This document shows, piece after piece, positions 1 to 64,000 of a stretch of DNA of 64,000 nucleotides (position 1 is its first letter; each line of letters opens with the position of its first letter). A model generated the notes under the pieces. The model worked only from the letters and a program-made list of their open reading frames with translations. It did no database searches and was not told the origin of the DNA. Made by a program: the position numbers and the translations under genes. The DNA comes from an uncultured Nitrososphaerota archaeon (GTDB taxonomy: Archaea > Thermoproteota > Nitrososphaeria > Nitrososphaerales > Nitrosopumilaceae). The stretch lies in contig OY969559.1 in the NCBI GenBank assembly GCA_963701075.1, positions 1,632,001-1,696,000 of the forward strand. Reading direction: 5' to 3'.

Positions 1-348
1 CGATAGCATGGAAACTGTAGGATTGAAATCTGCCCAGAGTGTTGGCAGGTCTGTCTTGAACTGGGTCTTGTTATCATTGGTGACATCAGTTGCCACTATC
101 TGCAGATCAGTTGTTATTTTTGAAGAATCAACGCTGATTGTAGTGCTATTGATGTTTGGTATGACACTTATTGCATCTCCAATGTAACCGGTAAGATAGT
201 TTGCCTGACATGTTACTTATGCAAGTGTCGCATTCATGGAATCTTGTTGTACAGTGGCAGCTTTACTTTTTTGCGTGATTGGAGTCTGCGCAAATGCAGC
301 TGCTGGAATGATCAACAAGGCATATGCCATCAACGAGACACATTGCAT
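1..348 (-). pseudogene. Secreted hypothetical protein, runs off window edge, in-frame TAA at 217-219
   Basis: ATG at 348, signal-peptide-like MQCVSLMAYALLIIPAAAFAQ; frame stays open for 72 codons after the TAA. Confidence 0.55.
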
Positions 349-573
349 CTTAGTATGCACGAATGGACTAGAGAGTTTGTTTTATAAAGAATTGCTAAGC
401 TTTGTTACTTAACAATGTTAATTTAGATTTTTATGAGTTTTTGAAATTGTACAAAATTTATCTGTGACTTTATTTGTCAAACTTTTTTTTAATTTATTGT
501 GCAGCAATTTATTGCAACCAATCGCAATCATGTCTTGGAAAAAATATTTTCTTTGTTAAAATGTAGAACGGGT

Positions 574-1816
574 TTAATCTCTTCTGAGTGCCACCATTGG
601 AGATAATCGTGATGCTTTCCAGGCAGGATAGATTCCTGCCATTATGCTAAGAGTCAATGACAACATCCAAACCTTGATCAAGTCCTCTGGCAAAAATATT
701 GGCGGTATATGCGTAGAATCTCCCCCAGTAGGAGACGGAACCGTCATAATCATGCTAAGAAGATATCCTGCACCCATCCCTATTGCGATACCAACACTTG
801 CCCCTATTACTCCAATCAAAGCTGCTTCAACCAAGAACAGTGAGAGAATTGTTGTGTTTTGTGCGCCTATTGCTTTCATTGTACCAATCTCTTTTATCCT
901 TTCACTAACAGAATTGTATAACGTGGTGACAATTCCAACAGCTCCGACCACTAACGCAATTATGCCAACCATTAGGATAAATGCATTATTTCCGCTTGCT
1001 GCCTGTTCACGTATTGCCATGACAGACTTTTGGCGTGTTTGTCCCAATAGTGGAACCATATTGGGTGGTTATCTCTTTCTGTACCGTATCAACATAATCA
1101 GGCGAATCTGCCATTATATACAATGTATCATACTTGTTTGATTTTTGTAATAGTTGATTTGCCGCATCAGGGTTTATGAATATAGAAGTGTCTGTGTATG
1201 AATCGCCAGTGGGTTTTACAATTGCCCTAACAATAAAATTTTTTACGTTGCTCTCCTGCTGTCCTGCAGAATTTGCATATGTGTATGTCAGCTTTACTGT
1301 TTGTCCTAGAACCACAAAAGGTGTTGTATCGCCCGGTGGATTTGCCACGGTGTCTCCAACAATTACTGCTGCACGATCAGCAGGGTTTACAGATGAGCCG
1401 TCTACATACTGCAGGTTTGGCACCTTGACCTGTAATTTTGTGAGATCCATGCCAACAACTGTCACATGTTGTGTAGTTCCCTCTGTATCCATCTCTACAG
1501 AACCCTGATACTTTGGTATGACATCGTCTACGAACGGAAGTGACTTGATTCTGTCTACTATAACAGCATTTAGGATAAGCGAGGAAGTAGTAGTGGTAGA
1601 TGAAGCATACGAGTGCTGGCCTGAGCTGGCAAAGATAAGATTTGCTGCAAGCGTGTTGAACTGCTGCTCTAGAAATTCGGCCTGTCCTGCACTGAGTCCG
1701 TTTAATACAACTACCAAGCTGCTTCCAAGAACTACCATCATCACAGTTAGAATTGTTCTGACTTTTCTGTCGACTAGTGCGTCAAAGGACAGAGAAAATA
1801 TATCGTGTATTTGCAT
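574..1816 (-). pseudogene. MacB/FtsX-family ABC transporter permease, split by a +1 frameshift near 1028
   Basis: ORF 1007-1816 has N-terminal TM plus periplasmic domain; ORF 574-1059 has SVSERIKEIGTMKAIGA and YPAWKASRLSPMVALR; one extra A in CCAAAAGTCT joins them. Confidence 0.85.
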
Positions 1817-2080
1817 GGCTTGTTTTCCTTACCACAAGTTTTTGGCAGTGACCAAAAAGGGATGAGGTTTAGCATTACCAGATAAGATGTATGTGGTTTT
1901 GCTGTAACTTGACAAATTGTTCATGATGACTTGCAGACCCTATTATTTAAAATGTCAAGAACGCAATTAAGTGTAATAGTACATTTATCGAAGGGTACTC
2001 AGAGATTGCAATTTTTCTGCAATATATTGCAAGCATTTTATCAATTGATTTGCTACAAGACTTTTTTCATTTGTCAGATG

Positions 2081-2335
2081 TCAGTTAAAGATTACCTTTT
2101 TTCTCCACCCAGATACAAAGAGAGCTGTGCCAATTCCAACTGATATCATTCCGGCATATACCAGCATATGGCCTACAGTTTGTACTAGATTTTCATTGCA
2201 GTGACAGCTAAAGGTCTTGCCTGATATCTGGGCAGGACAATGACAAACAACATCCGAGTATGATCCGTATCCGAGTACCGACATTAAAAGTCCCATAACA
2301 ACAAGTATCGCACCAAGAGTTTTCATCTTTATCAC
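2081..2335 (-). CDS. Small 2-TM membrane protein with CHC...CHC loop
   Basis: Two hydrophobic helices flanking VCHCP and SCHC. Confidence 0.6.
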   Translation of the reverse strand: MIKMKTLGAILVVMGLLMSVLGYGSYSDVVCHCPAQISGKTFSCHCNENLVQTVGHMLVYAGMISVGIGTALFVSGWRKKVIFN

Positions 2336-2889
2336 GTATATGACATAGCCCTCATTTAAAAAATCGGCTTGTCTATATTATAACACTTGATTGCAATCAA
2401 ATTTCCACAGCCCTTAATCCAAAGGTTGATCCTGTAGTACAGGATTACCAGACTGGATTGTTCTACACAATATCATGAATAACACGTCCATCATCAGGGA
2501 CAAATGAGAATTTTCATCAGGATTGTTCCCTGTCTTGTGATTGTTCCTGTTTCCGATTATGACTGCGTGAGACAGCATGTCAATATCAACGGTTTCTAGA
2601 CTTCGTTCCATGCGTATAATACCCTGTTTGAAAATAAAACGATTGTTGAACTGTGTTAGTGCACATTGTTCTTGAATGATGAGGCGGTAATTTACAGGTT
2701 AACAGGCATAGAGTGGCATCATGATTACATCCAGTGATGTGGCATTTGAGAAAGTGTGGGTTTCTAGCAAGATCATCTCAGAGAAATGATCAATTGATTA
2801 TATCATGAATATTTTAAATGAAGAGTCAAGATAGTTTTTCCCAGATTTTTTTGACAAACGTCTGGTCTATTGAATTATAACATCCACAC

Positions 2890-3414
2890 ATGACTCTTTT
2901 TTTGAAGATGAGTCAAACTGTACAAAAAGACAAGATGTTGTTGCTCTCTTTTGTAGCAGCTGCTGTAACGGTAATTGCCGGAATAATGCACTTGCAGATG
3001 GTTCCAATGTCCATATCGCATGACATTGGAGAGGGAATACTCTTTCTAGTCGGTGGCGCACTGCAAGTCTTTTGGGCAGTGCCTGTCATAAAACGATGGG
3101 GTATGATATGGCAAATTATTGGAATTGTTGGAACCGCAGTCTTTTCGATAATATGGTTTTCTACTCACATACATAGTCTGATAGGCGGTCACGGAGGCAA
3201 TATGCCTGGAATGATGCCAAGCAACATGTCGCAGGCATTTCATGGCAACATCACCGGAGGCAATTTCCCAAGAGGGCCTCCACCTACAGGAATTAGGAGC
3301 ATACCCCAGATAGAATACCTGCAGATGGCATTCATTGTTTTGTATGCTGGCCTAAGCAAGATGATCTCAAATAAAAAGAAAGAAACTGCAATACCTGATG
3401 TAAACAAAAAATAA
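2890..3414 (+). CDS. Hypothetical membrane protein
   Basis: About four hydrophobic segments and a Gly/Met/Pro-rich loop. Confidence 0.7.
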   Translation: MTLFLKMSQTVQKDKMLLLSFVAAAVTVIAGIMHLQMVPMSISHDIGEGILFLVGGALQVFWAVPVIKRWGMIWQIIGIVGTAVFSIIWFSTHIHSLIGGHGGNMPGMMPSNMSQAFHGNITGGNFPRGPPPTGIRSIPQIEYLQMAFIVLYAGLSKMISNKKKETAIPDVNKK

Positions 3415-3417
3415 GAC

Positions 3418-3678
3418 TTAGATGTAATCTTTTTTTGATATCAGACTGTTAACCCGTCTTATTATTCTACGAAATGTTGGATTTTCATCGCTGCCTTGTA
3501 TCTCAAGCTTGCCGTCCTTGTAATAGTATACTGCAATTTTTCCGTCAATTGATACCATCTCAAACGAGTCTAGCATCGAATCATGGTATGAGGGGTATTG
3601 CGAGAGTATGAAATCTTTTGTAAGCGATCTCTTTACAGAATAAAACAGGTCTGGCGGCACCTTGTTGTAGTTTACCAT
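3418..3678 (-). CDS. Hypothetical protein
   Basis: 86-aa ORF with ATG start, no recognised motif. Confidence 0.6.
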   Translation of the reverse strand: MVNYNKVPPDLFYSVKRSLTKDFILSQYPSYHDSMLDSFEMVSIDGKIAVYYYKDGKLEIQGSDENPTFRRIIRRVNSLISKKDYI

Positions 3679-3758
3679 ATCATTGCCTTGCGTTCCATCA
3701 TTTTTAGCGTTTTTTTGCCGTAAAATTGCCTCGAGTTTTCATTTCTTAATTTTTAATT

Positions 3759-4217
3759 CTACTGGTATGGTATGCACTGCTGTACATCATGCAATCTTGC
3801 AATTGCATTTAACGCATTATTTTTGTAATCTTCATTTCTTGCAAGCCATGAAGCAATATCTGTTACAGTCACTATTCCCGCAAGACTGCCATCTTGGCCC
3901 ACAACTACAAGACGCCTTATGTTATATATCGACATCATGAGCGCTGCTTCGGAAATTATTTCGTTGGCCTCAATAGATATGATTGGATTTGACATTATCT
4001 TCTCCACAAGTACTTTGGACGGATTCAAATCCTGAGATACCACCTTAGTTACAATATCTCTTTCTGTAAGCATCCCTGCTGGTTGCGCCCTCTGTGTAAC
4101 CACAATTGATCCAATCCCTAACTTTGTCATTATCTGCGAAGCCTCAAAGACACTTGAGTTTGTAGGAATGGTCTGGACAAATTCTGTCATTATTTCCTTG
4201 ACGGTTGATTCGCTCAT
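3759..4217 (-). CDS. CBS-domain pair protein
   Basis: VKEIMT...GMLTERDIV and IMSNPII...GIVTVTDI CBS motifs. Confidence 0.9.
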   Translation of the reverse strand: MSESTVKEIMTEFVQTIPTNSSVFEASQIMTKLGIGSIVVTQRAQPAGMLTERDIVTKVVSQDLNPSKVLVEKIMSNPIISIEANEIISEAALMMSIYNIRRLVVVGQDGSLAGIVTVTDIASWLARNEDYKNNALNAIARLHDVQQCIPYQ

Positions 4218-4645
4218 GCTGAGAAACTATTTTGGATACAAGATATTAATTCAGATATCTGAACAATCTGAGTCAGTGTTAAATTAATTTAAGTTAAAAA
4301 AGTAAGCGGTGTAGAGAGGTAAATTGAGATTAGGCAGTAATGTCGTTTGGGTTCTCGATTTTCTTGCAATCAACTCTAGTACGAGCTCAAAATCTTGCAA
4401 CCAGCCTTTTTGACGTATGCGACCACAGTCAATTTTTGCATATACCAACTCATGCCCAATAGGGCACTTGGTATCACAGTCTTTGCACTCTTTTTGAATT
4501 GCTTGAACATTTTGCATGTTCCAATTTATGATCATGCCCTTCTTGTAACCACTAAACATCAGTGCAATATCGTTTGCAAGAAGAAAAAGTAGGTCTAACT
4601 AATAATCTGAGATATTTTTGCAATATCTTTTGGTAACAATATGGT

Positions 4646-5730
4646 TAGGAGTTACGCAGTTGACCTTCACAAGATAGCCTAAGGATTCATTCCATAAATC
4701 TTAGATCCAAGACGATCCCCTCTTTGCAATGAACCAATCAAGATGTGATGTACTAGACTACATACAGTTCCTCATAGCATCCCAGAAGACCTTTACATGT
4801 ACAGAGGCTGCAAGATGCCAGCCCGTGGAGCTGTACAAAATCCCATCCCATGACTCCTTTACGCGCCTTCTACAACGACAGACTCAAGACACTGAGACGG
4901 TTTGGAAGGAAGCAAAGGCAATGATAGGAAGCGGGGGTGTTATTGTAGTCGACGATACCACTCTTGACAAGCCGTATGCCTCAAAGATGGACCTTGTAAC
5001 ATGGCACTGGAGTGGCAAGCACAGATGTGTGGTCAAGGGAATAAACCTCATCACGCTTCTGTGGACAGATGGAAAAAAGCGCGTACCGTGTGATTGCAGG
5101 ATCTACGACGCACCTGTCACAGGTCTTACAAAGAACGACCGCTTCCAGGAGATGCTGGTAAAGGCCAGGCAGAGAGGCATGAATCCGCTGTATGTGCTCT
5201 TTGACAGTTGGTACTGCAGCATTGGAAACCTCCATCTTGTCGCAAAGCTTGGATGGTATTTTCTGACAAGGCTGAAAAGCAACAGGACTGTCAGTCTGAA
5301 AGATGGTAAGAACGTGTCAGTGAGTAGCATGGAAATACCAAAGCATGGAAGAACAGTCTACCTCAAAGAGTACGGAACCATAAAGGTATTCAGGACAGTT
5401 TCCAAAAACGGAGACGCTGAGTACTGGGCAACAAACAATCTGTCAATGAATGCGGTAAGAAGGGAGGAGCTTGAAAAACATGGATGGTCAGTAGAGGTGT
5501 ATCACCGTGGAATCAAGCAGTGCTGTGGTATTGAAAGGTCGCATGTCAGAAAGGCAAGATCGATAATCAGTCACATACTCTTGTCTGTCAGGGCTTTTCT
5601 GCGTCTTGAGGCATACCGGATAGAGACAGGGACGAGCTGGTATGAGGCAAAGAGTGCCATAATCCGGTATGCGATACGGAACTATCTATCCCGTCCGTTC
5701 TGTCATTTGGGCTCAACTGCGTAACTCCTA
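4646..5730 (+). mobile_element. IS701-like insertion sequence, 1085 bp
   Basis: Perfect 18-bp TIRs TAGGAGTTACGCAGTTGA (4646-4663) / TCAACTGCGTAACTCCTA (5713-5730); 5-bp TSD ATGGT at 4641-4645 and 5731-5735. Confidence 0.93.
4729..5724 (+). CDS. IS701-family DDE transposase
   Basis: IVVDDTTLDKPY, VLFDSWY and WSVEVYHRGIKQ motifs; lies between the TIRs. Confidence 0.92.
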   Translation: MNQSRCDVLDYIQFLIASQKTFTCTEAARCQPVELYKIPSHDSFTRLLQRQTQDTETVWKEAKAMIGSGGVIVVDDTTLDKPYASKMDLVTWHWSGKHRCVVKGINLITLLWTDGKKRVPCDCRIYDAPVTGLTKNDRFQEMLVKARQRGMNPLYVLFDSWYCSIGNLHLVAKLGWYFLTRLKSNRTVSLKDGKNVSVSSMEIPKHGRTVYLKEYGTIKVFRTVSKNGDAEYWATNNLSMNAVRREELEKHGWSVEVYHRGIKQCCGIERSHVRKARSIISHILLSVRAFLRLEAYRIETGTSWYEAKSAIIRYAIRNYLSRPFCHLGSTA

Positions 5731-6650
5731 ATGGTAAAAGTGACTGGATTATTTCTAACAGAAATTGTACCGTGGTGTTGGCCAATTATGTTTTTACAAC
5801 TTGGTAGGCCAAGTCCAGTCCCACGTTCTTTTGTGGTAAACAACGGTTCAAAAACCTTTGACAGTGATTCGTCAGGTATTGCAGGACCCGAATTTTGAAT
5901 ATCTATTTGGATCTCATCCTCTTTCTTGGCAAGCCTTATTGAAATTTCTCCAGCGGTTTTTTCTCCAATAGATTGAATTGCGTTTGTCAATATGTTATAA
6001 AAGACAACTTCCAACTTTATTTTATCGCATTTTATCGAGATGTCATTTTCTGGAATTATTATTTTTATATTGGCTGGAACTGGAATTCCATCCAATGAAC
6101 TGCGAATTATATCCAATAGAGAATATTTTTCTATAATTAATGGCTGGGTTCTAGCAAAATCCAAGACACCTGTTATCAGCATATTCATTCTAGCAACAGA
6201 ACGACTTATTCTTGAAAACTCCTCTAGCATATCCGAATTAAGCTTTCCTTTGTATTTTATGTTCATCAGGTCTACCGTATTTTGGATTATTGAAATAGGG
6301 TTTCTCAGATCATGGCTCAGATCAGATGCCAGCTCGCCCAAAATTACTAGTTTTTCGTCTTTGATGTTTTTTTCGGTCTTAGTTTGTTGCACCTTTGTAA
6401 CAAATTCACATTTTAGACCAAGTGACTCGTGATGTTTCCAAATGGCCTCTTCACTAGGCGCCTCCAAGATACAGTATAGCTTGTCTTCATTTTTGTTGTG
6501 AAATATTTCCAAATGCGTGACCCCAAAGCCATCCTTGGGTAAATTTACCGCTTTTTCCAGATCTTCCTGACTGAGATCTTTCATATTGTGGCCGTCTATG
6601 AAGATTGGCAATCGTATATCATAGCCGATTTTCTCATAAATATCTTTCAC
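5703..6650 (-). CDS. Sensor histidine kinase (DUF4242-like N-domain + HisKA + HATPase), C-terminus replaced by IS sequence
   Basis: H-box SHDLRNP, N-box NILTNAIQ, G-boxes FTTKERGTGLGL; N-terminal IFIDGH...LYCILEAPSEEAIWKHH. Confidence 0.88.
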   Translation of the reverse strand: MKDIYEKIGYDIRLPIFIDGHNMKDLSQEDLEKAVNLPKDGFGVTHLEIFHNKNEDKLYCILEAPSEEAIWKHHESLGLKCEFVTKVQQTKTEKNIKDEKLVILGELASDLSHDLRNPISIIQNTVDLMNIKYKGKLNSDMLEEFSRISRSVARMNMLITGVLDFARTQPLIIEKYSLLDIIRSSLDGIPVPANIKIIIPENDISIKCDKIKLEVVFYNILTNAIQSIGEKTAGEISIRLAKKEDEIQIDIQNSGPAIPDESLSKVFEPLFTTKERGTGLGLPSCKNIIGQHHGTISVRNNPVTFTIRSYAVEPK

Positions 6651-6691
6651 ACATGAAGGTCTAGAAGTTCTCCGTGTTCAGTTTCAGGTGT

Positions 6692-7353
6692 TATTTTGCT
6701 ATTTGATTATTAATTAGATATTCCAGAGCCCTCAAATTCTTCATTTGAGATCTCCCCATCTGCCAACCAGTTAGCATCATTGCGTAGCCATGAAGGAATG
6801 TATGATATTGAATCCGATGTACTGTTTGTTTTTATGATTCCATAATCAATCAGATTCTTTATTCCATGAGAATAGTCTACATCTCTGATCTGGCCGTATG
6901 CCATAACTTTGAGGCATCTTTGAACCACAATGGGATTGTCTTTGATGGCACTACATCAGTTGATGATTGATTGGATGATTTTATTACTGATTCGTAGGTC
7001 TCGCTTCTGGTGTAACCGTAGAGTTTTCCCCCAATAAATAATGCATAAAAGTCAAATGGATTGCCATCATCTTTTGGCACTGCCTTCCAATAAGCCAAGA
7101 ACTTGCCATCAGAATCAGTGGTAGTAATTGCCAAAATTATATCAGGTCGTGTATACGCCGTATCATCTTCGACGAATATGGCACGATTAGGAATTGGCGT
7201 TCCATCAGCATCAGTCAATACACCTGAGAATGTGGCGTTGTAACCTTCTCTCACGTCTCCGCCAACTAGATTTAGATGAAGTTTTGCGTAAGATACAGCA
7301 TAGGCACTAGGCAATCCCAGCAATAGAATCGCAATTAGTAAGATTATTCGCAA
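6692..7353 (-). pseudogene. Secreted protein with thaumarchaeal IPxW(I/L)xNxAxW repeat tail, two frameshifts
   Basis: Signal peptide; IPLWFKDASKLW continues as YGQIRDVDYSHGI in another frame near 6900; ALEYLINNQIAK reads in a third frame near 6730. Confidence 0.7.
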
Positions 7354-7642
7354 TTTGAATTGTGGAAGATGTTTTATCTTATATTGTTGTCTTTGATAAA
7401 TTCTCAGTCTTATTTTTACCCAAGTCTAAATTCCTGTTTAACTAGAGCAAATCCGATAAGACCAAGATTATGCTATTTTTGTGCAATTCCAGACCCACAT
7501 TAGATGAGTGGTAAGGTATCTACCCAGATGAGTTTTACTGCACATTTTTTTATCAGTGTCTTCCATGATTGGTATCTTGAAAGTCTGGAATTAGAAAATT
7601 AATCAAAAAAAGTTTTTTGTTGAAATCATTGGCACATGTATA

Positions 7643-8251
7643 TTGGTTATCGTTTCTGCTGGACCTGCAGTATTGAATGCAAAGTATGCGGGAATGTTTG
7701 GACCTTGGTTTCTTGCACTATGCCCGGCGGTCGGAGTTGGCTTGGCAATACGTGCATTTACCAAAATTTCAATGGCGCATTACAACCCTGCAGTAACAAT
7801 TGGGTTTCTAATAACAAAACATATGCCACGAAACCTTCTTGGGTTATACCTTGCAGCAGAATGTATTGGTGCATTTTTGGGTATTCTTTTTGTCAAATAT
7901 TTTATTGGCACACAGGCCAATATTGGTGCTAATGCGCCTAACTATGCATATCCCATACCGCTAATCTTTGTAGTAGAAGTTCTGGCTACTATGTTCGTAA
8001 TGGGAATTACTCTAATTGTTGTTCATGACAGAGGGCACCATGGACATGGATGGGCTGCGGTGGGTGCGGTCATCGGATTGGATATTTTCTTTTTTGGAAC
8101 CGTATCAGGTGCATCCATGAATCCAATTAGATCGTTGGCATCGGCAGTAGCATCAGGTTACATAAACGACTTGTGGTTGTATCTGACTGCACCGTTCATA
8201 GGTACTAGCATTATTGCATTGATATATCGAAAAAAGTTTAAAAAAAATTAG
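7643..8251 (+). CDS. Aquaporin (MIP family)
   Basis: HYNPAVT and GASMNPIRS motifs; TM1 (FFVEIIGTCIL) lies upstream of the called start. Confidence 0.9.
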   Translation: MVIVSAGPAVLNAKYAGMFGPWFLALCPAVGVGLAIRAFTKISMAHYNPAVTIGFLITKHMPRNLLGLYLAAECIGAFLGILFVKYFIGTQANIGANAPNYAYPIPLIFVVEVLATMFVMGITLIVVHDRGHHGHGWAAVGAVIGLDIFFFGTVSGASMNPIRSLASAVASGYINDLWLYLTAPFIGTSIIALIYRKKFKKN

Positions 8252-8339
8252 TCTGGAATTTTTTCCAATGCAGTTAGGTGTTTGTAACAAGTATGACGGC
8301 TAGATGCGAGTCTGGTAAGACCCAAATCAACTGTGTGTC

Positions 8340-9662
8340 CTAATACGTATCAAGGTACTTTGTTATCTCCCATGGAGTAACTTCGATCTTAAACTCTTCC
8401 CACTCTTTTGTTTTAATTGCAAGATATTTTTCAAGCAAGCTGTTGCCAAGAGTTTCTATGACAAGTTTGTCGTTTTTCATCTCCGACAATGCATCAAGTA
8501 GTGATGATGGCAGAACATTTACATGCCTTTTTTTAAGATCTTCGCTGTCAAAGTGATATACGTTTTCTTCTACAGCCTCTGGTGGAACAAGATTTCTCCT
8601 TATGCCATCAAGTCCTGCCTTGAGCATGACTGCAAAGGCAAGATACGGATTGCATGTAGGATCAGGACACCGCAATTCAACCCTTGCAGACTTGTTTTGC
8701 CCAAACCATTTTGGAATTCTAATTAGCGAAGACCGGTTCATGCTTGCCCATGTGATATAAACAGGAGCCTCAAAGCCTGAGACCAGCCTCTTGTAAGAGT
8801 TTACAGTAGGACAAAGAATTGCACAGATTGCCCGTATGTGTTCCATCTGTCCTGCAATGAAGTTATAAGCTGTCTTTGAAAGATTGTACTTGTCGTTTTC
8901 GTCATAAAACAAGTTACTTTGAGACTTGTCAAAAAGGCTTTGATGTACATGCAACCCAGAACCTGCAAGTCCCATCATGGGCTTTGCCATAAACGTTGCA
9001 TGCAGCCCGTGTTTTTGGGCAATTTTTTTTACTGTATACTTTAGTGTAAGCAACCGGTCAGCTGTCTCGATTGCATGTGCATAGTTAAAGCCCACTTCAT
9101 ATTGGCCTGGCCCTACCTCGTGGTGCGAGGCTTCAGTATTAATGGAAAATGCACCAAGCGAGTTCATTATCTCTTTTAAGACAGAGTATGTCTCCGATGA
9201 CGACAAGTCAAAATAGCCTCCCCCGTCTACAGGCAAAGTTTTAGATGCGTCATTTTTCTTAAATAGATAAAACTCTGGCTCAGGGCCAGTGTTGTACTCG
9301 TAGCCTAGTTTTGATGCCTCTAATACTGCCTTTTTTAAAATGAATCTTGGATCTCCTTCAAAAGAGGTTCCGTCCGATTTGTAAAGATCGCAGATGAACC
9401 TGGCAGTCTTGCCATTTTCAGAATCCCATGGAACTACACAATAAGTTGTCAGGTCAGGTTTTAGGAAGAGATCACTTTCTTGGATTCTTGCAAACCCCTC
9501 AATTGAAGAGCCGTCAAACCAGACTCCTCGTGTCAGGGCGCCTTCCAGTTCCCTTGTCGGTATTATCACTTCTTTGACAACGCCTAACAGATCGCTGAAT
9601 TGCAAGCTTACAAACCTGATTTCGTCAATTTTTGCCTGCTTTAGGATCTCTTCAATTTCCAC
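8340..9662 (-). CDS. glnA: Glutamine synthetase type I
   Basis: FDGSSIEGF, HHEVGPGQYE, ATFMAKP, GSGLHVHQS, NSYKRLVSGFEAP, RVELRCPD motifs. Confidence 0.95.
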   Translation of the reverse strand: MEIEEILKQAKIDEIRFVSLQFSDLLGVVKEVIIPTRELEGALTRGVWFDGSSIEGFARIQESDLFLKPDLTTYCVVPWDSENGKTARFICDLYKSDGTSFEGDPRFILKKAVLEASKLGYEYNTGPEPEFYLFKKNDASKTLPVDGGGYFDLSSSETYSVLKEIMNSLGAFSINTEASHHEVGPGQYEVGFNYAHAIETADRLLTLKYTVKKIAQKHGLHATFMAKPMMGLAGSGLHVHQSLFDKSQSNLFYDENDKYNLSKTAYNFIAGQMEHIRAICAILCPTVNSYKRLVSGFEAPVYITWASMNRSSLIRIPKWFGQNKSARVELRCPDPTCNPYLAFAVMLKAGLDGIRRNLVPPEAVEENVYHFDSEDLKKRHVNVLPSSLLDALSEMKNDKLVIETLGNSLLEKYLAIKTKEWEEFKIEVTPWEITKYLDTY

Positions 9663-9789
9663 ATCTTTTCTTTGCGGGTAATGCTTAAAGTATTTTCCAT
9701 ATCATACTAGAGATATCATTTCTACTAGACTAGTTTAGCACCATCTTTCTTATTAGAGAGGATGACATAATGATATACAATGAAGTAAC

Positions 9790-10209
9790 ATGTCCCAAAC
9801 CATAGACCCCAAGTCTATTGAAAGTAGCCTTTCAGTGGATGGAGTGGAGTTTGTGGGTTTTATCAGCAAGCTGGGACGTGTCATAGATTATTCGTGTAAA
9901 AACGAGATCAACCTCACACAAGAGCAAAAAGAGACGCTGTTCATGACAACTTCGCTGAATCTGTCAATGCAAAGAGATTATGATGATGATTTGGGGGCTG
10001 TTCAGTATATTGTTTCAGAGAGGAAGAATTCAAAGATTGTTTCAATACCTGCCCCTTTTGGGTCTATCATTTTGGTCATGAAAAAGAAGACAAGGCCTTC
10101 CTTACTTGTAAAAAAGCTTTTGAAGGCAATTGACCATGCAAGGGGACTAGACGATAAGTTGCCAGGACTTAATTCAACGGTTATCGAAGAGGTAAAAGCA
10201 TGTCTTTGA
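9790..10209 (+). CDS. Roadblock-like thaumarchaeal protein (DUF6659-like)
   Basis: FVGFISKLGR...MQRDYDDDLGAVQY pattern; paralogue at 58748-59119. Confidence 0.65.
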   Translation: MSQTIDPKSIESSLSVDGVEFVGFISKLGRVIDYSCKNEINLTQEQKETLFMTTSLNLSMQRDYDDDLGAVQYIVSERKNSKIVSIPAPFGSIILVMKKKTRPSLLVKKLLKAIDHARGLDDKLPGLNSTVIEEVKACL

Positions 10210-10511
10210 GCATTTTGGAGCTTAGATATTTGATTCGAGATGCCATGGTTAACAGACAACTAGTGGAATTTAGATATGATAACCAGTACGTGCTTGGAGA
10301 GCCGCATGTCTATGGGATAAAGATTAACAAAGTGCACCTTTTGGTCTACCAGATAGACGGCCAAAACAACGCAAGGCTGCCAAGTTGGCGAGACATACAG
10401 GTTGAAAAAATTTCCAACCTTCGCTTACTTTGCTATCATTTTCAAGGCAAAAGGACAAGCGGGATAAACATTCAAAGAGACTTTGACAAAATTTTGGAAA
10501 TGGTATCATAA
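10200..10511 (+). CDS. Stand-alone WYL-like domain protein
   Basis: IRDAMVNRQLVEFRY..EPHVYG..LLVYQ..WRDIQVEKISNL resembles the WYL fold pattern. Confidence 0.65.
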   Translation: MSLSILELRYLIRDAMVNRQLVEFRYDNQYVLGEPHVYGIKINKVHLLVYQIDGQNNARLPSWRDIQVEKISNLRLLCYHFQGKRTSGINIQRDFDKILEMVS

Positions 10512-10680
10512 CTAGAGTCTTTGAAATTAATTCAAAATAAAAAGAAAGGATTTTTCTTTATGTTTTTATGTTGCCAGAATTTCCGCCGTCTGGAGTGTTA
10601 TAGTTACACCATTGGTTTGCAGATGTGGAAGACTAGAGCTGTTTGTATGCCAGAAACACTATCAGCGCGATAGCTGAAGT

Positions 10681-11106
10681 TTATCGCTGGCCGAGGCCTC
10701 CGATTCCTGCCATTGGCCCACCTTAGGGTCCACTATACGGTGTCACGATGTTGATTCCTTGGTCTGCTGTAACCCTTACTTGCAGATCACTTCCACTTGG
10801 GGGAGAGAGCATGATTGTCTCGCCGGGATCAATTACCGGTACGAGGTCAGGTTTTGTGTTGTTTCCATAATCGACCCTTACATTAGTCACAGGTTGGCGT
10901 CCAATGTTTTTTATCATAATATGAGTATAGGTCCCAAATTGTCCCGTAGAAACCATTGGATTGACTGACAATGCATACTCTTGTGTAGGAGTCAAGACCA
11001 AAAAGTAGAGTACACCTAACGCCGCAATTGCGCCTGATATGGTTACCATAATCAACATTTTATTCATTGTAACCCTTTTTCTTTTTTGATATTTATGCAT
11101 GATCAA
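10681..11106 (-). CDS. Membrane-anchored hypothetical protein, possible premature TAA at 10723-10725
   Basis: N-terminal TM, Ig-like beta pattern; frame continues GGPMAGIGGLGQR* after the TAA. Confidence 0.6.
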
Positions 11107-11140
11107 ACCTTAACGATATCACGATGTAAGAGACTTGATT

Positions 11141-11506
11141 TTAGTTTTGATTTTTCTTTATGGCATCATTTATCATTTTTGCTGCCATTTCGTTGTCGTC
11201 GACCTCAAAGACTATCTTTTTGTAAAACTCGTGGTTCAAAGATACTGTTATGCATCGGTCTTTATGATGCATCTCAAAGAATACAAGACCGTCTCCTGTC
11301 ATGTACGTTCCATCTTTTATGATTCCAGGGATTCCAGTGCCTGCAACCTTCATTTGTTCAAAGACTCCCCACGGTACCTTTTCAGCTGAGGCAGACACGA
11401 CATGGCTTAGCGGTATAGTTATTGTTCTTCGCATTGTTAAAATCACATCTACGCCGTGAATTTCAAAAACCAGGTTGTCACCTTCAATTCTTACTTTTCC
11501 AGACAT
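11141..11506 (-). CDS. Hypothetical protein (PH-like)
   Basis: 121-aa ORF; ITIPLSHVVS and AGTGIPGIIKDGTY patterns. Confidence 0.7.
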   Translation of the reverse strand: MSGKVRIEGDNLVFEIHGVDVILTMRRTITIPLSHVVSASAEKVPWGVFEQMKVAGTGIPGIIKDGTYMTGDGLVFFEMHHKDRCITVSLNHEFYKKIVFEVDDNEMAAKMINDAIKKNQN

Positions 11507-12105
11507 TTGCTTGGTTTTATGATACTGTTTGCCTTGATTTTAATCTGCTGGATCTTTTGTCTTTTACTGGATACTGCAAGAAGTACATAATGAAAGAGCA
11601 TAGTTTCATTTCTTTTCATGTACTGTACATTTCATGATTTTAAAAAAACTATTCACTTGATTTTTTTGGTAAAATTTCAAGTCGTGTAAAACTTTTTTAC
11701 AAAAGATTTTATTTTTCAAAAATCATTTTTGGCGTGATTTTTCTCTAAAAAAACTTGTTTTTTGCAATCAAGTGTGTCAAACATATTTTGACAACTTGTA
11801 CACTAGATATTGAGCAGAACCTATATCAAGCTCAAATTTGACGGTTATAGTAGTTTTCATTTAAATATTTAAGTGAATTCGTCGTTTTATGACCGTTTTA
11901 CGGCCAGTTTCGTGCCTAAATCTGGCCGGAATTTTTGGGTTGAAATTTCTTTCACGACACCTTTACACCATTACATATGCATAACTTGTCCATAAGTATG
12001 TCGACAGAAAAATTTGGAGAAAAATTGTAATGTGGGAGAATTTTTGTTGTTCTGCTCTCATGTTTCAATACATATAAACAAGTTTACATCAAAATCTGTT
12101 GAAAA

Positions 12106-12537
12106 ATGTCCAACTACGGAATCCGGCACGATCCTAAAGTGCTCACGGTTGTAATTCTATCAATGTTGATGCCATCAGACCTTGGTAAAAAAATTCTAAA
12201 AGAATCTAATCTTGGAATTAGTGAAAAAACGCTTCAAAGAATCAAAAATGATATAAAAAATATAGGCGTTGCGCACATCATAGCGGAGGTACACAAACTG
12301 TATTTGTTGACTACAGTAGATTCGTTAGTTGATGCAATAAAATTAAAAAATATCATGTTTGACATCATAAACAGCCCTAGTGCAGATAGTTTGGAAAAAA
12401 TCAAGGCAGCACAAGTAGTAGTCAGTATCTTAAAAGGAATTCCCGGACTTTACGATCCTGAAATTGCCGAGTCAATACCATCGAAAGACAGCGCAGACAA
12501 TTCGAGGTCTGAGGTAAGCCAGGCAGACAAGGAGTGA
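12106..12537 (+). CDS. Hypothetical helical protein, possible terminase small subunit
   Basis: Directly upstream of the terminase ATPase remnant; HTH-like GISEKTLQRIK. Confidence 0.45.
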   Translation: MSNYGIRHDPKVLTVVILSMLMPSDLGKKILKESNLGISEKTLQRIKNDIKNIGVAHIIAEVHKLYLLTTVDSLVDAIKLKNIMFDIINSPSADSLEKIKAAQVVVSILKGIPGLYDPEIAESIPSKDSADNSRSEVSQADKE

Positions 12538-12632
12538 AATAACAAGCTGGACATCAATCAGACAGACAAGGAGAGTCCCGAGGGCGGTCAAGATCCCAGC
12601 CATTGGACATCAGATAAAGGTGCAGGGATATT

Positions 12633-13335
12633 TTGAGGCAAACTCGTAAAGCCCTGAAAAAATATCATGACCAAAATAAACATGGAAAAAAGAAAGTCAT
12701 TCCAGAGCCCATTCCTAAAAACATTCTTGAGTTTGTCAAAAATTACAGAATCATAAAAGGACAACCGTACTCGCTCAAAGGACGGGAATTTCTCATTCAG
12801 ATATATTTGGATATAGTACAACAGATCAATATAGTTAAGGCAAGGCAGATGGGTCTTACCGAGTTTGCTATGAACTGGCTCTTGTTTCATCTTTTGACGT
12901 ATCAAGGCACATGTGGCTTGTATGTAGCAGATAGGGAATCCCATGTCTTAGCGTTTGCGGACCGCCTCCGTGAAGCTGATACTCAGTTCAGAGAAGCTAA
13001 AGCCGTGGATAGTTAGAATAACAAACGAGAGCGTCAAATTTGCAAATGGTTCAATTCTATACATGATTACGGGTTGGGGCAAGTTTGAAAAAGCTCGCTC
13101 ATATCCGGTTGACTTTGCTGTAGTGGATGAGGTCCAGTCACTTGACCTTGAGGGACTGCCTGTGTTAAAGGAAACACTGTCAGCCTCATCCCACAAGAGA
13201 CTCGTTGTGATTGGCACAGGCTCTGATCAAGGCGATCTCTGGTGGGATGAGTGGCACCGTGGAACTCAACTTAACTGGGTACCGGCTCACGACAACACAC
13301 CAAGATCTCAGGTATATGCGGCGGGCATAGGCTGA
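12633..13335 (+). pseudogene. Phage terminase large subunit ATPase domain, frameshifted near 12972 and truncated
   Basis: Walker A-like KARQMGLTE, FANGSILY, Walker B FAVVDE, coupling motif IGTG; no nuclease domain follows. Confidence 0.8.
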
Positions 13336-13481
13336 TTGCGTAAAAAACAGCTGAAAATTAGTGAATTGGTTTTATCCAATCACTATTCCTACTATTTGAT
13401 AACCAAAATTATGTAGATCATCTTTTTTGAAAAAAGACTGGATTTGCGCATTTTCTTGATTTTGCTTGCAAGTGGATATAA

Positions 13482-13784
13482 TCACTCCATCTTGGACTCG
13501 TCTGCAACAAAATGCTTCATGAGCGATATGATATACGACGAGGTGCGGATGTTCTCGTGGGCATAGCTTGTATGGATGAACCGCATTTTTTCATGCATTG
13601 AGAGTGCCTTGGTCCATATCTGCCTTGCAGTGGAGCGGTCAATTGTCCACAGTGTGTCGTCTGACGTGGTTACAATTATTCTTCCCCCAGAGTATTTTGC
13701 AAAAAATGGCTTGGTCTGGGTTGCAAACTGTTTTTGTGTGGCAAGGTTTGTTGTCATTGTACCCCAATACTCGTCGAATTTCAT
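13482..13784 (-). CDS. Hypothetical protein
   Basis: 100-aa ORF with ATG start. Confidence 0.5.
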   Translation of the reverse strand: MKFDEYWGTMTTNLATQKQFATQTKPFFAKYSGGRIIVTTSDDTLWTIDRSTARQIWTKALSMHEKMRFIHTSYAHENIRTSSYIISLMKHFVADESKME

Positions 13785-14173
13785 GGTACGATTATAGTAT
13801 TTACTTTGATTTAACTAGTTTTGATGGTTTTTTCTGCATGGTGTTGTTTTTGGGGTATTGGTGCCAGGATGAAGGTTGTTTTTGGATATATTGTGTTTGA
13901 ACTCTAGTGGAAGATTTGTTGGGTGTTTTCGCCAGGACGACGGTGACACATCTCGCTTTCCGCGCCGTAAAATAATCAGGTAAGTAGGGTGAAAACCTGA
14001 AAAACCTTTTCCCAATTTTTTACTTTAATTAAAACAGATTTTGTTTAGGGATCAGAGATCCTATTTGTTAAAATGCATTATTCTTATCAGTTCTGTATTT
14101 GATTGAAGTTCAAATCGGAAGGTCTGGGTGCTGATATAGGTTCACTTTTTGGATTCATGTTTTAAATAGATAA

Positions 14174-14707
14174 TTACAGGTTACTGGCATCCTGACCCAT
14201 CTGTCTTCTTCGTGTGACAATACCGTGACATGAAGGGCATAATGCTCTACAATTAGATTCGTCATTATTCGATCTATCACTGTCTTTATGATCCCAATCC
14301 AAAATCGTAAGTAATCTACCACATATGGCGCACTTATGATCCTGTCTACGAATGGTTTTGATTTTTGTTTCCTCTGAGAAATCCAATCGCGGTATGTTTG
14401 TACGATCTTTTCTGATCTTTTTCTTTTTGTTTATTTTCAGGGGTTTGTATAGTTGAAGTAAATCATCTATCTCATTAACCAGTTCTTTAGTAAATTCTTT
14501 TTTTGTAACATTATTTATTTTAAAGAAGTTTGTTTTTACACTATTAATAATAGAAAAAAGATTATGTTGGGATTTTCTTTTAATTATTTTTTCAGCTGTT
14601 TTTTCAGAAAGATTTAAAGAAAAATCATCTGCTTCCCTCCATCCATTTTTGTATAACACATCCCATATTCGCGATTGAATTGATGATTTTAGATCAGCAA
14701 ATGTCAA
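14174..14707 (-). CDS. HNH endonuclease with uncharacterised N-terminal domain
   Basis: CAICG..DWDHKD..NNDESNCRALCPSCH; start overlaps the stop of the upstream gene. Confidence 0.85.
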   Translation of the reverse strand: MTFADLKSSIQSRIWDVLYKNGWREADDFSLNLSEKTAEKIIKRKSQHNLFSIINSVKTNFFKINNVTKKEFTKELVNEIDDLLQLYKPLKINKKKKIRKDRTNIPRLDFSEETKIKTIRRQDHKCAICGRLLTILDWDHKDSDRSNNDESNCRALCPSCHGIVTRRRQMGQDASNL

Positions 14708-15081
14708 ACAGATTTTATTCCAAATTTTTTTGTTAGTTCTTTTTCTATATTTAATATCTTTACTTTTGTAGTTTTGTCATAGATTTTACCCTGTCTAGTA
14801 GTTTTTTTAACATAAATTAGATCCTCTGCAAGCAGTTCCCCTATTCTTGTAGATACATGTGGTTGTCTCATAGGCTTTAGTTTTTTAACTAACTCATTTA
14901 CAGTTCTTTCCCCATCAACCGCCAAAAAGACTTTTACCCTATCCTTTGATTTACCGAAAAAAATCATCAAATCAGTTACTATTTCTTTTCTGTTTGCACG
15001 AAGTAGCAGATCAACGGATTTGTCTAGACCATCCACTTTATACCGTATTTCTCTAACATCTCGTTCTAAATGTTCTGTCAT
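14704..15081 (-). CDS. Coiled-coil + winged-HTH protein
   Basis: KVFLAVDGERTVNELVKKL..QPHVSTRIGELLAEDLI wHTH pattern. Confidence 0.75.
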   Translation of the reverse strand: MTEHLERDVREIRYKVDGLDKSVDLLLRANRKEIVTDLMIFFGKSKDRVKVFLAVDGERTVNELVKKLKPMRQPHVSTRIGELLAEDLIYVKKTTRQGKIYDKTTKVKILNIEKELTKKFGIKSV

Positions 15082-15084
15082 ATT

Positions 15085-15252
15085 TTATTCCTTAGATTTT
15101 GATTGTTTGATGTTTTTCGGAATGAATTCGTATAATGTTTTAGTACTCATTCCAGTAGCTTTCACTATATTTTCTATTGGTATTCCTTGTTTGACTAGTT
15201 GTATTATAAGTAATTTTTTGATAATGTTTAATTCTTTTTGTATATCATCCAT
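15085..15252 (-). CDS. 55-aa HTH protein (absent from ORF track)
   Basis: MDDIQKELNIIKKLLIIQLVKQGIPIENIVKATGMSTKTLYEFIPK..; fills the gap between flanking genes. Confidence 0.75.
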   Translation of the reverse strand: MDDIQKELNIIKKLLIIQLVKQGIPIENIVKATGMSTKTLYEFIPKNIKQSKSKE

Positions 15253-15253
15253 T

Positions 15254-15454
15254 CTAATTCATCTTTCTCACTATTGCATGTACCTTATCTCTGTCAGTTT
15301 TTAGAAAATCCTTTATTTCAGATTCTTTCATACCTATTTTATACAATGTAATTACCTGATTTTTGAAATCGAGATCTTTTATTATATTTACAAGTAGAGC
15401 TTTTGTTAAAAAGTCAAGTTTATTGGTTAAAATGGAAAACTGATCATCATTCAT
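15254..15454 (-). CDS. Small coiled-coil/HTH protein
   Basis: KLDFLTKALL..QVITLYKIGMKESEIKDFL; ATGA-type overlap with upstream gene. Confidence 0.75.
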   Translation of the reverse strand: MNDDQFSILTNKLDFLTKALLVNIIKDLDFKNQVITLYKIGMKESEIKDFLKTDRDKVHAIVRKMN

Positions 15455-15651
15455 TTTTTATTCCTCAATTGTGAGAGGGTAGAATTTACAGTGTTTTGTG
15501 TCTTGTCCAAAATTTTTGCTATGTCTTTATTACTTATCCCCAACTTATGTAACAATAAAATTTGTTCGCCTGCATCTTTATCTTTTATCAACCCAAATGC
15601 GAGGAGTTTGATTATAGTATCCAACTTTTGTAGAGTTTCTTTTTCATTCAT
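15451..15651 (-). CDS. Small coiled-coil/HTH protein
   Basis: KLDTIIKLL..EQILLLHKLGISNKDIAKILDKTQNTV. Confidence 0.8.
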   Translation of the reverse strand: MNEKETLQKLDTIIKLLAFGLIKDKDAGEQILLLHKLGISNKDIAKILDKTQNTVNSTLSQLRNKK

Positions 15652-15874
15652 TTGTTTTCACCTTTTTTGCTTTTGATTTTTCTTTTGCAACCATATTAGT
15701 GGTCGTATCTAAAATATTGGCAATTTGTTGGTTTTCGTATCCTTGTGAAATGAGATAAATTATTTTCTCACCCATGGTTTTATTTTGAAATTTTGATGGA
15801 CTAAGCAATATTCCAATTATTGTTTCTAGTCTTTTATTAATATCTGTATTTTTCTCCTTACCTGATTCACTCAT
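15644..15874 (-). CDS. Small coiled-coil/HTH protein
   Basis: RLETIIGILL..EKIIYLISQGYENQQIANILDTTTNMV. Confidence 0.8.
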   Translation of the reverse strand: MSESGKEKNTDINKRLETIIGILLSPSKFQNKTMGEKIIYLISQGYENQQIANILDTTTNMVAKEKSKAKKVKTNE

Positions 15875-15994
15875 AATATCATTATATTGTGACTAGTTAT
15901 ATTTAAATTTTGCACATGGTGTGAAATATGGTAATCCATTAAGCCTTAATTATTTAAAGAAAATAGGCATAAATTTAATAATTTTCTAAAAGTA

Positions 15995-16034
15995 ATATTA
16001 CCATATTACCATATTTACATATTTACATATTTGT
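15995..16034. repeat. Five tandem 8-bp repeats in divergent promoter
   Basis: ATATTACC x2, ATATTTAC x2, ATATTTGT; 12-bp inverted copy at 15924-15935. Confidence 0.8.
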
Positions 16035-16065
16035 TACATAGCCACACACCATAAAATCCAATAAC

Positions 16066-16299
16066 ATGGTCATTTTAGTATCTCATATGTCAAAATCGAG
16101 AAAATCTGAAATAGAATTGTTGGAGGAAATGAATGAAAAATTAGGTAAATTAGTTGGCATTCTTGCCATTCAAGGAAAAAACGAAGATGAACAAATTCGC
16201 ATTTTGAAGGTTCTGGGGTTTAGCTCAAAACAAACGGGTAGTCTGTTAGGAATTGAAGACTCTGCCATTAGGCATAGAAAAGCATGGACTCAGAATTAA
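16066..16299 (+). CDS. Small coiled-coil/HTH protein, divergent paralogue (start probably 16087)
   Basis: KLGKLVGILAIQGKNEDEQIRILKVLGFSSKQTGSLLG. Confidence 0.75.
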   Translation: MVILVSHMSKSRKSEIELLEEMNEKLGKLVGILAIQGKNEDEQIRILKVLGFSSKQTGSLLGIEDSAIRHRKAWTQN

Positions 16300-16315
16300 C
16301 TCAGACCCTGTTTTT

Positions 16316-16507
16316 TTATCCCTTTAACAAATCCGCCAATGTCTTTACTTTGGTTTTTTCGGGTTCTTCACTATTGATTCTATTCATTATGGATTCTTTG
16401 ACAAATGCTGATGGCGTACAACCATGTTTGTTGCAGGCATCAAGTAATTTACTATGTTCGTCTTCGTTTAACTTGGTAGACACAACTTTGTAGACCATGG
16501 TAGACAT
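16316..16507 (-). CDS. CopG/RHH-like protein
   Basis: VVSTKLNEDEHSKLLDACNKHGCTPSAFVKESI beta-helix-helix pattern. Confidence 0.7.
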   Translation of the reverse strand: MSTMVYKVVSTKLNEDEHSKLLDACNKHGCTPSAFVKESIMNRINSEEPEKTKVKTLADLLKG

Positions 16508-16526
16508 TGGTAGACAGATGGTAGAC
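16474..16526. repeat. Five (TG)GTAGAC direct repeats over the RHH start
   Basis: Copies start at 16474, 16490 (GTAGAC only), 16498, 16508 and 16519. Confidence 0.8.
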
Positions 16527-16697
16527 TAGAATATGCTTTGTTATAGGTTCAAATTTTGAAAGATCTGAACTCTAAGGTTTACTCACTACAAACGAGTTCA
16601 TTGATAAAGAGCAAAAATGGAATCCCCCCTCTTTGTGAGGAAAAACATGCTGTTGTCGTAAAACTTTAAGGGTGACATTTTCGGTGAAAATTTTATC

Positions 16698-17252
16698 TTG
16701 GGATCTGTATTTGTGTCGCATAGTAAACACGATGTCGATATAGTGAATTATTTTGCCAAAATTTTTGCTAGATTGAAATTACAAGCACATTTTATGGAAC
16801 TAGAGGATCTAGCAGGAAAATATCAAGGTGCTAGAATATCTGACATAATTCGTTCAAATTTTGTTGAAGATACAAAGGCTGTAATAGTTCTATTAGGAGA
16901 AAACCTAGAACATCCTCCAACTCCTACTCCACAATATACGCATAACTGGGTAAATTTTGAAGTAGGTGTAGCAGCGGGTTCTAGCAAACCTGTGTGGGTT
17001 TTTGAAAAATTCGATGAAGTAATCCAATTTCCAATTCCCTATGTAACGGATTATTGTCAATACCATCTAGGCAATGTTGATGAGTTAAGAGGCATAGCGG
17101 ATCTTTTAGAAAAACTATATCAACATAACCTTGTTGTCCAACCTGCAAGAATTCTAAAATGTCATCTATGCCAAGCCTCGTTCAGGCAATGGAATAAAAA
17201 TCAGACATGTATTAACTGCCCAGTATGCAGGCAATTCACTTGTGGCAGTTAA
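16698..17252 (+). CDS. TIR-domain protein with C-terminal Zn ribbon
   Basis: VFVSHSKHD, AVIVLLG, WVNFEVGVAAGSSKPVWVF; CHLC...CPVC. Confidence 0.8.
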   Translation: MGSVFVSHSKHDVDIVNYFAKIFARLKLQAHFMELEDLAGKYQGARISDIIRSNFVEDTKAVIVLLGENLEHPPTPTPQYTHNWVNFEVGVAAGSSKPVWVFEKFDEVIQFPIPYVTDYCQYHLGNVDELRGIADLLEKLYQHNLVVQPARILKCHLCQASFRQWNKNQTCINCPVCRQFTCGS

Positions 17253-17298
17253 TAATTATCCATGATGTTAATTTCTAAAATATCCTTCTGTTCTTCTC

Positions 17299-17661
17299 TT
17301 ATTGCAACCTAGGATCATGACAGGTAGGAAGGTAAGAGAGATACGGCTTGGGGGTTCCATTACAGTCTTGTTTAATGATATTTATTGCATGAATGCAGGT
17401 AGTAGAATTAGAAATTGTAGTGTGGGCACATTGGTTTAGAATGTTTTCCGTTTCGTTGTTAAGGTTATTGAATACTGTTGCGTTAATTGTTGTCTGACCG
17501 GTGTAATTGAGAATTTTTCCATCTAGGTGTGATGTTAATTGTTCGGTTTGATTATTGGCCTGTTGGGCTTGGGGAAGCTGAGATGGCAGGACAAGTAGAA
17601 TAATCACAATACCAACAACAAGACTTGCAACACTAGTGATGAGTTTGCCTACAGTTTTCAT
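17299..17661 (-). CDS. Membrane-anchored hypothetical protein
   Basis: N-terminal TM, Asn/Thr-rich, four Cys. Confidence 0.65.
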   Translation of the reverse strand: MKTVGKLITSVASLVVGIVIILLVLPSQLPQAQQANNQTEQLTSHLDGKILNYTGQTTINATVFNNLNNETENILNQCAHTTISNSTTCIHAINIIKQDCNGTPKPYLSYLPTCHDPRLQ

Positions 17662-17781
17662 TTAGTTTTTCCATAACCGCGAGTTGAGTATTTACGGCGC
17701 TTTAAAAGGCGTAGCAAATCCGGTTCTGCTACAAACTCTTTTCCCAAATTTTTTAATTTTCAAATTTCGAACCTTGTTCCT

Positions 17782-18246
17782 TTATCTAGATATCATAACT
17801 AAATATGCAATCGTGATTGCACCAAATGCGACAATAACTATGGTTGACAGATACACGATAGAAGGTCTTGGCACATAAATGCCCGCTTCAATGGCTTTCT
17901 GAGCCCTGAGATAGTTTACGAGTGCATAAATTATTAACAAAATTCCAAGACCAATCATACTCATACCAAGCATAGTTGATGAGAAAGGAACTGGTAGATT
18001 TGACGGGATTGTTTGATTTTTTGTCATAATGCCAAATTCCCTAAGAAAGAGACTGAATCTTGCGACCACAAAACCCAATCCCATAAGAGCAATGCAAGTG
18101 CGAAGCCATGCAAGAAAAGTACGCTCATTGGCAAGATGTTCGCTTGACCGATCAGATTTTTTATTTTCAGACAATTGTTTGAAGCTGAGATGTTGTTTAC
18201 AATATAAGGCTCTGGTTTTGTGATTGTACCATATAGTATTGCACAA
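17782..18246 (-). CDS. DUF202/YidH-family membrane protein (true start likely ~18175)
   Basis: EHLANERTFLAWLRT signature. Confidence 0.9.
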   Translation of the reverse strand: MCNTIWYNHKTRALYCKQHLSFKQLSENKKSDRSSEHLANERTFLAWLRTCIALMGLGFVVARFSLFLREFGIMTKNQTIPSNLPVPFSSTMLGMSMIGLGILLIIYALVNYLRAQKAIEAGIYVPRPSIVYLSTIVIVAFGAITIAYLVMISR

Positions 18247-18361
18247 ATATCAGATGAAAGACGATTTACCATTTGTGAGAATTGGTAGTAATTGCAATCA
18301 AGATTATCATTGCTGATAATTTACTAGATAACATATCAAGTCAAAATCATCATTTTTTGTC

Positions 18362-18925
18362 ATGATAAACAGATATGTCTTTTACATTGCAATTTTTGCA
18401 ATCATATTTTATGGAATAAATTTTAGCCTAGTTTATGGATATACTGATGTAGGCCAACTTATTGCAAGCAAGTATTATCTTTCGCTAGATAATAAAACAT
18501 ACACTATATTCTATTTCTTGCATAATCTGGATACATCAAATACCGACATGTCCAATCTGGATTATGCGGGAAAAATCTCATCAATATCAATGGAACCCAA
18601 CAAAAATGCAATGCTGATCTCACTTGATAATATCTCAACAAATGATGAGCTCTCCGTGGGTTTCAACAGTGCAATAATTTCAGCAGATAATGGAAAATTC
18701 GTGGTTTTTGTAGATGGTGTTGAAAAAGGGTATGCCATATCAACAGCATTTGGAACTGACACGGTTATAACCGTCGTAACTCCAAACGGCACTAGTAATG
18801 TGGAAATAGTAGGTACACATGCAGGTCCAGAATTTGGCCCAGTGGCATTATCAGTGCTTGCTATTTCAATAATATCCATCATGATTATTTCAACAAGAAC
18901 TAGATTGAGATTTTCACAATTCTAG
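18362..18925 (+). CDS. PEFG-CTERM surface protein
   Basis: Signal peptide; C-terminal GPEFGPVA + TM + basic tail. Confidence 0.85.
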   Translation: MINRYVFYIAIFAIIFYGINFSLVYGYTDVGQLIASKYYLSLDNKTYTIFYFLHNLDTSNTDMSNLDYAGKISSISMEPNKNAMLISLDNISTNDELSVGFNSAIISADNGKFVVFVDGVEKGYAISTAFGTDTVITVVTPNGTSNVEIVGTHAGPEFGPVALSVLAISIISIMIISTRTRLRFSQF

Positions 18926-18971
18926 ATTATGTAGTTTCAAAACAAAAAATCTATGATGAATAAACATTAGA

Positions 18972-19892
18972 TCAGACTAGAATATCCCGTAAGCGAAAAG
19001 TTTTGGTAAGTGATTCAGATCTCATTCTTAGAGCCACGGTACTTATTCCAGCAGCATCTGCCATTTGTTTCTGAGTAAATCTTTCTCCATTGTTTACAGA
19101 TGATATGTAAAGTGCGGCAGCGGCCAATGCTATAGGGTTTTTCCCAGCTGCATAGCCGCTTTCCTTGGTCTTTGCTAGGATCACCAATGCATCCCTTCTA
19201 CTCTTTTCAGAGGTACCTACGTTACTTGCTATCCTATTGATAAAAAATGAAGAATCATAAGACTCTATTTTCAAATCAAGATCCTCAATCAACAGTCTGA
19301 CATCTCTTGAAAGATCCTTTACGCTGATGTTCCCAGCTGTTGCAATATCTGGTATGGTTCTTGGTGTGCTAGACTGCCTACAGGATAAATATAGTGAAGC
19401 CAATGTCAAGCAATCAATCCTCCTGCCCCTGATTTTCTTGGTCTTTGCCTTTCTGTATATGTAAGCTGCTTCCTCAATTATCGGATCTGACAAGCCAAGT
19501 TTTGTTCTTACGGTATTGAGTAGAGTAAACGCAGTTCTCATTCTTGCTTCAGAATTTCCAGATTTGCTGCGATTATCCCACATTCTTAGCCTGTCAAATG
19601 TCTGTTTCATTCCCCCTGATAGCGAGTGTCCCGTGGCATCTCTGTTTTCTTTGCCAATAATTGTTGACAATCCCATATCGTTTATTGCAAGTGTTGTTTT
19701 GGCACCAGTCCTAGATTTTTCAAAATACTCTTCACTGGTGAATGCCTGTTGTTCTGGCCCAGAAACGGGGGTCTTTTCAACTAGTACCAAGCCACAGTTG
19801 GAACACAAAATCTCTCCAGTGGCATCATCAGTTACGACTGAGCCTTTGCACTTTTCATTTAGACATTTTTCAATATCTGGTGAGGAACGCAT
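18972..19892 (-). CDS. tfb: Transcription initiation factor IIB
   Basis: Zn ribbon C..C/CSNCGLV, DMGLSTII, two cyclin repeats, GKNPIALAAAALY. Confidence 0.93.
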   Translation of the reverse strand: MRSSPDIEKCLNEKCKGSVVTDDATGEILCSNCGLVLVEKTPVSGPEQQAFTSEEYFEKSRTGAKTTLAINDMGLSTIIGKENRDATGHSLSGGMKQTFDRLRMWDNRSKSGNSEARMRTAFTLLNTVRTKLGLSDPIIEEAAYIYRKAKTKKIRGRRIDCLTLASLYLSCRQSSTPRTIPDIATAGNISVKDLSRDVRLLIEDLDLKIESYDSSFFINRIASNVGTSEKSRRDALVILAKTKESGYAAGKNPIALAAAALYISSVNNGERFTQKQMADAAGISTVALRMRSESLTKTFRLRDILV

Positions 19893-20037
19893 GTTAGAAA
19901 TCAGGATAATAATAGGTCGTTTTTCTTATTTAAACACTGATAAATTTAGGTCGCCCTAATTTTTTTACATAAAAATAGGTACAATAGAAATTGGTAATCA
20001 AAAAAATATTCTTATCAGAGGATGCAATCCTTATTTT

Positions 20038-21843
20038 GTGACTGAATACGAAGGACTGCGAACCGCAGATATTGTTGTCGAAGGTTTGCTTCGATGGGGA
20101 GTTGAAGTAATTTTTGGATTGCCTGGTGACGGAATTAATGGAGTATTCGAGGCATTACGACGCCGCAAAGAAAAGATCAAGTTCATTTTAGTCAGACATG
20201 AAGAGTCTGCAGCTTTTATGGCATGTGCATATGCCAAATACACAGGCAAGCTTGGTGCGTGTGTTGTAACCTCTGGACCAGGTGCCACACATCTTCTAAC
20301 GGGATTGTATGATGCCAAAGCTGATGGAGCACCAGTAATTGCAATCACTGGAAATACCTACTCGGATATGATGGGCTCCAAGTATCAACAAGACATCAAT
20401 CTCTTACAGCTGTTTTCAGATGTTACAGTTTACAATAACATGATAAATGGTCCTGAACATGCTGAATCTGTAATAGACATTGCATGCAGGGATGCTCTTG
20501 CGTTAAGGGGAGTAAGCCACATCACAATTCCAATTGACATTCAAGAAAGGAAACTAAAAGGAGAATATACAAGACATAATGTTGGCGGTCATACCGCACA
20601 TCTTCTTTCTCCAACAACAGCCAACAGGGTTCCAGACACAAGATTGCTTGAGAAAGCAGCAACAATTCTCAATTCCGGAAACAAGATAGTTTTACTGGTA
20701 GGACAAGGGGCTTTGAATGCAGGCGATGAGGTGATTGCAACTGCCAGAAAGCTTTCTGCCCCTGTAGTAAAGGCACTACTTGGCAAGGCAGTCATTTCTG
20801 ACGATGATCCTTACAACATTGGTGGTCTTGGTCTTCTTGGAACCGAACCGGCAAGCGATGCAATGGTTCAAGCAGACACTCTGTTAATGGTTGGCACATC
20901 TTTTCCGTATATGGAATATCTGCCGAAGCCTGGAAGTGTAAGAGGGATACAGATCGATATATTTCCAGACAGGATTGGCTTGCGGTATCCTGTAGAGGTG
21001 GGGCTTGTGGGAGATGCAAAACTAACCCTTGTAAAGCTGTTACCACTTTTACGTCAAAAAGATGACAAGTTTCTCAAATCAAAGCAAGAGGCAATGAAAA
21101 AGTGGAACAAGCTGATGCATTCGTCTAATCCTTCTGCCAAACCAATCAAGCCACAATTAATTGCAACGGCAGTCTCGGAAGAATTAGCTGATAATGCAAT
21201 AATTTCAGCGGATAGTGGAACCAATACAATCTGGGCTGCACGTCACATCGATCTCAGAAAGGGGATGAAGTTCTCGTTATCAGGCACTCTTGGTTCCATG
21301 GCATGCGGACTGCCATACGCAATAGCAGCACAGATTGCATTTCCAGACAGGCAGTCAGTGGCATTTGTAGGAGATGGTGGATTTACCATGCTAATGGGTG
21401 AATTTGCTACCGCTGTGAAATATGATCTGCCGATCAAAGTAATCATAATCAAAAATGACATTTTGGGAATGATAAGATGGGAACAGATGGCATTTCTTGG
21501 AAATCCTGAATATGGCATAGAGTTTGCTCCAATTGATTTTGCAAAGTTTGCCGAAGCTTGTGGTGGCAAAGGTTATTCAATAAGAGAGCCAAGTGAAATT
21601 AAAAATGTGATTCATGAAGCCATGTCACAAACTAAACCAACTATTGTAGAAGCATACGTAGATCCGTTTGAACCTCCAATGCCTCCAAAGGTTGACATGA
21701 AATTCGTGAAAAATATGGCAGAGTCGTTTGCAAAGGGGCAGCCATATGCAAAAAGAATAGGATTGACAATTTTCAGAGATCAAGTACACGAGAAACTTGG
21801 AAAGATTCACAGTGACTCGGAAAAGAAATCAAAACAAGTTTGA
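20038..21843 (+). CDS. poxB: TPP-dependent pyruvate oxidase/dehydrogenase family enzyme
   Basis: IFGLPGDGIN, RHEESAAFMA, TSGPGATH, GDGGFTM..KNDILG TPP motif, DPFEPPMPP. Confidence 0.8.
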   Translation: MTEYEGLRTADIVVEGLLRWGVEVIFGLPGDGINGVFEALRRRKEKIKFILVRHEESAAFMACAYAKYTGKLGACVVTSGPGATHLLTGLYDAKADGAPVIAITGNTYSDMMGSKYQQDINLLQLFSDVTVYNNMINGPEHAESVIDIACRDALALRGVSHITIPIDIQERKLKGEYTRHNVGGHTAHLLSPTTANRVPDTRLLEKAATILNSGNKIVLLVGQGALNAGDEVIATARKLSAPVVKALLGKAVISDDDPYNIGGLGLLGTEPASDAMVQADTLLMVGTSFPYMEYLPKPGSVRGIQIDIFPDRIGLRYPVEVGLVGDAKLTLVKLLPLLRQKDDKFLKSKQEAMKKWNKLMHSSNPSAKPIKPQLIATAVSEELADNAIISADSGTNTIWAARHIDLRKGMKFSLSGTLGSMACGLPYAIAAQIAFPDRQSVAFVGDGGFTMLMGEFATAVKYDLPIKVIIIKNDILGMIRWEQMAFLGNPEYGIEFAPIDFAKFAEACGGKGYSIREPSEIKNVIHEAMSQTKPTIVEAYVDPFEPPMPPKVDMKFVKNMAESFAKGQPYAKRIGLTIFRDQVHEKLGKIHSDSEKKSKQV

Positions 21844-21892
21844 ATCTACATAAATTATTGCCTTTTCTGCAAGAGAAATAGATGGAAAGTGA

Positions 21893-22468
21893 TTAGAATC
21901 CTGTGGCAAAGTTTGCCATCATATAGATAATTACGATTTGGAGCACAACCTGGCTTACAACTACTTTGAGATATCTTCTTGTCCATTTCTGAATTTTTTC
22001 TAAATTCGGCTCCGTCTTTCTGATCTCAAAATAGATACGAAGATTTGTAGGCAAAAGTATTCCAAGACCTTGCACTGTCATGGCTATGACAATAATCACT
22101 ACGGCAGAAATCCAGTAAACCGTGGGTGTACTGTATGTGAAAAGCCCCATCTTTGCAGCAAGGTAATAGCCAGCAGTACTTGTCACTGCGGTAACGGTAC
22201 TCATGTAAAAGACCATCTTTGGCATCAGCCATGAGATGATCTCTTTTCTGGTTTGGAGGGTAACATGCCTGAATATGGGGCCCAGCATGAATCCCATGAA
22301 AATGTCTGTTCCAGTCCACATGATTGCAGTGAAGACGTGAACATAATTCATCAAAAGGAAATTGCCAGTGAAAATTGCTACTAGCAGGACACCTATTGGT
22401 ATCGCTACCCACAAGTTTGCACGTAAGGAAATGGAAGGAGGCTGCGATAAATTTGGGTTGGCGCTCAA
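21893..22468 (-). CDS. Hypothetical membrane protein
   Basis: About five TM segments, NYVHVF motif. Confidence 0.75.
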   Translation of the reverse strand: MSANPNLSQPPSISLRANLWVAIPIGVLLVAIFTGNFLLMNYVHVFTAIMWTGTDIFMGFMLGPIFRHVTLQTRKEIISWLMPKMVFYMSTVTAVTSTAGYYLAAKMGLFTYSTPTVYWISAVVIIVIAMTVQGLGILLPTNLRIYFEIRKTEPNLEKIQKWTRRYLKVVVSQVVLQIVIIYMMANFATGF

Positions 22469-22651
22469 TTTACTTGACCACTAGAACTGGTACCATGTTT
22501 TGCTGTTAAGGTCTTTGCTTCATTCATGAAATCCGTAGCTTGTTAATTTCTATTAGTGGATATTAGTCCAGATCAGAGGTCTTACAGGACTCGAGAACAT
22601 TAATCATGAAGTTTATCTAGAGAATTTCGGGTTTACTGGCATAATTCATGC

Positions 22652-22843
22652 CTAATCTCCACCAGTAGTGTCGCAAGCGCATAATCCATATTCGTCAATC
22701 CTGCTTTTGCAGACGGCACAATCTTCTCCATAATATACCTCCCACGGCTCCTTCAAAAATGCACGAAAATGTTCATCAATTTCCTTTGGAATTAGATTTT
22801 TTTCCCTTTCCAGTTCTGTTGTCAATGACCCTTTTGCAGCCAT
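22652..22843 (-). CDS. Small Cys-cluster protein
   Basis: CAVCKSRIDEYGLCAC. Confidence 0.6.
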   Translation of the reverse strand: MAAKGSLTTELEREKNLIPKEIDEHFRAFLKEPWEVYYGEDCAVCKSRIDEYGLCACDTTGGD

Positions 22844-23036
22844 AACTGACCTCTTTTACTTGCCGAGTTATTAAAAAACAGATTATGATTATCATAGTTA
22901 GGAATCATAAATTGAGGTTTTCAGAGGCTATTCATCGAAGTATGATGACGCTCTAACCAAATCAAGACCTTTATTGTAGTAAGGCAAGGTTATGCGTCAC
23001 ACAAGAAATTTGAATTAAACCAAGACTGAGTCAGTT

Positions 23037-23804
23037 TTATTTGTCAAAACCTAACAAGTATCCTCGTAACAATTGTATGGCCATTGCTGGATCTACCCCT
23101 TTTGGGCAGACATGACTACACGTTCCAGCAAAGTGGCATCTCCATATGCCATGCGATTCATCGACAACCTTCAACCTCTCTTTTTTTCCGTTGTCCCTAC
23201 TGTCTGCAACATAACGATAGGCTTGTGCCAGACCCTGTGGTCCAATAAATGATTTGTCTGTTGCCATAGTGGGGCATCCTGAATTACACAAACCACATTT
23301 GATGCAATAAGAAAATTGTAGGTATTTTTCTACATCTTGTGGAGTTTGTAAAAATTCTTTCTTTCCAGATTCCAATTCCGAGTCATCACTAATTATGTAC
23401 GGCTTCATTCTTTTATGTGTAGAAAACATTTGTTTGAAATCAACAGCCAGATCTCTTATCACGGGAAAATTAAACATGGGCTCAACTATAACAGTATCAG
23501 AGTCTAACTCTGATATTTTTGTATAACAGGCAAGTCGTGGATAGCCATTTATTCTCATTCCGCAAGAGCCACATGATGCCTGCCTGCAGGAATATCTCAC
23601 TCCAACAGAGTGATCCAAATTTTGTTTGACATAGAGAATCGCATCCAATACAGTTGTCCACTTTTGAACAGGAATCTTGTATTCACCAAATTTTGGCAAT
23701 ACATCTGTGTTCGGATTGAATTGCGATATTTTCAGAGTTATCGTTTTAGTTGTGCTTGATGCAGCCAATTCATCTGATTTTGATGATGCTAAAACTTCTG
23801 CCAA
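23037..23804 (-). CDS. sdhB: Succinate dehydrogenase/fumarate reductase Fe-S subunit
   Basis: SCRQASCGSCG, CIKCGLCNSGCP, CHFAGTCSHVCP clusters. Confidence 0.93.
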   Translation of the reverse strand: MAEVLASSKSDELAASSTTKTITLKISQFNPNTDVLPKFGEYKIPVQKWTTVLDAILYVKQNLDHSVGVRYSCRQASCGSCGMRINGYPRLACYTKISELDSDTVIVEPMFNFPVIRDLAVDFKQMFSTHKRMKPYIISDDSELESGKKEFLQTPQDVEKYLQFSYCIKCGLCNSGCPTMATDKSFIGPQGLAQAYRYVADSRDNGKKERLKVVDESHGIWRCHFAGTCSHVCPKGVDPAMAIQLLRGYLLGFDK

Positions 23805-24004
23805 TCAAAACTCCTACCATTTGGCATGGTTACATGATGAGTTTTGCGATTATTATTGTTTTAGAATACAAAATCAATTAATCTAATCTCTGTTTGAAAT
23901 TTTTTCTTACTGTTAAATTGCACTTGATTTCAATCACTAAAAATCACAATTCCAAGATTGATAATCATGTAAGAAGTTTAATACCGAAACTCCGTATTCA
24001 ACAC

Positions 24005-24433
24005 ATGCTTCAAAACAGATTCAAGAAGATTCTTGTGGCCCTAGATGGATCCATGCATTCCAGAAGAGGCCTTAACGAGGCAATATCACTTGCACGCCAG
24101 TCTGATGCAACTATAACTGCCATACATGTGATACCAGGTTTCCCAAAGACCTTTGGAACATCAAAGAAAGTGGAAAATCAAATGATGAAAAAAGTTAGAA
24201 CATTCATTGAAGATGCAAGAATTAATGCTGGTAGACACGGACTAGAGTTTGAAGAAAGGATTGTTCGATCAAACGATACAGTAGCGGCAATTTCAAATCA
24301 TGCTAAAACAGGAAAATACGACATTGTAATCGTAGGCTCAAGAGGTCAAGGTGCCCCAAAATCTGAATATTTTGGCAGTGTGGCAAATGGCATTCTCCAT
24401 GACTGCAGAACACCAGTACTTCTTGTAAAGTAA
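24005..24433 (+). CDS. Universal stress protein
   Basis: FKKILVALDGS, DIVIVGSRG, FGSVANGILHDCRTPVLLVK; ATG at 24005. Confidence 0.92.
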   Translation: MLQNRFKKILVALDGSMHSRRGLNEAISLARQSDATITAIHVIPGFPKTFGTSKKVENQMMKKVRTFIEDARINAGRHGLEFEERIVRSNDTVAAISNHAKTGKYDIVIVGSRGQGAPKSEYFGSVANGILHDCRTPVLLVK

Positions 24434-24550
24434 AATTTGAATTAAATGCCCTAATGCACCAAAGAGGTCTGAATAATCCATTTTATTTTGTGATTATCAA
24501 AGTTAATACCCAAATTTTCATTTTAAATAAGAATAAATGGTATTCTTGGC

Positions 24551-25207
24551 ATGCCTTCCACTAAATCAAAAATTCACGTCCCAGATGGTTCTGACAGCAT
24601 CCTGGCAGAAATAGAGCTCCTGAAATCAAAGAGAAAGAAAATCGAAAAGGATTTTGAACGACTACGCAGCAAACTTCTTAACAGAAAAAAAGTATACAAA
24701 ATCAATTCATCCAATTGGGAGGATTGGAAAAAGTTAAGCATTGAATACGATGAAATCGAACAAATCATGAAGGATATCGATGAAAAGCTACTAACTTTAA
24801 AAGGGCTCCAAGAAAAACTTCTAAAAAAACATATAAAATCAATCAATGAGACAAAAACTATCAAAATAAAGCGAGTATATGAAAAATACAAAAAAGACGA
24901 TGGTTTTAGAATATTAATAGACAGGTTATGGCCACGAGGTTTAAGCAAAAACAAATCAAAAGTGGATTTATGGTTAAAAGATATTGCTCCAAGTGATGAA
25001 TTGAGAAAGTGGTTCTCTCATGATCCTAAAAAATGGGATGATTTTAAAATGAAATACAAAAAAGAATTGAAAAGTAAACTAGAGCTAATTAGGAAGGTTG
25101 AACAAATAGAAAAAGAGAAAGGAATTGTTACGCTTCTCTACTCTGCAAAAGACGAAGAACACAACAACGCAATGGTTCTGAAGGAGATCCTAAAAAACAG
25201 AAAATGA
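24551..25207 (+). CDS. DUF488/YeaO-family protein with N-terminal coiled coil
   Basis: [44 protein letters not shown]. Confidence 0.88.
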
Positions 25208-25323
25208 CAAGTTGACTGATATTATCAAGAATTGCAGAACCGTTTGCAATCAATTGTAATCATAATTATCAAGGATAGGAACATTATTCTCTGTTTATAT
25301 CCGATGTGTACTTGAGTTGATCA

Positions 25324-25488
25324 TTGACTGCCATCGATCTCAATAAAGAAGAAATTAAGATACTCATTGCAATAATGAAATTTTCAATAGACGCTTGTCC
25401 ATTGGGTAGTGTTAGTCAGGAGTTTGAGATTGATGCAGAAAAGCTTGAGAAGTTAATTGCAAAGATGGAGAAGGGGTTACAATCGTAA
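25324..25488 (+). CDS. 54-aa 'ACP-motif' small protein (absent from ORF track)
   Basis: MTAIDLNKEEIKILIAIMKFSIDACPLGSVSQEFEIDAEKLEKLIAKMEKGLQS; close paralogue at 57549-57722. Confidence 0.75.
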   Translation: MTAIDLNKEEIKILIAIMKFSIDACPLGSVSQEFEIDAEKLEKLIAKMEKGLQS

Positions 25489-25952
25489 ACCGCGTCTTGA
25501 ATCCAAAAAAGCCTTGTTGATTATCAAACTTGAAAATCTACATCCTTCTTTAAGTTCAAAATCTGTTCAATAGTATTGGCAAGGACGCAATTACCAAAGT
25601 ATTTCAGGTATTGGCTATTTTAAAAGCGTCCGAGCCAAATTTAAGATAAAATAAGAAATACACTCGCTTGCATTTTCTTGCATTGTATTTAATATGACGG
25701 GTGTAAATTAAGATCAAGTCAGGGGTTACTGGCGTCAACTCCCCGTTGATAAACCACTATTAGTTTTATGAACCCCTGGACTGAATCATCTCATTATTCG
25801 GACAGGTTTGATCAAAGAAGTTTGACTCCCTTCTGATCCTTGACCAATTATGTATCGTAGTTTTACTTGCGAGTTTCCCCATCCTTCTCTTGTATCTACT
25901 TTTGTATCGTCTCTTTTCTTTCACATGATGTTTGCGTTTCTTCATGGACAGT

Positions 25953-26177
25953 TTAGATGAAATTACTATAGGTAGCATCAGATTTCTTTATTTCTATCCT
26001 TGCCCCGTCCTTGCCATACATGTAAAGTTTGCCAGATTCTTCTCCAGCGGTTTTTTTATGCGAGCCGTCGCAGAATGGTTGATTTTTACTTAAACCACAC
26101 ATGCAAATCCACTTTGATTCATTTCCTACTTTGATTTCCATTGGACCAGTAGCATCTTTCTTAACCAATCTTGTCAT
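25953..26177 (-). CDS. CDGSH iron-sulfur domain protein
   Basis: CMCGLSKNQPFCDGSH. Confidence 0.92.
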   Translation of the reverse strand: MTRLVKKDATGPMEIKVGNESKWICMCGLSKNQPFCDGSHKKTAGEESGKLYMYGKDGARIEIKKSDATYSNFI

Positions 26178-26268
26178 TTCTATAGTTGGTGTTAGTATTA
26201 ATCAGATAAAAATTACACCCTAGTTCTTACAAGGCATCTGCCATCTGGTCGTATTTTCAGCCCTGTTT

Positions 26269-26502
26269 TTAACAATCTAACTTGACTGCATTTGACAGAT
26301 CATCTGGTTTCTGTTCGTGCAGTGTCATCGACTCTAGCATTTTCTGAAGTATTTTCTGAATCATCCTGTGGTCAATTTTTACATGTTCATTCATCTCAGA
26401 GATTGGACAGGCAGTACTGCAGAAATTCAAGATTGAGATGATTGTTTCTGCCTCATCCTCTTCTAAACCAACTTGGATCTTAGCAGGTGATCGTGCAGAC
26501 AT
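26269..26502 (-). CDS. Small 'ACP-motif' protein, distant paralogue
   Basis: LEEDEAETIISILNFCSTACPISEM..ID..IQKILQKM. Confidence 0.6.
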   Translation of the reverse strand: MSARSPAKIQVGLEEDEAETIISILNFCSTACPISEMNEHVKIDHRMIQKILQKMLESMTLHEQKPDDLSNAVKLDC

Positions 26503-26675
26503 GAATATGTTAATCCCTTCATAGAATTTAAGACGAAAAGACGATTCCTAACTATGATAATGACATACAAAAATATCGAGTTGATACTTTTGATGGGTAT
26601 TGCAACATTAGTTGAAAACCCTCGGGGGAATTGATTAGTTAGTTTAGTGCCTCTTTAAAGATGATCAGCCCAAAT

Positions 26676-26891
26676 TTATAATAGATCAAGAAATTCTTTC
26701 TTGGTAAGACCGCAATCAGATATTATTTTCAATAATAATCCTTTGCCAAGTTCATTTTTTCGCGGAATTGCAGTCCAGACGCCTTCTCCGTTTTCTACTA
26801 TAATGTGACTGCCAGATTGTCTTGTTGCATAAAATCCCTTTTTTCTTAATGCTTTGAGAACTTCTCTCCAACCTAGTACTGGTAGGCTCAA
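26676..26891 (-). CDS. hicA: HicA toxin
   Basis: REVLKALRKKGF..RQSGSHII..ELGKGLLLKII. Confidence 0.88.
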   Translation of the reverse strand: MSLPVLGWREVLKALRKKGFYATRQSGSHIIVENGEGVWTAIPRKNELGKGLLLKIISDCGLTKKEFLDLL

Positions 26892-27095
26892 ACTGAAACA
26901 GTTACCAGATTAGAAGACTTTCTTTTTTTATCTTCCAAATAAGACAGGCAGAGCTTGATAGCTTCTTTTGTATCCTTTATTGCCTCAGATTTGGTGTTTC
27001 CCTGTCCCCTCAGCTTGAGGTATTTCAAGGCAATATCCAACATAGAATTTACCATCTTTTTTTATTATCATGTTGTAATCTCTTCTTTGTGCCAT
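26888..27095 (-). pseudogene. hicB: HicB antitoxin with +1 frameshift near 27011
   Basis: FYVGYCLEIPQA then (R)GQGNTKSEAIKDTKEAIKLCL in the next frame; span 208 nt = 3n+1. Confidence 0.82.
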
Positions 27096-27317
27096 GAGTT
27101 ATTGTAGTTGTTTTATTATATAAAACTGATACTTTTGAATTCACATGCCAGTTGATTAGGAAATTTCTCAATAGTTTAGTTCTCTGCAAAAACCAAAATT
27201 ATCTTGAGGGGCCTTGTCTATTTAGATTAATTCCCCACTTTAAAACATGAACAAGTTGATTTTAGATTCGAGTCTAAAATAAAACTACACTGGGACTTAG
27301 GATGACCTCAATTAACA

Positions 27318-28631
27318 TTAGTTTTCCGGTGTATCTTTTTGCCGGTACTTGGCCCATGCATTATTGATTGTGAAGACTAGCTGCTTGCCTACAATATGTT
27401 CCATCCATGTCGGTATGAAAAATTTCCTGTTGGGCGAAAAATATCGATAAAATTTTTCACTATCAATCTCGTCGTTGTCAAGCACACTTTTTGCAGCAAA
27501 ATCTCCGCAGAATGTGGCCCATGGCAGACCAACGCACCCAAGCACAAAGTGAGTCCAGGGTCTAGTAGGATCTCGGAGTACAGTAGGAATGAGATCTCTT
27601 GTCATGTCTATGCGACCCTGCCAATATTGGATAAATCTCAAATTCCTAATTGATGGAATTTTTTCTTTTAAATTGTTTATCACTCGATTTACGACTCGAG
27701 TAGTTGTGGTGTCATTTTTTGCATACGTCGTTAGCATATCTCCTCCGCCAACTAACAACCGCTTTGTTCCAGTTAGCCTAAAATAAGTATAGACAAGATC
27801 AGAATCCCAGCACTGCAACGGCCCTTGTGGGAAGAGATTTGCAATATCATCGTCCCCTAACGGTTCACTGATAGAGAGAAAAGTCTGCGCATGATACACA
27901 TCTTCAGAGTATTTCGTTATCTCTTTTTTTGGCTTGTCAATGCAAAAGATGATCTTGTCTGCAGTGGCAGATCCAAGATGTGTGTGTACCGTATGGTCGT
28001 CATAGGAGAGCACTTCGGAGGATTCATAGATTTCTACCCCCTTGTCCAGGAGAACCTCCTTTATTCCCTGGGCATAAAGGAGGGGGTTTACCCCATATGT
28101 TCCAGTGTACCGAATTGCTCCAGAGTATGCCTTTGAACCAAGAACAGATGGAACCTCGGGTTCTGTGTATACCATGCTAGAATACCCAAGATTCTTACGT
28201 GCCTCTACCTCGTCTTGGACGTCTTTCCATCCGCTTGCACCTTTTCCTATGAAAAGACAATCCTGTGTCTGAAGATCGCATTCTATTTTGTGCTCTTTGA
28301 TGTTGGATACCATTATTTCTACTCCCTTTGCAGCAACTTCCCACAAATCTCTTGCACCCGCGATACCGTACTTGCGTAACAATTGGGATAGCTCAAGCTC
28401 GCTGTCCGGAGTCAAAAAACCCGCACTCTTGCCTGTTGAGCTTCCACCACAAATATTTTTGTCAATTAAAACAACTTTACTTCCAGAACTTGCAAGTCTG
28501 AGCGCAGCTGCAAGGCCTGATGCACCTGCACCTACAACCAAGACATCTGTCTTGATGTCCCCCTTTAGTGGAGGTCTAATAGGTTCCTTTACTCCCATAA
28601 GAGTAGTGAACCACCAATCCTGTAATATCAT
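27318..28631 (-). CDS. FAD-dependent oxidoreductase (DAO/PuuB-like)
   Basis: DVLVVGAGASG, GGSSTGKSAGF. Confidence 0.85.
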   Translation of the reverse strand: MILQDWWFTTLMGVKEPIRPPLKGDIKTDVLVVGAGASGLAAALRLASSGSKVVLIDKNICGGSSTGKSAGFLTPDSELELSQLLRKYGIAGARDLWEVAAKGVEIMVSNIKEHKIECDLQTQDCLFIGKGASGWKDVQDEVEARKNLGYSSMVYTEPEVPSVLGSKAYSGAIRYTGTYGVNPLLYAQGIKEVLLDKGVEIYESSEVLSYDDHTVHTHLGSATADKIIFCIDKPKKEITKYSEDVYHAQTFLSISEPLGDDDIANLFPQGPLQCWDSDLVYTYFRLTGTKRLLVGGGDMLTTYAKNDTTTTRVVNRVINNLKEKIPSIRNLRFIQYWQGRIDMTRDLIPTVLRDPTRPWTHFVLGCVGLPWATFCGDFAAKSVLDNDEIDSEKFYRYFSPNRKFFIPTWMEHIVGKQLVFTINNAWAKYRQKDTPEN

Positions 28632-28881
28632 AAATTCTCAGGTGCCATACGCTAGACATTGACACTATTTGTGTCATGGTAATTCTCATTTTTACTGGAT
28701 TAATGAATTCAAATGGTTGCAAAATATTGCGGGAATTGTTCATGATTTTGAAGAATATCTTTTACTGTATTGATCTTCAGATTCACATCACTCTAGCTTT
28801 GTAAGGACAAACAATGGGAACCTGTTTGCCTTGTGTATATAGGTCTCTTGCCAGAATTTATGCAAAAAAATAGAGCGGCCT

Positions 28882-29475
28882 TCATACATATTTCATTATT
28901 TTGTGTCTGAATGCCATCCATACTAAAAATGCAATAATTATGCCTGCCATGGCATCTTCCAGTATTGGGAAGACCGCCCTTTCGTTACTGGATATGTTTT
29001 GAGGCGGCTGCACTATGTTGACAGGTCCTGATGGCTGGGGGTTTTCATAGACATTGGTATCGTATGACACAGCAAGGTTCTTGTCTGCTATCTTCTCAAG
29101 ACTGATGGTTACAGGTCCTGCGTGGTCAAAGGCAAAATATTTGTAATCTCCGGCCTGGGTCGTGGTTCCAGAGATTCTTGCAAGTTCCTTGCCATCTTGC
29201 GATATCACAAATTGATAATCCACCATGGGTGTTATGGCACCTGTTTGACCGGTGTAGAATTGAAAGATGAACATGATTTTTTTATCAGTTACCATATGGT
29301 GTGGCTCCCACGACATGTCAGCTTCATACTGACCGTCTGGCGTATACGCAATTATTGGAAATTCTGAATTCGTTGCGTTTGCGCCAGCTGTGCCGGTTTG
29401 TATTGGGTATAGCTGACCATACGCTACCGGTCCGCAAAGAACTGCCAATATGGAAATAACTAGCAACCATTTCAT
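28882..29475 (-). CDS. Secreted, C-terminally anchored protein
   Basis: Signal peptide, VDYQFVISQDGKE, C-terminal TM. Confidence 0.75.
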   Translation of the reverse strand: MKWLLVISILAVLCGPVAYGQLYPIQTGTAGANATNSEFPIIAYTPDGQYEADMSWEPHHMVTDKKIMFIFQFYTGQTGAITPMVDYQFVISQDGKELARISGTTTQAGDYKYFAFDHAGPVTISLEKIADKNLAVSYDTNVYENPQPSGPVNIVQPPQNISSNERAVFPILEDAMAGIIIAFLVWMAFRHKIMKYV

Positions 29476-29924
29476 GCCTTTTCATCAAATATCTTGGTTA
29501 TCACTGGCTTTTGCCAGCGTTGTTTTTCATTAGTATGAAAAGTGTCTTCTAGATATTTACAGATTCAGCTTCATTCTCAAAACAATTGCAATATTTTGCA
29601 ATTTGCTTCTGATCGTGGACAATTATACCAATTGATGACTTGCAAATAGATGAACTAGATTGTTAATTTTAAAACCGCAAGGAACAGAGAATGTTAAATC
29701 ATATTTTCTACAACATAACTTGGAACCTAAAATAGGACTATATTGTAGCGCTACCCCCTCTCGATCCAAACCAAGAAACCTGTATCATTATTATTACAAA
29801 TCAGAGGGTTCAGACATGTAAGAGTTTGAATTTACAGTGATAATGGACTGTTTTTCATTTCTTTTAACTGTCAAAACTGGTAATCCACTTTGCGCTTTAT
29901 ATCCTATGAAGCCCATATGAAATT

Positions 29925-30116
29925 ATGAATAATGAACCTTCAATAGATACAATCTGGTGGGTCATTGAAAAATTTGGAATTCAACGTAAGTTAATTGACC
30001 CACATCAAGATGTTGCTTACCATACTATTCATAATCTGTATTTGACTGTAAAAAATCAGAATTCATCAACCCAAAGAAATAGTGTTAAAATTCAATTAAA
30101 ACAACCGACAAGGTAA
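29925..30116 (+). CDS. Small hypothetical protein
   Basis: 63-aa ORF between two copies of the TTCAGAC(C/A)TGTAAG motif. Confidence 0.4.
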   Translation: MNNEPSIDTIWWVIEKFGIQRKLIDPHQDVAYHTIHNLYLTVKNQNSSTQRNSVKIQLKQPTR

Positions 30117-30202
30117 TAGTTCCAAGAAAAAGCATATTTGTTAGAAACTCGTACCGTACTCGCTAAAATAGTGAATTCAGACCTGTAAGGGTCTACAAGT
30201 GT

Positions 30203-30724
30203 TTAATGACCCATATGCTGGCTTGACTGAAAGTTCATGAATTGTTGTATTGCATTAAGCAATTCAGTGTCGTTTGTAGTAAGAATTAGAATCGAACCAC
30301 CATCAATGTCTTTTATTGAATATTGGATCAAATTCTTCTTTGCGGTCATGACATCAGTGCCGGGAACAACTTGAGCATGAATGTAGAATGGTTTTGTAAA
30401 ATTTCCCTGAGAAAACTCGTATTGTATGTCTTTGACATGAGATCTTATCTCGTTTATGGTCTTTGTGTCACTCATGTTTAATGACATTATCATGATTTGA
30501 CCTCCCGTGGGGGTAGCCATGAAATGATGATGAATCATAGATTGATTGAATCCCATGGCCATGTTGCCACGTTCCAACATGGCAGTTTGGTTGAATCCTG
30601 TTGTTATGTTTGATGTCGTCTCGTTGACGGTAGTAACTTTGGATCCAGTTTGTACAAAATTTATAGCTACCACAATTACGACCAAGATCACTACGCCAAC
30701 CACAATTGGAATTTTTTTATTCAT
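30203..30724 (-). CDS. Membrane-anchored His/Met-rich protein
   Basis: N-terminal TM; MGFNQSMIHHHF and QHMGH. Confidence 0.75.
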   Translation of the reverse strand: MNKKIPIVVGVVILVVIVVAINFVQTGSKVTTVNETTSNITTGFNQTAMLERGNMAMGFNQSMIHHHFMATPTGGQIMIMSLNMSDTKTINEIRSHVKDIQYEFSQGNFTKPFYIHAQVVPGTDVMTAKKNLIQYSIKDIDGGSILILTTNDTELLNAIQQFMNFQSSQHMGH

Positions 30725-30881
30725 GATTTTTTAGAACATTTTTGTATTGTCTGTAGGCAATATCATCATTACTTTTTGTCGTATTGGACTTGAATTCTAA
30801 CCCCCGGTTCAGACCTGTAAGAGCGGACTAGAATAGAAAATATTGATTCTAAAGTTGAGTGACTCTGCATATCTCATTGAA

Positions 30882-31997
30882 TTATTTTGAGAACTGAAAT
30901 CTCAACTTGCTAGAAATTAGAATAACTCCAACTATTGAAATTGCAGTTACCATAATTGCAAGAGGGCCAAATTCTGGAACAGATAACGGAGAAGAATATG
31001 ATACTACAGATACAGCATTAGAATTGTGTATTGTCACAAATATCTGCCCCTTTTCAGGGTCATAGACTGCACCAAAAGGAATTTTTCCAACGGGAACGGT
31101 TGCAACCACGGTATCTGTCTTGTCTGATATTACCGATACTGTATCAGAATTGTATTTTGTCACAAACATCTCCCCTTTTGGCCCAGATGCAAGATAATAT
31201 GGATAATTACCAACTGGAATGGTTGCAACTACCGTATCAGTCTTGTCGGATATTACCGAGACAGTGGAATTTGTACTTGTTACAAATAGCTCGTCCGTTC
31301 CAGAGTCATAGGCAATGGCAAATGGATAGTTGCCAACTGGAACGGTTGCAACTACCGTATCAGTCTTGGCTGATATTACCGAGACAGTGGAATTTGTACT
31401 TGTTACAAATAGCTCGTCCGTTCCAGAGTCATAGGCAATGTCAAATGGATAGTTGCCAACTGGAACGGTTGCAACTACCGCATTTGTTTTGTCGGATATC
31501 ACTGATACTGTGCTAGATTTTTCGTTTGCCGCAAACACTTCTCCTCTCAGAGAATCATATGCAATACCGTGCGGGGCAGCTCCAACTTGAATTGTATTCA
31601 CAACGGTATCGTCACTATCAGATATTACAGAGACGGTATTAGAAAGAAGATTTGCAACAAACATCTCATCCTTTGCCTGGTCATATGCAATACCGTGCGG
31701 GGCAGCTCCAACTGGAATTGTATCTACAACGGTATCGTTACTATCAGATATTACAGAGACTGTGTTAGAAGCTGCGTTTGTCACAAATATCTCCCCCTTT
31801 GTCGAGTCGTATGCAATACCATAAGGAATACTTCCGACGGTAACTGTTGCAGGCAGAGATTCCGCACTTGCAGTACGTGTAAAAAGCAAGCAAAAGAGAA
31901 CAAATATGAAAACTAGCACCTTTTCTGTTTGCGTGCTATTTTTTGTGATTTTGCCATTATTTATGTTGGCAATAATCTTCGGCCATGATGGTTTCAA
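30882..31997 (-). CDS. YVTN/YncE beta-propeller with PEFG-CTERM
   Basis: Seven VG.xPxGIAYD..E.FVTN..SNTVSVIS repeats; VPEFGPLA tail. Confidence 0.92.
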   Translation of the reverse strand: MKPSWPKIIANINNGKITKNSTQTEKVLVFIFVLFCLLFTRTASAESLPATVTVGSIPYGIAYDSTKGEIFVTNAASNTVSVISDSNDTVVDTIPVGAAPHGIAYDQAKDEMFVANLLSNTVSVISDSDDTVVNTIQVGAAPHGIAYDSLRGEVFAANEKSSTVSVISDKTNAVVATVPVGNYPFDIAYDSGTDELFVTSTNSTVSVISAKTDTVVATVPVGNYPFAIAYDSGTDELFVTSTNSTVSVISDKTDTVVATIPVGNYPYYLASGPKGEMFVTKYNSDTVSVISDKTDTVVATVPVGKIPFGAVYDPEKGQIFVTIHNSNAVSVVSYSSPLSVPEFGPLAIMVTAISIVGVILISSKLRFQFSK

Positions 31998-32143
31998 GCC
32001 AGGCCCACACAGGCCAGATTCATATCGAAATTATTCTTTGCCAATACAAAAAGATTCATCTAATTTCAACTTTCAACTTGTCTGGATCTGGTTATTTGCA
32101 TACATCAAAATTCTTCCTACAATGAATCTTGTAAAAAATCTAT

Positions 32144-32386
32144 ATGTGGCAAAAGTTCCCTTGTGCAAAGAAGAGATTTGAACCAATAATGGACAGATTA
32201 ACTAAATTTGGTATAACTTTTCTGATATGCGGTTTAGGGGCGTTAGCTTTAGAGTATTTTGCATTGTTTTCTACAATGAACTCTGCTCTAACAAGATATA
32301 CCTTGGCTCTTTTCTCCGACATTTTCTTCCTGATTGGTTTTGGTTGCTTTATTGTCAGAATTGTTCAATCTATCAAAAGTCATTAA
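32144..32386 (+). CDS. Small 2-TM membrane protein (start likely 32189)
   Basis: Two hydrophobic helices. Confidence 0.55.
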   Translation: MWQKFPCAKKRFEPIMDRLTKFGITFLICGLGALALEYFALFSTMNSALTRYTLALFSDIFFLIGFGCFIVRIVQSIKSH

Positions 32387-32514
32387 TTTACGATAATGTG
32401 CTTTACAATTGGCAGTACACAAGTTCGTTTTTTGTCCCTGTCATGTATTGACATTTGACAATTTGATTGAGATGATTTCAGGAACCTTTTAAATGATATG
32501 TCAGGTACGATGCA

Positions 32515-33078
32515 ATGTTGGAGTTAAAAGTAACGCCACAAGAGTATGTAGAAAAATTATCTACCAATAAACACATGATGCTGGTATATGATGACGAAAA
32601 ATACGGCAAGGAGGTCCAGTTGCTTTTTATCAAAAAAGGTTTGGAAAAAGGAGAATGTTGCATATACCTAGTTCACCATGAAGAAAGATTTACCATATCA
32701 GAGATGACAAGTTATGGCATTGATGCAGAAGAACAGATCAAGAAAGGAACCTTGCACATAATTGATACTGACAATTTTACAGACAGGATGCAGGGCATGG
32801 CAGAATTGCAAAAAATGTGTTCTGCGGGTCCACAGGTAAGAATTGTTGGCAGGTGGATTCCCTGCATAGATACTGTTGAGGGAATATCATCAGAGTTAGA
32901 TGCAGAAAAGGAGTTGCACAAATCATTTCACAACTTTCCTGGGTCTGTGTTATGCACATATCCTGTTGACAAGATCTGCAAAAAAGATCAAGCGCAACGG
33001 ACCATCGAACTTATGAATGCACATCAAACAGTAATTTTACTCACAGAATATGGAAAGGGCACCATACATGAGTTTTGA
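32515..33078 (+). CDS. MEDS (DcmR sensory) domain protein
   Basis: HMMLVYDD..FIKKGLEKGECCIY..VLCTY..AHQTVI. Confidence 0.82.
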   Translation: MLELKVTPQEYVEKLSTNKHMMLVYDDEKYGKEVQLLFIKKGLEKGECCIYLVHHEERFTISEMTSYGIDAEEQIKKGTLHIIDTDNFTDRMQGMAELQKMCSAGPQVRIVGRWIPCIDTVEGISSELDAEKELHKSFHNFPGSVLCTYPVDKICKKDQAQRTIELMNAHQTVILLTEYGKGTIHEF

Positions 33079-33116
33079 TTAGCTCTGTCTTCAAAATTTA
33101 CAATACAGTGTCTTGG

Positions 33117-33413
33117 CTAAACATTTACTGTATGATCGTGTCTATAGCCACATGATTGACACAAGAATACCTGATGCAAGTCTCCTTTCATATCTTTTTT
33201 AATTTCGGAAACTAGTTTGTCCATGGCAAGCCCCTTTCTTGGGCAGTCAGCATTGGGGCATGGCATATCATAATCTAGTACATGGTCCAGACAAAAGTAT
33301 CCTCGCTTTGAAGAATAATTTCCTTCTTTACCGCACTTTACTTTCTCACAAAATCTTTTCTTGTAAACAGAATCTTTTGGGATTCGGTTTGCCGGTATAT
33401 CTAATTCATCCAT
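33117..33413 (-). CDS. Cys-rich Zn-finger protein
   Basis: Several Cys/His pairs, including CQSCGY. Confidence 0.65.
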   Translation of the reverse strand: MDELDIPANRIPKDSVYKKRFCEKVKCGKEGNYSSKRGYFCLDHVLDYDMPCPNADCPRKGLAMDKLVSEIKKDMKGDLHQVFLCQSCGYRHDHTVNV

Positions 33414-33465
33414 GGTTATCTATTTGATAATTTTGGTATTTTTCAAATGTTTCCACTAGACAAAA

Positions 33466-33627
33466 TTACTTTTCATCTTCATAAAACTCAGGACGTATCC
33501 TGCTCCCATACAAAGCAGATTCCTTGGCTTCCTTTCTTCTTTTTAGCCACAAATGAATTCCGCCAAATAGCATTGCCCCCAAAAGAACCATTCCAGGAAT
33601 TAGCCACATCGCACCAAGTACCATCAT
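33466..33627 (-). CDS. 53-aa single-TM protein (absent from ORF track)
   Basis: MMVLGAMWLIPGMVLLGAMLFGGIHLWLKRRKE..; TM followed by basic residues. Confidence 0.5.
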   Translation of the reverse strand: MMVLGAMWLIPGMVLLGAMLFGGIHLWLKRRKEAKESALYGSRIRPEFYEDEK

Positions 33628-33670
33628 GATACATCGACATCATTATACCATAAAAGGTTCTGCAATCATT

Positions 33671-33773
33671 TCAAAATAATCGTCTACAGTTTACACTGGG
33701 ATTCAAAATAAAATGAATCGTCGTATAGTCTCGATGTATGTGACTGAACCGATGTATTGTGTTGTTAGTGACG
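33671..33773 (-). repeat. Direct-repeat copy of the 23S rRNA 3' end and trailer (34609-34713)
   Basis: About 103 bp with ~5 substitutions and a 2-nt indel. Confidence 0.92.
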
Positions 33774-33828
33774 ACTAGAACAATGTGAGTGCGTCATGTT
33801 CTCATTGCTATATTTATATCATACCATA

Positions 33829-33846
33829 GTCATACTATAGTATGAC
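33829..33846. promoter_or_regulatory. Perfect 18-bp palindrome over the RHH start codon
   Basis: GTCATACTATAGTATGAC; TATA-like TTTATA at ~33813. Confidence 0.7.
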
Positions 33847-34045
33847 AAAAGTAAAGAGGACAATTACCCTTAGTTCAGAATTAGACAACATCATTGCAAT
33901 GCTTGCCACTGGAGCAAACCAAAACACTTCAGAGTTCATAGAGTATAGACTCAGAGAAGACGAGCAGATCAAAAAAATGCTGCAAAAAATTAGAAATGCA
34001 AAAGATCCTCCAGAGTACAAGATTGGGAAAAAACTTACTATCTAG
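33842..34045 (+). CDS. RHH-like DNA-binding protein
   Basis: KVKRTITLSSELDNIIAMLA..NTSEFIEYRLR. Confidence 0.75.
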   Translation: MTKVKRTITLSSELDNIIAMLATGANQNTSEFIEYRLREDEQIKKMLQKIRNAKDPPEYKIGKKLTI

Positions 34046-34569
34046 AACTTTTTTTCCATCGGAGTTAGCATTCCCCACACATTGCTAAATTCTGAAGGTC
34101 CAATTATTTCATATCCATTTGACTTCCAGTACCCGATTCGATTTTGAACAGAATTTAATGTGATTTTAGAATAACCAAACTGTAAAGATACAAGCTCAAG
34201 TAGTGTAAACAGCGAATATCCCGGATGAATCTCATCGCAAAGTTTGTCGTGTATTCTATTTACGGCAATCATATCAATATGAAAGTGATCACCTTCATCA
34301 ACAAAAGATAAAAAAGCCAATATCTTGCTGTCAGATTCAAAGACCCAGACATGATAGTTGTCTTTATTTTCAATGTAGAGTTTTTGCAATGTAATATTTT
34401 TTGCAGATAAAAGTTCATTGTCAAAGTCATGTGATATATCAGTAGAAAGAATCTCCCTGTAAGGTAGGTTGAGCTTGAATTTTTTTCGCTCCAACAAGTT
34501 TTGATTACTAGAGTCACTAATAAGATCTTGATTTGAAATTATTTCTAGCTGCAGTGTATCATCTTTCAA
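34042..34569 (-). CDS. GNAT-family acetyltransferase-like protein
   Basis: FHIDMIAV..GYSLF..ITLNSV..IGYWKSNGY. Confidence 0.7.
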   Translation of the reverse strand: MKDDTLQLEIISNQDLISDSSNQNLLERKKFKLNLPYREILSTDISHDFDNELLSAKNITLQKLYIENKDNYHVWVFESDSKILAFLSFVDEGDHFHIDMIAVNRIHDKLCDEIHPGYSLFTLLELVSLQFGYSKITLNSVQNRIGYWKSNGYEIIGPSEFSNVWGMLTPMEKKF

Positions 34570-34691
34570 GATATTTTTTCAGATAAAAATAATTTTCTTC
34601 ATACAGCATCAAAATAATCGTGTACAGTTAACACTGGGATTCAAAATAAAATGAATCGTCGCATATAGTCTCTATGTATGTGACTGAACTG

Positions 34692-38010
<3,319 letters not shown>

Positions 38011-38169
38011 CACATCAGCATATTCAGTCACATATTACACGACTATACACGACGATCATCGCTAGTGCCGGGTCTCGACTACCAGCTTCGTCCTTCACCG
38101 GATAGTTTCCTATCCAGTTGCATCTTTTGTGAAGAAAGTGTGTGAACCCACACAACCCAATTATTTTCT

Positions 38170-39639
<1,470 letters not shown>

Positions 39640-39879
39640 TCGTTTTAATCGGTACTGTATTTCAAGTACCTTGTCGAAGTACGACTTTAATTCACACTTG
39701 TATTGGGAATTGGTGGATTCACACACTTTCTTCAAATTTCAGATAAAACCGTTAGGTCATACCCACATCTTGTATGCGTAACTGGAGGCCTGTAAATCAT
39801 ACGATGGCATAATACCAAGTTGTCATTACAAGCGCCGCCTTGCTGTTACGTATGCAAAGAGGGGATCAAAGCGAAATAA

Positions 39880-39885
39880 TATAAA
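39880..39885 (-). promoter_or_regulatory. Putative TATA box of the rRNA operon
   Basis: TTTATA about 240 bp upstream of the 16S 5' end. Confidence 0.5.
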
Positions 39886-39918
39886 CCATTCAGAAGTGAT
39901 GCCTAAAATCTGAATTTT

Positions 39919-41262
39919 TTGGGATCAATAATATTGGTCCTCATTCTAGTTTATGCATTGTCTTCTGCAGTTGAAATCTACAAGAAAAAAACTAGAAAAT
40001 CTGCCCGTGTTTTTGAAAAGTCAAAAAAGTTTCATGTCAACGGTGTAAGCCATAACATAAGATTTTTCAAACCGTATCCATTTGTTACCAAGTCTGCAAA
40101 GGGCAAGTCCATTTCAGACATAGACGGAAACCGCTATACAGACTACTGGATGGGGCACTGGAGTCTTATTCTGGGACATGCCGCACCACCTGTTGCAAGC
40201 CTTGTCAAAAAACAGCTGCCGTCATGTTGGATACATGGCACTGTAAACGAGATGACAGTATTATTTTCCGAAGTCATACAAAATGCAGTACCAGTAGCTG
40301 AGAAGATTCGTTATGTTTCCACCGGTACCGAATCCACAATGTATGCAGTAAGAATTGCAAGAGCTTTTACTGGAAAAAAGATAATTGCCAAAGTAGATGG
40401 GGGCTGGCATGGATACACCACAGACCTGCTCAAGTCAGTCAACTGGCCCTTTGAGCAACCAGAAAGTAGTGGTCTGACAGATGATTCGCATATCATATCA
40501 ATACCATACAACGATCTTGAAAAATCGATTCAGATATTGCAATCAGTAAAAGATGATCTTGCAGGTGTAATCATTGAACCAGTTTTGGGGGGAGGAGGAT
40601 GCATTCCTGCAACAAGAGAATATTTATCCGGAATACAGGAATTTGTACACAAAAATAATGCACTGTTCTTGCTTGATGAAATTGTGACAGGATTTAGATT
40701 TTCATTTGGATGCATGTATGATACTATGAAGCTAGACCCAGATATCGTAACGCTTGGAAAGATTGTGGGCGGTGGATTTCCAATTGGTGTGATATGTGGA
40801 AAAGAAGAGATAATGAAAATTTCTGACACACATACACACACAAAACTTGATAGATCATATATCGGCGGTGGAACATTTTCTGCAAATCCCATTACAATGA
40901 CTTCAGGCAGGGCAATGTTGCAATTCCTCAAGAAGAACCCTGTTGTGTACAAGAAGATAGGACATCTTGGAGAGATGGCAAGAAAGGGACTTGGTAAAAT
41001 TTTTGACGGAAAAGCTGTCATCACTGGAAAAGGCTCTCTTTTTATGCCACATTTTTTGGCAAATGGAATAACCGAGATTAAAAATGCATCAGATGCTGCA
41101 AGGTGCAACACTGATCTATTGCATCAATATCACTTTGAGATGATTGCAAGAGATGGAATATTTTTCCTTCCCGGAAAGCTTGGGGCAATCTCATATGCAC
41201 ATAATGAAGCAGACATCAAGGCCTTGCTAGAGGCATCTAGAAGGTTCTTGGACTTTGCCTAA
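39919..41262 (+). CDS. hemL: Glutamate-1-semialdehyde 2,1-aminomutase-like class III aminotransferase
   Basis: [53 protein letters not shown]. Confidence 0.82.
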
Positions 41263-41447
41263 ATGTGAACTTTTTTTCACAGAAGAAAAATACAAAGTTT
41301 GGTCGAAGAACTATACAGAGTAGACAATTCATACTGTTTCTCTTTTCCATACCATTCATACAGATCTTTGTCACTTTTTGCCAGATTGCATTTGGGACAT
41401 GCCTCATCAGATAACGAGGCAATTGCACGGAACGGCTCAATCTTTAA

Positions 41448-41879
41448 TTGTATAACATTGATTCAAAAAATATGACTAATCTTACCAAAGAACTGATTAT
41501 TGAAATCAATAGAGGCATAATACAAGAATGGTTAGAACAAAATCCCACTGCATTTGAGGCTATCAGCGCAAATCAAGATGAATTGAAAAAGATTTTGAAA
41601 ATGGTCGATAAACAAGAAAACCTCATAATGAAGGCATCTTATCTTTTAGGTGGAATATCATGGGCACAGCCATTTAGTGGCGGAAATAAAAGGACTGCGT
41701 TTGTATGTGCAGATACACTTTTGCGCCTGAACGGTTATAGATTATCCGTTGATAATGAAGAAGAACAAGAATATCTCCGAAAACTGCTTTTTGAGATTCA
41801 GGATGAGAGGTCTAAATTAAACGAAGAGACAATGGCTAAAATAATTTTATATGTATCAAAAAGGATTAGAAAGATATGA
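41448..41879 (+). CDS. Fic/Doc-family protein with His-to-Gln motif
   Basis: AQPFSGGNKRTAF. Confidence 0.8.
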   Translation: MYNIDSKNMTNLTKELIIEINRGIIQEWLEQNPTAFEAISANQDELKKILKMVDKQENLIMKASYLLGGISWAQPFSGGNKRTAFVCADTLLRLNGYRLSVDNEEEQEYLRKLLFEIQDERSKLNEETMAKIILYVSKRIRKI

Positions 41880-42106
41880 ATCAAGAAGCACTACAAGTAG
41901 CAAAGGCAAGTATGAGGGATAATCACAAGTTGCTTACTGCGCTGGGTAATGAAAAACCAGTTAAACTGAGTTATACTCCTAAAGAGGAATCAGTTTTATC
42001 ATCAATATTGGATTTACTTCCAAAATCGACAGAAGGAAAAATTGCCTTAGCTGGTTTAATAGCGCTAGTTGTTTGGGATCTAGTTCGTAAAAAAGATTCA
42101 AAATAA
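41876..42106 (+). CDS. Small protein with C-terminal hydrophobic helix, coupled to Fic gene
   Basis: ATGA overlap with the Fic stop. Confidence 0.65.
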   Translation: MNQEALQVAKASMRDNHKLLTALGNEKPVKLSYTPKEESVLSSILDLLPKSTEGKIALAGLIALVVWDLVRKKDSK

Positions 42107-42333
42107 AATGCGCTCAATTGATAGGAGATCTTTTAACGCAAATCAATGGCAGATATCAAGATGTGATAGGTTGTAGCCTGTGCAGATATTTCCATGACCC
42201 ATAGAAGGAGACAGTTACCGTTTCACAGATAAATCGGTCTAACCGAGTTTATCTTCTCGAGTAATTGGTTTGACAAAATGATCGTTTTTTTCCATAGCGA
42301 TATTTATTAACTAATATTTCTAGAGTCGTTCTC

Positions 42334-43137
42334 GTGTATAAGATAGCCATAGCCCTTGCAGCAGTAGTTTTGCTGATTCCTTTTGCATCCCACTCTTTTG
42401 CATCAAATATAGAGATAGATATCCATGCAGGCTCTGCTGACCAAAATCAGCACCTAACGTTTTACCCCCCTACATCATCGGCATATGTTGGAGATGTCCT
42501 GGAGTTTGGAAACGGCGATACAGTTACTCATGAGATAGTCTCCGGAACCCCCGACGCAGGATCTGATGGCAAGTTTGACAGCGGCACACTAAACCCAGGC
42601 CAGTACTTTACATACAATGTTACAGAGTATGATGTCGGCACACTCAGTTTTTACGACAAGTCATACCCATGGATGACGGGCAATGTCATAGTTCAGGAAG
42701 CACCCACAGGATACAAGGTAATTCATAATGTTGGTGCAGATGTCGGAGACGGCAAGACAACGTTTGATGTCCAGTACCAATCAATAAAAAATATCATCTC
42801 TGCTGAAGTGGGGGTAAAGGACAAGTCCCTCAACTTGGTACTTGTAGGGCAGACAAACCAGAGTAGCACCCTAGTGCTTAACCTTCCAACAGATCTTATC
42901 GCTACCCCATTATTGGGAGTACAAGTTGACGGTGCGTTTACAACGAACTTTACTGAGACAGACCTGAAAGGTATGACGGTTCTTACAATACCCATTACGC
43001 CAGTTACAGAACAAGTCAGCATTATAGGAACACAGGTAGTGCCAGAGTTTGGTCCAATTGCGGCCCTAGTTCTTGCAATATCTATTTTCACACTAGTACT
43101 GTTTACGAAATTTATGCCAATCCGTATACCGGGATAG
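42334..43137 (+). CDS. Cupredoxin-fold PEFG-CTERM surface protein
   Basis: THEIVSG, FDSGTLNPG, YPWMTGNVIV; VPEFGPIA tail. Confidence 0.85.
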   Translation: MYKIAIALAAVVLLIPFASHSFASNIEIDIHAGSADQNQHLTFYPPTSSAYVGDVLEFGNGDTVTHEIVSGTPDAGSDGKFDSGTLNPGQYFTYNVTEYDVGTLSFYDKSYPWMTGNVIVQEAPTGYKVIHNVGADVGDGKTTFDVQYQSIKNIISAEVGVKDKSLNLVLVGQTNQSSTLVLNLPTDLIATPLLGVQVDGAFTTNFTETDLKGMTVLTIPITPVTEQVSIIGTQVVPEFGPIAALVLAISIFTLVLFTKFMPIRIPG

Positions 43138-43831
43138 CTGCTCCGTTTATCGGTCTTGCATCATCTGACGCCAAAAAGAGAATCACTTTTGAAATATCAG
43201 TAGGTGTTACCCATTTTGCATGATCAGCATTTGGCATTGCTTTCCTGTTTTCTCCAGTATCAATAATGCTTGGCATGATGCAGTTGACATTGATTCCTTT
43301 TGACTTGACTTCTTCTGAGAGCGACTCGACTAGTCTTATCACACCGCTCTTTGATGCAACATATGCTGCATCATGTCCTGCACCCTTGAGTCCAGACCTT
43401 GCCGCAACATGAATCACTTTGCCGCCAGACTGTTTTGTCATCTGTGCAACAACATGCTTGCTTAACAAAAATGCTGTCTTGAGGTTGATATCCATCATAT
43501 GATTCCAGTCATTTTCGTCTATCTCAGTCACGGGTTTTCCCGCAATGTATCCGCCAATCACATTTGCAAGCACATCTATCCTTCCAAATCTCTTTACTGC
43601 CTCAGAGACCAGAATTTTCACATCATCTTCTTTTGTAAAATCTCCCCTCAACAAAAATGTGTTTTTTGCCGTACCGCAGATCTTTTGCAACGATTGAAGA
43701 GAATCACTAGAATGGTATGTCAGGACAATAGATGCTCCAGCCTTGAGAAAGGCCTGGGCCACCTCAGTTCCCAGTCCCCCACTGCTACCAGTAACGAGTA
43801 CAATTTTTCCTGAAAAATCATAATTGTTCAT
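43112..43831 (-). CDS. Short-chain dehydrogenase/reductase
   Basis: TGSSGGLG, YVASK. Confidence 0.92.
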   Translation of the reverse strand: MNNYDFSGKIVLVTGSSGGLGTEVAQAFLKAGASIVLTYHSSDSLQSLQKICGTAKNTFLLRGDFTKEDDVKILVSEAVKRFGRIDVLANVIGGYIAGKPVTEIDENDWNHMMDINLKTAFLLSKHVVAQMTKQSGGKVIHVAARSGLKGAGHDAAYVASKSGVIRLVESLSEEVKSKGINVNCIMPSIIDTGENRKAMPNADHAKWVTPTDISKVILFLASDDARPINGAAIPVYGLA

Positions 43832-43916
43832 AATGAAGCAACTACAAGGAGGATTAAAAAAGAATCTTTTCTCGTGGCATGATCACCTTTATCAAATGAT
43901 ATGACAATACAATATC

Positions 43917-44267
43917 ATGTCAAAAGACAACAAAACCCCAGATTGGGAAGAGATGTGGACTGAATACACCCAGACACTAAAAAAATGGATGCAAAATCTA
44001 GAGGCTCTGCAAAAGACAAGTGCCGAAGTACAAGAAAAGTACAATGAGGTAATGGCAAAAGCAATCAATGACTCAAGCCAGAAGACAATAAAGGAATTTC
44101 AAGATAACTGGCAAAAGGCCATGACCAAAGCAGGCGCATCTGCCTTCAAGCAATTTGGCGAAAGCTGGCAAAAATCAATCAGCGAGTCAGGACTAGGTCA
44201 GCTCCAGACATATGGAGACATGATGAGCAAGTTTGCCGAGACATGGCAAAAGATGTGGCGAAGTTAA
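43917..44267 (+). CDS. Helical Trp/Gln-rich hypothetical protein
   Basis: Repeated F.E.WQK motifs. Confidence 0.75.
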   Translation: MSKDNKTPDWEEMWTEYTQTLKKWMQNLEALQKTSAEVQEKYNEVMAKAINDSSQKTIKEFQDNWQKAMTKAGASAFKQFGESWQKSISESGLGQLQTYGDMMSKFAETWQKMWRS

Positions 44268-44287
44268 AAACATCTAAAGATAAGAAT

Positions 44288-44986
44288 TTAGCTCTTGTCG
44301 ACTTGTTCGCTGCCAGTCTTGGACTCGACCTCATCTGCCATCAGATCAAGCTCTGAGGTATCTCCTAGTTTTTGATATGTCATTTTTTCAAGTGTCTTGA
44401 GTATACTTTTTGCAGAACGATACTGCGGAAGTTTTGGCTCGTTGAGCTCTGCATACAGACCAATTCCCTGAATGCCGTTCATCTTTGCAAATCCCAGGAT
44501 TAGGCCGTTAAATCCAGTAATTATCGAGGCCTCGGGCGTTGTCTCAATTCCAAGTTTTCTTACCTGGTCTGTCATCTCTAATGATGTCGTAGTGACAAAT
44601 GTCTTGGGTTCTTTTCCAATTGGTTTTTTTGTATGAAACCCTCCAAGCGTGTAGATGAATCTTGTTGAATATTTTTTTGCGACATTTATGACATCTTGGC
44701 ACAACACATTGAGTTCCTCTGTTGAAGATGGCTGGCCAGAACCACCTCCGAAGACTATGGTGTCCTTGCCAAATCGGTATTCCCATTTTTCTTCGGGCAG
44801 ATCAATGTAGCCGCCATTATCTATAACATAAGCAGGATAAGATGGAAGAACTTCACGAAATACAACAGTTTCTAGATTTTCGTTAATAAAATCAATCACT
44901 ATGCTTCCCACGTCTCCCATATCTTGCATTGCGGCAATCATCATAGGCTTTTGCAGATCTGGCTCTCTTATTTGCGAAAACTTCAC
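44288..44986 (-). CDS. PAC2-family proteasome assembly chaperone
   Basis: DMGDVG, IYTLGGF, ITGFNGLILG, IGLYAE. Confidence 0.85.
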   Translation of the reverse strand: MKFSQIREPDLQKPMMIAAMQDMGDVGSIVIDFINENLETVVFREVLPSYPAYVIDNGGYIDLPEEKWEYRFGKDTIVFGGGSGQPSSTEELNVLCQDVINVAKKYSTRFIYTLGGFHTKKPIGKEPKTFVTTTSLEMTDQVRKLGIETTPEASIITGFNGLILGFAKMNGIQGIGLYAELNEPKLPQYRSAKSILKTLEKMTYQKLGDTSELDLMADEVESKTGSEQVDKS

Positions 44987-45068
44987 TCTAGTTCTTTACT
45001 TTTATTCTGATTAATACCTTGCATTCGTTCTACATGAGATATAAGTAGAGTTTTTTAAAATTCAAGGC

Positions 45069-45693
45069 ATGGGTAAGTATGAACTGCCTCCTCTTCCATA
45101 TTCCTACGATGCACTAGAACCGTACATCGATGAGACTACCATGAAGATCCATCACACAAAACATCACCAAGCCTATACAGACGGACTAAATGATACTCTT
45201 GCAAAGATAAACGCGCTATCACATAAAAATTACATTATTGGGATTTTGTCCGATATTAGTACAGTTCCAGAAAATGCAAGAGATGCAATCAACTTCTACG
45301 GTGGTGGATATGAAAATCACAAGATGTTCTGGGACAGTATGAAGCCAAATGGTGGCGGCAAGCCTGGTGGGAGGCTAGCAGACGAGATAGGGGTCTATTT
45401 TGGAAGTTTTGACGAGTTCAAGAAAAAGTTCTCAGAAGGGACGATATCAATACAGGGAAGCGGCTGGGGATGGCTAGTGTATAACCAGACATATGCAAAA
45501 TTGGAATTTATGACAACTCCCAATCAGACAAGCCCTTGGACCCAGAGGCGCATTCCTCTCTTGGGCTTGGATGTCTGGGAGCATGCATACTATCTCAAGT
45601 ATCAAAACAAGAGAGCGGCATATGTTGAATCATGGTGGAATGTTGTCAACTGGTCCGAAGTTGAAGAGAGATTTATCAGAGTGAGCTTCGTAA
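45069..45693 (+). CDS. sod: Fe/Mn superoxide dismutase (reads through into next gene as assembled)
   Basis: LPPLPYSYDALEP, HHTKHH, DVWEHAYY; out-of-frame TAA at 45691. Confidence 0.92.
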
Positions 45694-46301
45694 TGACATA
45701 CTCCAAATCATTTGGTTCCAAGAAAAAAACTGTAATTGTGACAGGTATAGTAATACTGCTTGCAATTTATTTTGCGTCAGCCAGTTATTTCTTTCCGCAA
45801 TTTTACCTCTCACTTGTACAGCAATATCCAAGACCAGTTATTTCAGATGTAAAAATTTCAAACTCTACCATACACCTTGGGCAGTCATTTGAGATTACAG
45901 TTGTAGGAACAAACAAAGGAGTAACGTCTGACATGCAGACATTGTCGGTATCATTTCCTAACATGACAGGTATAAAGGGAATATCCATCAAAGATGATAA
46001 CTTTACGCAGCATCCCATAATTATCAATACAGGACAAGAGGTCGGGTCACATTATCAGGGAACTCAGTATCCAGTGTACTCACAGTATCCAGCAGTGGAA
46101 TCATACAACAGACCATGGGAAGCCGGAGCGTCTCATGCAGTCTCTATAGATATCACGCCAGAATCTGCAGGAAAGTTTCTAGTATTTGTCAAAAGCGTGG
46201 TCTTGCCTCGCATCGATATTATTCATTATCCAATGAATGGAACTGAAGACCAGCAAAGCGAGTATGTTCTTCCCTATTCTGTAAATGTCACAGATCATTA
46301 G
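45693..46301 (+). CDS. Membrane-anchored Ig-like hypothetical protein
   Basis: ATG in a TAATG overlap, basic N-terminus then TM. Confidence 0.65.
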   Translation: MTYSKSFGSKKKTVIVTGIVILLAIYFASASYFFPQFYLSLVQQYPRPVISDVKISNSTIHLGQSFEITVVGTNKGVTSDMQTLSVSFPNMTGIKGISIKDDNFTQHPIIINTGQEVGSHYQGTQYPVYSQYPAVESYNRPWEAGASHAVSIDITPESAGKFLVFVKSVVLPRIDIIHYPMNGTEDQQSEYVLPYSVNVTDH

Positions 46302-46333
46302 TTATAAAAATCAGGCAATGAGAAGATAATCAA

Positions 46334-47419
46334 ATGGCAACTATTGGCCTCAAGGGTTTTCAAAAATATCACATGGATAGATTTTTTGCAGGCTCTCTCC
46401 TTGTTTCAATCGGAATCTTACTTACAACAACTGGCGGAAGCTGGGACATTACAAATCATCTCATAAACAGGCCAGAGACATTTTTTTCCATACCTCATAC
46501 GGTACTGTATTCGGGGGTACTAGTTGCAATAATTGGCTCTATCATAATGCTGCAAGCTTACAGATGCCAAAGAGATCCTCTCAAGTCGCTTTCTACAAAG
46601 ATGGCTGTAATTGGAAGCTTGTTGCTAGTTGTAGCAGGCCCTGCAGATTTTGGCTGGCACCAAGCGTTTGGGCTTGATGGATTACTCAGCCCAACCCACA
46701 TGACGCTTGTTGTAGGAATGCTCTGCTCAAGTCTTGGCGGCTTGTTTGGAATAAGACGCTCAATTTCTGACAAGACAAATCCAAAACCGATGCTCACAAC
46801 AGTTCTTGCCATGCTTCCCACATGGCTTGCTGCAGCAGGCATGCTTGATATGCTCTCCCTTCCATTCTCAAATACAATTCATTTCAAGTTTAATCCAGAT
46901 CCAACTCTTGCTGTGATACTTGCAACTGTAGCGTTCCCATTTCTGAGCGCAATTATTTTAATATCAATCTCTTCCATGTCACAGCGAAGGTTTGGATACC
47001 TCTCTGCACTTGGGGCAAGTTTTGTTGCTGTTGCGATACTGACTACCATAATACCTGATGACAAGATCAGAATTTCAATTCCGTTTTACCTGATAAACTT
47101 GATACCAATAGTGGTTGCAGACATCATACTATCAGTTTCACAGAAAAAATCCCTGACATACTTGGCAGGTGCAATACTTGGTCTTGGCTTTTTCACGCTG
47201 TACTTCCCATTGATTACGCATGTATACAACGAGGTACTGACAACGGCACCTGTCTGGCCAAGTGCGATAATTGATACTTACTTTGCAGACCTTGCCAAGT
47301 TCTATCCAATTGTTTTTCTGCCGGCTATTGTGATTGGAGTTCTTGGAACAATTGCAAGCAAGAGACTGGTCGGTAAGGGGTCAAATTCTAACACTTTAGA
47401 AGATGTCAGACAGCCTTGA
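46334..47419 (+). CDS. Multi-TM membrane protein
   Basis: WDITNH..PETFFSIPH, DFGWHQAFGLDGLLSPTH; many TM segments. Confidence 0.8.
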   Translation: MATIGLKGFQKYHMDRFFAGSLLVSIGILLTTTGGSWDITNHLINRPETFFSIPHTVLYSGVLVAIIGSIIMLQAYRCQRDPLKSLSTKMAVIGSLLLVVAGPADFGWHQAFGLDGLLSPTHMTLVVGMLCSSLGGLFGIRRSISDKTNPKPMLTTVLAMLPTWLAAAGMLDMLSLPFSNTIHFKFNPDPTLAVILATVAFPFLSAIILISISSMSQRRFGYLSALGASFVAVAILTTIIPDDKIRISIPFYLINLIPIVVADIILSVSQKKSLTYLAGAILGLGFFTLYFPLITHVYNEVLTTAPVWPSAIIDTYFADLAKFYPIVFLPAIVIGVLGTIASKRLVGKGSNSNTLEDVRQP

Positions 47420-47665
47420 GTTGAGAAATGATAACTCTCAATAACTAAAGCCATACGTTGAAACCAAAAAGGTGTTAACATTGATCACACCAGTGGTTCT
47501 TGCATTCTGTTATGACGGGGTGATTGAAAATGAATTAAATGTTTGGCATTAAATTTAGCAAAAATCTGTAATTACAAGAATTTCATATTTTACAGAATTA
47601 AACATGTTATGTTTAAAAGGATTCAGCCAATTATCTCGTCGTGAGTAAACAGGGTTATCACTAAT

Positions 47666-48325
47666 ATGATGAATATGAGCAAGTTAACAGTCGTATCCGA
47701 TTTTGATGGAACTATATCTTTACATGAACTTGGAGAGATCATTTTAAAAAAATTTGCACCAGATGACTGGGAAAAATTTTATTCACAAATGATACGTGGA
47801 AATCTATCTTTTGATGAATGTATCACAAAACAATATTCATTAATCTGTGAGAAAAACCGTGAAAAAATCATAAATTCAATCCAAGACAAATGTGAATTGA
47901 GGAAAGGTTTTAGAAATTTCGTAGATTTAGTAAATAAAAACAACAGTCAGTTTCTCATAGTTAGCGGCGGCCTTGATTTTATTGTAGACTATTGTCTGCA
48001 GGGCAACAATATATCTAATGTACAATACATAGCTCCACGAATAAAATTGGATAGTCGTGGCGCAACGTTACTACCACCTAGTAGGGCAATTGTAAATTTT
48101 GGCCGTTCTAATTTCAAAATGGATCTAGTTGTAAGATTAAAACTCTCTGATAGGAAGGTGTTATACATTGGAGACGGTATTAGTGACTTTGCACCAGCAT
48201 CAATTGCGGATATGGTGTTTGCTGTCAAAGGTTCTACTCTAGAAAAAAAATGTCGCAATGATGGAATGGCATACAGATCATTTAGCGATTTTGAAGAAGT
48301 GAAGAATTTCATAATTTCTAGCTGA
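47666..48325 (+). CDS. HAD phosphatase, MtnX-like
   Basis: DFDGTIS, IVSGG, YIGDGISD. Confidence 0.85.
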   Translation: MMNMSKLTVVSDFDGTISLHELGEIILKKFAPDDWEKFYSQMIRGNLSFDECITKQYSLICEKNREKIINSIQDKCELRKGFRNFVDLVNKNNSQFLIVSGGLDFIVDYCLQGNNISNVQYIAPRIKLDSRGATLLPPSRAIVNFGRSNFKMDLVVRLKLSDRKVLYIGDGISDFAPASIADMVFAVKGSTLEKKCRNDGMAYRSFSDFEEVKNFIISS

Positions 48326-48589
48326 TCGAACCTGCAATGAAAGTATGAATGATTCAATTGTTATTGTGTGTCTAAAATCAAGTAAAACCTACAGTAGGAG
48401 GGGTCCATTATTGTCGCAATGCCGTACAAGATACTTTAGTAGGTTCCCTCTCCCACACTATCATGTTTTAAAACGATTTAAGGCATTTCTATGAAATTAC
48501 TAGAAATTCTAGAATTTCCAGAATTTACAATAATTAGTGAGATATTGATTATAAGCACAGGATAGTATATCAAGACAAGAAGATCAAAG

Positions 48590-48745
48590 GTGAAATTGGA
48601 AGATAAATACAATTCCAGTGGAAAAAACCTAGAACGATGGAAATGCTACAGGTGTAATTTTATTTTTCTAAATGAATCAATCGCAAAATTACATGAAGAT
48701 CTTCTCAAGCACCAGGTCTACAAGATAAGATCAATTAATTATTGA
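48590..48745 (+). CDS. 51-aa C2H2-like Zn-finger protein (absent from ORF track)
   Basis: WKCYRCNFIF..LHEDLLKH; resembles 61360-61560. Confidence 0.65.
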   Translation: MKLEDKYNSSGKNLERWKCYRCNFIFLNESIAKLHEDLLKHQVYKIRSINY

Positions 48746-48790
48746 GCAATTTTTCCATAAATTAACTGGTCAAATGTCTCATGCTAGTAA

Positions 48791-49420
48791 TTATTCTTCG
48801 TCACTAGCATATCCTCTTTCTACAAGGAATTTCTTGAATTCGTCAGACTCTGTTATCATAAGATCTATGGATCTAAGCAGGCTTGCATAAAAGAATTCCA
48901 TTGCCTCATGACTTCGCTGACAGTTTGGACAAACATTGGTATTCTGAGTTGGTAAAAATTTTCGTAACTCTTTGTTTTTTTCAAACTCGCTTCGTAATTC
49001 CTTGAATATTTTTATTATTGGTTGACGAAGCTCCTCTGTCATGTAAGCCATCATGCCACTCATCTTTAATGCTGCATCGAATTCTCTGTCTATGCCGTAT
49101 TTTCCCCAAGTGCCTTTTTCACAAACAAAGCGTTTCTTTCGGTCCCCTTTACTTTTCTTGTCTCTTGGATACAAGAAGATGAATTCTAACCTGTAAAGTT
49201 CTTTTAAAATTGAATAAACAACACTTGCCGGAATTTTTTCTTTTTCAATAATGTCTTCAGCCGTTATTCCATTTGCTCCAGCTTGTCTGATATCATCCAT
49301 TATTTTCCATGCTAATTCTTTTGACAGTATGTCTGCTTCAAGATAAGATTCAACTGGAAAGTGAGTCAGATAGGTCTTGATATTCTTGGGTTTTGTATTG
49401 TTCAATACCAAAGTTTGCAC
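48791..49420 (-). CDS. wHTH transcription regulator with CxxC-xx-H
   Basis: GITAEDIIEKEKIPASVVYSILKEL; CPNCQRSH. Confidence 0.7.
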   Translation of the reverse strand: MQTLVLNNTKPKNIKTYLTHFPVESYLEADILSKELAWKIMDDIRQAGANGITAEDIIEKEKIPASVVYSILKELYRLEFIFLYPRDKKSKGDRKKRFVCEKGTWGKYGIDREFDAALKMSGMMAYMTEELRQPIIKIFKELRSEFEKNKELRKFLPTQNTNVCPNCQRSHEAMEFFYASLLRSIDLMITESDEFKKFLVERGYASDEE

Positions 49421-49553
49421 TTTTCACATTTTTATATGTTTCACAGAAACCGAATTTCTGGAAAATCTGGAAATTCACATAATTCGGTTTTTACTTACCA
49501 ATTGTTTAAGTTTACACATTACAAGTGAGAGACAAATGTACTCTGATCTCAAG

Positions 49554-49727
49554 ATGGTAAGTTTCAGGTGTGCAGAAATGGGAACGAATTGTAGCTATAC
49601 ATTGGTTGCACGCAGCAAGGAGGAACTGTTTCGGGATATCCGAAACCATGCACTAAGAATTCATGGAATGGAGAATTTGCCTGCAGATCTTGCCAAGAAG
49701 ATCGAGTCTGCCATCAAAGTTGGTTAG
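49554..49727 (+). CDS. DUF1059-family small metal-binding protein
   Basis: FRCAEMGTNC..EELF..HALRIHGM..KIESAIK. Confidence 0.85.
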   Translation: MVSFRCAEMGTNCSYTLVARSKEELFRDIRNHALRIHGMENLPADLAKKIESAIKVG

Positions 49728-49900
49728 ATGTGAATCTAGGCCAGTTATGACAATTATGAGCACGTGGTTTTTCCAGATTCCTAAATCCTGAATTTTTCAA
49801 ATTTATGTAAATTCAGAACAATTAAATGTCATAAAACGGGGCATAGCTCAAGATATAGCACATGATTGGCGTTTTCATAGAAAGTGAGAATTAGAATCCG

Positions 49901-51958
49901 TTGATTTCCATGGTGGACAGTTTTACATTATTTCAAGCTGCAATCTTACTTTATGCGGTAGGAGCCATCTTGGGGCTTCTTTCAAGAAATGCCAAATTGA
50001 CCAGAACTCTAACATTTGTGCCTCCCATAATGGCCTCTGTTCTACTTGTTGTTTTTTCCAGCAGCGTAATAATGAGCGGGAAATCATTACAACTTGTAGC
50101 ACCAGGTACACTTTCTTTCTTTAATTTTGAAATTCTCATAGATGGTATCTCAGCATTTTTCATTTTGATTATAGGCATAGTTTCATTTGCAGTATCACTG
50201 TATTCAATAGGCTATTCAAAAGAATATGAAACTAAAAAAAGAACATCGGCTCTGGGATTTCTTTTCAATATTTTCATACTTTCTATGGTCCTAGTGGTAG
50301 CATCAAACAATGCATTTTTCTTTTTAATATTTTGGGAATTGATGTCGTTGGTATCTTTCTTCCTAGTGATTTATGATCATGATAAAGAAGAAAATCTCAA
50401 GTCTGGAATGACTTATCTTGTTATGACACATTTTGGAACTGCATTCATCTTTGCCTCATTTTTGTTAGGCTACATCCAAACAGGGAGCTTTAGTTTTGAT
50501 TCGTTTCGCAATTCCTCCGCAGCATTTCCTTTATTGATAAAAGATCTTGTTTTTGTTTTTGCGTTCATTGGATTTGGAACAAAGGCAGGAATGGTGCCTT
50601 TGCATATGTGGCTGCCTAAAGCTCATCCATCTGCACCAAGCAATGTGTCTGCTCTCATGTCAGCAGTTATGATAAAAATTGGCATCTACGGAATAATAAG
50701 GACGGTTTTTGATTTTAGTGGATTTGGTATGTCCCCTGATTTTGCATGGTGGGGAATGCTCTTGGTTACTGCTGGCTCTGTATCAGCTCTGATAGGAGTT
50801 CTTTATGCGGTTGTGGAACGCGACATCAAGCGAGCCCTTGCATTTTCCAGTATAGAAAACATTGGGATAATCCTAATTGGCCTTGGACTGTCTGTTGTTT
50901 TTGCATCGTTCCATCTTACGGCACTTTCTGTGCTGGCACTAGTGGCAAGCATGTATCACACCATTAATCATGCAGTCTTCAAGGGCTTACTCTTTATGGG
51001 AGCAGGCTCTGTGGTGTATGCAACAAAAACAAAGAACGTGGAAGACTTGGGCGGTCTAATAAAACAAATGCCATGGACTGCTTTGTTGTTTTTGATTGGG
51101 GCAATTTCAATTGCAGGTCTGCCGCCATTTAATGGATTTGTCAGCGAATGGTTGACACTGCAATCCTTACTGTCCAGTTATCAGATTCCATCAACCATAC
51201 TGCAAATCTCTATTGCTTTTGCAAGCTTGCCTTTTGCACTGACAATAGGAATTGCCGCTGCAACGTTTGTCAAACTGTTTGCCATGACATTTCTTTCAAA
51301 AGCAAGAAGCAAGCATGCCATAAACATCAGTGAGGTTCCGCGCAGTATGATTTTAGGAATGTCTATTCTTGCTGCCATTTGTGTATTGCTTGGCGTAATT
51401 CCATTCCTAGGAATTTCACTGATATCTACTGCGTTTCATTTGTCTTCCCAACCATCTAGTCCGTTTGATGCTATGACAGTACAGAACAGCTCTGGAATGA
51501 GTTTTGCAAGTCTTTCCATGCCTGTTGTTCTAATAATAATATCATCAGTTGCAATTGCAATTTTTGGTTTCATTCACGTATTGAGCGGCCATACCAGGAA
51601 AACCACGTATGGGACATGGGATTGCGGGTTTGGCAGCCTTGATTCCAGAATGGAGTACACTGCAACATCGCTTTCCCAGCCAATACGTGCTGTTTTCAAG
51701 GTTTTTTTCAAACCTCATAATCAAACCGAGAAAGAATCTTTTGGAGAAAAAAATTCCTACATGTTAAAGACAGTAAAAATTGAAACTGTGATAAAAAACA
51801 TTTTTGAAGATATGCTTTATTTGCCAATAGTATCCTCCTTTGTTTTCTTTTTTGACAAGATACGCAGACTTCAGACTGGAAAGATAAACGCATACTTGCT
51901 CTATATGATGATAACAATAGTTCTGCTTCTTTTGTTTGCGAGGTTAAGCAATGCATAG
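49901..51958 (+). CDS. hyfB: Hydrogenase-4 component B-like antiporter subunit
   Basis: FWELMSL, GTKAGMVPLHMWLPKAH, TWDCGF..RMEYTA. Confidence 0.9.
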   Translation: MISMVDSFTLFQAAILLYAVGAILGLLSRNAKLTRTLTFVPPIMASVLLVVFSSSVIMSGKSLQLVAPGTLSFFNFEILIDGISAFFILIIGIVSFAVSLYSIGYSKEYETKKRTSALGFLFNIFILSMVLVVASNNAFFFLIFWELMSLVSFFLVIYDHDKEENLKSGMTYLVMTHFGTAFIFASFLLGYIQTGSFSFDSFRNSSAAFPLLIKDLVFVFAFIGFGTKAGMVPLHMWLPKAHPSAPSNVSALMSAVMIKIGIYGIIRTVFDFSGFGMSPDFAWWGMLLVTAGSVSALIGVLYAVVERDIKRALAFSSIENIGIILIGLGLSVVFASFHLTALSVLALVASMYHTINHAVFKGLLFMGAGSVVYATKTKNVEDLGGLIKQMPWTALLFLIGAISIAGLPPFNGFVSEWLTLQSLLSSYQIPSTILQISIAFASLPFALTIGIAAATFVKLFAMTFLSKARSKHAINISEVPRSMILGMSILAAICVLLGVIPFLGISLISTAFHLSSQPSSPFDAMTVQNSSGMSFASLSMPVVLIIISSVAIAIFGFIHVLSGHTRKTTYGTWDCGFGSLDSRMEYTATSLSQPIRAVFKVFFKPHNQTEKESFGEKNSYMLKTVKIETVIKNIFEDMLYLPIVSSFVFFFDKIRRLQTGKINAYLLYMMITIVLLLLFARLSNA

Positions 51959-52896
51959 CATACAGGAGATCATAATCGGATTAATTCAAGTGTTGGTCAT
52001 ACTATCACTTGCTCCTCTGTTAACTGGAATCATACGAAAAACAAAGGCAAGGACACAGAAAAGAATTGGCGCCAGTGTTTTGCAGCCATACTATGACATA
52101 CTAAAAATGATACAAAAGAACGAAGTTGTATCAGAACAGAGCTCTTGGGTTTTCAGAGCATGTCCGTGGGTTAACTTTGTAGCAATGGGCACTGCCGCAT
52201 TTTTCATTCCAGTGTTTTTGGTGTACACGCCATTTGGGTTGGTAGGTGATCTTATTCTTGTCATCGGTCTTTTTGCCCTTGCTAGATTTTTTACAATGCT
52301 GGCAGGATTAGATGTAGCCAGTTCCTTTGGTGGACTTGGAAGTAGCAGGGAGATGATGATCTCCGCTCTTTTAGAGCCTGCGCTTTTTTTGAGCATATTC
52401 GTTGTAGCCATAACATACGGAGGAACGAATTTGAGTACACTGATAAGCGCATCCTCAAATTCATCATTTTTACCCCATCCGCAAATCATCTTTGCAGCAA
52501 TAGGCATGTTCATCATCATATTAGGCGAGACAGGCCGCTTGCCATTTGACAATCCTGCCACCCATCTTGAACTTACCATGGTTCATGAGGCAATGATCTT
52601 GGAATATTCAGGCAAAAGTTTAGCCTTTGATGGAATGGTCGCAGTCAATAAAACAAATCATACTTTTCACACTAATGGTAAACATCTTTGTTCCGTGGGG
52701 AATTTCGTTATCTATTTTATTGCCAACACTTGCGGTCGGATTTCTGCTGTTTGTTGGAAAAATTTCCTTGTTTGGAATTCTTGTTGCTTTTCTAGAATCA
52801 TCTGTTGCAAAGTGGCGGCTATTTAGAATACCTGACTTGATTGCCATAGCTGTTGCAAGTTCGATGATAGGCATAGTGTTCTGTTATCTTTATTGA
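51951..52896 (+). pseudogene. hyfC: HyfC/NuoH-like membrane subunit, +1 frameshift near 52626
   Basis: QPYYD, SSREM, ETGRLPFDNPATHLELTMVHEAMILEYSG; an extra T in GCCTTTGATG shifts the C-terminus (may be assembly error). Confidence 0.85.
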
Positions 52897-53567
52897 TCTT
52901 TATGGAAACAATACAACTAGATTTTTTGACAATTTCTGGCGCCATATTGTTGCTAACTACGTTTGGGATTGTCGTAAGACGAGGATTTCTAGATTGGTTA
53001 AATGCATATCGCTATCAATCGATCGTTCTTTCAGGAGTAACTGCCATCATAGGATACGTGACAGGAATTTGGGAAATTTACATTGCGGCTGGTATGACAC
53101 TGGTAATAAAATCAATCATCATTCCCAAAGTTCTGATATATGTTACCAGAAAACTTGAAATTGAATTCAAGCTAGAAACCAATCCTTACGTTAGTATTCG
53201 TGCGTCAGTAATAATTTCTGCGTTACTTGTGACTCTATCTTATTTTCTTACTCAACAAATTCCATTCAAGTCTGATCAAATTGTAAATGTATATCTGCCT
53301 GTTTCAATGGCTCAGTTTTTCATAGGACTCTTTGTGCTTGTAAACAGAAGAACCGCCCTGAACCAGATAGTGGGGCTTCTCATCATAGAAAACGGCCTCT
53401 TTCTCTTTACCATGGCATTGACGCATGGCGTATCTTTGCTAATAGAGGTTGGAATATTCGTGGACATTCTTGTTGGCATTGTAATCTCTTCCATACTGCT
53501 CTTTAGAATAAGCCTCACGTTTGACAGTCTGGACGTAGGAAAGCTAGAAAATTTGAGGGATGACTGA
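52893..53567 (+). CDS. hyfE: HyfE-like membrane subunit
   Basis: QIVGLLIIENG, LIEVGIFVDI. Confidence 0.87.
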   Translation: MIFMETIQLDFLTISGAILLLTTFGIVVRRGFLDWLNAYRYQSIVLSGVTAIIGYVTGIWEIYIAAGMTLVIKSIIIPKVLIYVTRKLEIEFKLETNPYVSIRASVIISALLVTLSYFLTQQIPFKSDQIVNVYLPVSMAQFFIGLFVLVNRRTALNQIVGLLIIENGLFLFTMALTHGVSLLIEVGIFVDILVGIVISSILLFRISLTFDSLDVGKLENLRDD

Positions 53568-55060
53568 TGGATGATTTAATATCTAATTTGACAATTCTAT
53601 TCCTTCTTTTGCCTCCCATGGTGGGGGCTGTGCTAGTAACAATTTTGAAAAAGAAAAGGACAATTGGAATCATAACAATATGCGCCTCATCTTTGATATT
53701 GATTCAGGTGTTTTTTTTAGTATCAAGAATAATAACTGAAAAATCCATTTCGGCATTTGGAAATACGTTCTATGTTGATTCTCTAAGTGCTGTAATTCTA
53801 ATTTCAATTTCGGTCGTAGGTTTTGTTGCAGCACTGTATTCAAAAAACTACATGGGCAGGCAGTATGACAATGGCATCATAGATGACAAGCATATTGTGA
53901 GATATTATCAGGGCTTTAACGTATTTTTGCTAACAATGCTAATAGTTCCAATAGCAAACAACCTGGGAATAATGTGGGTGATGGTAGAAGCTACTACTCT
54001 GGTATCAGTTCTCTTGATAATGCTTTACTTTAAGGAAAATGCAATCGAAGCTGCCTGGAAATATTTGATAATTGCAACAGTGGGTCTTTCCTTTGCGCTT
54101 ATTGGAACAGTGTTTTTCTATTATGTAAACATCAATTCTGGTTCCACTGAAGATGCCATGAACTGGACAGGAATGGTTCACAATTCAAAATTTTTTAATC
54201 CTAATTTGGTCAAGATTGCTTTTGTTTTCATACTGGTAGGATTTGGAACCAAAGCAGGTCTTGCCCCAATGCACACTTGGCTTCCTGATGCACATAGCGA
54301 AGCACCAACGCCTGTAAGCGCGATCTTGTCTGGAGTACTTTTGAATTGTGCATTTTATGCAATAATTCGTTTTCATATAGTAAGCAGTGTTTCCATAGGA
54401 CCTGGATTTTCAAGCCAGCTTTTGATAATACTTGCTGTCGTTTCTATTGCCATAGCAGCTGCGTCAATGTACTTCCAAAAGGACATGAAAAGACTGCTTG
54501 CCTTTTCCAGCGTAGAGCACATGGGTTTGATATCGCTAGGCATTGGCTTTGGCGGCCTGCTTGGAATCTATGGGGCAATACTTCAGATCATCAATCATGC
54601 CATAGTAAAACCGCTGATGTTTTTTGCAAGTGGAACTGTCAGCCAGAAATACGAAATGAAAGACATGTCAAAAATAAAAGGAATAATCAGGAGTATGCCA
54701 GTTACCGGTATTTTGTTTTTGATCGGAGGACTGGCTCTTGTAGGCATGCCACCGTTCAACATTTTCCTAAGCGAATTTATGATTCTAAGTTCAGGTTTTA
54801 AGAGCGGACAGTTTGTTGCAACATCACTAGCAATTTTGTTTCTGGTTGTTACATTTGCAGTCTTTTTGAGGCATCTGATAAAAATGATTTTTGGAAATCC
54901 ATCTCCAGAAATGAAAAAGGGCGACATGGGTAAACTTGCTATAATCCCCATGGCAATACTGTGTTCGCTTGCGGTTATTTTTGGCATCTACATACCTGTA
55001 CAATTGCAGACACTGATTCATAACACATCAACCATAATTAATGGAGGTGGCTTTGCATGA
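53567..55060 (+). CDS. hyfF: HyfF-like antiporter subunit
   Basis: EAAWKYL, GTKAGLAPMHTWLPDAHSEAP. Confidence 0.9.
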   Translation: MDDLISNLTILFLLLPPMVGAVLVTILKKKRTIGIITICASSLILIQVFFLVSRIITEKSISAFGNTFYVDSLSAVILISISVVGFVAALYSKNYMGRQYDNGIIDDKHIVRYYQGFNVFLLTMLIVPIANNLGIMWVMVEATTLVSVLLIMLYFKENAIEAAWKYLIIATVGLSFALIGTVFFYYVNINSGSTEDAMNWTGMVHNSKFFNPNLVKIAFVFILVGFGTKAGLAPMHTWLPDAHSEAPTPVSAILSGVLLNCAFYAIIRFHIVSSVSIGPGFSSQLLIILAVVSIAIAAASMYFQKDMKRLLAFSSVEHMGLISLGIGFGGLLGIYGAILQIINHAIVKPLMFFASGTVSQKYEMKDMSKIKGIIRSMPVTGILFLIGGLALVGMPPFNIFLSEFMILSSGFKSGQFVATSLAILFLVVTFAVFLRHLIKMIFGNPSPEMKKGDMGKLAIIPMAILCSLAVIFGIYIPVQLQTLIHNTSTIINGGGFA

Positions 55061-56667
55061 ACAAAACCAATCTAGAAAAATATGCAAAAGAAATTGAAGC
55101 CGAGTTTTCAAATAAAATAACAAAGACTTACCAAGACAATAATGAGATACATTTCAATGCAGAATTAAACGACATGCCAGAAATTTGCGATCATGTTTAT
55201 AAAAATTTGAACGCACGGCTTGCAACAATGATTTGTTCTGATGAGAGAAAAAATGGCATGGGTTTTACAATTCGCTATGTTTTTGAAAAAGATGATGTTT
55301 TTATTTTCATCATAGTTTCCACAGGTCAAGGTTTTTCTTTTCCAAGCATTGCTTTACGCATTCCTGCCGCGGCACTTTATGAACGGGAAATAAAAGACAT
55401 GTTTGGATTAATTCCAACTGGGAGTCCAGATACAAGACCGCTAGTTTTGCATGAGCATTGGCCTGATGGCATTTTCCCCTTGAGAAAAGAGTTTGAACTT
55501 CATACCAAGGCAAAAAGACAAGAAAAAGAATACCCATTTTTAAGAGTACAAGGTGAAGGAATCTGCGAAATTCCTGTCGGTCCCGTGCATGCTGGAATCA
55601 TAGAGCCAGGTCACTTTAGATTCAGCATCTTGGGAGAGAATATCATCAATCTTGAAACCCGTCTTTTTTACACGCATAAGGGAATTGAAAAACTTGCAGA
55701 GTCTATGAAACTTGATGACGTCTTGCTTTTATCAGAACGCATAGCTGGGGATGAATCTGTGGCAAATTCATCAGCATATTGTCAAGCAATTGAAAAGATA
55801 GCGCAGGTAGAGATTCCAAAAAGGGCAAAAAAGATTAGGTCAGTTTTTGGAGAGATGGAGCGAATCTATAATCACATAGGAACATTGGCAGGAATCTCAA
55901 CTGATGCAAGTTTTCCTTTTGGTTCTGCAAGATTGAATATTCTAAAGGAAAGATTGATGCAGCTTAATGAATCACTTTGCGGTAGTCGCATTCTCTTTGG
56001 AGTTAACAGGATTGGAGGAGTACGGTGCGATATCACAGATGAAAATAAAAAATTAATTCTTGAAACTTTAAGTGAAGTCTCAAATGATTTTGAAAAGATC
56101 ATAACCCTTCTAAAATCAAAATCATCTTTCATGGATAGATTGCGTAATACTGGTACCATACCAAAAAAAGCTGCACATGATCTGGGAGTAGTGGGAGTAG
56201 TTGCCAGATGCGTAGGAATAGATGTCGATACAAGGCGTGATCATCCGTATGCCAGTTATTATTTGCACAATAACAAGACATCACAACAAAAGATGCAATA
56301 TCAAGTTGAGATGGAGAAACGATCTGGTGATGCCATGGCACGGTTTGAAATTCGTATAAAAGAGGTAAGAGATTCATTTGACATCGTTAAAGAATCACTT
56401 GATCTTGATGATGGCACTCTGTTTGTAAATATCTCAGAGCATCTTGAGCCTTTTAGATCAGCACTTGGCTATGCCGAGTCTCACAGAGGACAAACGCTTC
56501 ATTGGGTTATGATTGGAGAGAATAATTCCATATCTAGATACAAGGTTAGGACTGCATCATTTTGTAACTGGCCTATTATTGAGCAGGCTGTGTTGAATGA
56601 TATCGTACCTGATTTTCCACTAGTCAATAAAAGTTTGGACCTGTCCTATTCGGGAAATGACCTATAA
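55057..56667 (+). CDS. HyfG/NuoCD-like large subunit lacking Ni-binding cysteines (EhrL)
   Basis: GPVHAGIIEPGHF; ERIAGDES and SLDLSYSGNDL replace the RxCxxC and DPCxxC motifs. Confidence 0.88.
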   Translation: MNKTNLEKYAKEIEAEFSNKITKTYQDNNEIHFNAELNDMPEICDHVYKNLNARLATMICSDERKNGMGFTIRYVFEKDDVFIFIIVSTGQGFSFPSIALRIPAAALYEREIKDMFGLIPTGSPDTRPLVLHEHWPDGIFPLRKEFELHTKAKRQEKEYPFLRVQGEGICEIPVGPVHAGIIEPGHFRFSILGENIINLETRLFYTHKGIEKLAESMKLDDVLLLSERIAGDESVANSSAYCQAIEKIAQVEIPKRAKKIRSVFGEMERIYNHIGTLAGISTDASFPFGSARLNILKERLMQLNESLCGSRILFGVNRIGGVRCDITDENKKLILETLSEVSNDFEKIITLLKSKSSFMDRLRNTGTIPKKAAHDLGVVGVVARCVGIDVDTRRDHPYASYYLHNNKTSQQKMQYQVEMEKRSGDAMARFEIRIKEVRDSFDIVKESLDLDDGTLFVNISEHLEPFRSALGYAESHRGQTLHWVMIGENNSISRYKVRTASFCNWPIIEQAVLNDIVPDFPLVNKSLDLSYSGNDL

Positions 56668-57476
56668 TGAAGAAATCAAGAAAGGACATAGTTGGAAATG
56701 GCGTAGAAACGATCAAGGATTTTGCCAATTCATTCACAAGTAAAAATTATCGTGGGAGTGTAACTTTCAAAACATATCCTACAAATGATCAGAGAAAAAC
56801 ACTTGAGGATTCTTGCCCAACAAAAGCATTATTCCCAATCAAAGAAAATGGCGCGATGGGTTTGGACAATGGTAAATGCATCATGTGCGGTCATTGTAGT
56901 GAGGCTGCATCAGAAATAATTGAAATTCATAGCAACCCCGCCATTCCTACAAGAAACAGGAATCAGATGATTGACTATTCCAGTCCACAAATATTTCCTA
57001 CAGAAAAACCATATGAACAAATTGGAAATGAATTAAAAGAAAAAATCCAAAAAATGTTCGGCCGATCACTTGCAATACGTCAGGTTGATGCCGGTTCGTG
57101 CAATGGTTGTGAAATTGAAATTGCCGCTCTTAACAACCCGATTTATGATATTGAAAGATTTGGAATACATTTTGTAGCTTCTCCCAGACATGCAGATGTC
57201 TTGCTAGTAACTGGACCTGCATCAAAAAACATGGAAGTTGCATTGTTACGAACCTATGAAGCAACACCTGATCCTAAAATTGTGGTTGCGGTAGGCGCTT
57301 GTGCATGTAGTGGTGGAATATTCGGTGACACATATGCAACAACAGGCGGAATTGACAAGATTGTTCCTGTAGATGTTTACATTCCTGGGTGTCCGCCAAG
57401 GCCACAAGTACTTCTTCAAGGATTGCTATTGGCGGTCAACAGGTTGAAACCTGAACAAATTAATCGTTTAAGGTGA
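56667..57476 (+). CDS. HyfI/NuoB-like small subunit with N-terminal partial ferredoxin (EhrS)
   Basis: GSCNGCEIE, SPRHAD, GACACSGG, IPGCPP; N-terminal CPT..CIMCGHC. Confidence 0.9.
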   Translation: MKKSRKDIVGNGVETIKDFANSFTSKNYRGSVTFKTYPTNDQRKTLEDSCPTKALFPIKENGAMGLDNGKCIMCGHCSEAASEIIEIHSNPAIPTRNRNQMIDYSSPQIFPTEKPYEQIGNELKEKIQKMFGRSLAIRQVDAGSCNGCEIEIAALNNPIYDIERFGIHFVASPRHADVLLVTGPASKNMEVALLRTYEATPDPKIVVAVGACACSGGIFGDTYATTGGIDKIVPVDVYIPGCPPRPQVLLQGLLLAVNRLKPEQINRLR

Positions 57477-57548
57477 GAGTACGCAACATTTGACAAATTC
57501 CCCAGTGGATCTGAAATTGTTTAATGTAGTAACTAGATCTTAGTGGAT

Positions 57549-57722
57549 TCAGACCTGCGAGGCTTGTAACCCATTTTCCATCTTTGCAATTAGTTTCTCT
57601 AGTTTTTCAGCGTCAACATCTACCTCTTGACTAACACTGCCTAGAGGGCATGCAGTTATGGAAAATTGCATTATTGCTGTAAGGATCTTGATTTCTTCTT
57701 CGTTAAGATCTATTGAAACCAT
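57549..57722 (-). CDS. 57-aa 'ACP-motif' small protein (absent from ORF track)
   Basis: MVSIDLNEEEIKILTAIMQFSITACPLGSVSQEVDVDAEKLEKLIAKMENGLQASQV. Confidence 0.75.
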   Translation of the reverse strand: MVSIDLNEEEIKILTAIMQFSITACPLGSVSQEVDVDAEKLEKLIAKMENGLQASQV

Positions 57723-57872
57723 AATCAGTTTATGCTACCATTTGATTTAAAGAATAAACACGATTTTCATATCCTGCATGACTTATTGTTTCTGATTACT
57801 CATCTCATTAGGATCAAAATCTGCGAAATATGTTGCCTCACACTTTGCACATTACTTGCATGAAAGAATGCC

Positions 57873-58409
57873 TCAGATGAAATGCATGATAATTCCATGA
57901 TGCCACCTTGTAATTACGTGTAAAACAACTAATGTCACTAGCAATGCCGCAAGAATGGCTTGGCCGTGAACTAGTCTACTGAAGAATTTTAAATTTTTAC
58001 CAGATGTGAATTTAAGTATTATGCCACTAATCATTGACACTGTCATGACTATGACCAATGAAAGTGATATGTAGTCCAGTCCTCGAATGAGCATGAATCC
58101 ATGCGATAAACCAGCAAAGAATCCTACTGAATTTAGCATGATGTGGAAATTCAATACAGGTTGGTACATTGATGTCAAACTTTGCGAGATGCTAGACCCA
58201 CCAATTAATTTCATGACAGGCATCTTCTTTATCATTTTGAATATGACAAGCGAGAGATTTGCTGCTGTCCCACAGCCAATGGCTAGCCAGCCAAGAGTAG
58301 CAGCTGTGCTAAATCCTCCATCATCATCAGCATAGGCTAGAGTAGGAGCAAATGCAAGCGCTATCAATATTGATATTTTCAAATAAGAACTGGTAGAAAA
58401 AATTTGCAT
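57873..58409 (-). CDS. Membrane protein with intramembrane His (cytochrome b/ferric-reductase-like)
   Basis: NFHIML..SHG..VHGQ..LHV in TM helices. Confidence 0.65.
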   Translation of the reverse strand: MQIFSTSSYLKISILIALAFAPTLAYADDDGGFSTAATLGWLAIGCGTAANLSLVIFKMIKKMPVMKLIGGSSISQSLTSMYQPVLNFHIMLNSVGFFAGLSHGFMLIRGLDYISLSLVIVMTVSMISGIILKFTSGKNLKFFSRLVHGQAILAALLVTLVVLHVITRWHHGIIMHFI

Positions 58410-58414
58410 AAAGA

Positions 58415-58666
58415 TTATGTCACTCTCATTTTAGCAGCCTTTCTTCTTATCTTGTATACTTTCCAGACTGAATATCCAACTACGCCAAGTATTGCAGAGA
58501 TGGTAACGTATAATGTTAAACTAAAGATTGTCAGGATCATCATGTTTGGCTGACCGCCTCCTTTGTTCTCATATTGTGCAAGAGCTAGTGTTGGCGCACT
58601 TGTGGCAAGTATGACAAGTGTCATCAGTATGTATGAATATATTTTCATAGAATAATTAATATTCAA
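58415..58666 (-). CDS. Small membrane protein
   Basis: Signal peptide + TM + basic tail. Confidence 0.65.
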   Translation of the reverse strand: MNINYSMKIYSYILMTLVILATSAPTLALAQYENKGGGQPNMMILTIFSLTLYVTISAILGVVGYSVWKVYKIRRKAAKMRVT

Positions 58667-58684
58667 GTCAGAATAAAACTGGTT

Positions 58685-58712
58685 CTACCATTTTTATCGA
58701 TGAGAACGGTAA
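58685..58712. promoter_or_regulatory. 28-bp palindromic operator, copy 1
   Basis: CTACCATTTT-TATCGATG-AGAACGGTAA. Confidence 0.75.
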
Positions 58713-58747
58713 CAAGTGTTTTATTAAATCTGTAGCACAGTTATGTC

Positions 58748-59119
58748 ATGATGCTGACTCAATCAGATACGCTTGAATCTATTTGTGGCAAGATTCTCAA
58801 CTTGGATTCCAAAATAATGTTTGTTGGAATAATTAACGATAAGGGCAGACTGCTTGCTGAAAATAAAAGAGAAGGGGCAGAGATACTTGCAGATCCAAAA
58901 GATCAGGAGATATTTTTAATGGAAATTGCATTAGGTATAAGGATGCGTAGCGAGCATGACGGGCATCTTGGACCAGCAAAATTTACCATATCATATGGAG
59001 ACAAGGTTATTTCAATGATCTTTCCTTTGGACGAGAAAATATTGTATGTCTCTGCAGAAAAAGAAATTGATATGTTAAAAGCAACTTTCCTGATATTACA
59101 GATTTTGGAAACAAAATAA
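58748..59119 (+). CDS. Roadblock-like thaumarchaeal protein (DUF6659-like)
   Basis: ILNLDSKIMFVGIINDKGRL..MRSEHDGHLG. Confidence 0.75.
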   Translation: MMLTQSDTLESICGKILNLDSKIMFVGIINDKGRLLAENKREGAEILADPKDQEIFLMEIALGIRMRSEHDGHLGPAKFTISYGDKVISMIFPLDEKILYVSAEKEIDMLKATFLILQILETK

Positions 59120-59140
59120 AAATAAAAGTTGGTTCTTAAA

Positions 59141-59356
59141 TTATGGCCCGGATTCACTTGATTCGGTAGATCCAGATCCTGTTGATTGGGCTGTTGCATT
59201 TGTTGTATTAGATTCTTGAATATGCAATGCACTTTCTGTGTTTTCCTCTCCAGGTATCTCTGTTGCTTTGTCTCCTGCGATTGCCTTGACGCCCACTATA
59301 GCCATAGCAATCACAAGTATCGCAATGCCTGCACCAAAAACAATCTTTTTGTTCAT
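59141..59356 (-). CDS. Small single-TM protein with acidic Ser/Thr tail
   Basis: Paralogue of 62810-63058 (EENTE.AL..QE..ESGP). Confidence 0.75.
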   Translation of the reverse strand: MNKKIVFGAGIAILVIAMAIVGVKAIAGDKATEIPGEENTESALHIQESNTTNATAQSTGSGSTESSESGP

Positions 59357-59390
59357 GATGTACTTTTTTTGTTGTCTTATAAGAGGCTAG

Positions 59391-59418
59391 TTCCCATTCC
59401 CATCGTTAAGAATGGTCA
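59391..59418. promoter_or_regulatory. 28-bp palindromic operator, copy 2
   Basis: TTCCCATTCC-CATCGTTA-AGAATGGTCA. Confidence 0.6.
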
Positions 59419-59454
59419 TATTAATTAAAAACAAAAAGTTTTACGACAACTAGC

Positions 59455-60525
59455 ATGTTCTCACACTCAAAGTATGGATTCAATTTTTACTCTGTAGATA
59501 AATCATCCAGATTTCAGAGTTTTGTAACCGTGAAATCCATCATTAAACCAACAGTCATCACAAGTTTTCTCGTGTTTCTCTTATTTGCTCCGCTTGTCAA
59601 GGCAGAAGCAGATGGCGGATCGGGCATAGTGCCAAGTTGGATCAAACATGATGCACTATGGTGGGCGCAGGGAAAAATCTCTGATAATGATTTTATCAAT
59701 GGAACGCGTTGGTTAGTGGAAAACAAAATTCTTCCAGTAGAAGATCTAATTGAGGAAACAGATAACAATTTAACACCTGATTCAGTAAAAAAGATTGCAT
59801 ATTCCTGGAGTCAAAACCACCTTCCTGATTCTGTCTTTCTTGAGGGAATTCAATATTTGATCAAAAACGGAATAATGGAATTAAATAACAATGTAGCAAT
59901 TGAAATTACAAAGGAAAGGTTGGATCAAGTTTCGGTATGGAATGATACAAAGAAATCAGTTGTGATAATTCCAGTGTTCACTGCAAATGCGTATTCAGAT
60001 CGTGGATTTTATTTGTACTATGTTGGCAAGTGTGATTCAACTTGTCTTACCTCAATGATAAATACTAATGCATCATTGGGGTATACTGCAAGTCAACATG
60101 CAGTAGATGTTTTGCGATCACTGGGTTATCACACTATAACTGATATTGACGTAGACAAGCATCCATGGATTTTATCTCAATATGACAAGGTAATTGTTCT
60201 ACATAATGAATATGTGACACAAAAAGAATTTGATGCAATTACCACTCATCCGCATGTAATCTACCTATACCCAAATTCGTTATATGCCAAGATAGCAGTA
60301 AATTATGATCAGAATATGATTACGCTTCTTAGAGGTCATAATTATCCTGAATCAAATATAAGAAATGGTTTTGGCTGGAAATTTGACAATTCACAATTTG
60401 AATATGATGTATCATGCAATAATTGGAAATTTAATGAAATTATGAATGGGATTATGCTTGATTGTTATCCTGAGAATCATCTAGCATATAACATTCCACT
60501 ACTCAAAGCAATAAAAGATTACTAG
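59455..60525 (+). CDS. Secreted protein with thaumarchaeal W-rich repeats and C-terminal alpha/beta domain
   Basis: VPSWIKHDALWWAQGKISDNDF; YDKVIVLHNEYVT. Confidence 0.8.
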   Translation: MFSHSKYGFNFYSVDKSSRFQSFVTVKSIIKPTVITSFLVFLLFAPLVKAEADGGSGIVPSWIKHDALWWAQGKISDNDFINGTRWLVENKILPVEDLIEETDNNLTPDSVKKIAYSWSQNHLPDSVFLEGIQYLIKNGIMELNNNVAIEITKERLDQVSVWNDTKKSVVIIPVFTANAYSDRGFYLYYVGKCDSTCLTSMINTNASLGYTASQHAVDVLRSLGYHTITDIDVDKHPWILSQYDKVIVLHNEYVTQKEFDAITTHPHVIYLYPNSLYAKIAVNYDQNMITLLRGHNYPESNIRNGFGWKFDNSQFEYDVSCNNWKFNEIMNGIMLDCYPENHLAYNIPLLKAIKDY

Positions 60526-60622
60526 ATCCTTACAATAATTTTTAAAACGGTCTAGTCTTACAGAATTTTGAACGTTAATGGGTAGGGCTTGTCAGTTCCA
60601 TTTGCTTTGAGTACACTAGGTC

Positions 60623-60910
60623 TTAGAATCGTATCTTGATTTCCTGTGTCTTTTCTATGAATTTCTGTAGCTGTTGAAAAAATTGTATTCCCTTTTCTGT
60701 AATGATAAAAGTACGGTTTCTGTTGTCATGGGTGGATTCTACCAATCGTGAATCTATTAACCGCTGGCATTTCTCCACTACTGCATAATGAGACAGATTG
60801 GCTCTTCTAGATATGGACGATATTATTGCCCCATGTCTTCCACAATCCATTATTATAGATAAAATATCTGAAATTATGCCTAGTTCGGATCTGTATTGAT
60901 GTTTTGACAT
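60623..60910 (-). CDS. Winged-HTH regulator
   Basis: YRSELGIISDIL..ISRRANLSH..ITEKG. Confidence 0.85.
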   Translation of the reverse strand: MSKHQYRSELGIISDILSIIMDCGRHGAIISSISRRANLSHYAVVEKCQRLIDSRLVESTHDNRNRTFIITEKGIQFFQQLQKFIEKTQEIKIRF

Positions 60911-60950
60911 GTTCTTCTATTCCTGTATTTGAAATGAAATAAAATCAGTT

Positions 60951-60978
60951 CTACCATTCTTACCAATAAAAATGGTAG
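60951..60978. promoter_or_regulatory. 28-bp palindromic operator, copy 3
   Basis: CTACCATTCT-TACCAATA-AAAATGGTAG. Confidence 0.8.
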
Positions 60979-61101
60979 TTAGGCAATTAAGTACAGAATC
61001 CCATATTATAAACATGGAAACCACAAACCAAATTCCAAAAAATCGCGTATCAGAAAAACAACATGAACACAGATGGACTGTAATCACATCACACTGGCAA
61101 T

Positions 61102-61359
61102 GTGAGATCTGTGGGAGGACTTTTGGCTAAGATAGTGTGCTACAAATTGTTGCTATGTGCAGTAGCAATGTTTGTAATAGCAATTGGTCCAAGCCTCCTT
61201 ACTTCAGCCTTTGCATTGACAGTCAGCAATGGTTACTACTCCCATTCACATGTGACGGCCCTGACAGATCCTAATCTAGTATGCGGAAACCAACTGTGCA
61301 CTCCAGGTGAAATGCCTCACCATCCGATAGTAGTGGTACCTGCTAAGGGGATTCAATAG
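61102..61359 (+). CDS. Small secreted protein with VCGxxLC motif
   Basis: Signal peptide, VCGNQLCTPG. Confidence 0.55.
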   Translation: MRSVGGLLAKIVCYKLLLCAVAMFVIAIGPSLLTSAFALTVSNGYYSHSHVTALTDPNLVCGNQLCTPGEMPHHPIVVVPAKGIQ

Positions 61360-61560
61360 ATGATGAGCAGGCTATACGAGATAGGGGCAGTAAACCATCC
61401 GCATACTTCCACCGCTTTTTGGATATGCTACAGGTGTAACCTGACTTTACATGAAAAATCCTCAGTATCGTTACACAATGAAATAACAAATCACTCTGCA
61501 AGAAAGATTGAATTTTCAGTGTCAAAGGAGAATGAAAATTGTCGTCAATCAGAACAGTAA
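61360..61560 (+). CDS. Small C2H2-like Zn-finger protein
   Basis: WICYRCNL..LHNEITNH. Confidence 0.65.
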   Translation: MMSRLYEIGAVNHPHTSTAFWICYRCNLTLHEKSSVSLHNEITNHSARKIEFSVSKENENCRQSEQ

Positions 61561-61673
61561 ACCGTCAAAGTAAAAACATCTTGAAAAGATTAGTGATAGT
61601 TCTGAGATATTTTGTATTGGATTTCTAATAACCAAATAAACAAATCATTATTCAAGTCAGAATAAAACGGATG

Positions 61674-61701
61674 CTACCGTTTTCATCAACGAGAATGATA
61701 G
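61674..61701. promoter_or_regulatory. 28-bp palindromic operator, copy 4
   Basis: CTACCGTTTT-CATCAACG-AGAATGATAG. Confidence 0.75.
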
Positions 61702-61736
61702 TTAGGCAATTAAATAACAAATACAGATTACAAACA

Positions 61737-62162
61737 ATGAAAAAATCTGTACAACAGTTCATCATGATTGCAGTAATTCTAGTACTTGCAAACAGCGGAA
61801 TCTATTTTGTTACTGCCTATTCCCAAATGCAAGAATCAAGTGATGTTCCAAGTCAGGTCCAGACAATGCTTTTTACAACTGCTGCAATAGTATACTTGCC
61901 ACTAGGAATATGGATGATCAAGAACAACCTTCACAGTAGAGCTCCGTATGTCATAGCAAGCCTGATCTCAATTGCCTTGATCGGACTATATGTCGTATCA
62001 AGAACTGTTAGTCTTCCAATAGTCGGCATACAAAATGATGTAGGTCTGGTGGATATACTAAGTAAGGTCACTCAGGGCTCCATAGTTGTGGTATCTTTGC
62101 TGCTTTTACGAAACTGGAACAAAGAAAAGATCAAAGTATCACAAATCAATTCATTTTTCTGA
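61737..62162 (+). CDS. 4-TM membrane protein
   Basis: ATG at 61737; LYVVSRTVSLP..DILSKV. Confidence 0.7.
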   Translation: MKKSVQQFIMIAVILVLANSGIYFVTAYSQMQESSDVPSQVQTMLFTTAAIVYLPLGIWMIKNNLHSRAPYVIASLISIALIGLYVVSRTVSLPIVGIQNDVGLVDILSKVTQGSIVVVSLLLLRNWNKEKIKVSQINSFF

Positions 62163-62492
62163 GAATTTCTCCCAAAGCCTTTGTATCTTTTCATCCATGG
62201 CAAATTTTTCAAGTTTACAGGAAATCTGGCCATCTCTGAACTTTACTTCTATGCCTGAGACCAAACTCTTGTAGTAACTTTCGTCAAGACCCTCAAGCGT
62301 ACGAATAACTTTGGTCTTCTTTATGAGACCCAGACTTTCCAGATTCTTGACCTTTCTGTAGGTAGTCGAAGCAGGAATGCCAAGTTTTGCTGATATTTCT
62401 TGGGCATTCAACTCATTTTTTGCAAGTATTGAGAGTATCTTTCTGCCATATTCATCTCCCAGTATTGCCAAGATATCATCATCATTTGTCAT
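62151..62492 (-). CDS. ArsR-like winged-HTH regulator
   Basis: LGDEYGRKIL..AQEISAKLGIPASTTYRKVKNL. Confidence 0.88.
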   Translation of the reverse strand: MTNDDDILAILGDEYGRKILSILAKNELNAQEISAKLGIPASTTYRKVKNLESLGLIKKTKVIRTLEGLDESYYKSLVSGIEVKFRDGQISCKLEKFAMDEKIQRLWEKFSEK

Positions 62493-62496
62493 TTTT

Positions 62497-62766
62497 TCAG
62501 CTTTTCTTGACTGCTATGATTAATACGATAAATCCAGCTATCTCAAATCCTTCTTCTATTATTCTTTGCAAGTCCTCGCCAGCAAACGAAAATGCGTATT
62601 CCATGACAGTCTCTCCAAGGACTAGAAGTGTAAAACCTATGACTAAAAGTGCCATGGGCGGATATTTTGTCCTCTTGAACGCTTTAGCAGCAAAGAAGAC
62701 AAGTAAAAACCCAACTATGAGATGAGCGGCAAGAAGCACATAGTGGGTAATTGATGATTCAACCAT
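62497..62766 (-). CDS. Small 3-TM protein co-transcribed with the regulator
   Basis: AFKRTKYPPMALLVIGF; 4-bp gap to the regulator. Confidence 0.75.
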   Translation of the reverse strand: MVESSITHYVLLAAHLIVGFLLVFFAAKAFKRTKYPPMALLVIGFTLLVLGETVMEYAFSFAGEDLQRIIEEGFEIAGFIVLIIAVKKS

Positions 62767-62809
62767 TGTCTACATCAACTTGTCACATTTGGCTCTAATA
62801 GATACTTTG

Positions 62810-63058
62810 TCATGGGCCAGATTCTGTCGACTCGGAAGAACTTGACTCATTGCCAGTAGATTCTCCAGTTGGTGATTTGATCTGTGATTGATTGTTCTCT
62901 TGTAGGTTTAATGCCTTTTCGGTGTTTTCTTCGGCGGGTAGTTCTATTTTCTCTCCCATGATTGATTTTACACCAAACGTTGCAGCAATAATGACAACCC
63001 CAACTGCAATTCCTATGATGATTTTTTTATTCATGACACTCAGTTCTTTATGATGCAT
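62810..63058 (-). CDS. Small single-TM protein (start likely 63034)
   Basis: Paralogue of 59141-59356. Confidence 0.7.
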   Translation of the reverse strand: MHHKELSVMNKKIIIGIAVGVVIIAATFGVKSIMGEKIELPAEENTEKALNLQENNQSQIKSPTGESTGNESSSSESTESGP

Positions 63059-63068
63059 AATATGCTAA

Positions 63069-63096
63069 CTACCATTCTCATTGACGGGAATGGTAG
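63069..63096. promoter_or_regulatory. 28-bp palindromic operator, copy 5
   Basis: CTACCATTCT-CATTGACG-GGAATGGTAG. Confidence 0.8.
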
Positions 63097-63128
63097 TTAG
63101 CATTAAAAAACACAAATAACAATAATTC

Positions 63129-63614
63129 TTGTTGTCCTCAAATACTACAATAATAACGCTAGGTCTAGCTATTGCCGCAATTACTATTGTTATAATTGCT
63201 GTAACAATGCTTATCCTCCCCACATCACAAGCAACAAACCAGAACACGCTTCAAACAAGCAACACTCAACATTACACAGGAGAAAAGAGGGAATTTTGGC
63301 TATTCAATAGTGAGATCCCGGGTTTTAATGAGACTCAAATGGGAATGCCACATGATGTTTACAGCATGCCTGTCATGGCAGTCTTCAAAGGTGACAAAGT
63401 GATAATCCATTTTTTTAACATTGAACAACCTGGAGGAGACAATCATTCATTTACTATCTTGGACAAACCATACAATATCAATGTCATTTTACATCCAGGC
63501 GAGAATAAAACCATAACATTTGATGCAAATACCACTGGAACATTTACCTATTATTGTACATTTCACTACCCCACCATGAGAGGCCAGCTCATAGTACAAC
63601 TTCCTCCATACTGA
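63129..63614 (+). CDS. Membrane-anchored cupredoxin (type 1 Cu)
   Basis: NHSF and YYCTFHYPTMRG supply His, Cys, His, Met ligands. Confidence 0.9.
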   Translation: MLSSNTTIITLGLAIAAITIVIIAVTMLILPTSQATNQNTLQTSNTQHYTGEKREFWLFNSEIPGFNETQMGMPHDVYSMPVMAVFKGDKVIIHFFNIEQPGGDNHSFTILDKPYNINVILHPGENKTITFDANTTGTFTYYCTFHYPTMRGQLIVQLPPY

Positions 63615-63695
63615 AATAATTTCAGATATGTTACAACTACAATTCATGCAAATCAAGATAAGGAGAACATAATAGGAAAGAGTGACTAATTAAGT

Positions 63696-64000
63696 ATGTT
63701 GAACAAAAAGAACATTTCCATTAGTATGATGAGGGTTCTACTGGGTTTGTCTTCATCTTTAGCCATCCCATCTGCATTTGCAAGTGGAGGTTCTATGATT
63801 GCAATCATTGTTACAACAGACGATCCCACTCTGGGAAATGATCTTGCAACATACGATGCTCAATACGGTCTTCCTGCCTGTACCATCTCAAACGGCTGTC
63901 TTGAGATTGCTACACCATTTGGCATCTCAAACTCAAATCCCTCCACAGCTTCAGATGTCTCGCTTTATGTGGAGCAAGCACATCAGGCAGCCCCTGGTGC
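63696..64000 (+). CDS. Secreted S53 (sedolisin)-like protein, partial
   Basis: IAII..DLATYDAQYGLPAC..NGC..SLYVEQAHQAAPG. Confidence 0.65.
   Translation, partial: MLNKKNISISMMRVLLGLSSSLAIPSAFASGGSMIAIIVTTDDPTLGNDLATYDAQYGLPACTISNGCLEIATPFGISNSNPSTASDVSLYVEQAHQAAPG

Follow-up and report, generated by a model that had tools for sequence, protein, structure and literature searches.

Can a run of tiny genes for proteins of DNA-binding type, closed by a nuclease gene, form a functional unit, and what would such a unit do? This question is raised by a locus in a stretch of 64,000 nucleotides (the window) from an uncultured Nitrososphaerota archaeon, an ammonia oxidiser. A first-pass annotation had described six packed minus-strand genes and one divergent gene at 14174-16299, and the list of open reading frames confirms that they are present. 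Related archaea retain the array and its order, with other killing enzymes at its end, and for this reason the block looks like an undescribed defence or addiction cassette. We put the probability that it is an autoregulated conflict cassette, serving defence or addiction, at about 55%.

Organisation of the gene block

The block comprises the following features, given with the type of evidence behind each.

15644-15874, minus strand: g76, small HTH protein of 76 aa, subfamily E, first gene of the operon (ORF list, paralogy)
15451-15651, minus strand: g66b, small HTH protein of 66 aa, subfamily D (ORF list, paralogy, AlphaFold)
15254-15454, minus strand: g66a, small HTH protein of 66 aa, subfamily D (ORF list, paralogy)
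15085-15252, minus strand: short HTH protein of 55 aa, subfamily C (ORF list, Pfam HTH_7, alignment)
14704-15081, minus strand: W, MarR/ArsR-like winged-HTH protein of 125 aa (AlphaFold, Foldseek)
14174-14707, minus strand: effector of 177 aa, with an N-terminal adaptor and a C-terminal HNH nuclease (Pfam, PHROG)
16066-16299, plus strand: g77, divergent small HTH paralogue, subfamily A (ORF list, paralogy)
15875-16065, no strand: promoter region between the divergent genes, with operator-like repeats (repeat search)

The divergent protein g77 has 77 aa when read from the first ATG and 70 aa from the ATG at 16087. The first two junctions of the operon are overlaps of 8 nt and 4 nt, the next two are gaps of 1 nt and 3 nt, and the last is an overlap of 4 nt. 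At the last of these a TTG start overlaps a TGA stop, and the W and HNH genes appear to be translationally coupled. The AT-rich character noted in the first-pass annotation is real, with a GC content of 0.27-0.30 over 14250-16250 versus about 0.40-0.45 in the flanks. The low-GC block is about 2.5 kb long, the size of the cassette itself, and the corresponding block at locus L041 is about 2.9 kb long (GC 0.33-0.46 versus 0.53-0.60 in its flanks). Six of the seven orthologous gene pairs computed have a dN/dS of 0.09-0.38, with the synonymous sites of the seventh pair saturated. Values for g76 are 0.27-0.30 and that for g66b is 0.09, measured against its orthologue in the unpublished genome G034. 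Because of these ratios, and because the array recurs in other genomes, we consider the operon to stand above chance.

A 20-nt imperfect direct repeat brackets the block (14132-14151 and 16539-16558, 17/20 matching), but we do not claim it as an attachment site, as a rough estimate for such an AT-rich stretch gives about two such pairs by chance. DNA comparison with relatives yielded no empty site for the block, and a tRNA scan of the 64-kb window found none. The stretch is contained in six DNA soil-metagenome rows from two studies, and there is no RNA dataset among the sequencing runs listed.

The region between the divergent genes carries the motif TTWMCATAT four times at 15998-16030, with a spacing of 8 bp, and once more in inverted orientation at 15926-15934. 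These 105 bp hold 5 of the 15 matches in the window, for which 4.85 are expected over 64 kb and 15 are reached in none of 100 shuffles. Similar short direct repeats are seen by eye upstream of the arrays in L038, L030, L027 and L032. We only infer an operator role for these repeats, since they resemble, and may overlap, archaeal TATA boxes.

The putative DNA-binding proteins

The five small proteins had been described as having a helix and an HTH in common. By phmmer, four of them are clear paralogues (g66b with g76 at 7e-9, with g66a at 2e-8 and with g77 at 2e-5; g76 with g77 at 6e-4), but the 55-aa protein is only a weak fifth member, marginal at 7e-3. L10, L17 and G38 are invariant across the five-way alignment. 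The AlphaFold model of g66b (pLDDT 88.5) has a helix at 3-22 followed by helices at 27-36, 41-48 and 52-65, and the protein is predicted to be an N-terminal helix joined to a three-helix HTH. In the alignment, the N-terminal helix of the 55-aa protein continues straight into the first HTH helix, and this protein matches Pfam HTH_7 at 24.5 bits, above the cut-off of 23.8. The Pfam scores of g66b are 24.6 bits for Sigma70_r4_2 (cut-off 25.7) and 19.2 bits for GerE (cut-off 23.5). Its fold matches to NarL, DosR and the sigma region 4 HTH are weak, those to NarL and DosR covering 41 residues at an rmsd of 1.6 A but with E-values of 0.2-0.7.

The 125-aa protein is modelled (pLDDT 82.8) with a long N-terminal helix at 3-29, a helix at 31-43 and then a winged HTH. 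Its top Foldseek matches are TcaR, MepR, MarR, SqrR, CzrA and SmtB (best E 4.9e-4; TM 0.58/0.75 against 6o8k). The model has the topology of MarR/ArsR-type proteins, with the winged HTH between N- and C-terminal helices that would form the dimer interface. There is no Pfam match to the protein itself. We found 42 homologues, the more distant of which carry PF12840, PF01022 or PF12802 and are 51-63% identical to it. Where a leading coiled coil had been proposed for this protein, the model has helix 3-29. The protein is not a sequence paralogue of the small ones, with phmmer E-values of at least 0.025 and a profile-profile probability of 9.6% by hhalign, and common descent of its helix with theirs is not borne out. 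Judging from the model, its N-terminal helices look like the usual dimer helices of MarR/ArsR proteins. The gene is single-copy in the window's own genome. The prediction of a complex between a pair of 125-aa chains and the HNH protein (score 0.00, mark 0.32, controls not folded) speaks neither for nor against a contact.

The HNH effector and its neighbours

The last gene had been read as an HNH nuclease, and the matches agree with this. The 177-aa protein scores 21.3 bits against Pfam HNH (cut-off 21.4) and reaches PHROG HNH families down to 3e-8, and C126, C129, D139, H140, N147, N152, C157, C160 and H161 are invariant in 11 sequences. The catalytic and zinc residues being kept, the protein is an intact member of the HNH (beta-beta-alpha-Me) superfamily. 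Its layout is a family-specific N-terminal adaptor at about 1-90 and a zinc-bound HNH domain at about 120-166.

Some tailed phages have HNH endonucleases that act together with the terminase. The effector could be a leftover packaging or homing endonuclease of a decayed tailed provirus, the small HTH genes being leftover early genes with no joint function left. Within PHROG, the 177-aa protein indeed matches phage HNH endonucleases best, and the dead terminase of the first-pass annotation is real: two frames of the large subunit, at 12633-13016 and 12955-13335 and 1 kb away from the block, correspond to positions 22-101 and 125-210 of profile phrog_675, which has 576 positions. Against this, none of the seven genes is broken and purifying selection acts on them, as seen in the six of seven pairs with usable dN/dS. 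The terminase remnant sits inside a separate insertion of about 2 kb (11509-13479), which is absent from genomes G013, G033 and G006, where its two flanking genes are adjacent. It also lies on the opposite strand to the operon, with a genus-conserved gene (13482-13784) between them, and no terminase match was found in the available flanking sequence of the orthologous operons L038, L048 and L051. We therefore regard the leftover reading as very improbable and do not count the HNH protein as a terminase-associated packaging HNH. On the other side, the gene at 16698-17252 that had been called a TIR gene is present but only weakly TIR-like (PADLOC ThsB 5.6e-5; Pfam TIR_2 E 0.14). Neither neighbour belongs to the unit, although both had been drawn into the picture.

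Recurrence and gene order

The array is present in 10 of 63 genomes of the genus, in 21 of 401 genomes of the class and in 14 of 401 of the phylum sample, and is sporadic elsewhere in the phylum. These counts overstate the number of events because kin genomes are not independent. The window's own genome has the array at one locus only. The whole operon, with four to five small HTH genes followed by W and HNH, recurs in a Nitrosopumilus genome (L038, the same as L053), where the best-matched pairs are 52-69% identical in amino acids to the window. There, g76 is 58% identical to the first gene, g66a 52% to L038:6716-6916 and the 55-aa protein 63% to L038:7124-7345. It is also found whole on the metagenome contigs L048 and L051, and in L049 and L050 the W-HNH pair is present where the contig ends.

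Conserved gene order, a check that the first-pass annotation had proposed, was found beyond the whole operon as well. The paralogue subfamilies keep an order, with E first in 7 of 22 loci, followed by B or D, then by C, F or H and then by W or the effector. The subfamily A gene is divergent in the window and in L030 and stands in line directly before the effector in L027, L028 and L045. Three of the informative loci (L029, L030 and L031) come from unpublished genomes.

Exchange of effectors and shared adaptors

A second proposed check, exchange of the last gene among effectors, was also positive, although half of the 20 calls are leads. A larger gene on the same strand adjoins the array in 20 of 22 loci and encodes an HNH protein, one of four HEPN types, a TIR protein or a probable Mrr-like nuclease. 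For ten loci the domain was assigned either from a scan of the protein itself or because it clusters with a protein that had been scanned: HNH in the window and L038, Ymh-HEPN in L026, L028, L030, L031 and L034, and Swt1-like HEPN in L029, L042 and L046. L034 carries a TIR effector (3e-20) in addition. The other ten calls are leads only and come from language-model neighbours, weak Pfam matches or a motif seen by eye. No effector was found in L044, nor in L047, whose contig stops there. In L026, L033, L041 and L042 further genes follow the effector. One case of exchange is G034:C20 (unpublished genome), to which window 15437-16003 is 79% identical in DNA and whose operon ends in Ymh-HEPN; the same 5' genes carry different 3' ends. 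Known defence genes adjoin two of the loci, namely EVE-GmrSD-Schlafen in L042 and an HsdR-like gene in L031 (unpublished genome).

Judging from sequence, every effector that adjoins an array carries an N-terminal adaptor domain belonging to one of three shared types. The N-terminal domain of the HNH protein recurs alone on the array-end effectors of L037 (2e-6), L056 (1e-10) and L057 (6e-14), two of which have other C-termini. A domain of about 70 aa is common to the Ymh, Swt1-like and DUF4145-like proteins (57, 28 and 15.6 bits across the classes). Winged-HTH fusions are seen with three domains, namely TIR, an Mrr-like domain and an RNxxDH domain (Pfam HTH_27 7.4e-5); on the TIR and Mrr-like effectors this assignment comes from an iterated search of a small local database, which can drift. 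With both gene order and effector exchange positive, the results support a functional cassette in which the HTH genes are tied to an exchangeable effector of nuclease or NADase type, and the interpretation in the first-pass annotation is to this extent partly supported. We give somewhat better than even odds to the view that this cassette is conserved and moves horizontally in Thermoproteota, mainly in ammonia-oxidising archaea.

The mobile-element context

Integrase-like and terminase genes near the arrays mean that these could simply be mobile-element regulators. Archaeal viruses and plasmids commonly have operons that encode several small (w)HTH proteins. The array may be the regulatory region, for immunity or maintenance, of a family of thaumarchaeal small integrative elements or virus satellites, and its 3' end a cargo hot spot for independent single-gene Abi-type effectors. 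The HTH proteins would control the life cycle of the element and be linked to the effector by co-transcription only, like prophage exclusion genes with repressors. In 6 of 22 loci (L028, L029, L030, L032, L036 and L038), genes or gene fragments of tyrosine-integrase type are found at most about 2 kb from the array: the gene L036:9799-10941 matches the phrog_1 integrase at 1e-19 and BLAST links the other five to it. Terminase genes are found near the array in 3 of 22 loci, as the fragments in the window, an intact gene for 613 aa in L030 and a gene for 584 aa in L042. The low GC of the blocks and the presence of SSV1 F-93 among the fold matches of the 125-aa protein (rank 30) point the same way. 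The accessible text of Krupovic et al. 2019 (PMC6563490) describes cryptic integrated elements of very small size, which consist of an integrase, a wHTH protein and hypothetical genes, as well as one element with terminase genes only.

Several observations argue against this explanation. The effectors are not free-standing cargo, as array-associated adaptors are common to unrelated killing domains. The W and HNH genes appear coupled, and W lies directly upstream of HNH in all four full-length metagenome relatives. The low-GC blocks of the window and L041 hold little beyond array and effector, and genes for replication, excision or structural proteins are not a consistent feature. Searches by tblastn with g66b and the 125-aa protein found no relative in 50,697 deposited phage and archaeal virus records; the full HNH protein matched two Erwinia phages there, over the HNH domain only. 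IMG/VR scans with g66b and with the 125-aa family, the two queries used, returned nothing. This is the main rival to a conflict cassette, and we consider it possible but rather unlikely that the arrays are control regions of this kind.

Comparison with known systems

The supposition that no named system has this layout was upheld by PADLOC, which gave domain-level matches only, and by the literature searched, although the element annotations of Krupovic et al. 2019 may list some of the genes. A close parallel is with the Abi-type HEPN proteins of Anantharaman et al. 2013 (PMC3710099; AbiJ, AbiD/F, Ymh and DUF4145 families), for which the accessible text describes proteins in which one conserved N-terminal domain is combined with various killing domains (HEPN, TIR, REase) and which occur in a defence or mobile setting. 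Ymh (PF09509) and Swt1/Abi2-like HEPN domains end several of the related arrays. However, that text presents these proteins as solo or as parts of R-M operons and mentions no preceding HTH array, whereas the effectors studied here are preceded by an ordered set of one to eight small HTH and winged-HTH genes. The window effector further differs in being an HNH nuclease with a different adaptor.

In type II toxin-antitoxin modules a gene for a DNA-binding antitoxin lies upstream of the toxin gene. The window resembles them in having small DNA-binding genes upstream of an overlapping nuclease gene, in the likely autoregulation through promoter repeats and in its patchy, mobile distribution. Some relatives come closer still: a single small HTH gene (subfamily G) precedes a short Ymh-HEPN gene in L026, L028 and L034, which resemble plain two-gene modules, and an A gene precedes a wHTH-HEPN gene in L045. 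Such two-gene forms are confined to the relatives, and in the window six genes run in one direction and a seventh diverges from them. In cassettes of the window type the place of a single antitoxin is taken by four to eight distinct HTH paralogues in conserved order, and the effectors include TIR and HNH and carry their own adaptor or DNA-binding domains. Prophage immunity regions and the controller (C) proteins of R-M systems also place small HTH regulators ahead of a harmful nuclease or exclusion gene, co-transcribed and on a mobile element. They differ in having one or two regulators, not an ordered paralogue family, and no adaptor-bearing exchangeable effector.

Other candidates match in single domains. 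In L034 the C-terminal part of the TIR effector matches PDC-S66 (2.5e-46), and in L046 the Swt1-like HEPN effector matches component B of PDC-M34 (4e-47), but these matches are limited to the effector domains of relatives and no window protein matches. None of the 10 array proteins scanned matched the PDC-M34A models, and the accessible literature gave no account of how PDC-S66 and PDC-M34 work. PDC-M05 produced weak generic matches only and was rejected because it consists of a nucleotidyltransferase and a HEPN protein (HEPN-MNT; accessible text of PMC12988326). For Zorya type II only the HNH domain matches ZorE (3.1e-5), with no ZorA or ZorB among nine neighbouring proteins. For Thoeris there is only the weak ThsB match of 16698-17252, with no ThsA among the nine proteins scanned.

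Proposed mechanism and significance

The conflict cassette that we favour would be built in three layers. The first would be the ordered and distinct small HTH paralogues, each with an N-terminal helix and a LuxR/sigma-region-4-like HTH, the second the MarR/ArsR-like winged-HTH protein and the third a terminal effector made of an N-terminal adaptor and an exchangeable killing domain, here a zinc-bound HNH DNase. The HTH proteins would occupy the short repeats that are iterated in the divergent promoter, keeping the operon autoregulated. Through putative protein-protein contacts, the winged-HTH protein, the adaptor domain or both may tether the nuclease to the DNA-bound set and keep it silent. 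The presumed trigger is a disturbance of this set by an invading virus or rival element, or the loss of the cassette, upon which the nuclease would be released or induced. The presumably toxic nuclease could then kill or arrest the cell or cut the invader, and the cassette would serve either abortive-infection defence or addiction.

A more specific version takes up the hetero-oligomer proposed in the first-pass annotation. Here the HTH paralogues, four to eight in conserved order, would not be redundant regulators but subunits that join through their N-terminal helices into a single reader bound to DNA. Such a reader would recognise foreign or altered DNA, or an attack on itself, and license the adaptor-tethered effector (HNH, HEPN, TIR or REase). 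Units acting in series are hinted at by the natural fusion P0169, which by eye has two full HTH units within one 152-aa protein, and by the existence of proteins with 4-14 tandem HTH units. We would give this version only a small chance of being right.

Archaeal immunity is poorly charted, and ammonia-oxidising archaea are globally important nitrifiers. The cassette described here recurs in these archaea and combines ordered tiny DNA-binding proteins with what appear to be three adaptors and at least seven interchangeable killing domains. If the arrays prove to be only the control region of small integrative elements, they would still define a new element family and a cargo hot spot. If the array senses invaders or guards mobile elements, it would represent a new sensing principle for prokaryotic conflict systems, and the subfamily and adaptor profiles would be handles for finding further effectors. 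A hetero-oligomeric reader, if true, would amount to a new archaeal immune architecture, with sensing by a combinatorial array of tiny transcription-factor-like proteins.

The array and its products

The first-pass annotation had described packed minus-strand genes for small helix-turn-helix (HTH) proteins, followed by a winged-HTH gene and an HNH nuclease gene, and a divergent gene. Our ORF list recovered exactly these genes.

Genes of the window array (ORF list)
15644-15874, minus strand: g76, small HTH protein, 76 aa
15451-15651, minus strand: g66b, small HTH protein, 66 aa
15254-15454, minus strand: g66a, small HTH protein, 66 aa
15085-15252, minus strand: g55, small HTH protein, 55 aa
14704-15081, minus strand: W, winged-HTH protein, 125 aa
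14174-14707, minus strand: HNH protein, 177 aa
16066-16299, plus strand: g77, small HTH protein, 77 aa (70 aa from the second ATG), 190 bp from the minus-strand genes

The minus-strand junctions are overlaps of 8, 4 and 4 nt and otherwise gaps of 1-3 nt, and the TGA stop of W is overlapped by the TTG start of the HNH gene. GC content is 0.27-0.30 within 14250-16250 and about 0.40-0.45 outside. Six of seven orthologous gene pairs give dN/dS of 0.09-0.38, rough values because dS is high in several pairs; in the seventh, synonymous sites are saturated.

By phmmer, paralogy is significant among the small proteins g66b, g76, g66a and g77 (7e-9 to 6e-4) and marginal for g55 (7e-3). W is not a sequence paralogue of them by phmmer or by profile-profile comparison (probability 9.6%). 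In Pfam the small proteins score at or near the threshold of HTH families of the resolvase, homeodomain-like and sigma-region-4 types. AlphaFold models g66b (pLDDT 88.5; 35-row alignment) as a 20-residue N-terminal helix and then three short helices; the HTH portion can be superposed on NarL and DosR across 41 residues (1.6 A), but with weak E-values. W is modelled (pLDDT 82.8; 36 rows) with a winged HTH between a long helical hairpin at the N-terminus and helices at the C-terminus; its top fold matches are MarR/ArsR-family repressors, and ArsR/MarR Pfam domains are present in W homologues at 51-63% identity. In the HNH protein two CxxC pairs, D139-H140, N147/N152 and H161 are invariant across 11 relatives, so that the nuclease looks active. 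No Pfam family matched its residues ~1-90 at a meaningful E-value.

Within the 190-bp divergent region, TTWMCATAT occurs four times at intervals of exactly 8 bp (15998-16030) and once inverted, at 15926. The whole 64 kb has 15 matches, these five among them, against an expectation of 4.85, and none of 100 shuffles reaches 15. Short direct repeats were also seen by eye ahead of the arrays in four related loci (L038, L030, L027 and L032). Since the window repeats look like TATA boxes, we call them only putative operators. Just past g77, a 63-aa gene (16316-16507, minus strand) may encode a ribbon-helix-helix protein (NikA-like 1.4e-3, ParG E 0.1; both weak). Four exact GGTAGAC copies, of eight in the whole window, lie within 52 bp at its start and upstream (16475-16526) and look like a candidate operator or iteron set. 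Both gene and repeats fall within the low-GC block, and their membership of the cassette is only putative.

Recurrence and gene order

The whole operon recurs. In L038, a locus of a complete Nitrosopumilus genome (the same place as L053), five small HTH genes precede a 123-aa W and a 177-aa HNH protein, which are 69% and 52% identical to those of the window and again overlap by 4 nt. The HNH family was found at five metagenome loci, with W directly upstream in four of four full-length relatives; the two with enough upstream sequence carry four (L048) and five (L051) small HTH genes there. The fifth, L052, matches in the HNH domain only and lacks W and small HTH genes. The genome collection gave three loci, L038 again, L054 and L055, the last with an HNH domain match only and no array.

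The comparison covered 22 loci: one in the window, nine from the genus and twelve from the class (L029, L030 and L031 come from unpublished genomes). Their ORFs were called mechanically, and lengths are approximate because the longest frame was taken. When the small proteins are clustered by pairwise score into subfamilies A-P, the arrays read 5' to 3' obey a grammar.

Gene order of arrays (letters, small-HTH subfamilies; W, winged-HTH protein; effector in brackets)
Window: E D D C W (HNH); A divergent
L038: E B D C W (HNH)
L030: E D B (Ymh-HEPN); A divergent
L027: E B F A (wHTH-unknown)
L032: E B G B (wHTH-RNxxDH)
L036: E B H (wHTH-unknown)
L037: E B C W W W W, then a 260-aa protein

A short Ymh-HEPN gene is preceded by a single G-type gene in L026, L028 and L034. 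Many arrays are rich in free-standing W-type proteins; L031, L037, L044 and L046 each have four or five.

Exchange of the terminal effector

A larger gene on the same strand abuts the array in 20 of the 22 loci, the exceptions being L044 and L047, where the contig ends. In 10 loci the effector domain is backed by a scan of the protein itself or of another member of its cluster; the remaining 10 are leads only.

Effectors at array ends
HNH: window, L038
Ymh (PF09509, E 1e-10 to 4e-14): L026, L030, L031 by direct scan; L028, L034 by BLAST clustering with L026
Swt1-like HEPN: L029 (3e-5, below cut-off), L042 (28.9 bits), L046 (7e-12)
TIR (3e-20): L034, alongside the Ymh gene
Lead, Mrr-like C-terminal domain: L027, L036, L039 (split), also L028; nearest named language-model clusters are Mrr-type restriction nucleases (score 0.88)
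Lead, DUF4145/AbiJ-like HEPN: L033, L040, L041, L043 (Pfam E 0.026; Atlas 0.93 and structural neighbours)
Lead, RNxxDH motif, by eye: L032, L045
Lead, 260-aa protein: L037, N-terminal match to the window HNH protein

Ymh and DUF4145 are listed as HEPN families in the part of Anantharaman et al. 2013 (PMC3710099) consulted.

Three N-terminal modules, which we call adaptors, recur on unrelated killing domains. Adaptor (a) is a roughly 70-aa domain at the start of long Ymh, Swt1-like and DUF4145-like proteins, with cross-class phmmer scores of 57 bits (L046-L031), 28 bits (L043-L029) and 15.6 bits (L042-L030), where bits matter more than E-values because the database held eight sequences only. 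Adaptor (b) is a W-like winged HTH fused to TIR (L034), Mrr-like (L027, L028, L036) and RNxxDH (L032, L045) domains, an assignment from an iterated local search that is prone to drift, together with Pfam HTH_27 at 7.4e-5 for L045. Its counterpart in the window and L038 is W, a separate gene ahead of HNH. Adaptor (c) is the N-terminal ~80 residues of the window HNH protein, which also begin three other array-end proteins: the 260-aa protein that closes the L037 array (2e-6), a 262-aa protein with a different C-terminus in L056, from another class (1e-10), and a 201-aa protein in L057 that carries another HNH subtype at its C-terminus (Pfam 7.5e-12).

Distribution and genomic surroundings

A profile built from 17 small proteins found arrays in 10 of 63 genomes of the genus (E <= 1e-4) and in 21 of 401 genomes sampled from the class, in five genera (E <= 1e-5). 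It matched 14 of 401 genomes sampled from the phylum, eight of them outside the class; three of the eight are L056-L058, and the other five matched in the HTH part only, within longer frames. In the window's own genome (one contig, 1.92 Mb) the small-HTH family and W are confined to this locus. Against a collection of 5.8 billion proteins the small-HTH profile retrieved 86 proteins, mostly thaumarchaeal where named, annotated as nothing, hypothetical or HTH regulator except for one CsgD-family regulator. Relatives number 42 for W and 11 for the HNH protein. The profile's matches in the series P0087-P0234 (P0113, P0140, P0174, P0091 and P0169 among them) also include long proteins (234-4100 aa) with 4-14 tandem similar HTH units, and the 152-aa P0169, which reads by eye as two complete units, each with an N-terminal helix.

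By DNA comparison across the genus, window 14034-16647 has no match except 15437-16003, which is 79% identical to an array in genome G034 that ends in a different effector. A TFIIB-like ORF (18972-19892, judged from translation) marks the host as archaeal, and close homologues bear source names that give the genus as Nitrosotalea. This ORF and the next gene, together spanning 18957-21859, are conserved widely in the genus, as is a 100-aa gene at 13482-13784. The array block of L041 spans about 2.9 kb at GC 0.33-0.46, with flanks at 0.53-0.60.

Integrase-like genes or fragments occur near six of 22 arrays and terminase genes near three. The integrases speak for the main rival reading, possible though less probable, in which the HTH genes do no more than control a small integrative element that carries the effectors as cargo; the adaptors common to the effectors and the coupling of W to HNH speak against it. 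It is most improbable that the block is the leftover of a decayed provirus. The window does hold a terminase remnant, two overlapping plus-strand frames (12633-13335) covering only the N-terminal ATPase third of the large subunit (phrog_675 positions 22-101 and 125-210 of 576). The genes flanking 11509-13479, a 121-aa gene (11141-11506) and the 100-aa gene (13482-13784), directly adjoin one another in three genomes of the genus (G013, G033 and G006), so this region is a separate insertion. Judged from these sequences, the remnant is a decayed ~2 kb insertion distinct from the HTH-HNH block. Intact relatives of this terminase lie near the arrays of L030 (613 aa) and L042 (584 aa).

Defence genes beside arrays include an HsdR-like gene (L031), a 343-aa TIR protein (L026) and, adjoining the L042 array and terminase gene, a 909-aa EVE-GmrSD-Schlafen/AlbA_2 fusion (3272-6001, minus strand; Pfam 2.5e-7, 4e-36 and 9e-19). 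In the window, a 184-aa protein (16698-17252, plus strand) has a weakly TIR/ThsB-like N-terminus (PADLOC 5.6e-5; Pfam TIR_2 E 0.14) and a Cys-rich C-terminal end, and its DNA relatives occur in other contexts in G033, G075 and G028. The segment 17286-17714, with a gene for a 120-aa predicted membrane protein (17299-17661, minus strand), has 82-90% identical partial copies elsewhere in the genome (G000:C1:137395-137603 and 138017-138203), and 18465-18946 has an 82% identical copy just beyond the window edge. An imperfect 20-nt direct repeat (17/20; 14132-14151 and 16539-16558) flanks the block from the HNH to the ribbon-helix-helix gene; by estimate it lies within chance expectation, and a search for an empty site gave none.

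A proposed modular conflict cassette

We consider that the arrays are best explained as a modular conflict cassette, serving defence or addiction, at a probability of roughly 0.55. PADLOC returned domain-level matches only, and neither full-text searches nor passages of PMC6563490, PMC3710099 and PMC12988326 yielded an account of small-HTH genes in ordered arrays that end in interchangeable effectors. The first-pass annotation had proposed that the small paralogues form a hetero-oligomeric complex controlling or targeting the nuclease. The only hints of such an oligomer are that non-redundant paralogues keep their order and that natural fusions exist, of two full units (by eye) and of many HTH units.

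In the cassette, an array of distinct HTH proteins would regulate its own expression, the winged-HTH protein would serve as partner, and the effector would be an exchangeable, adaptor-bearing protein. The whole would spread by horizontal transfer as a compact low-GC block, often carried by integrative elements or lying next to them. It would be of the same kind as the adaptor-plus-effector Abi/TA-like modules, with the difference that here an ordered array of several HTH paralogues precedes the effector.
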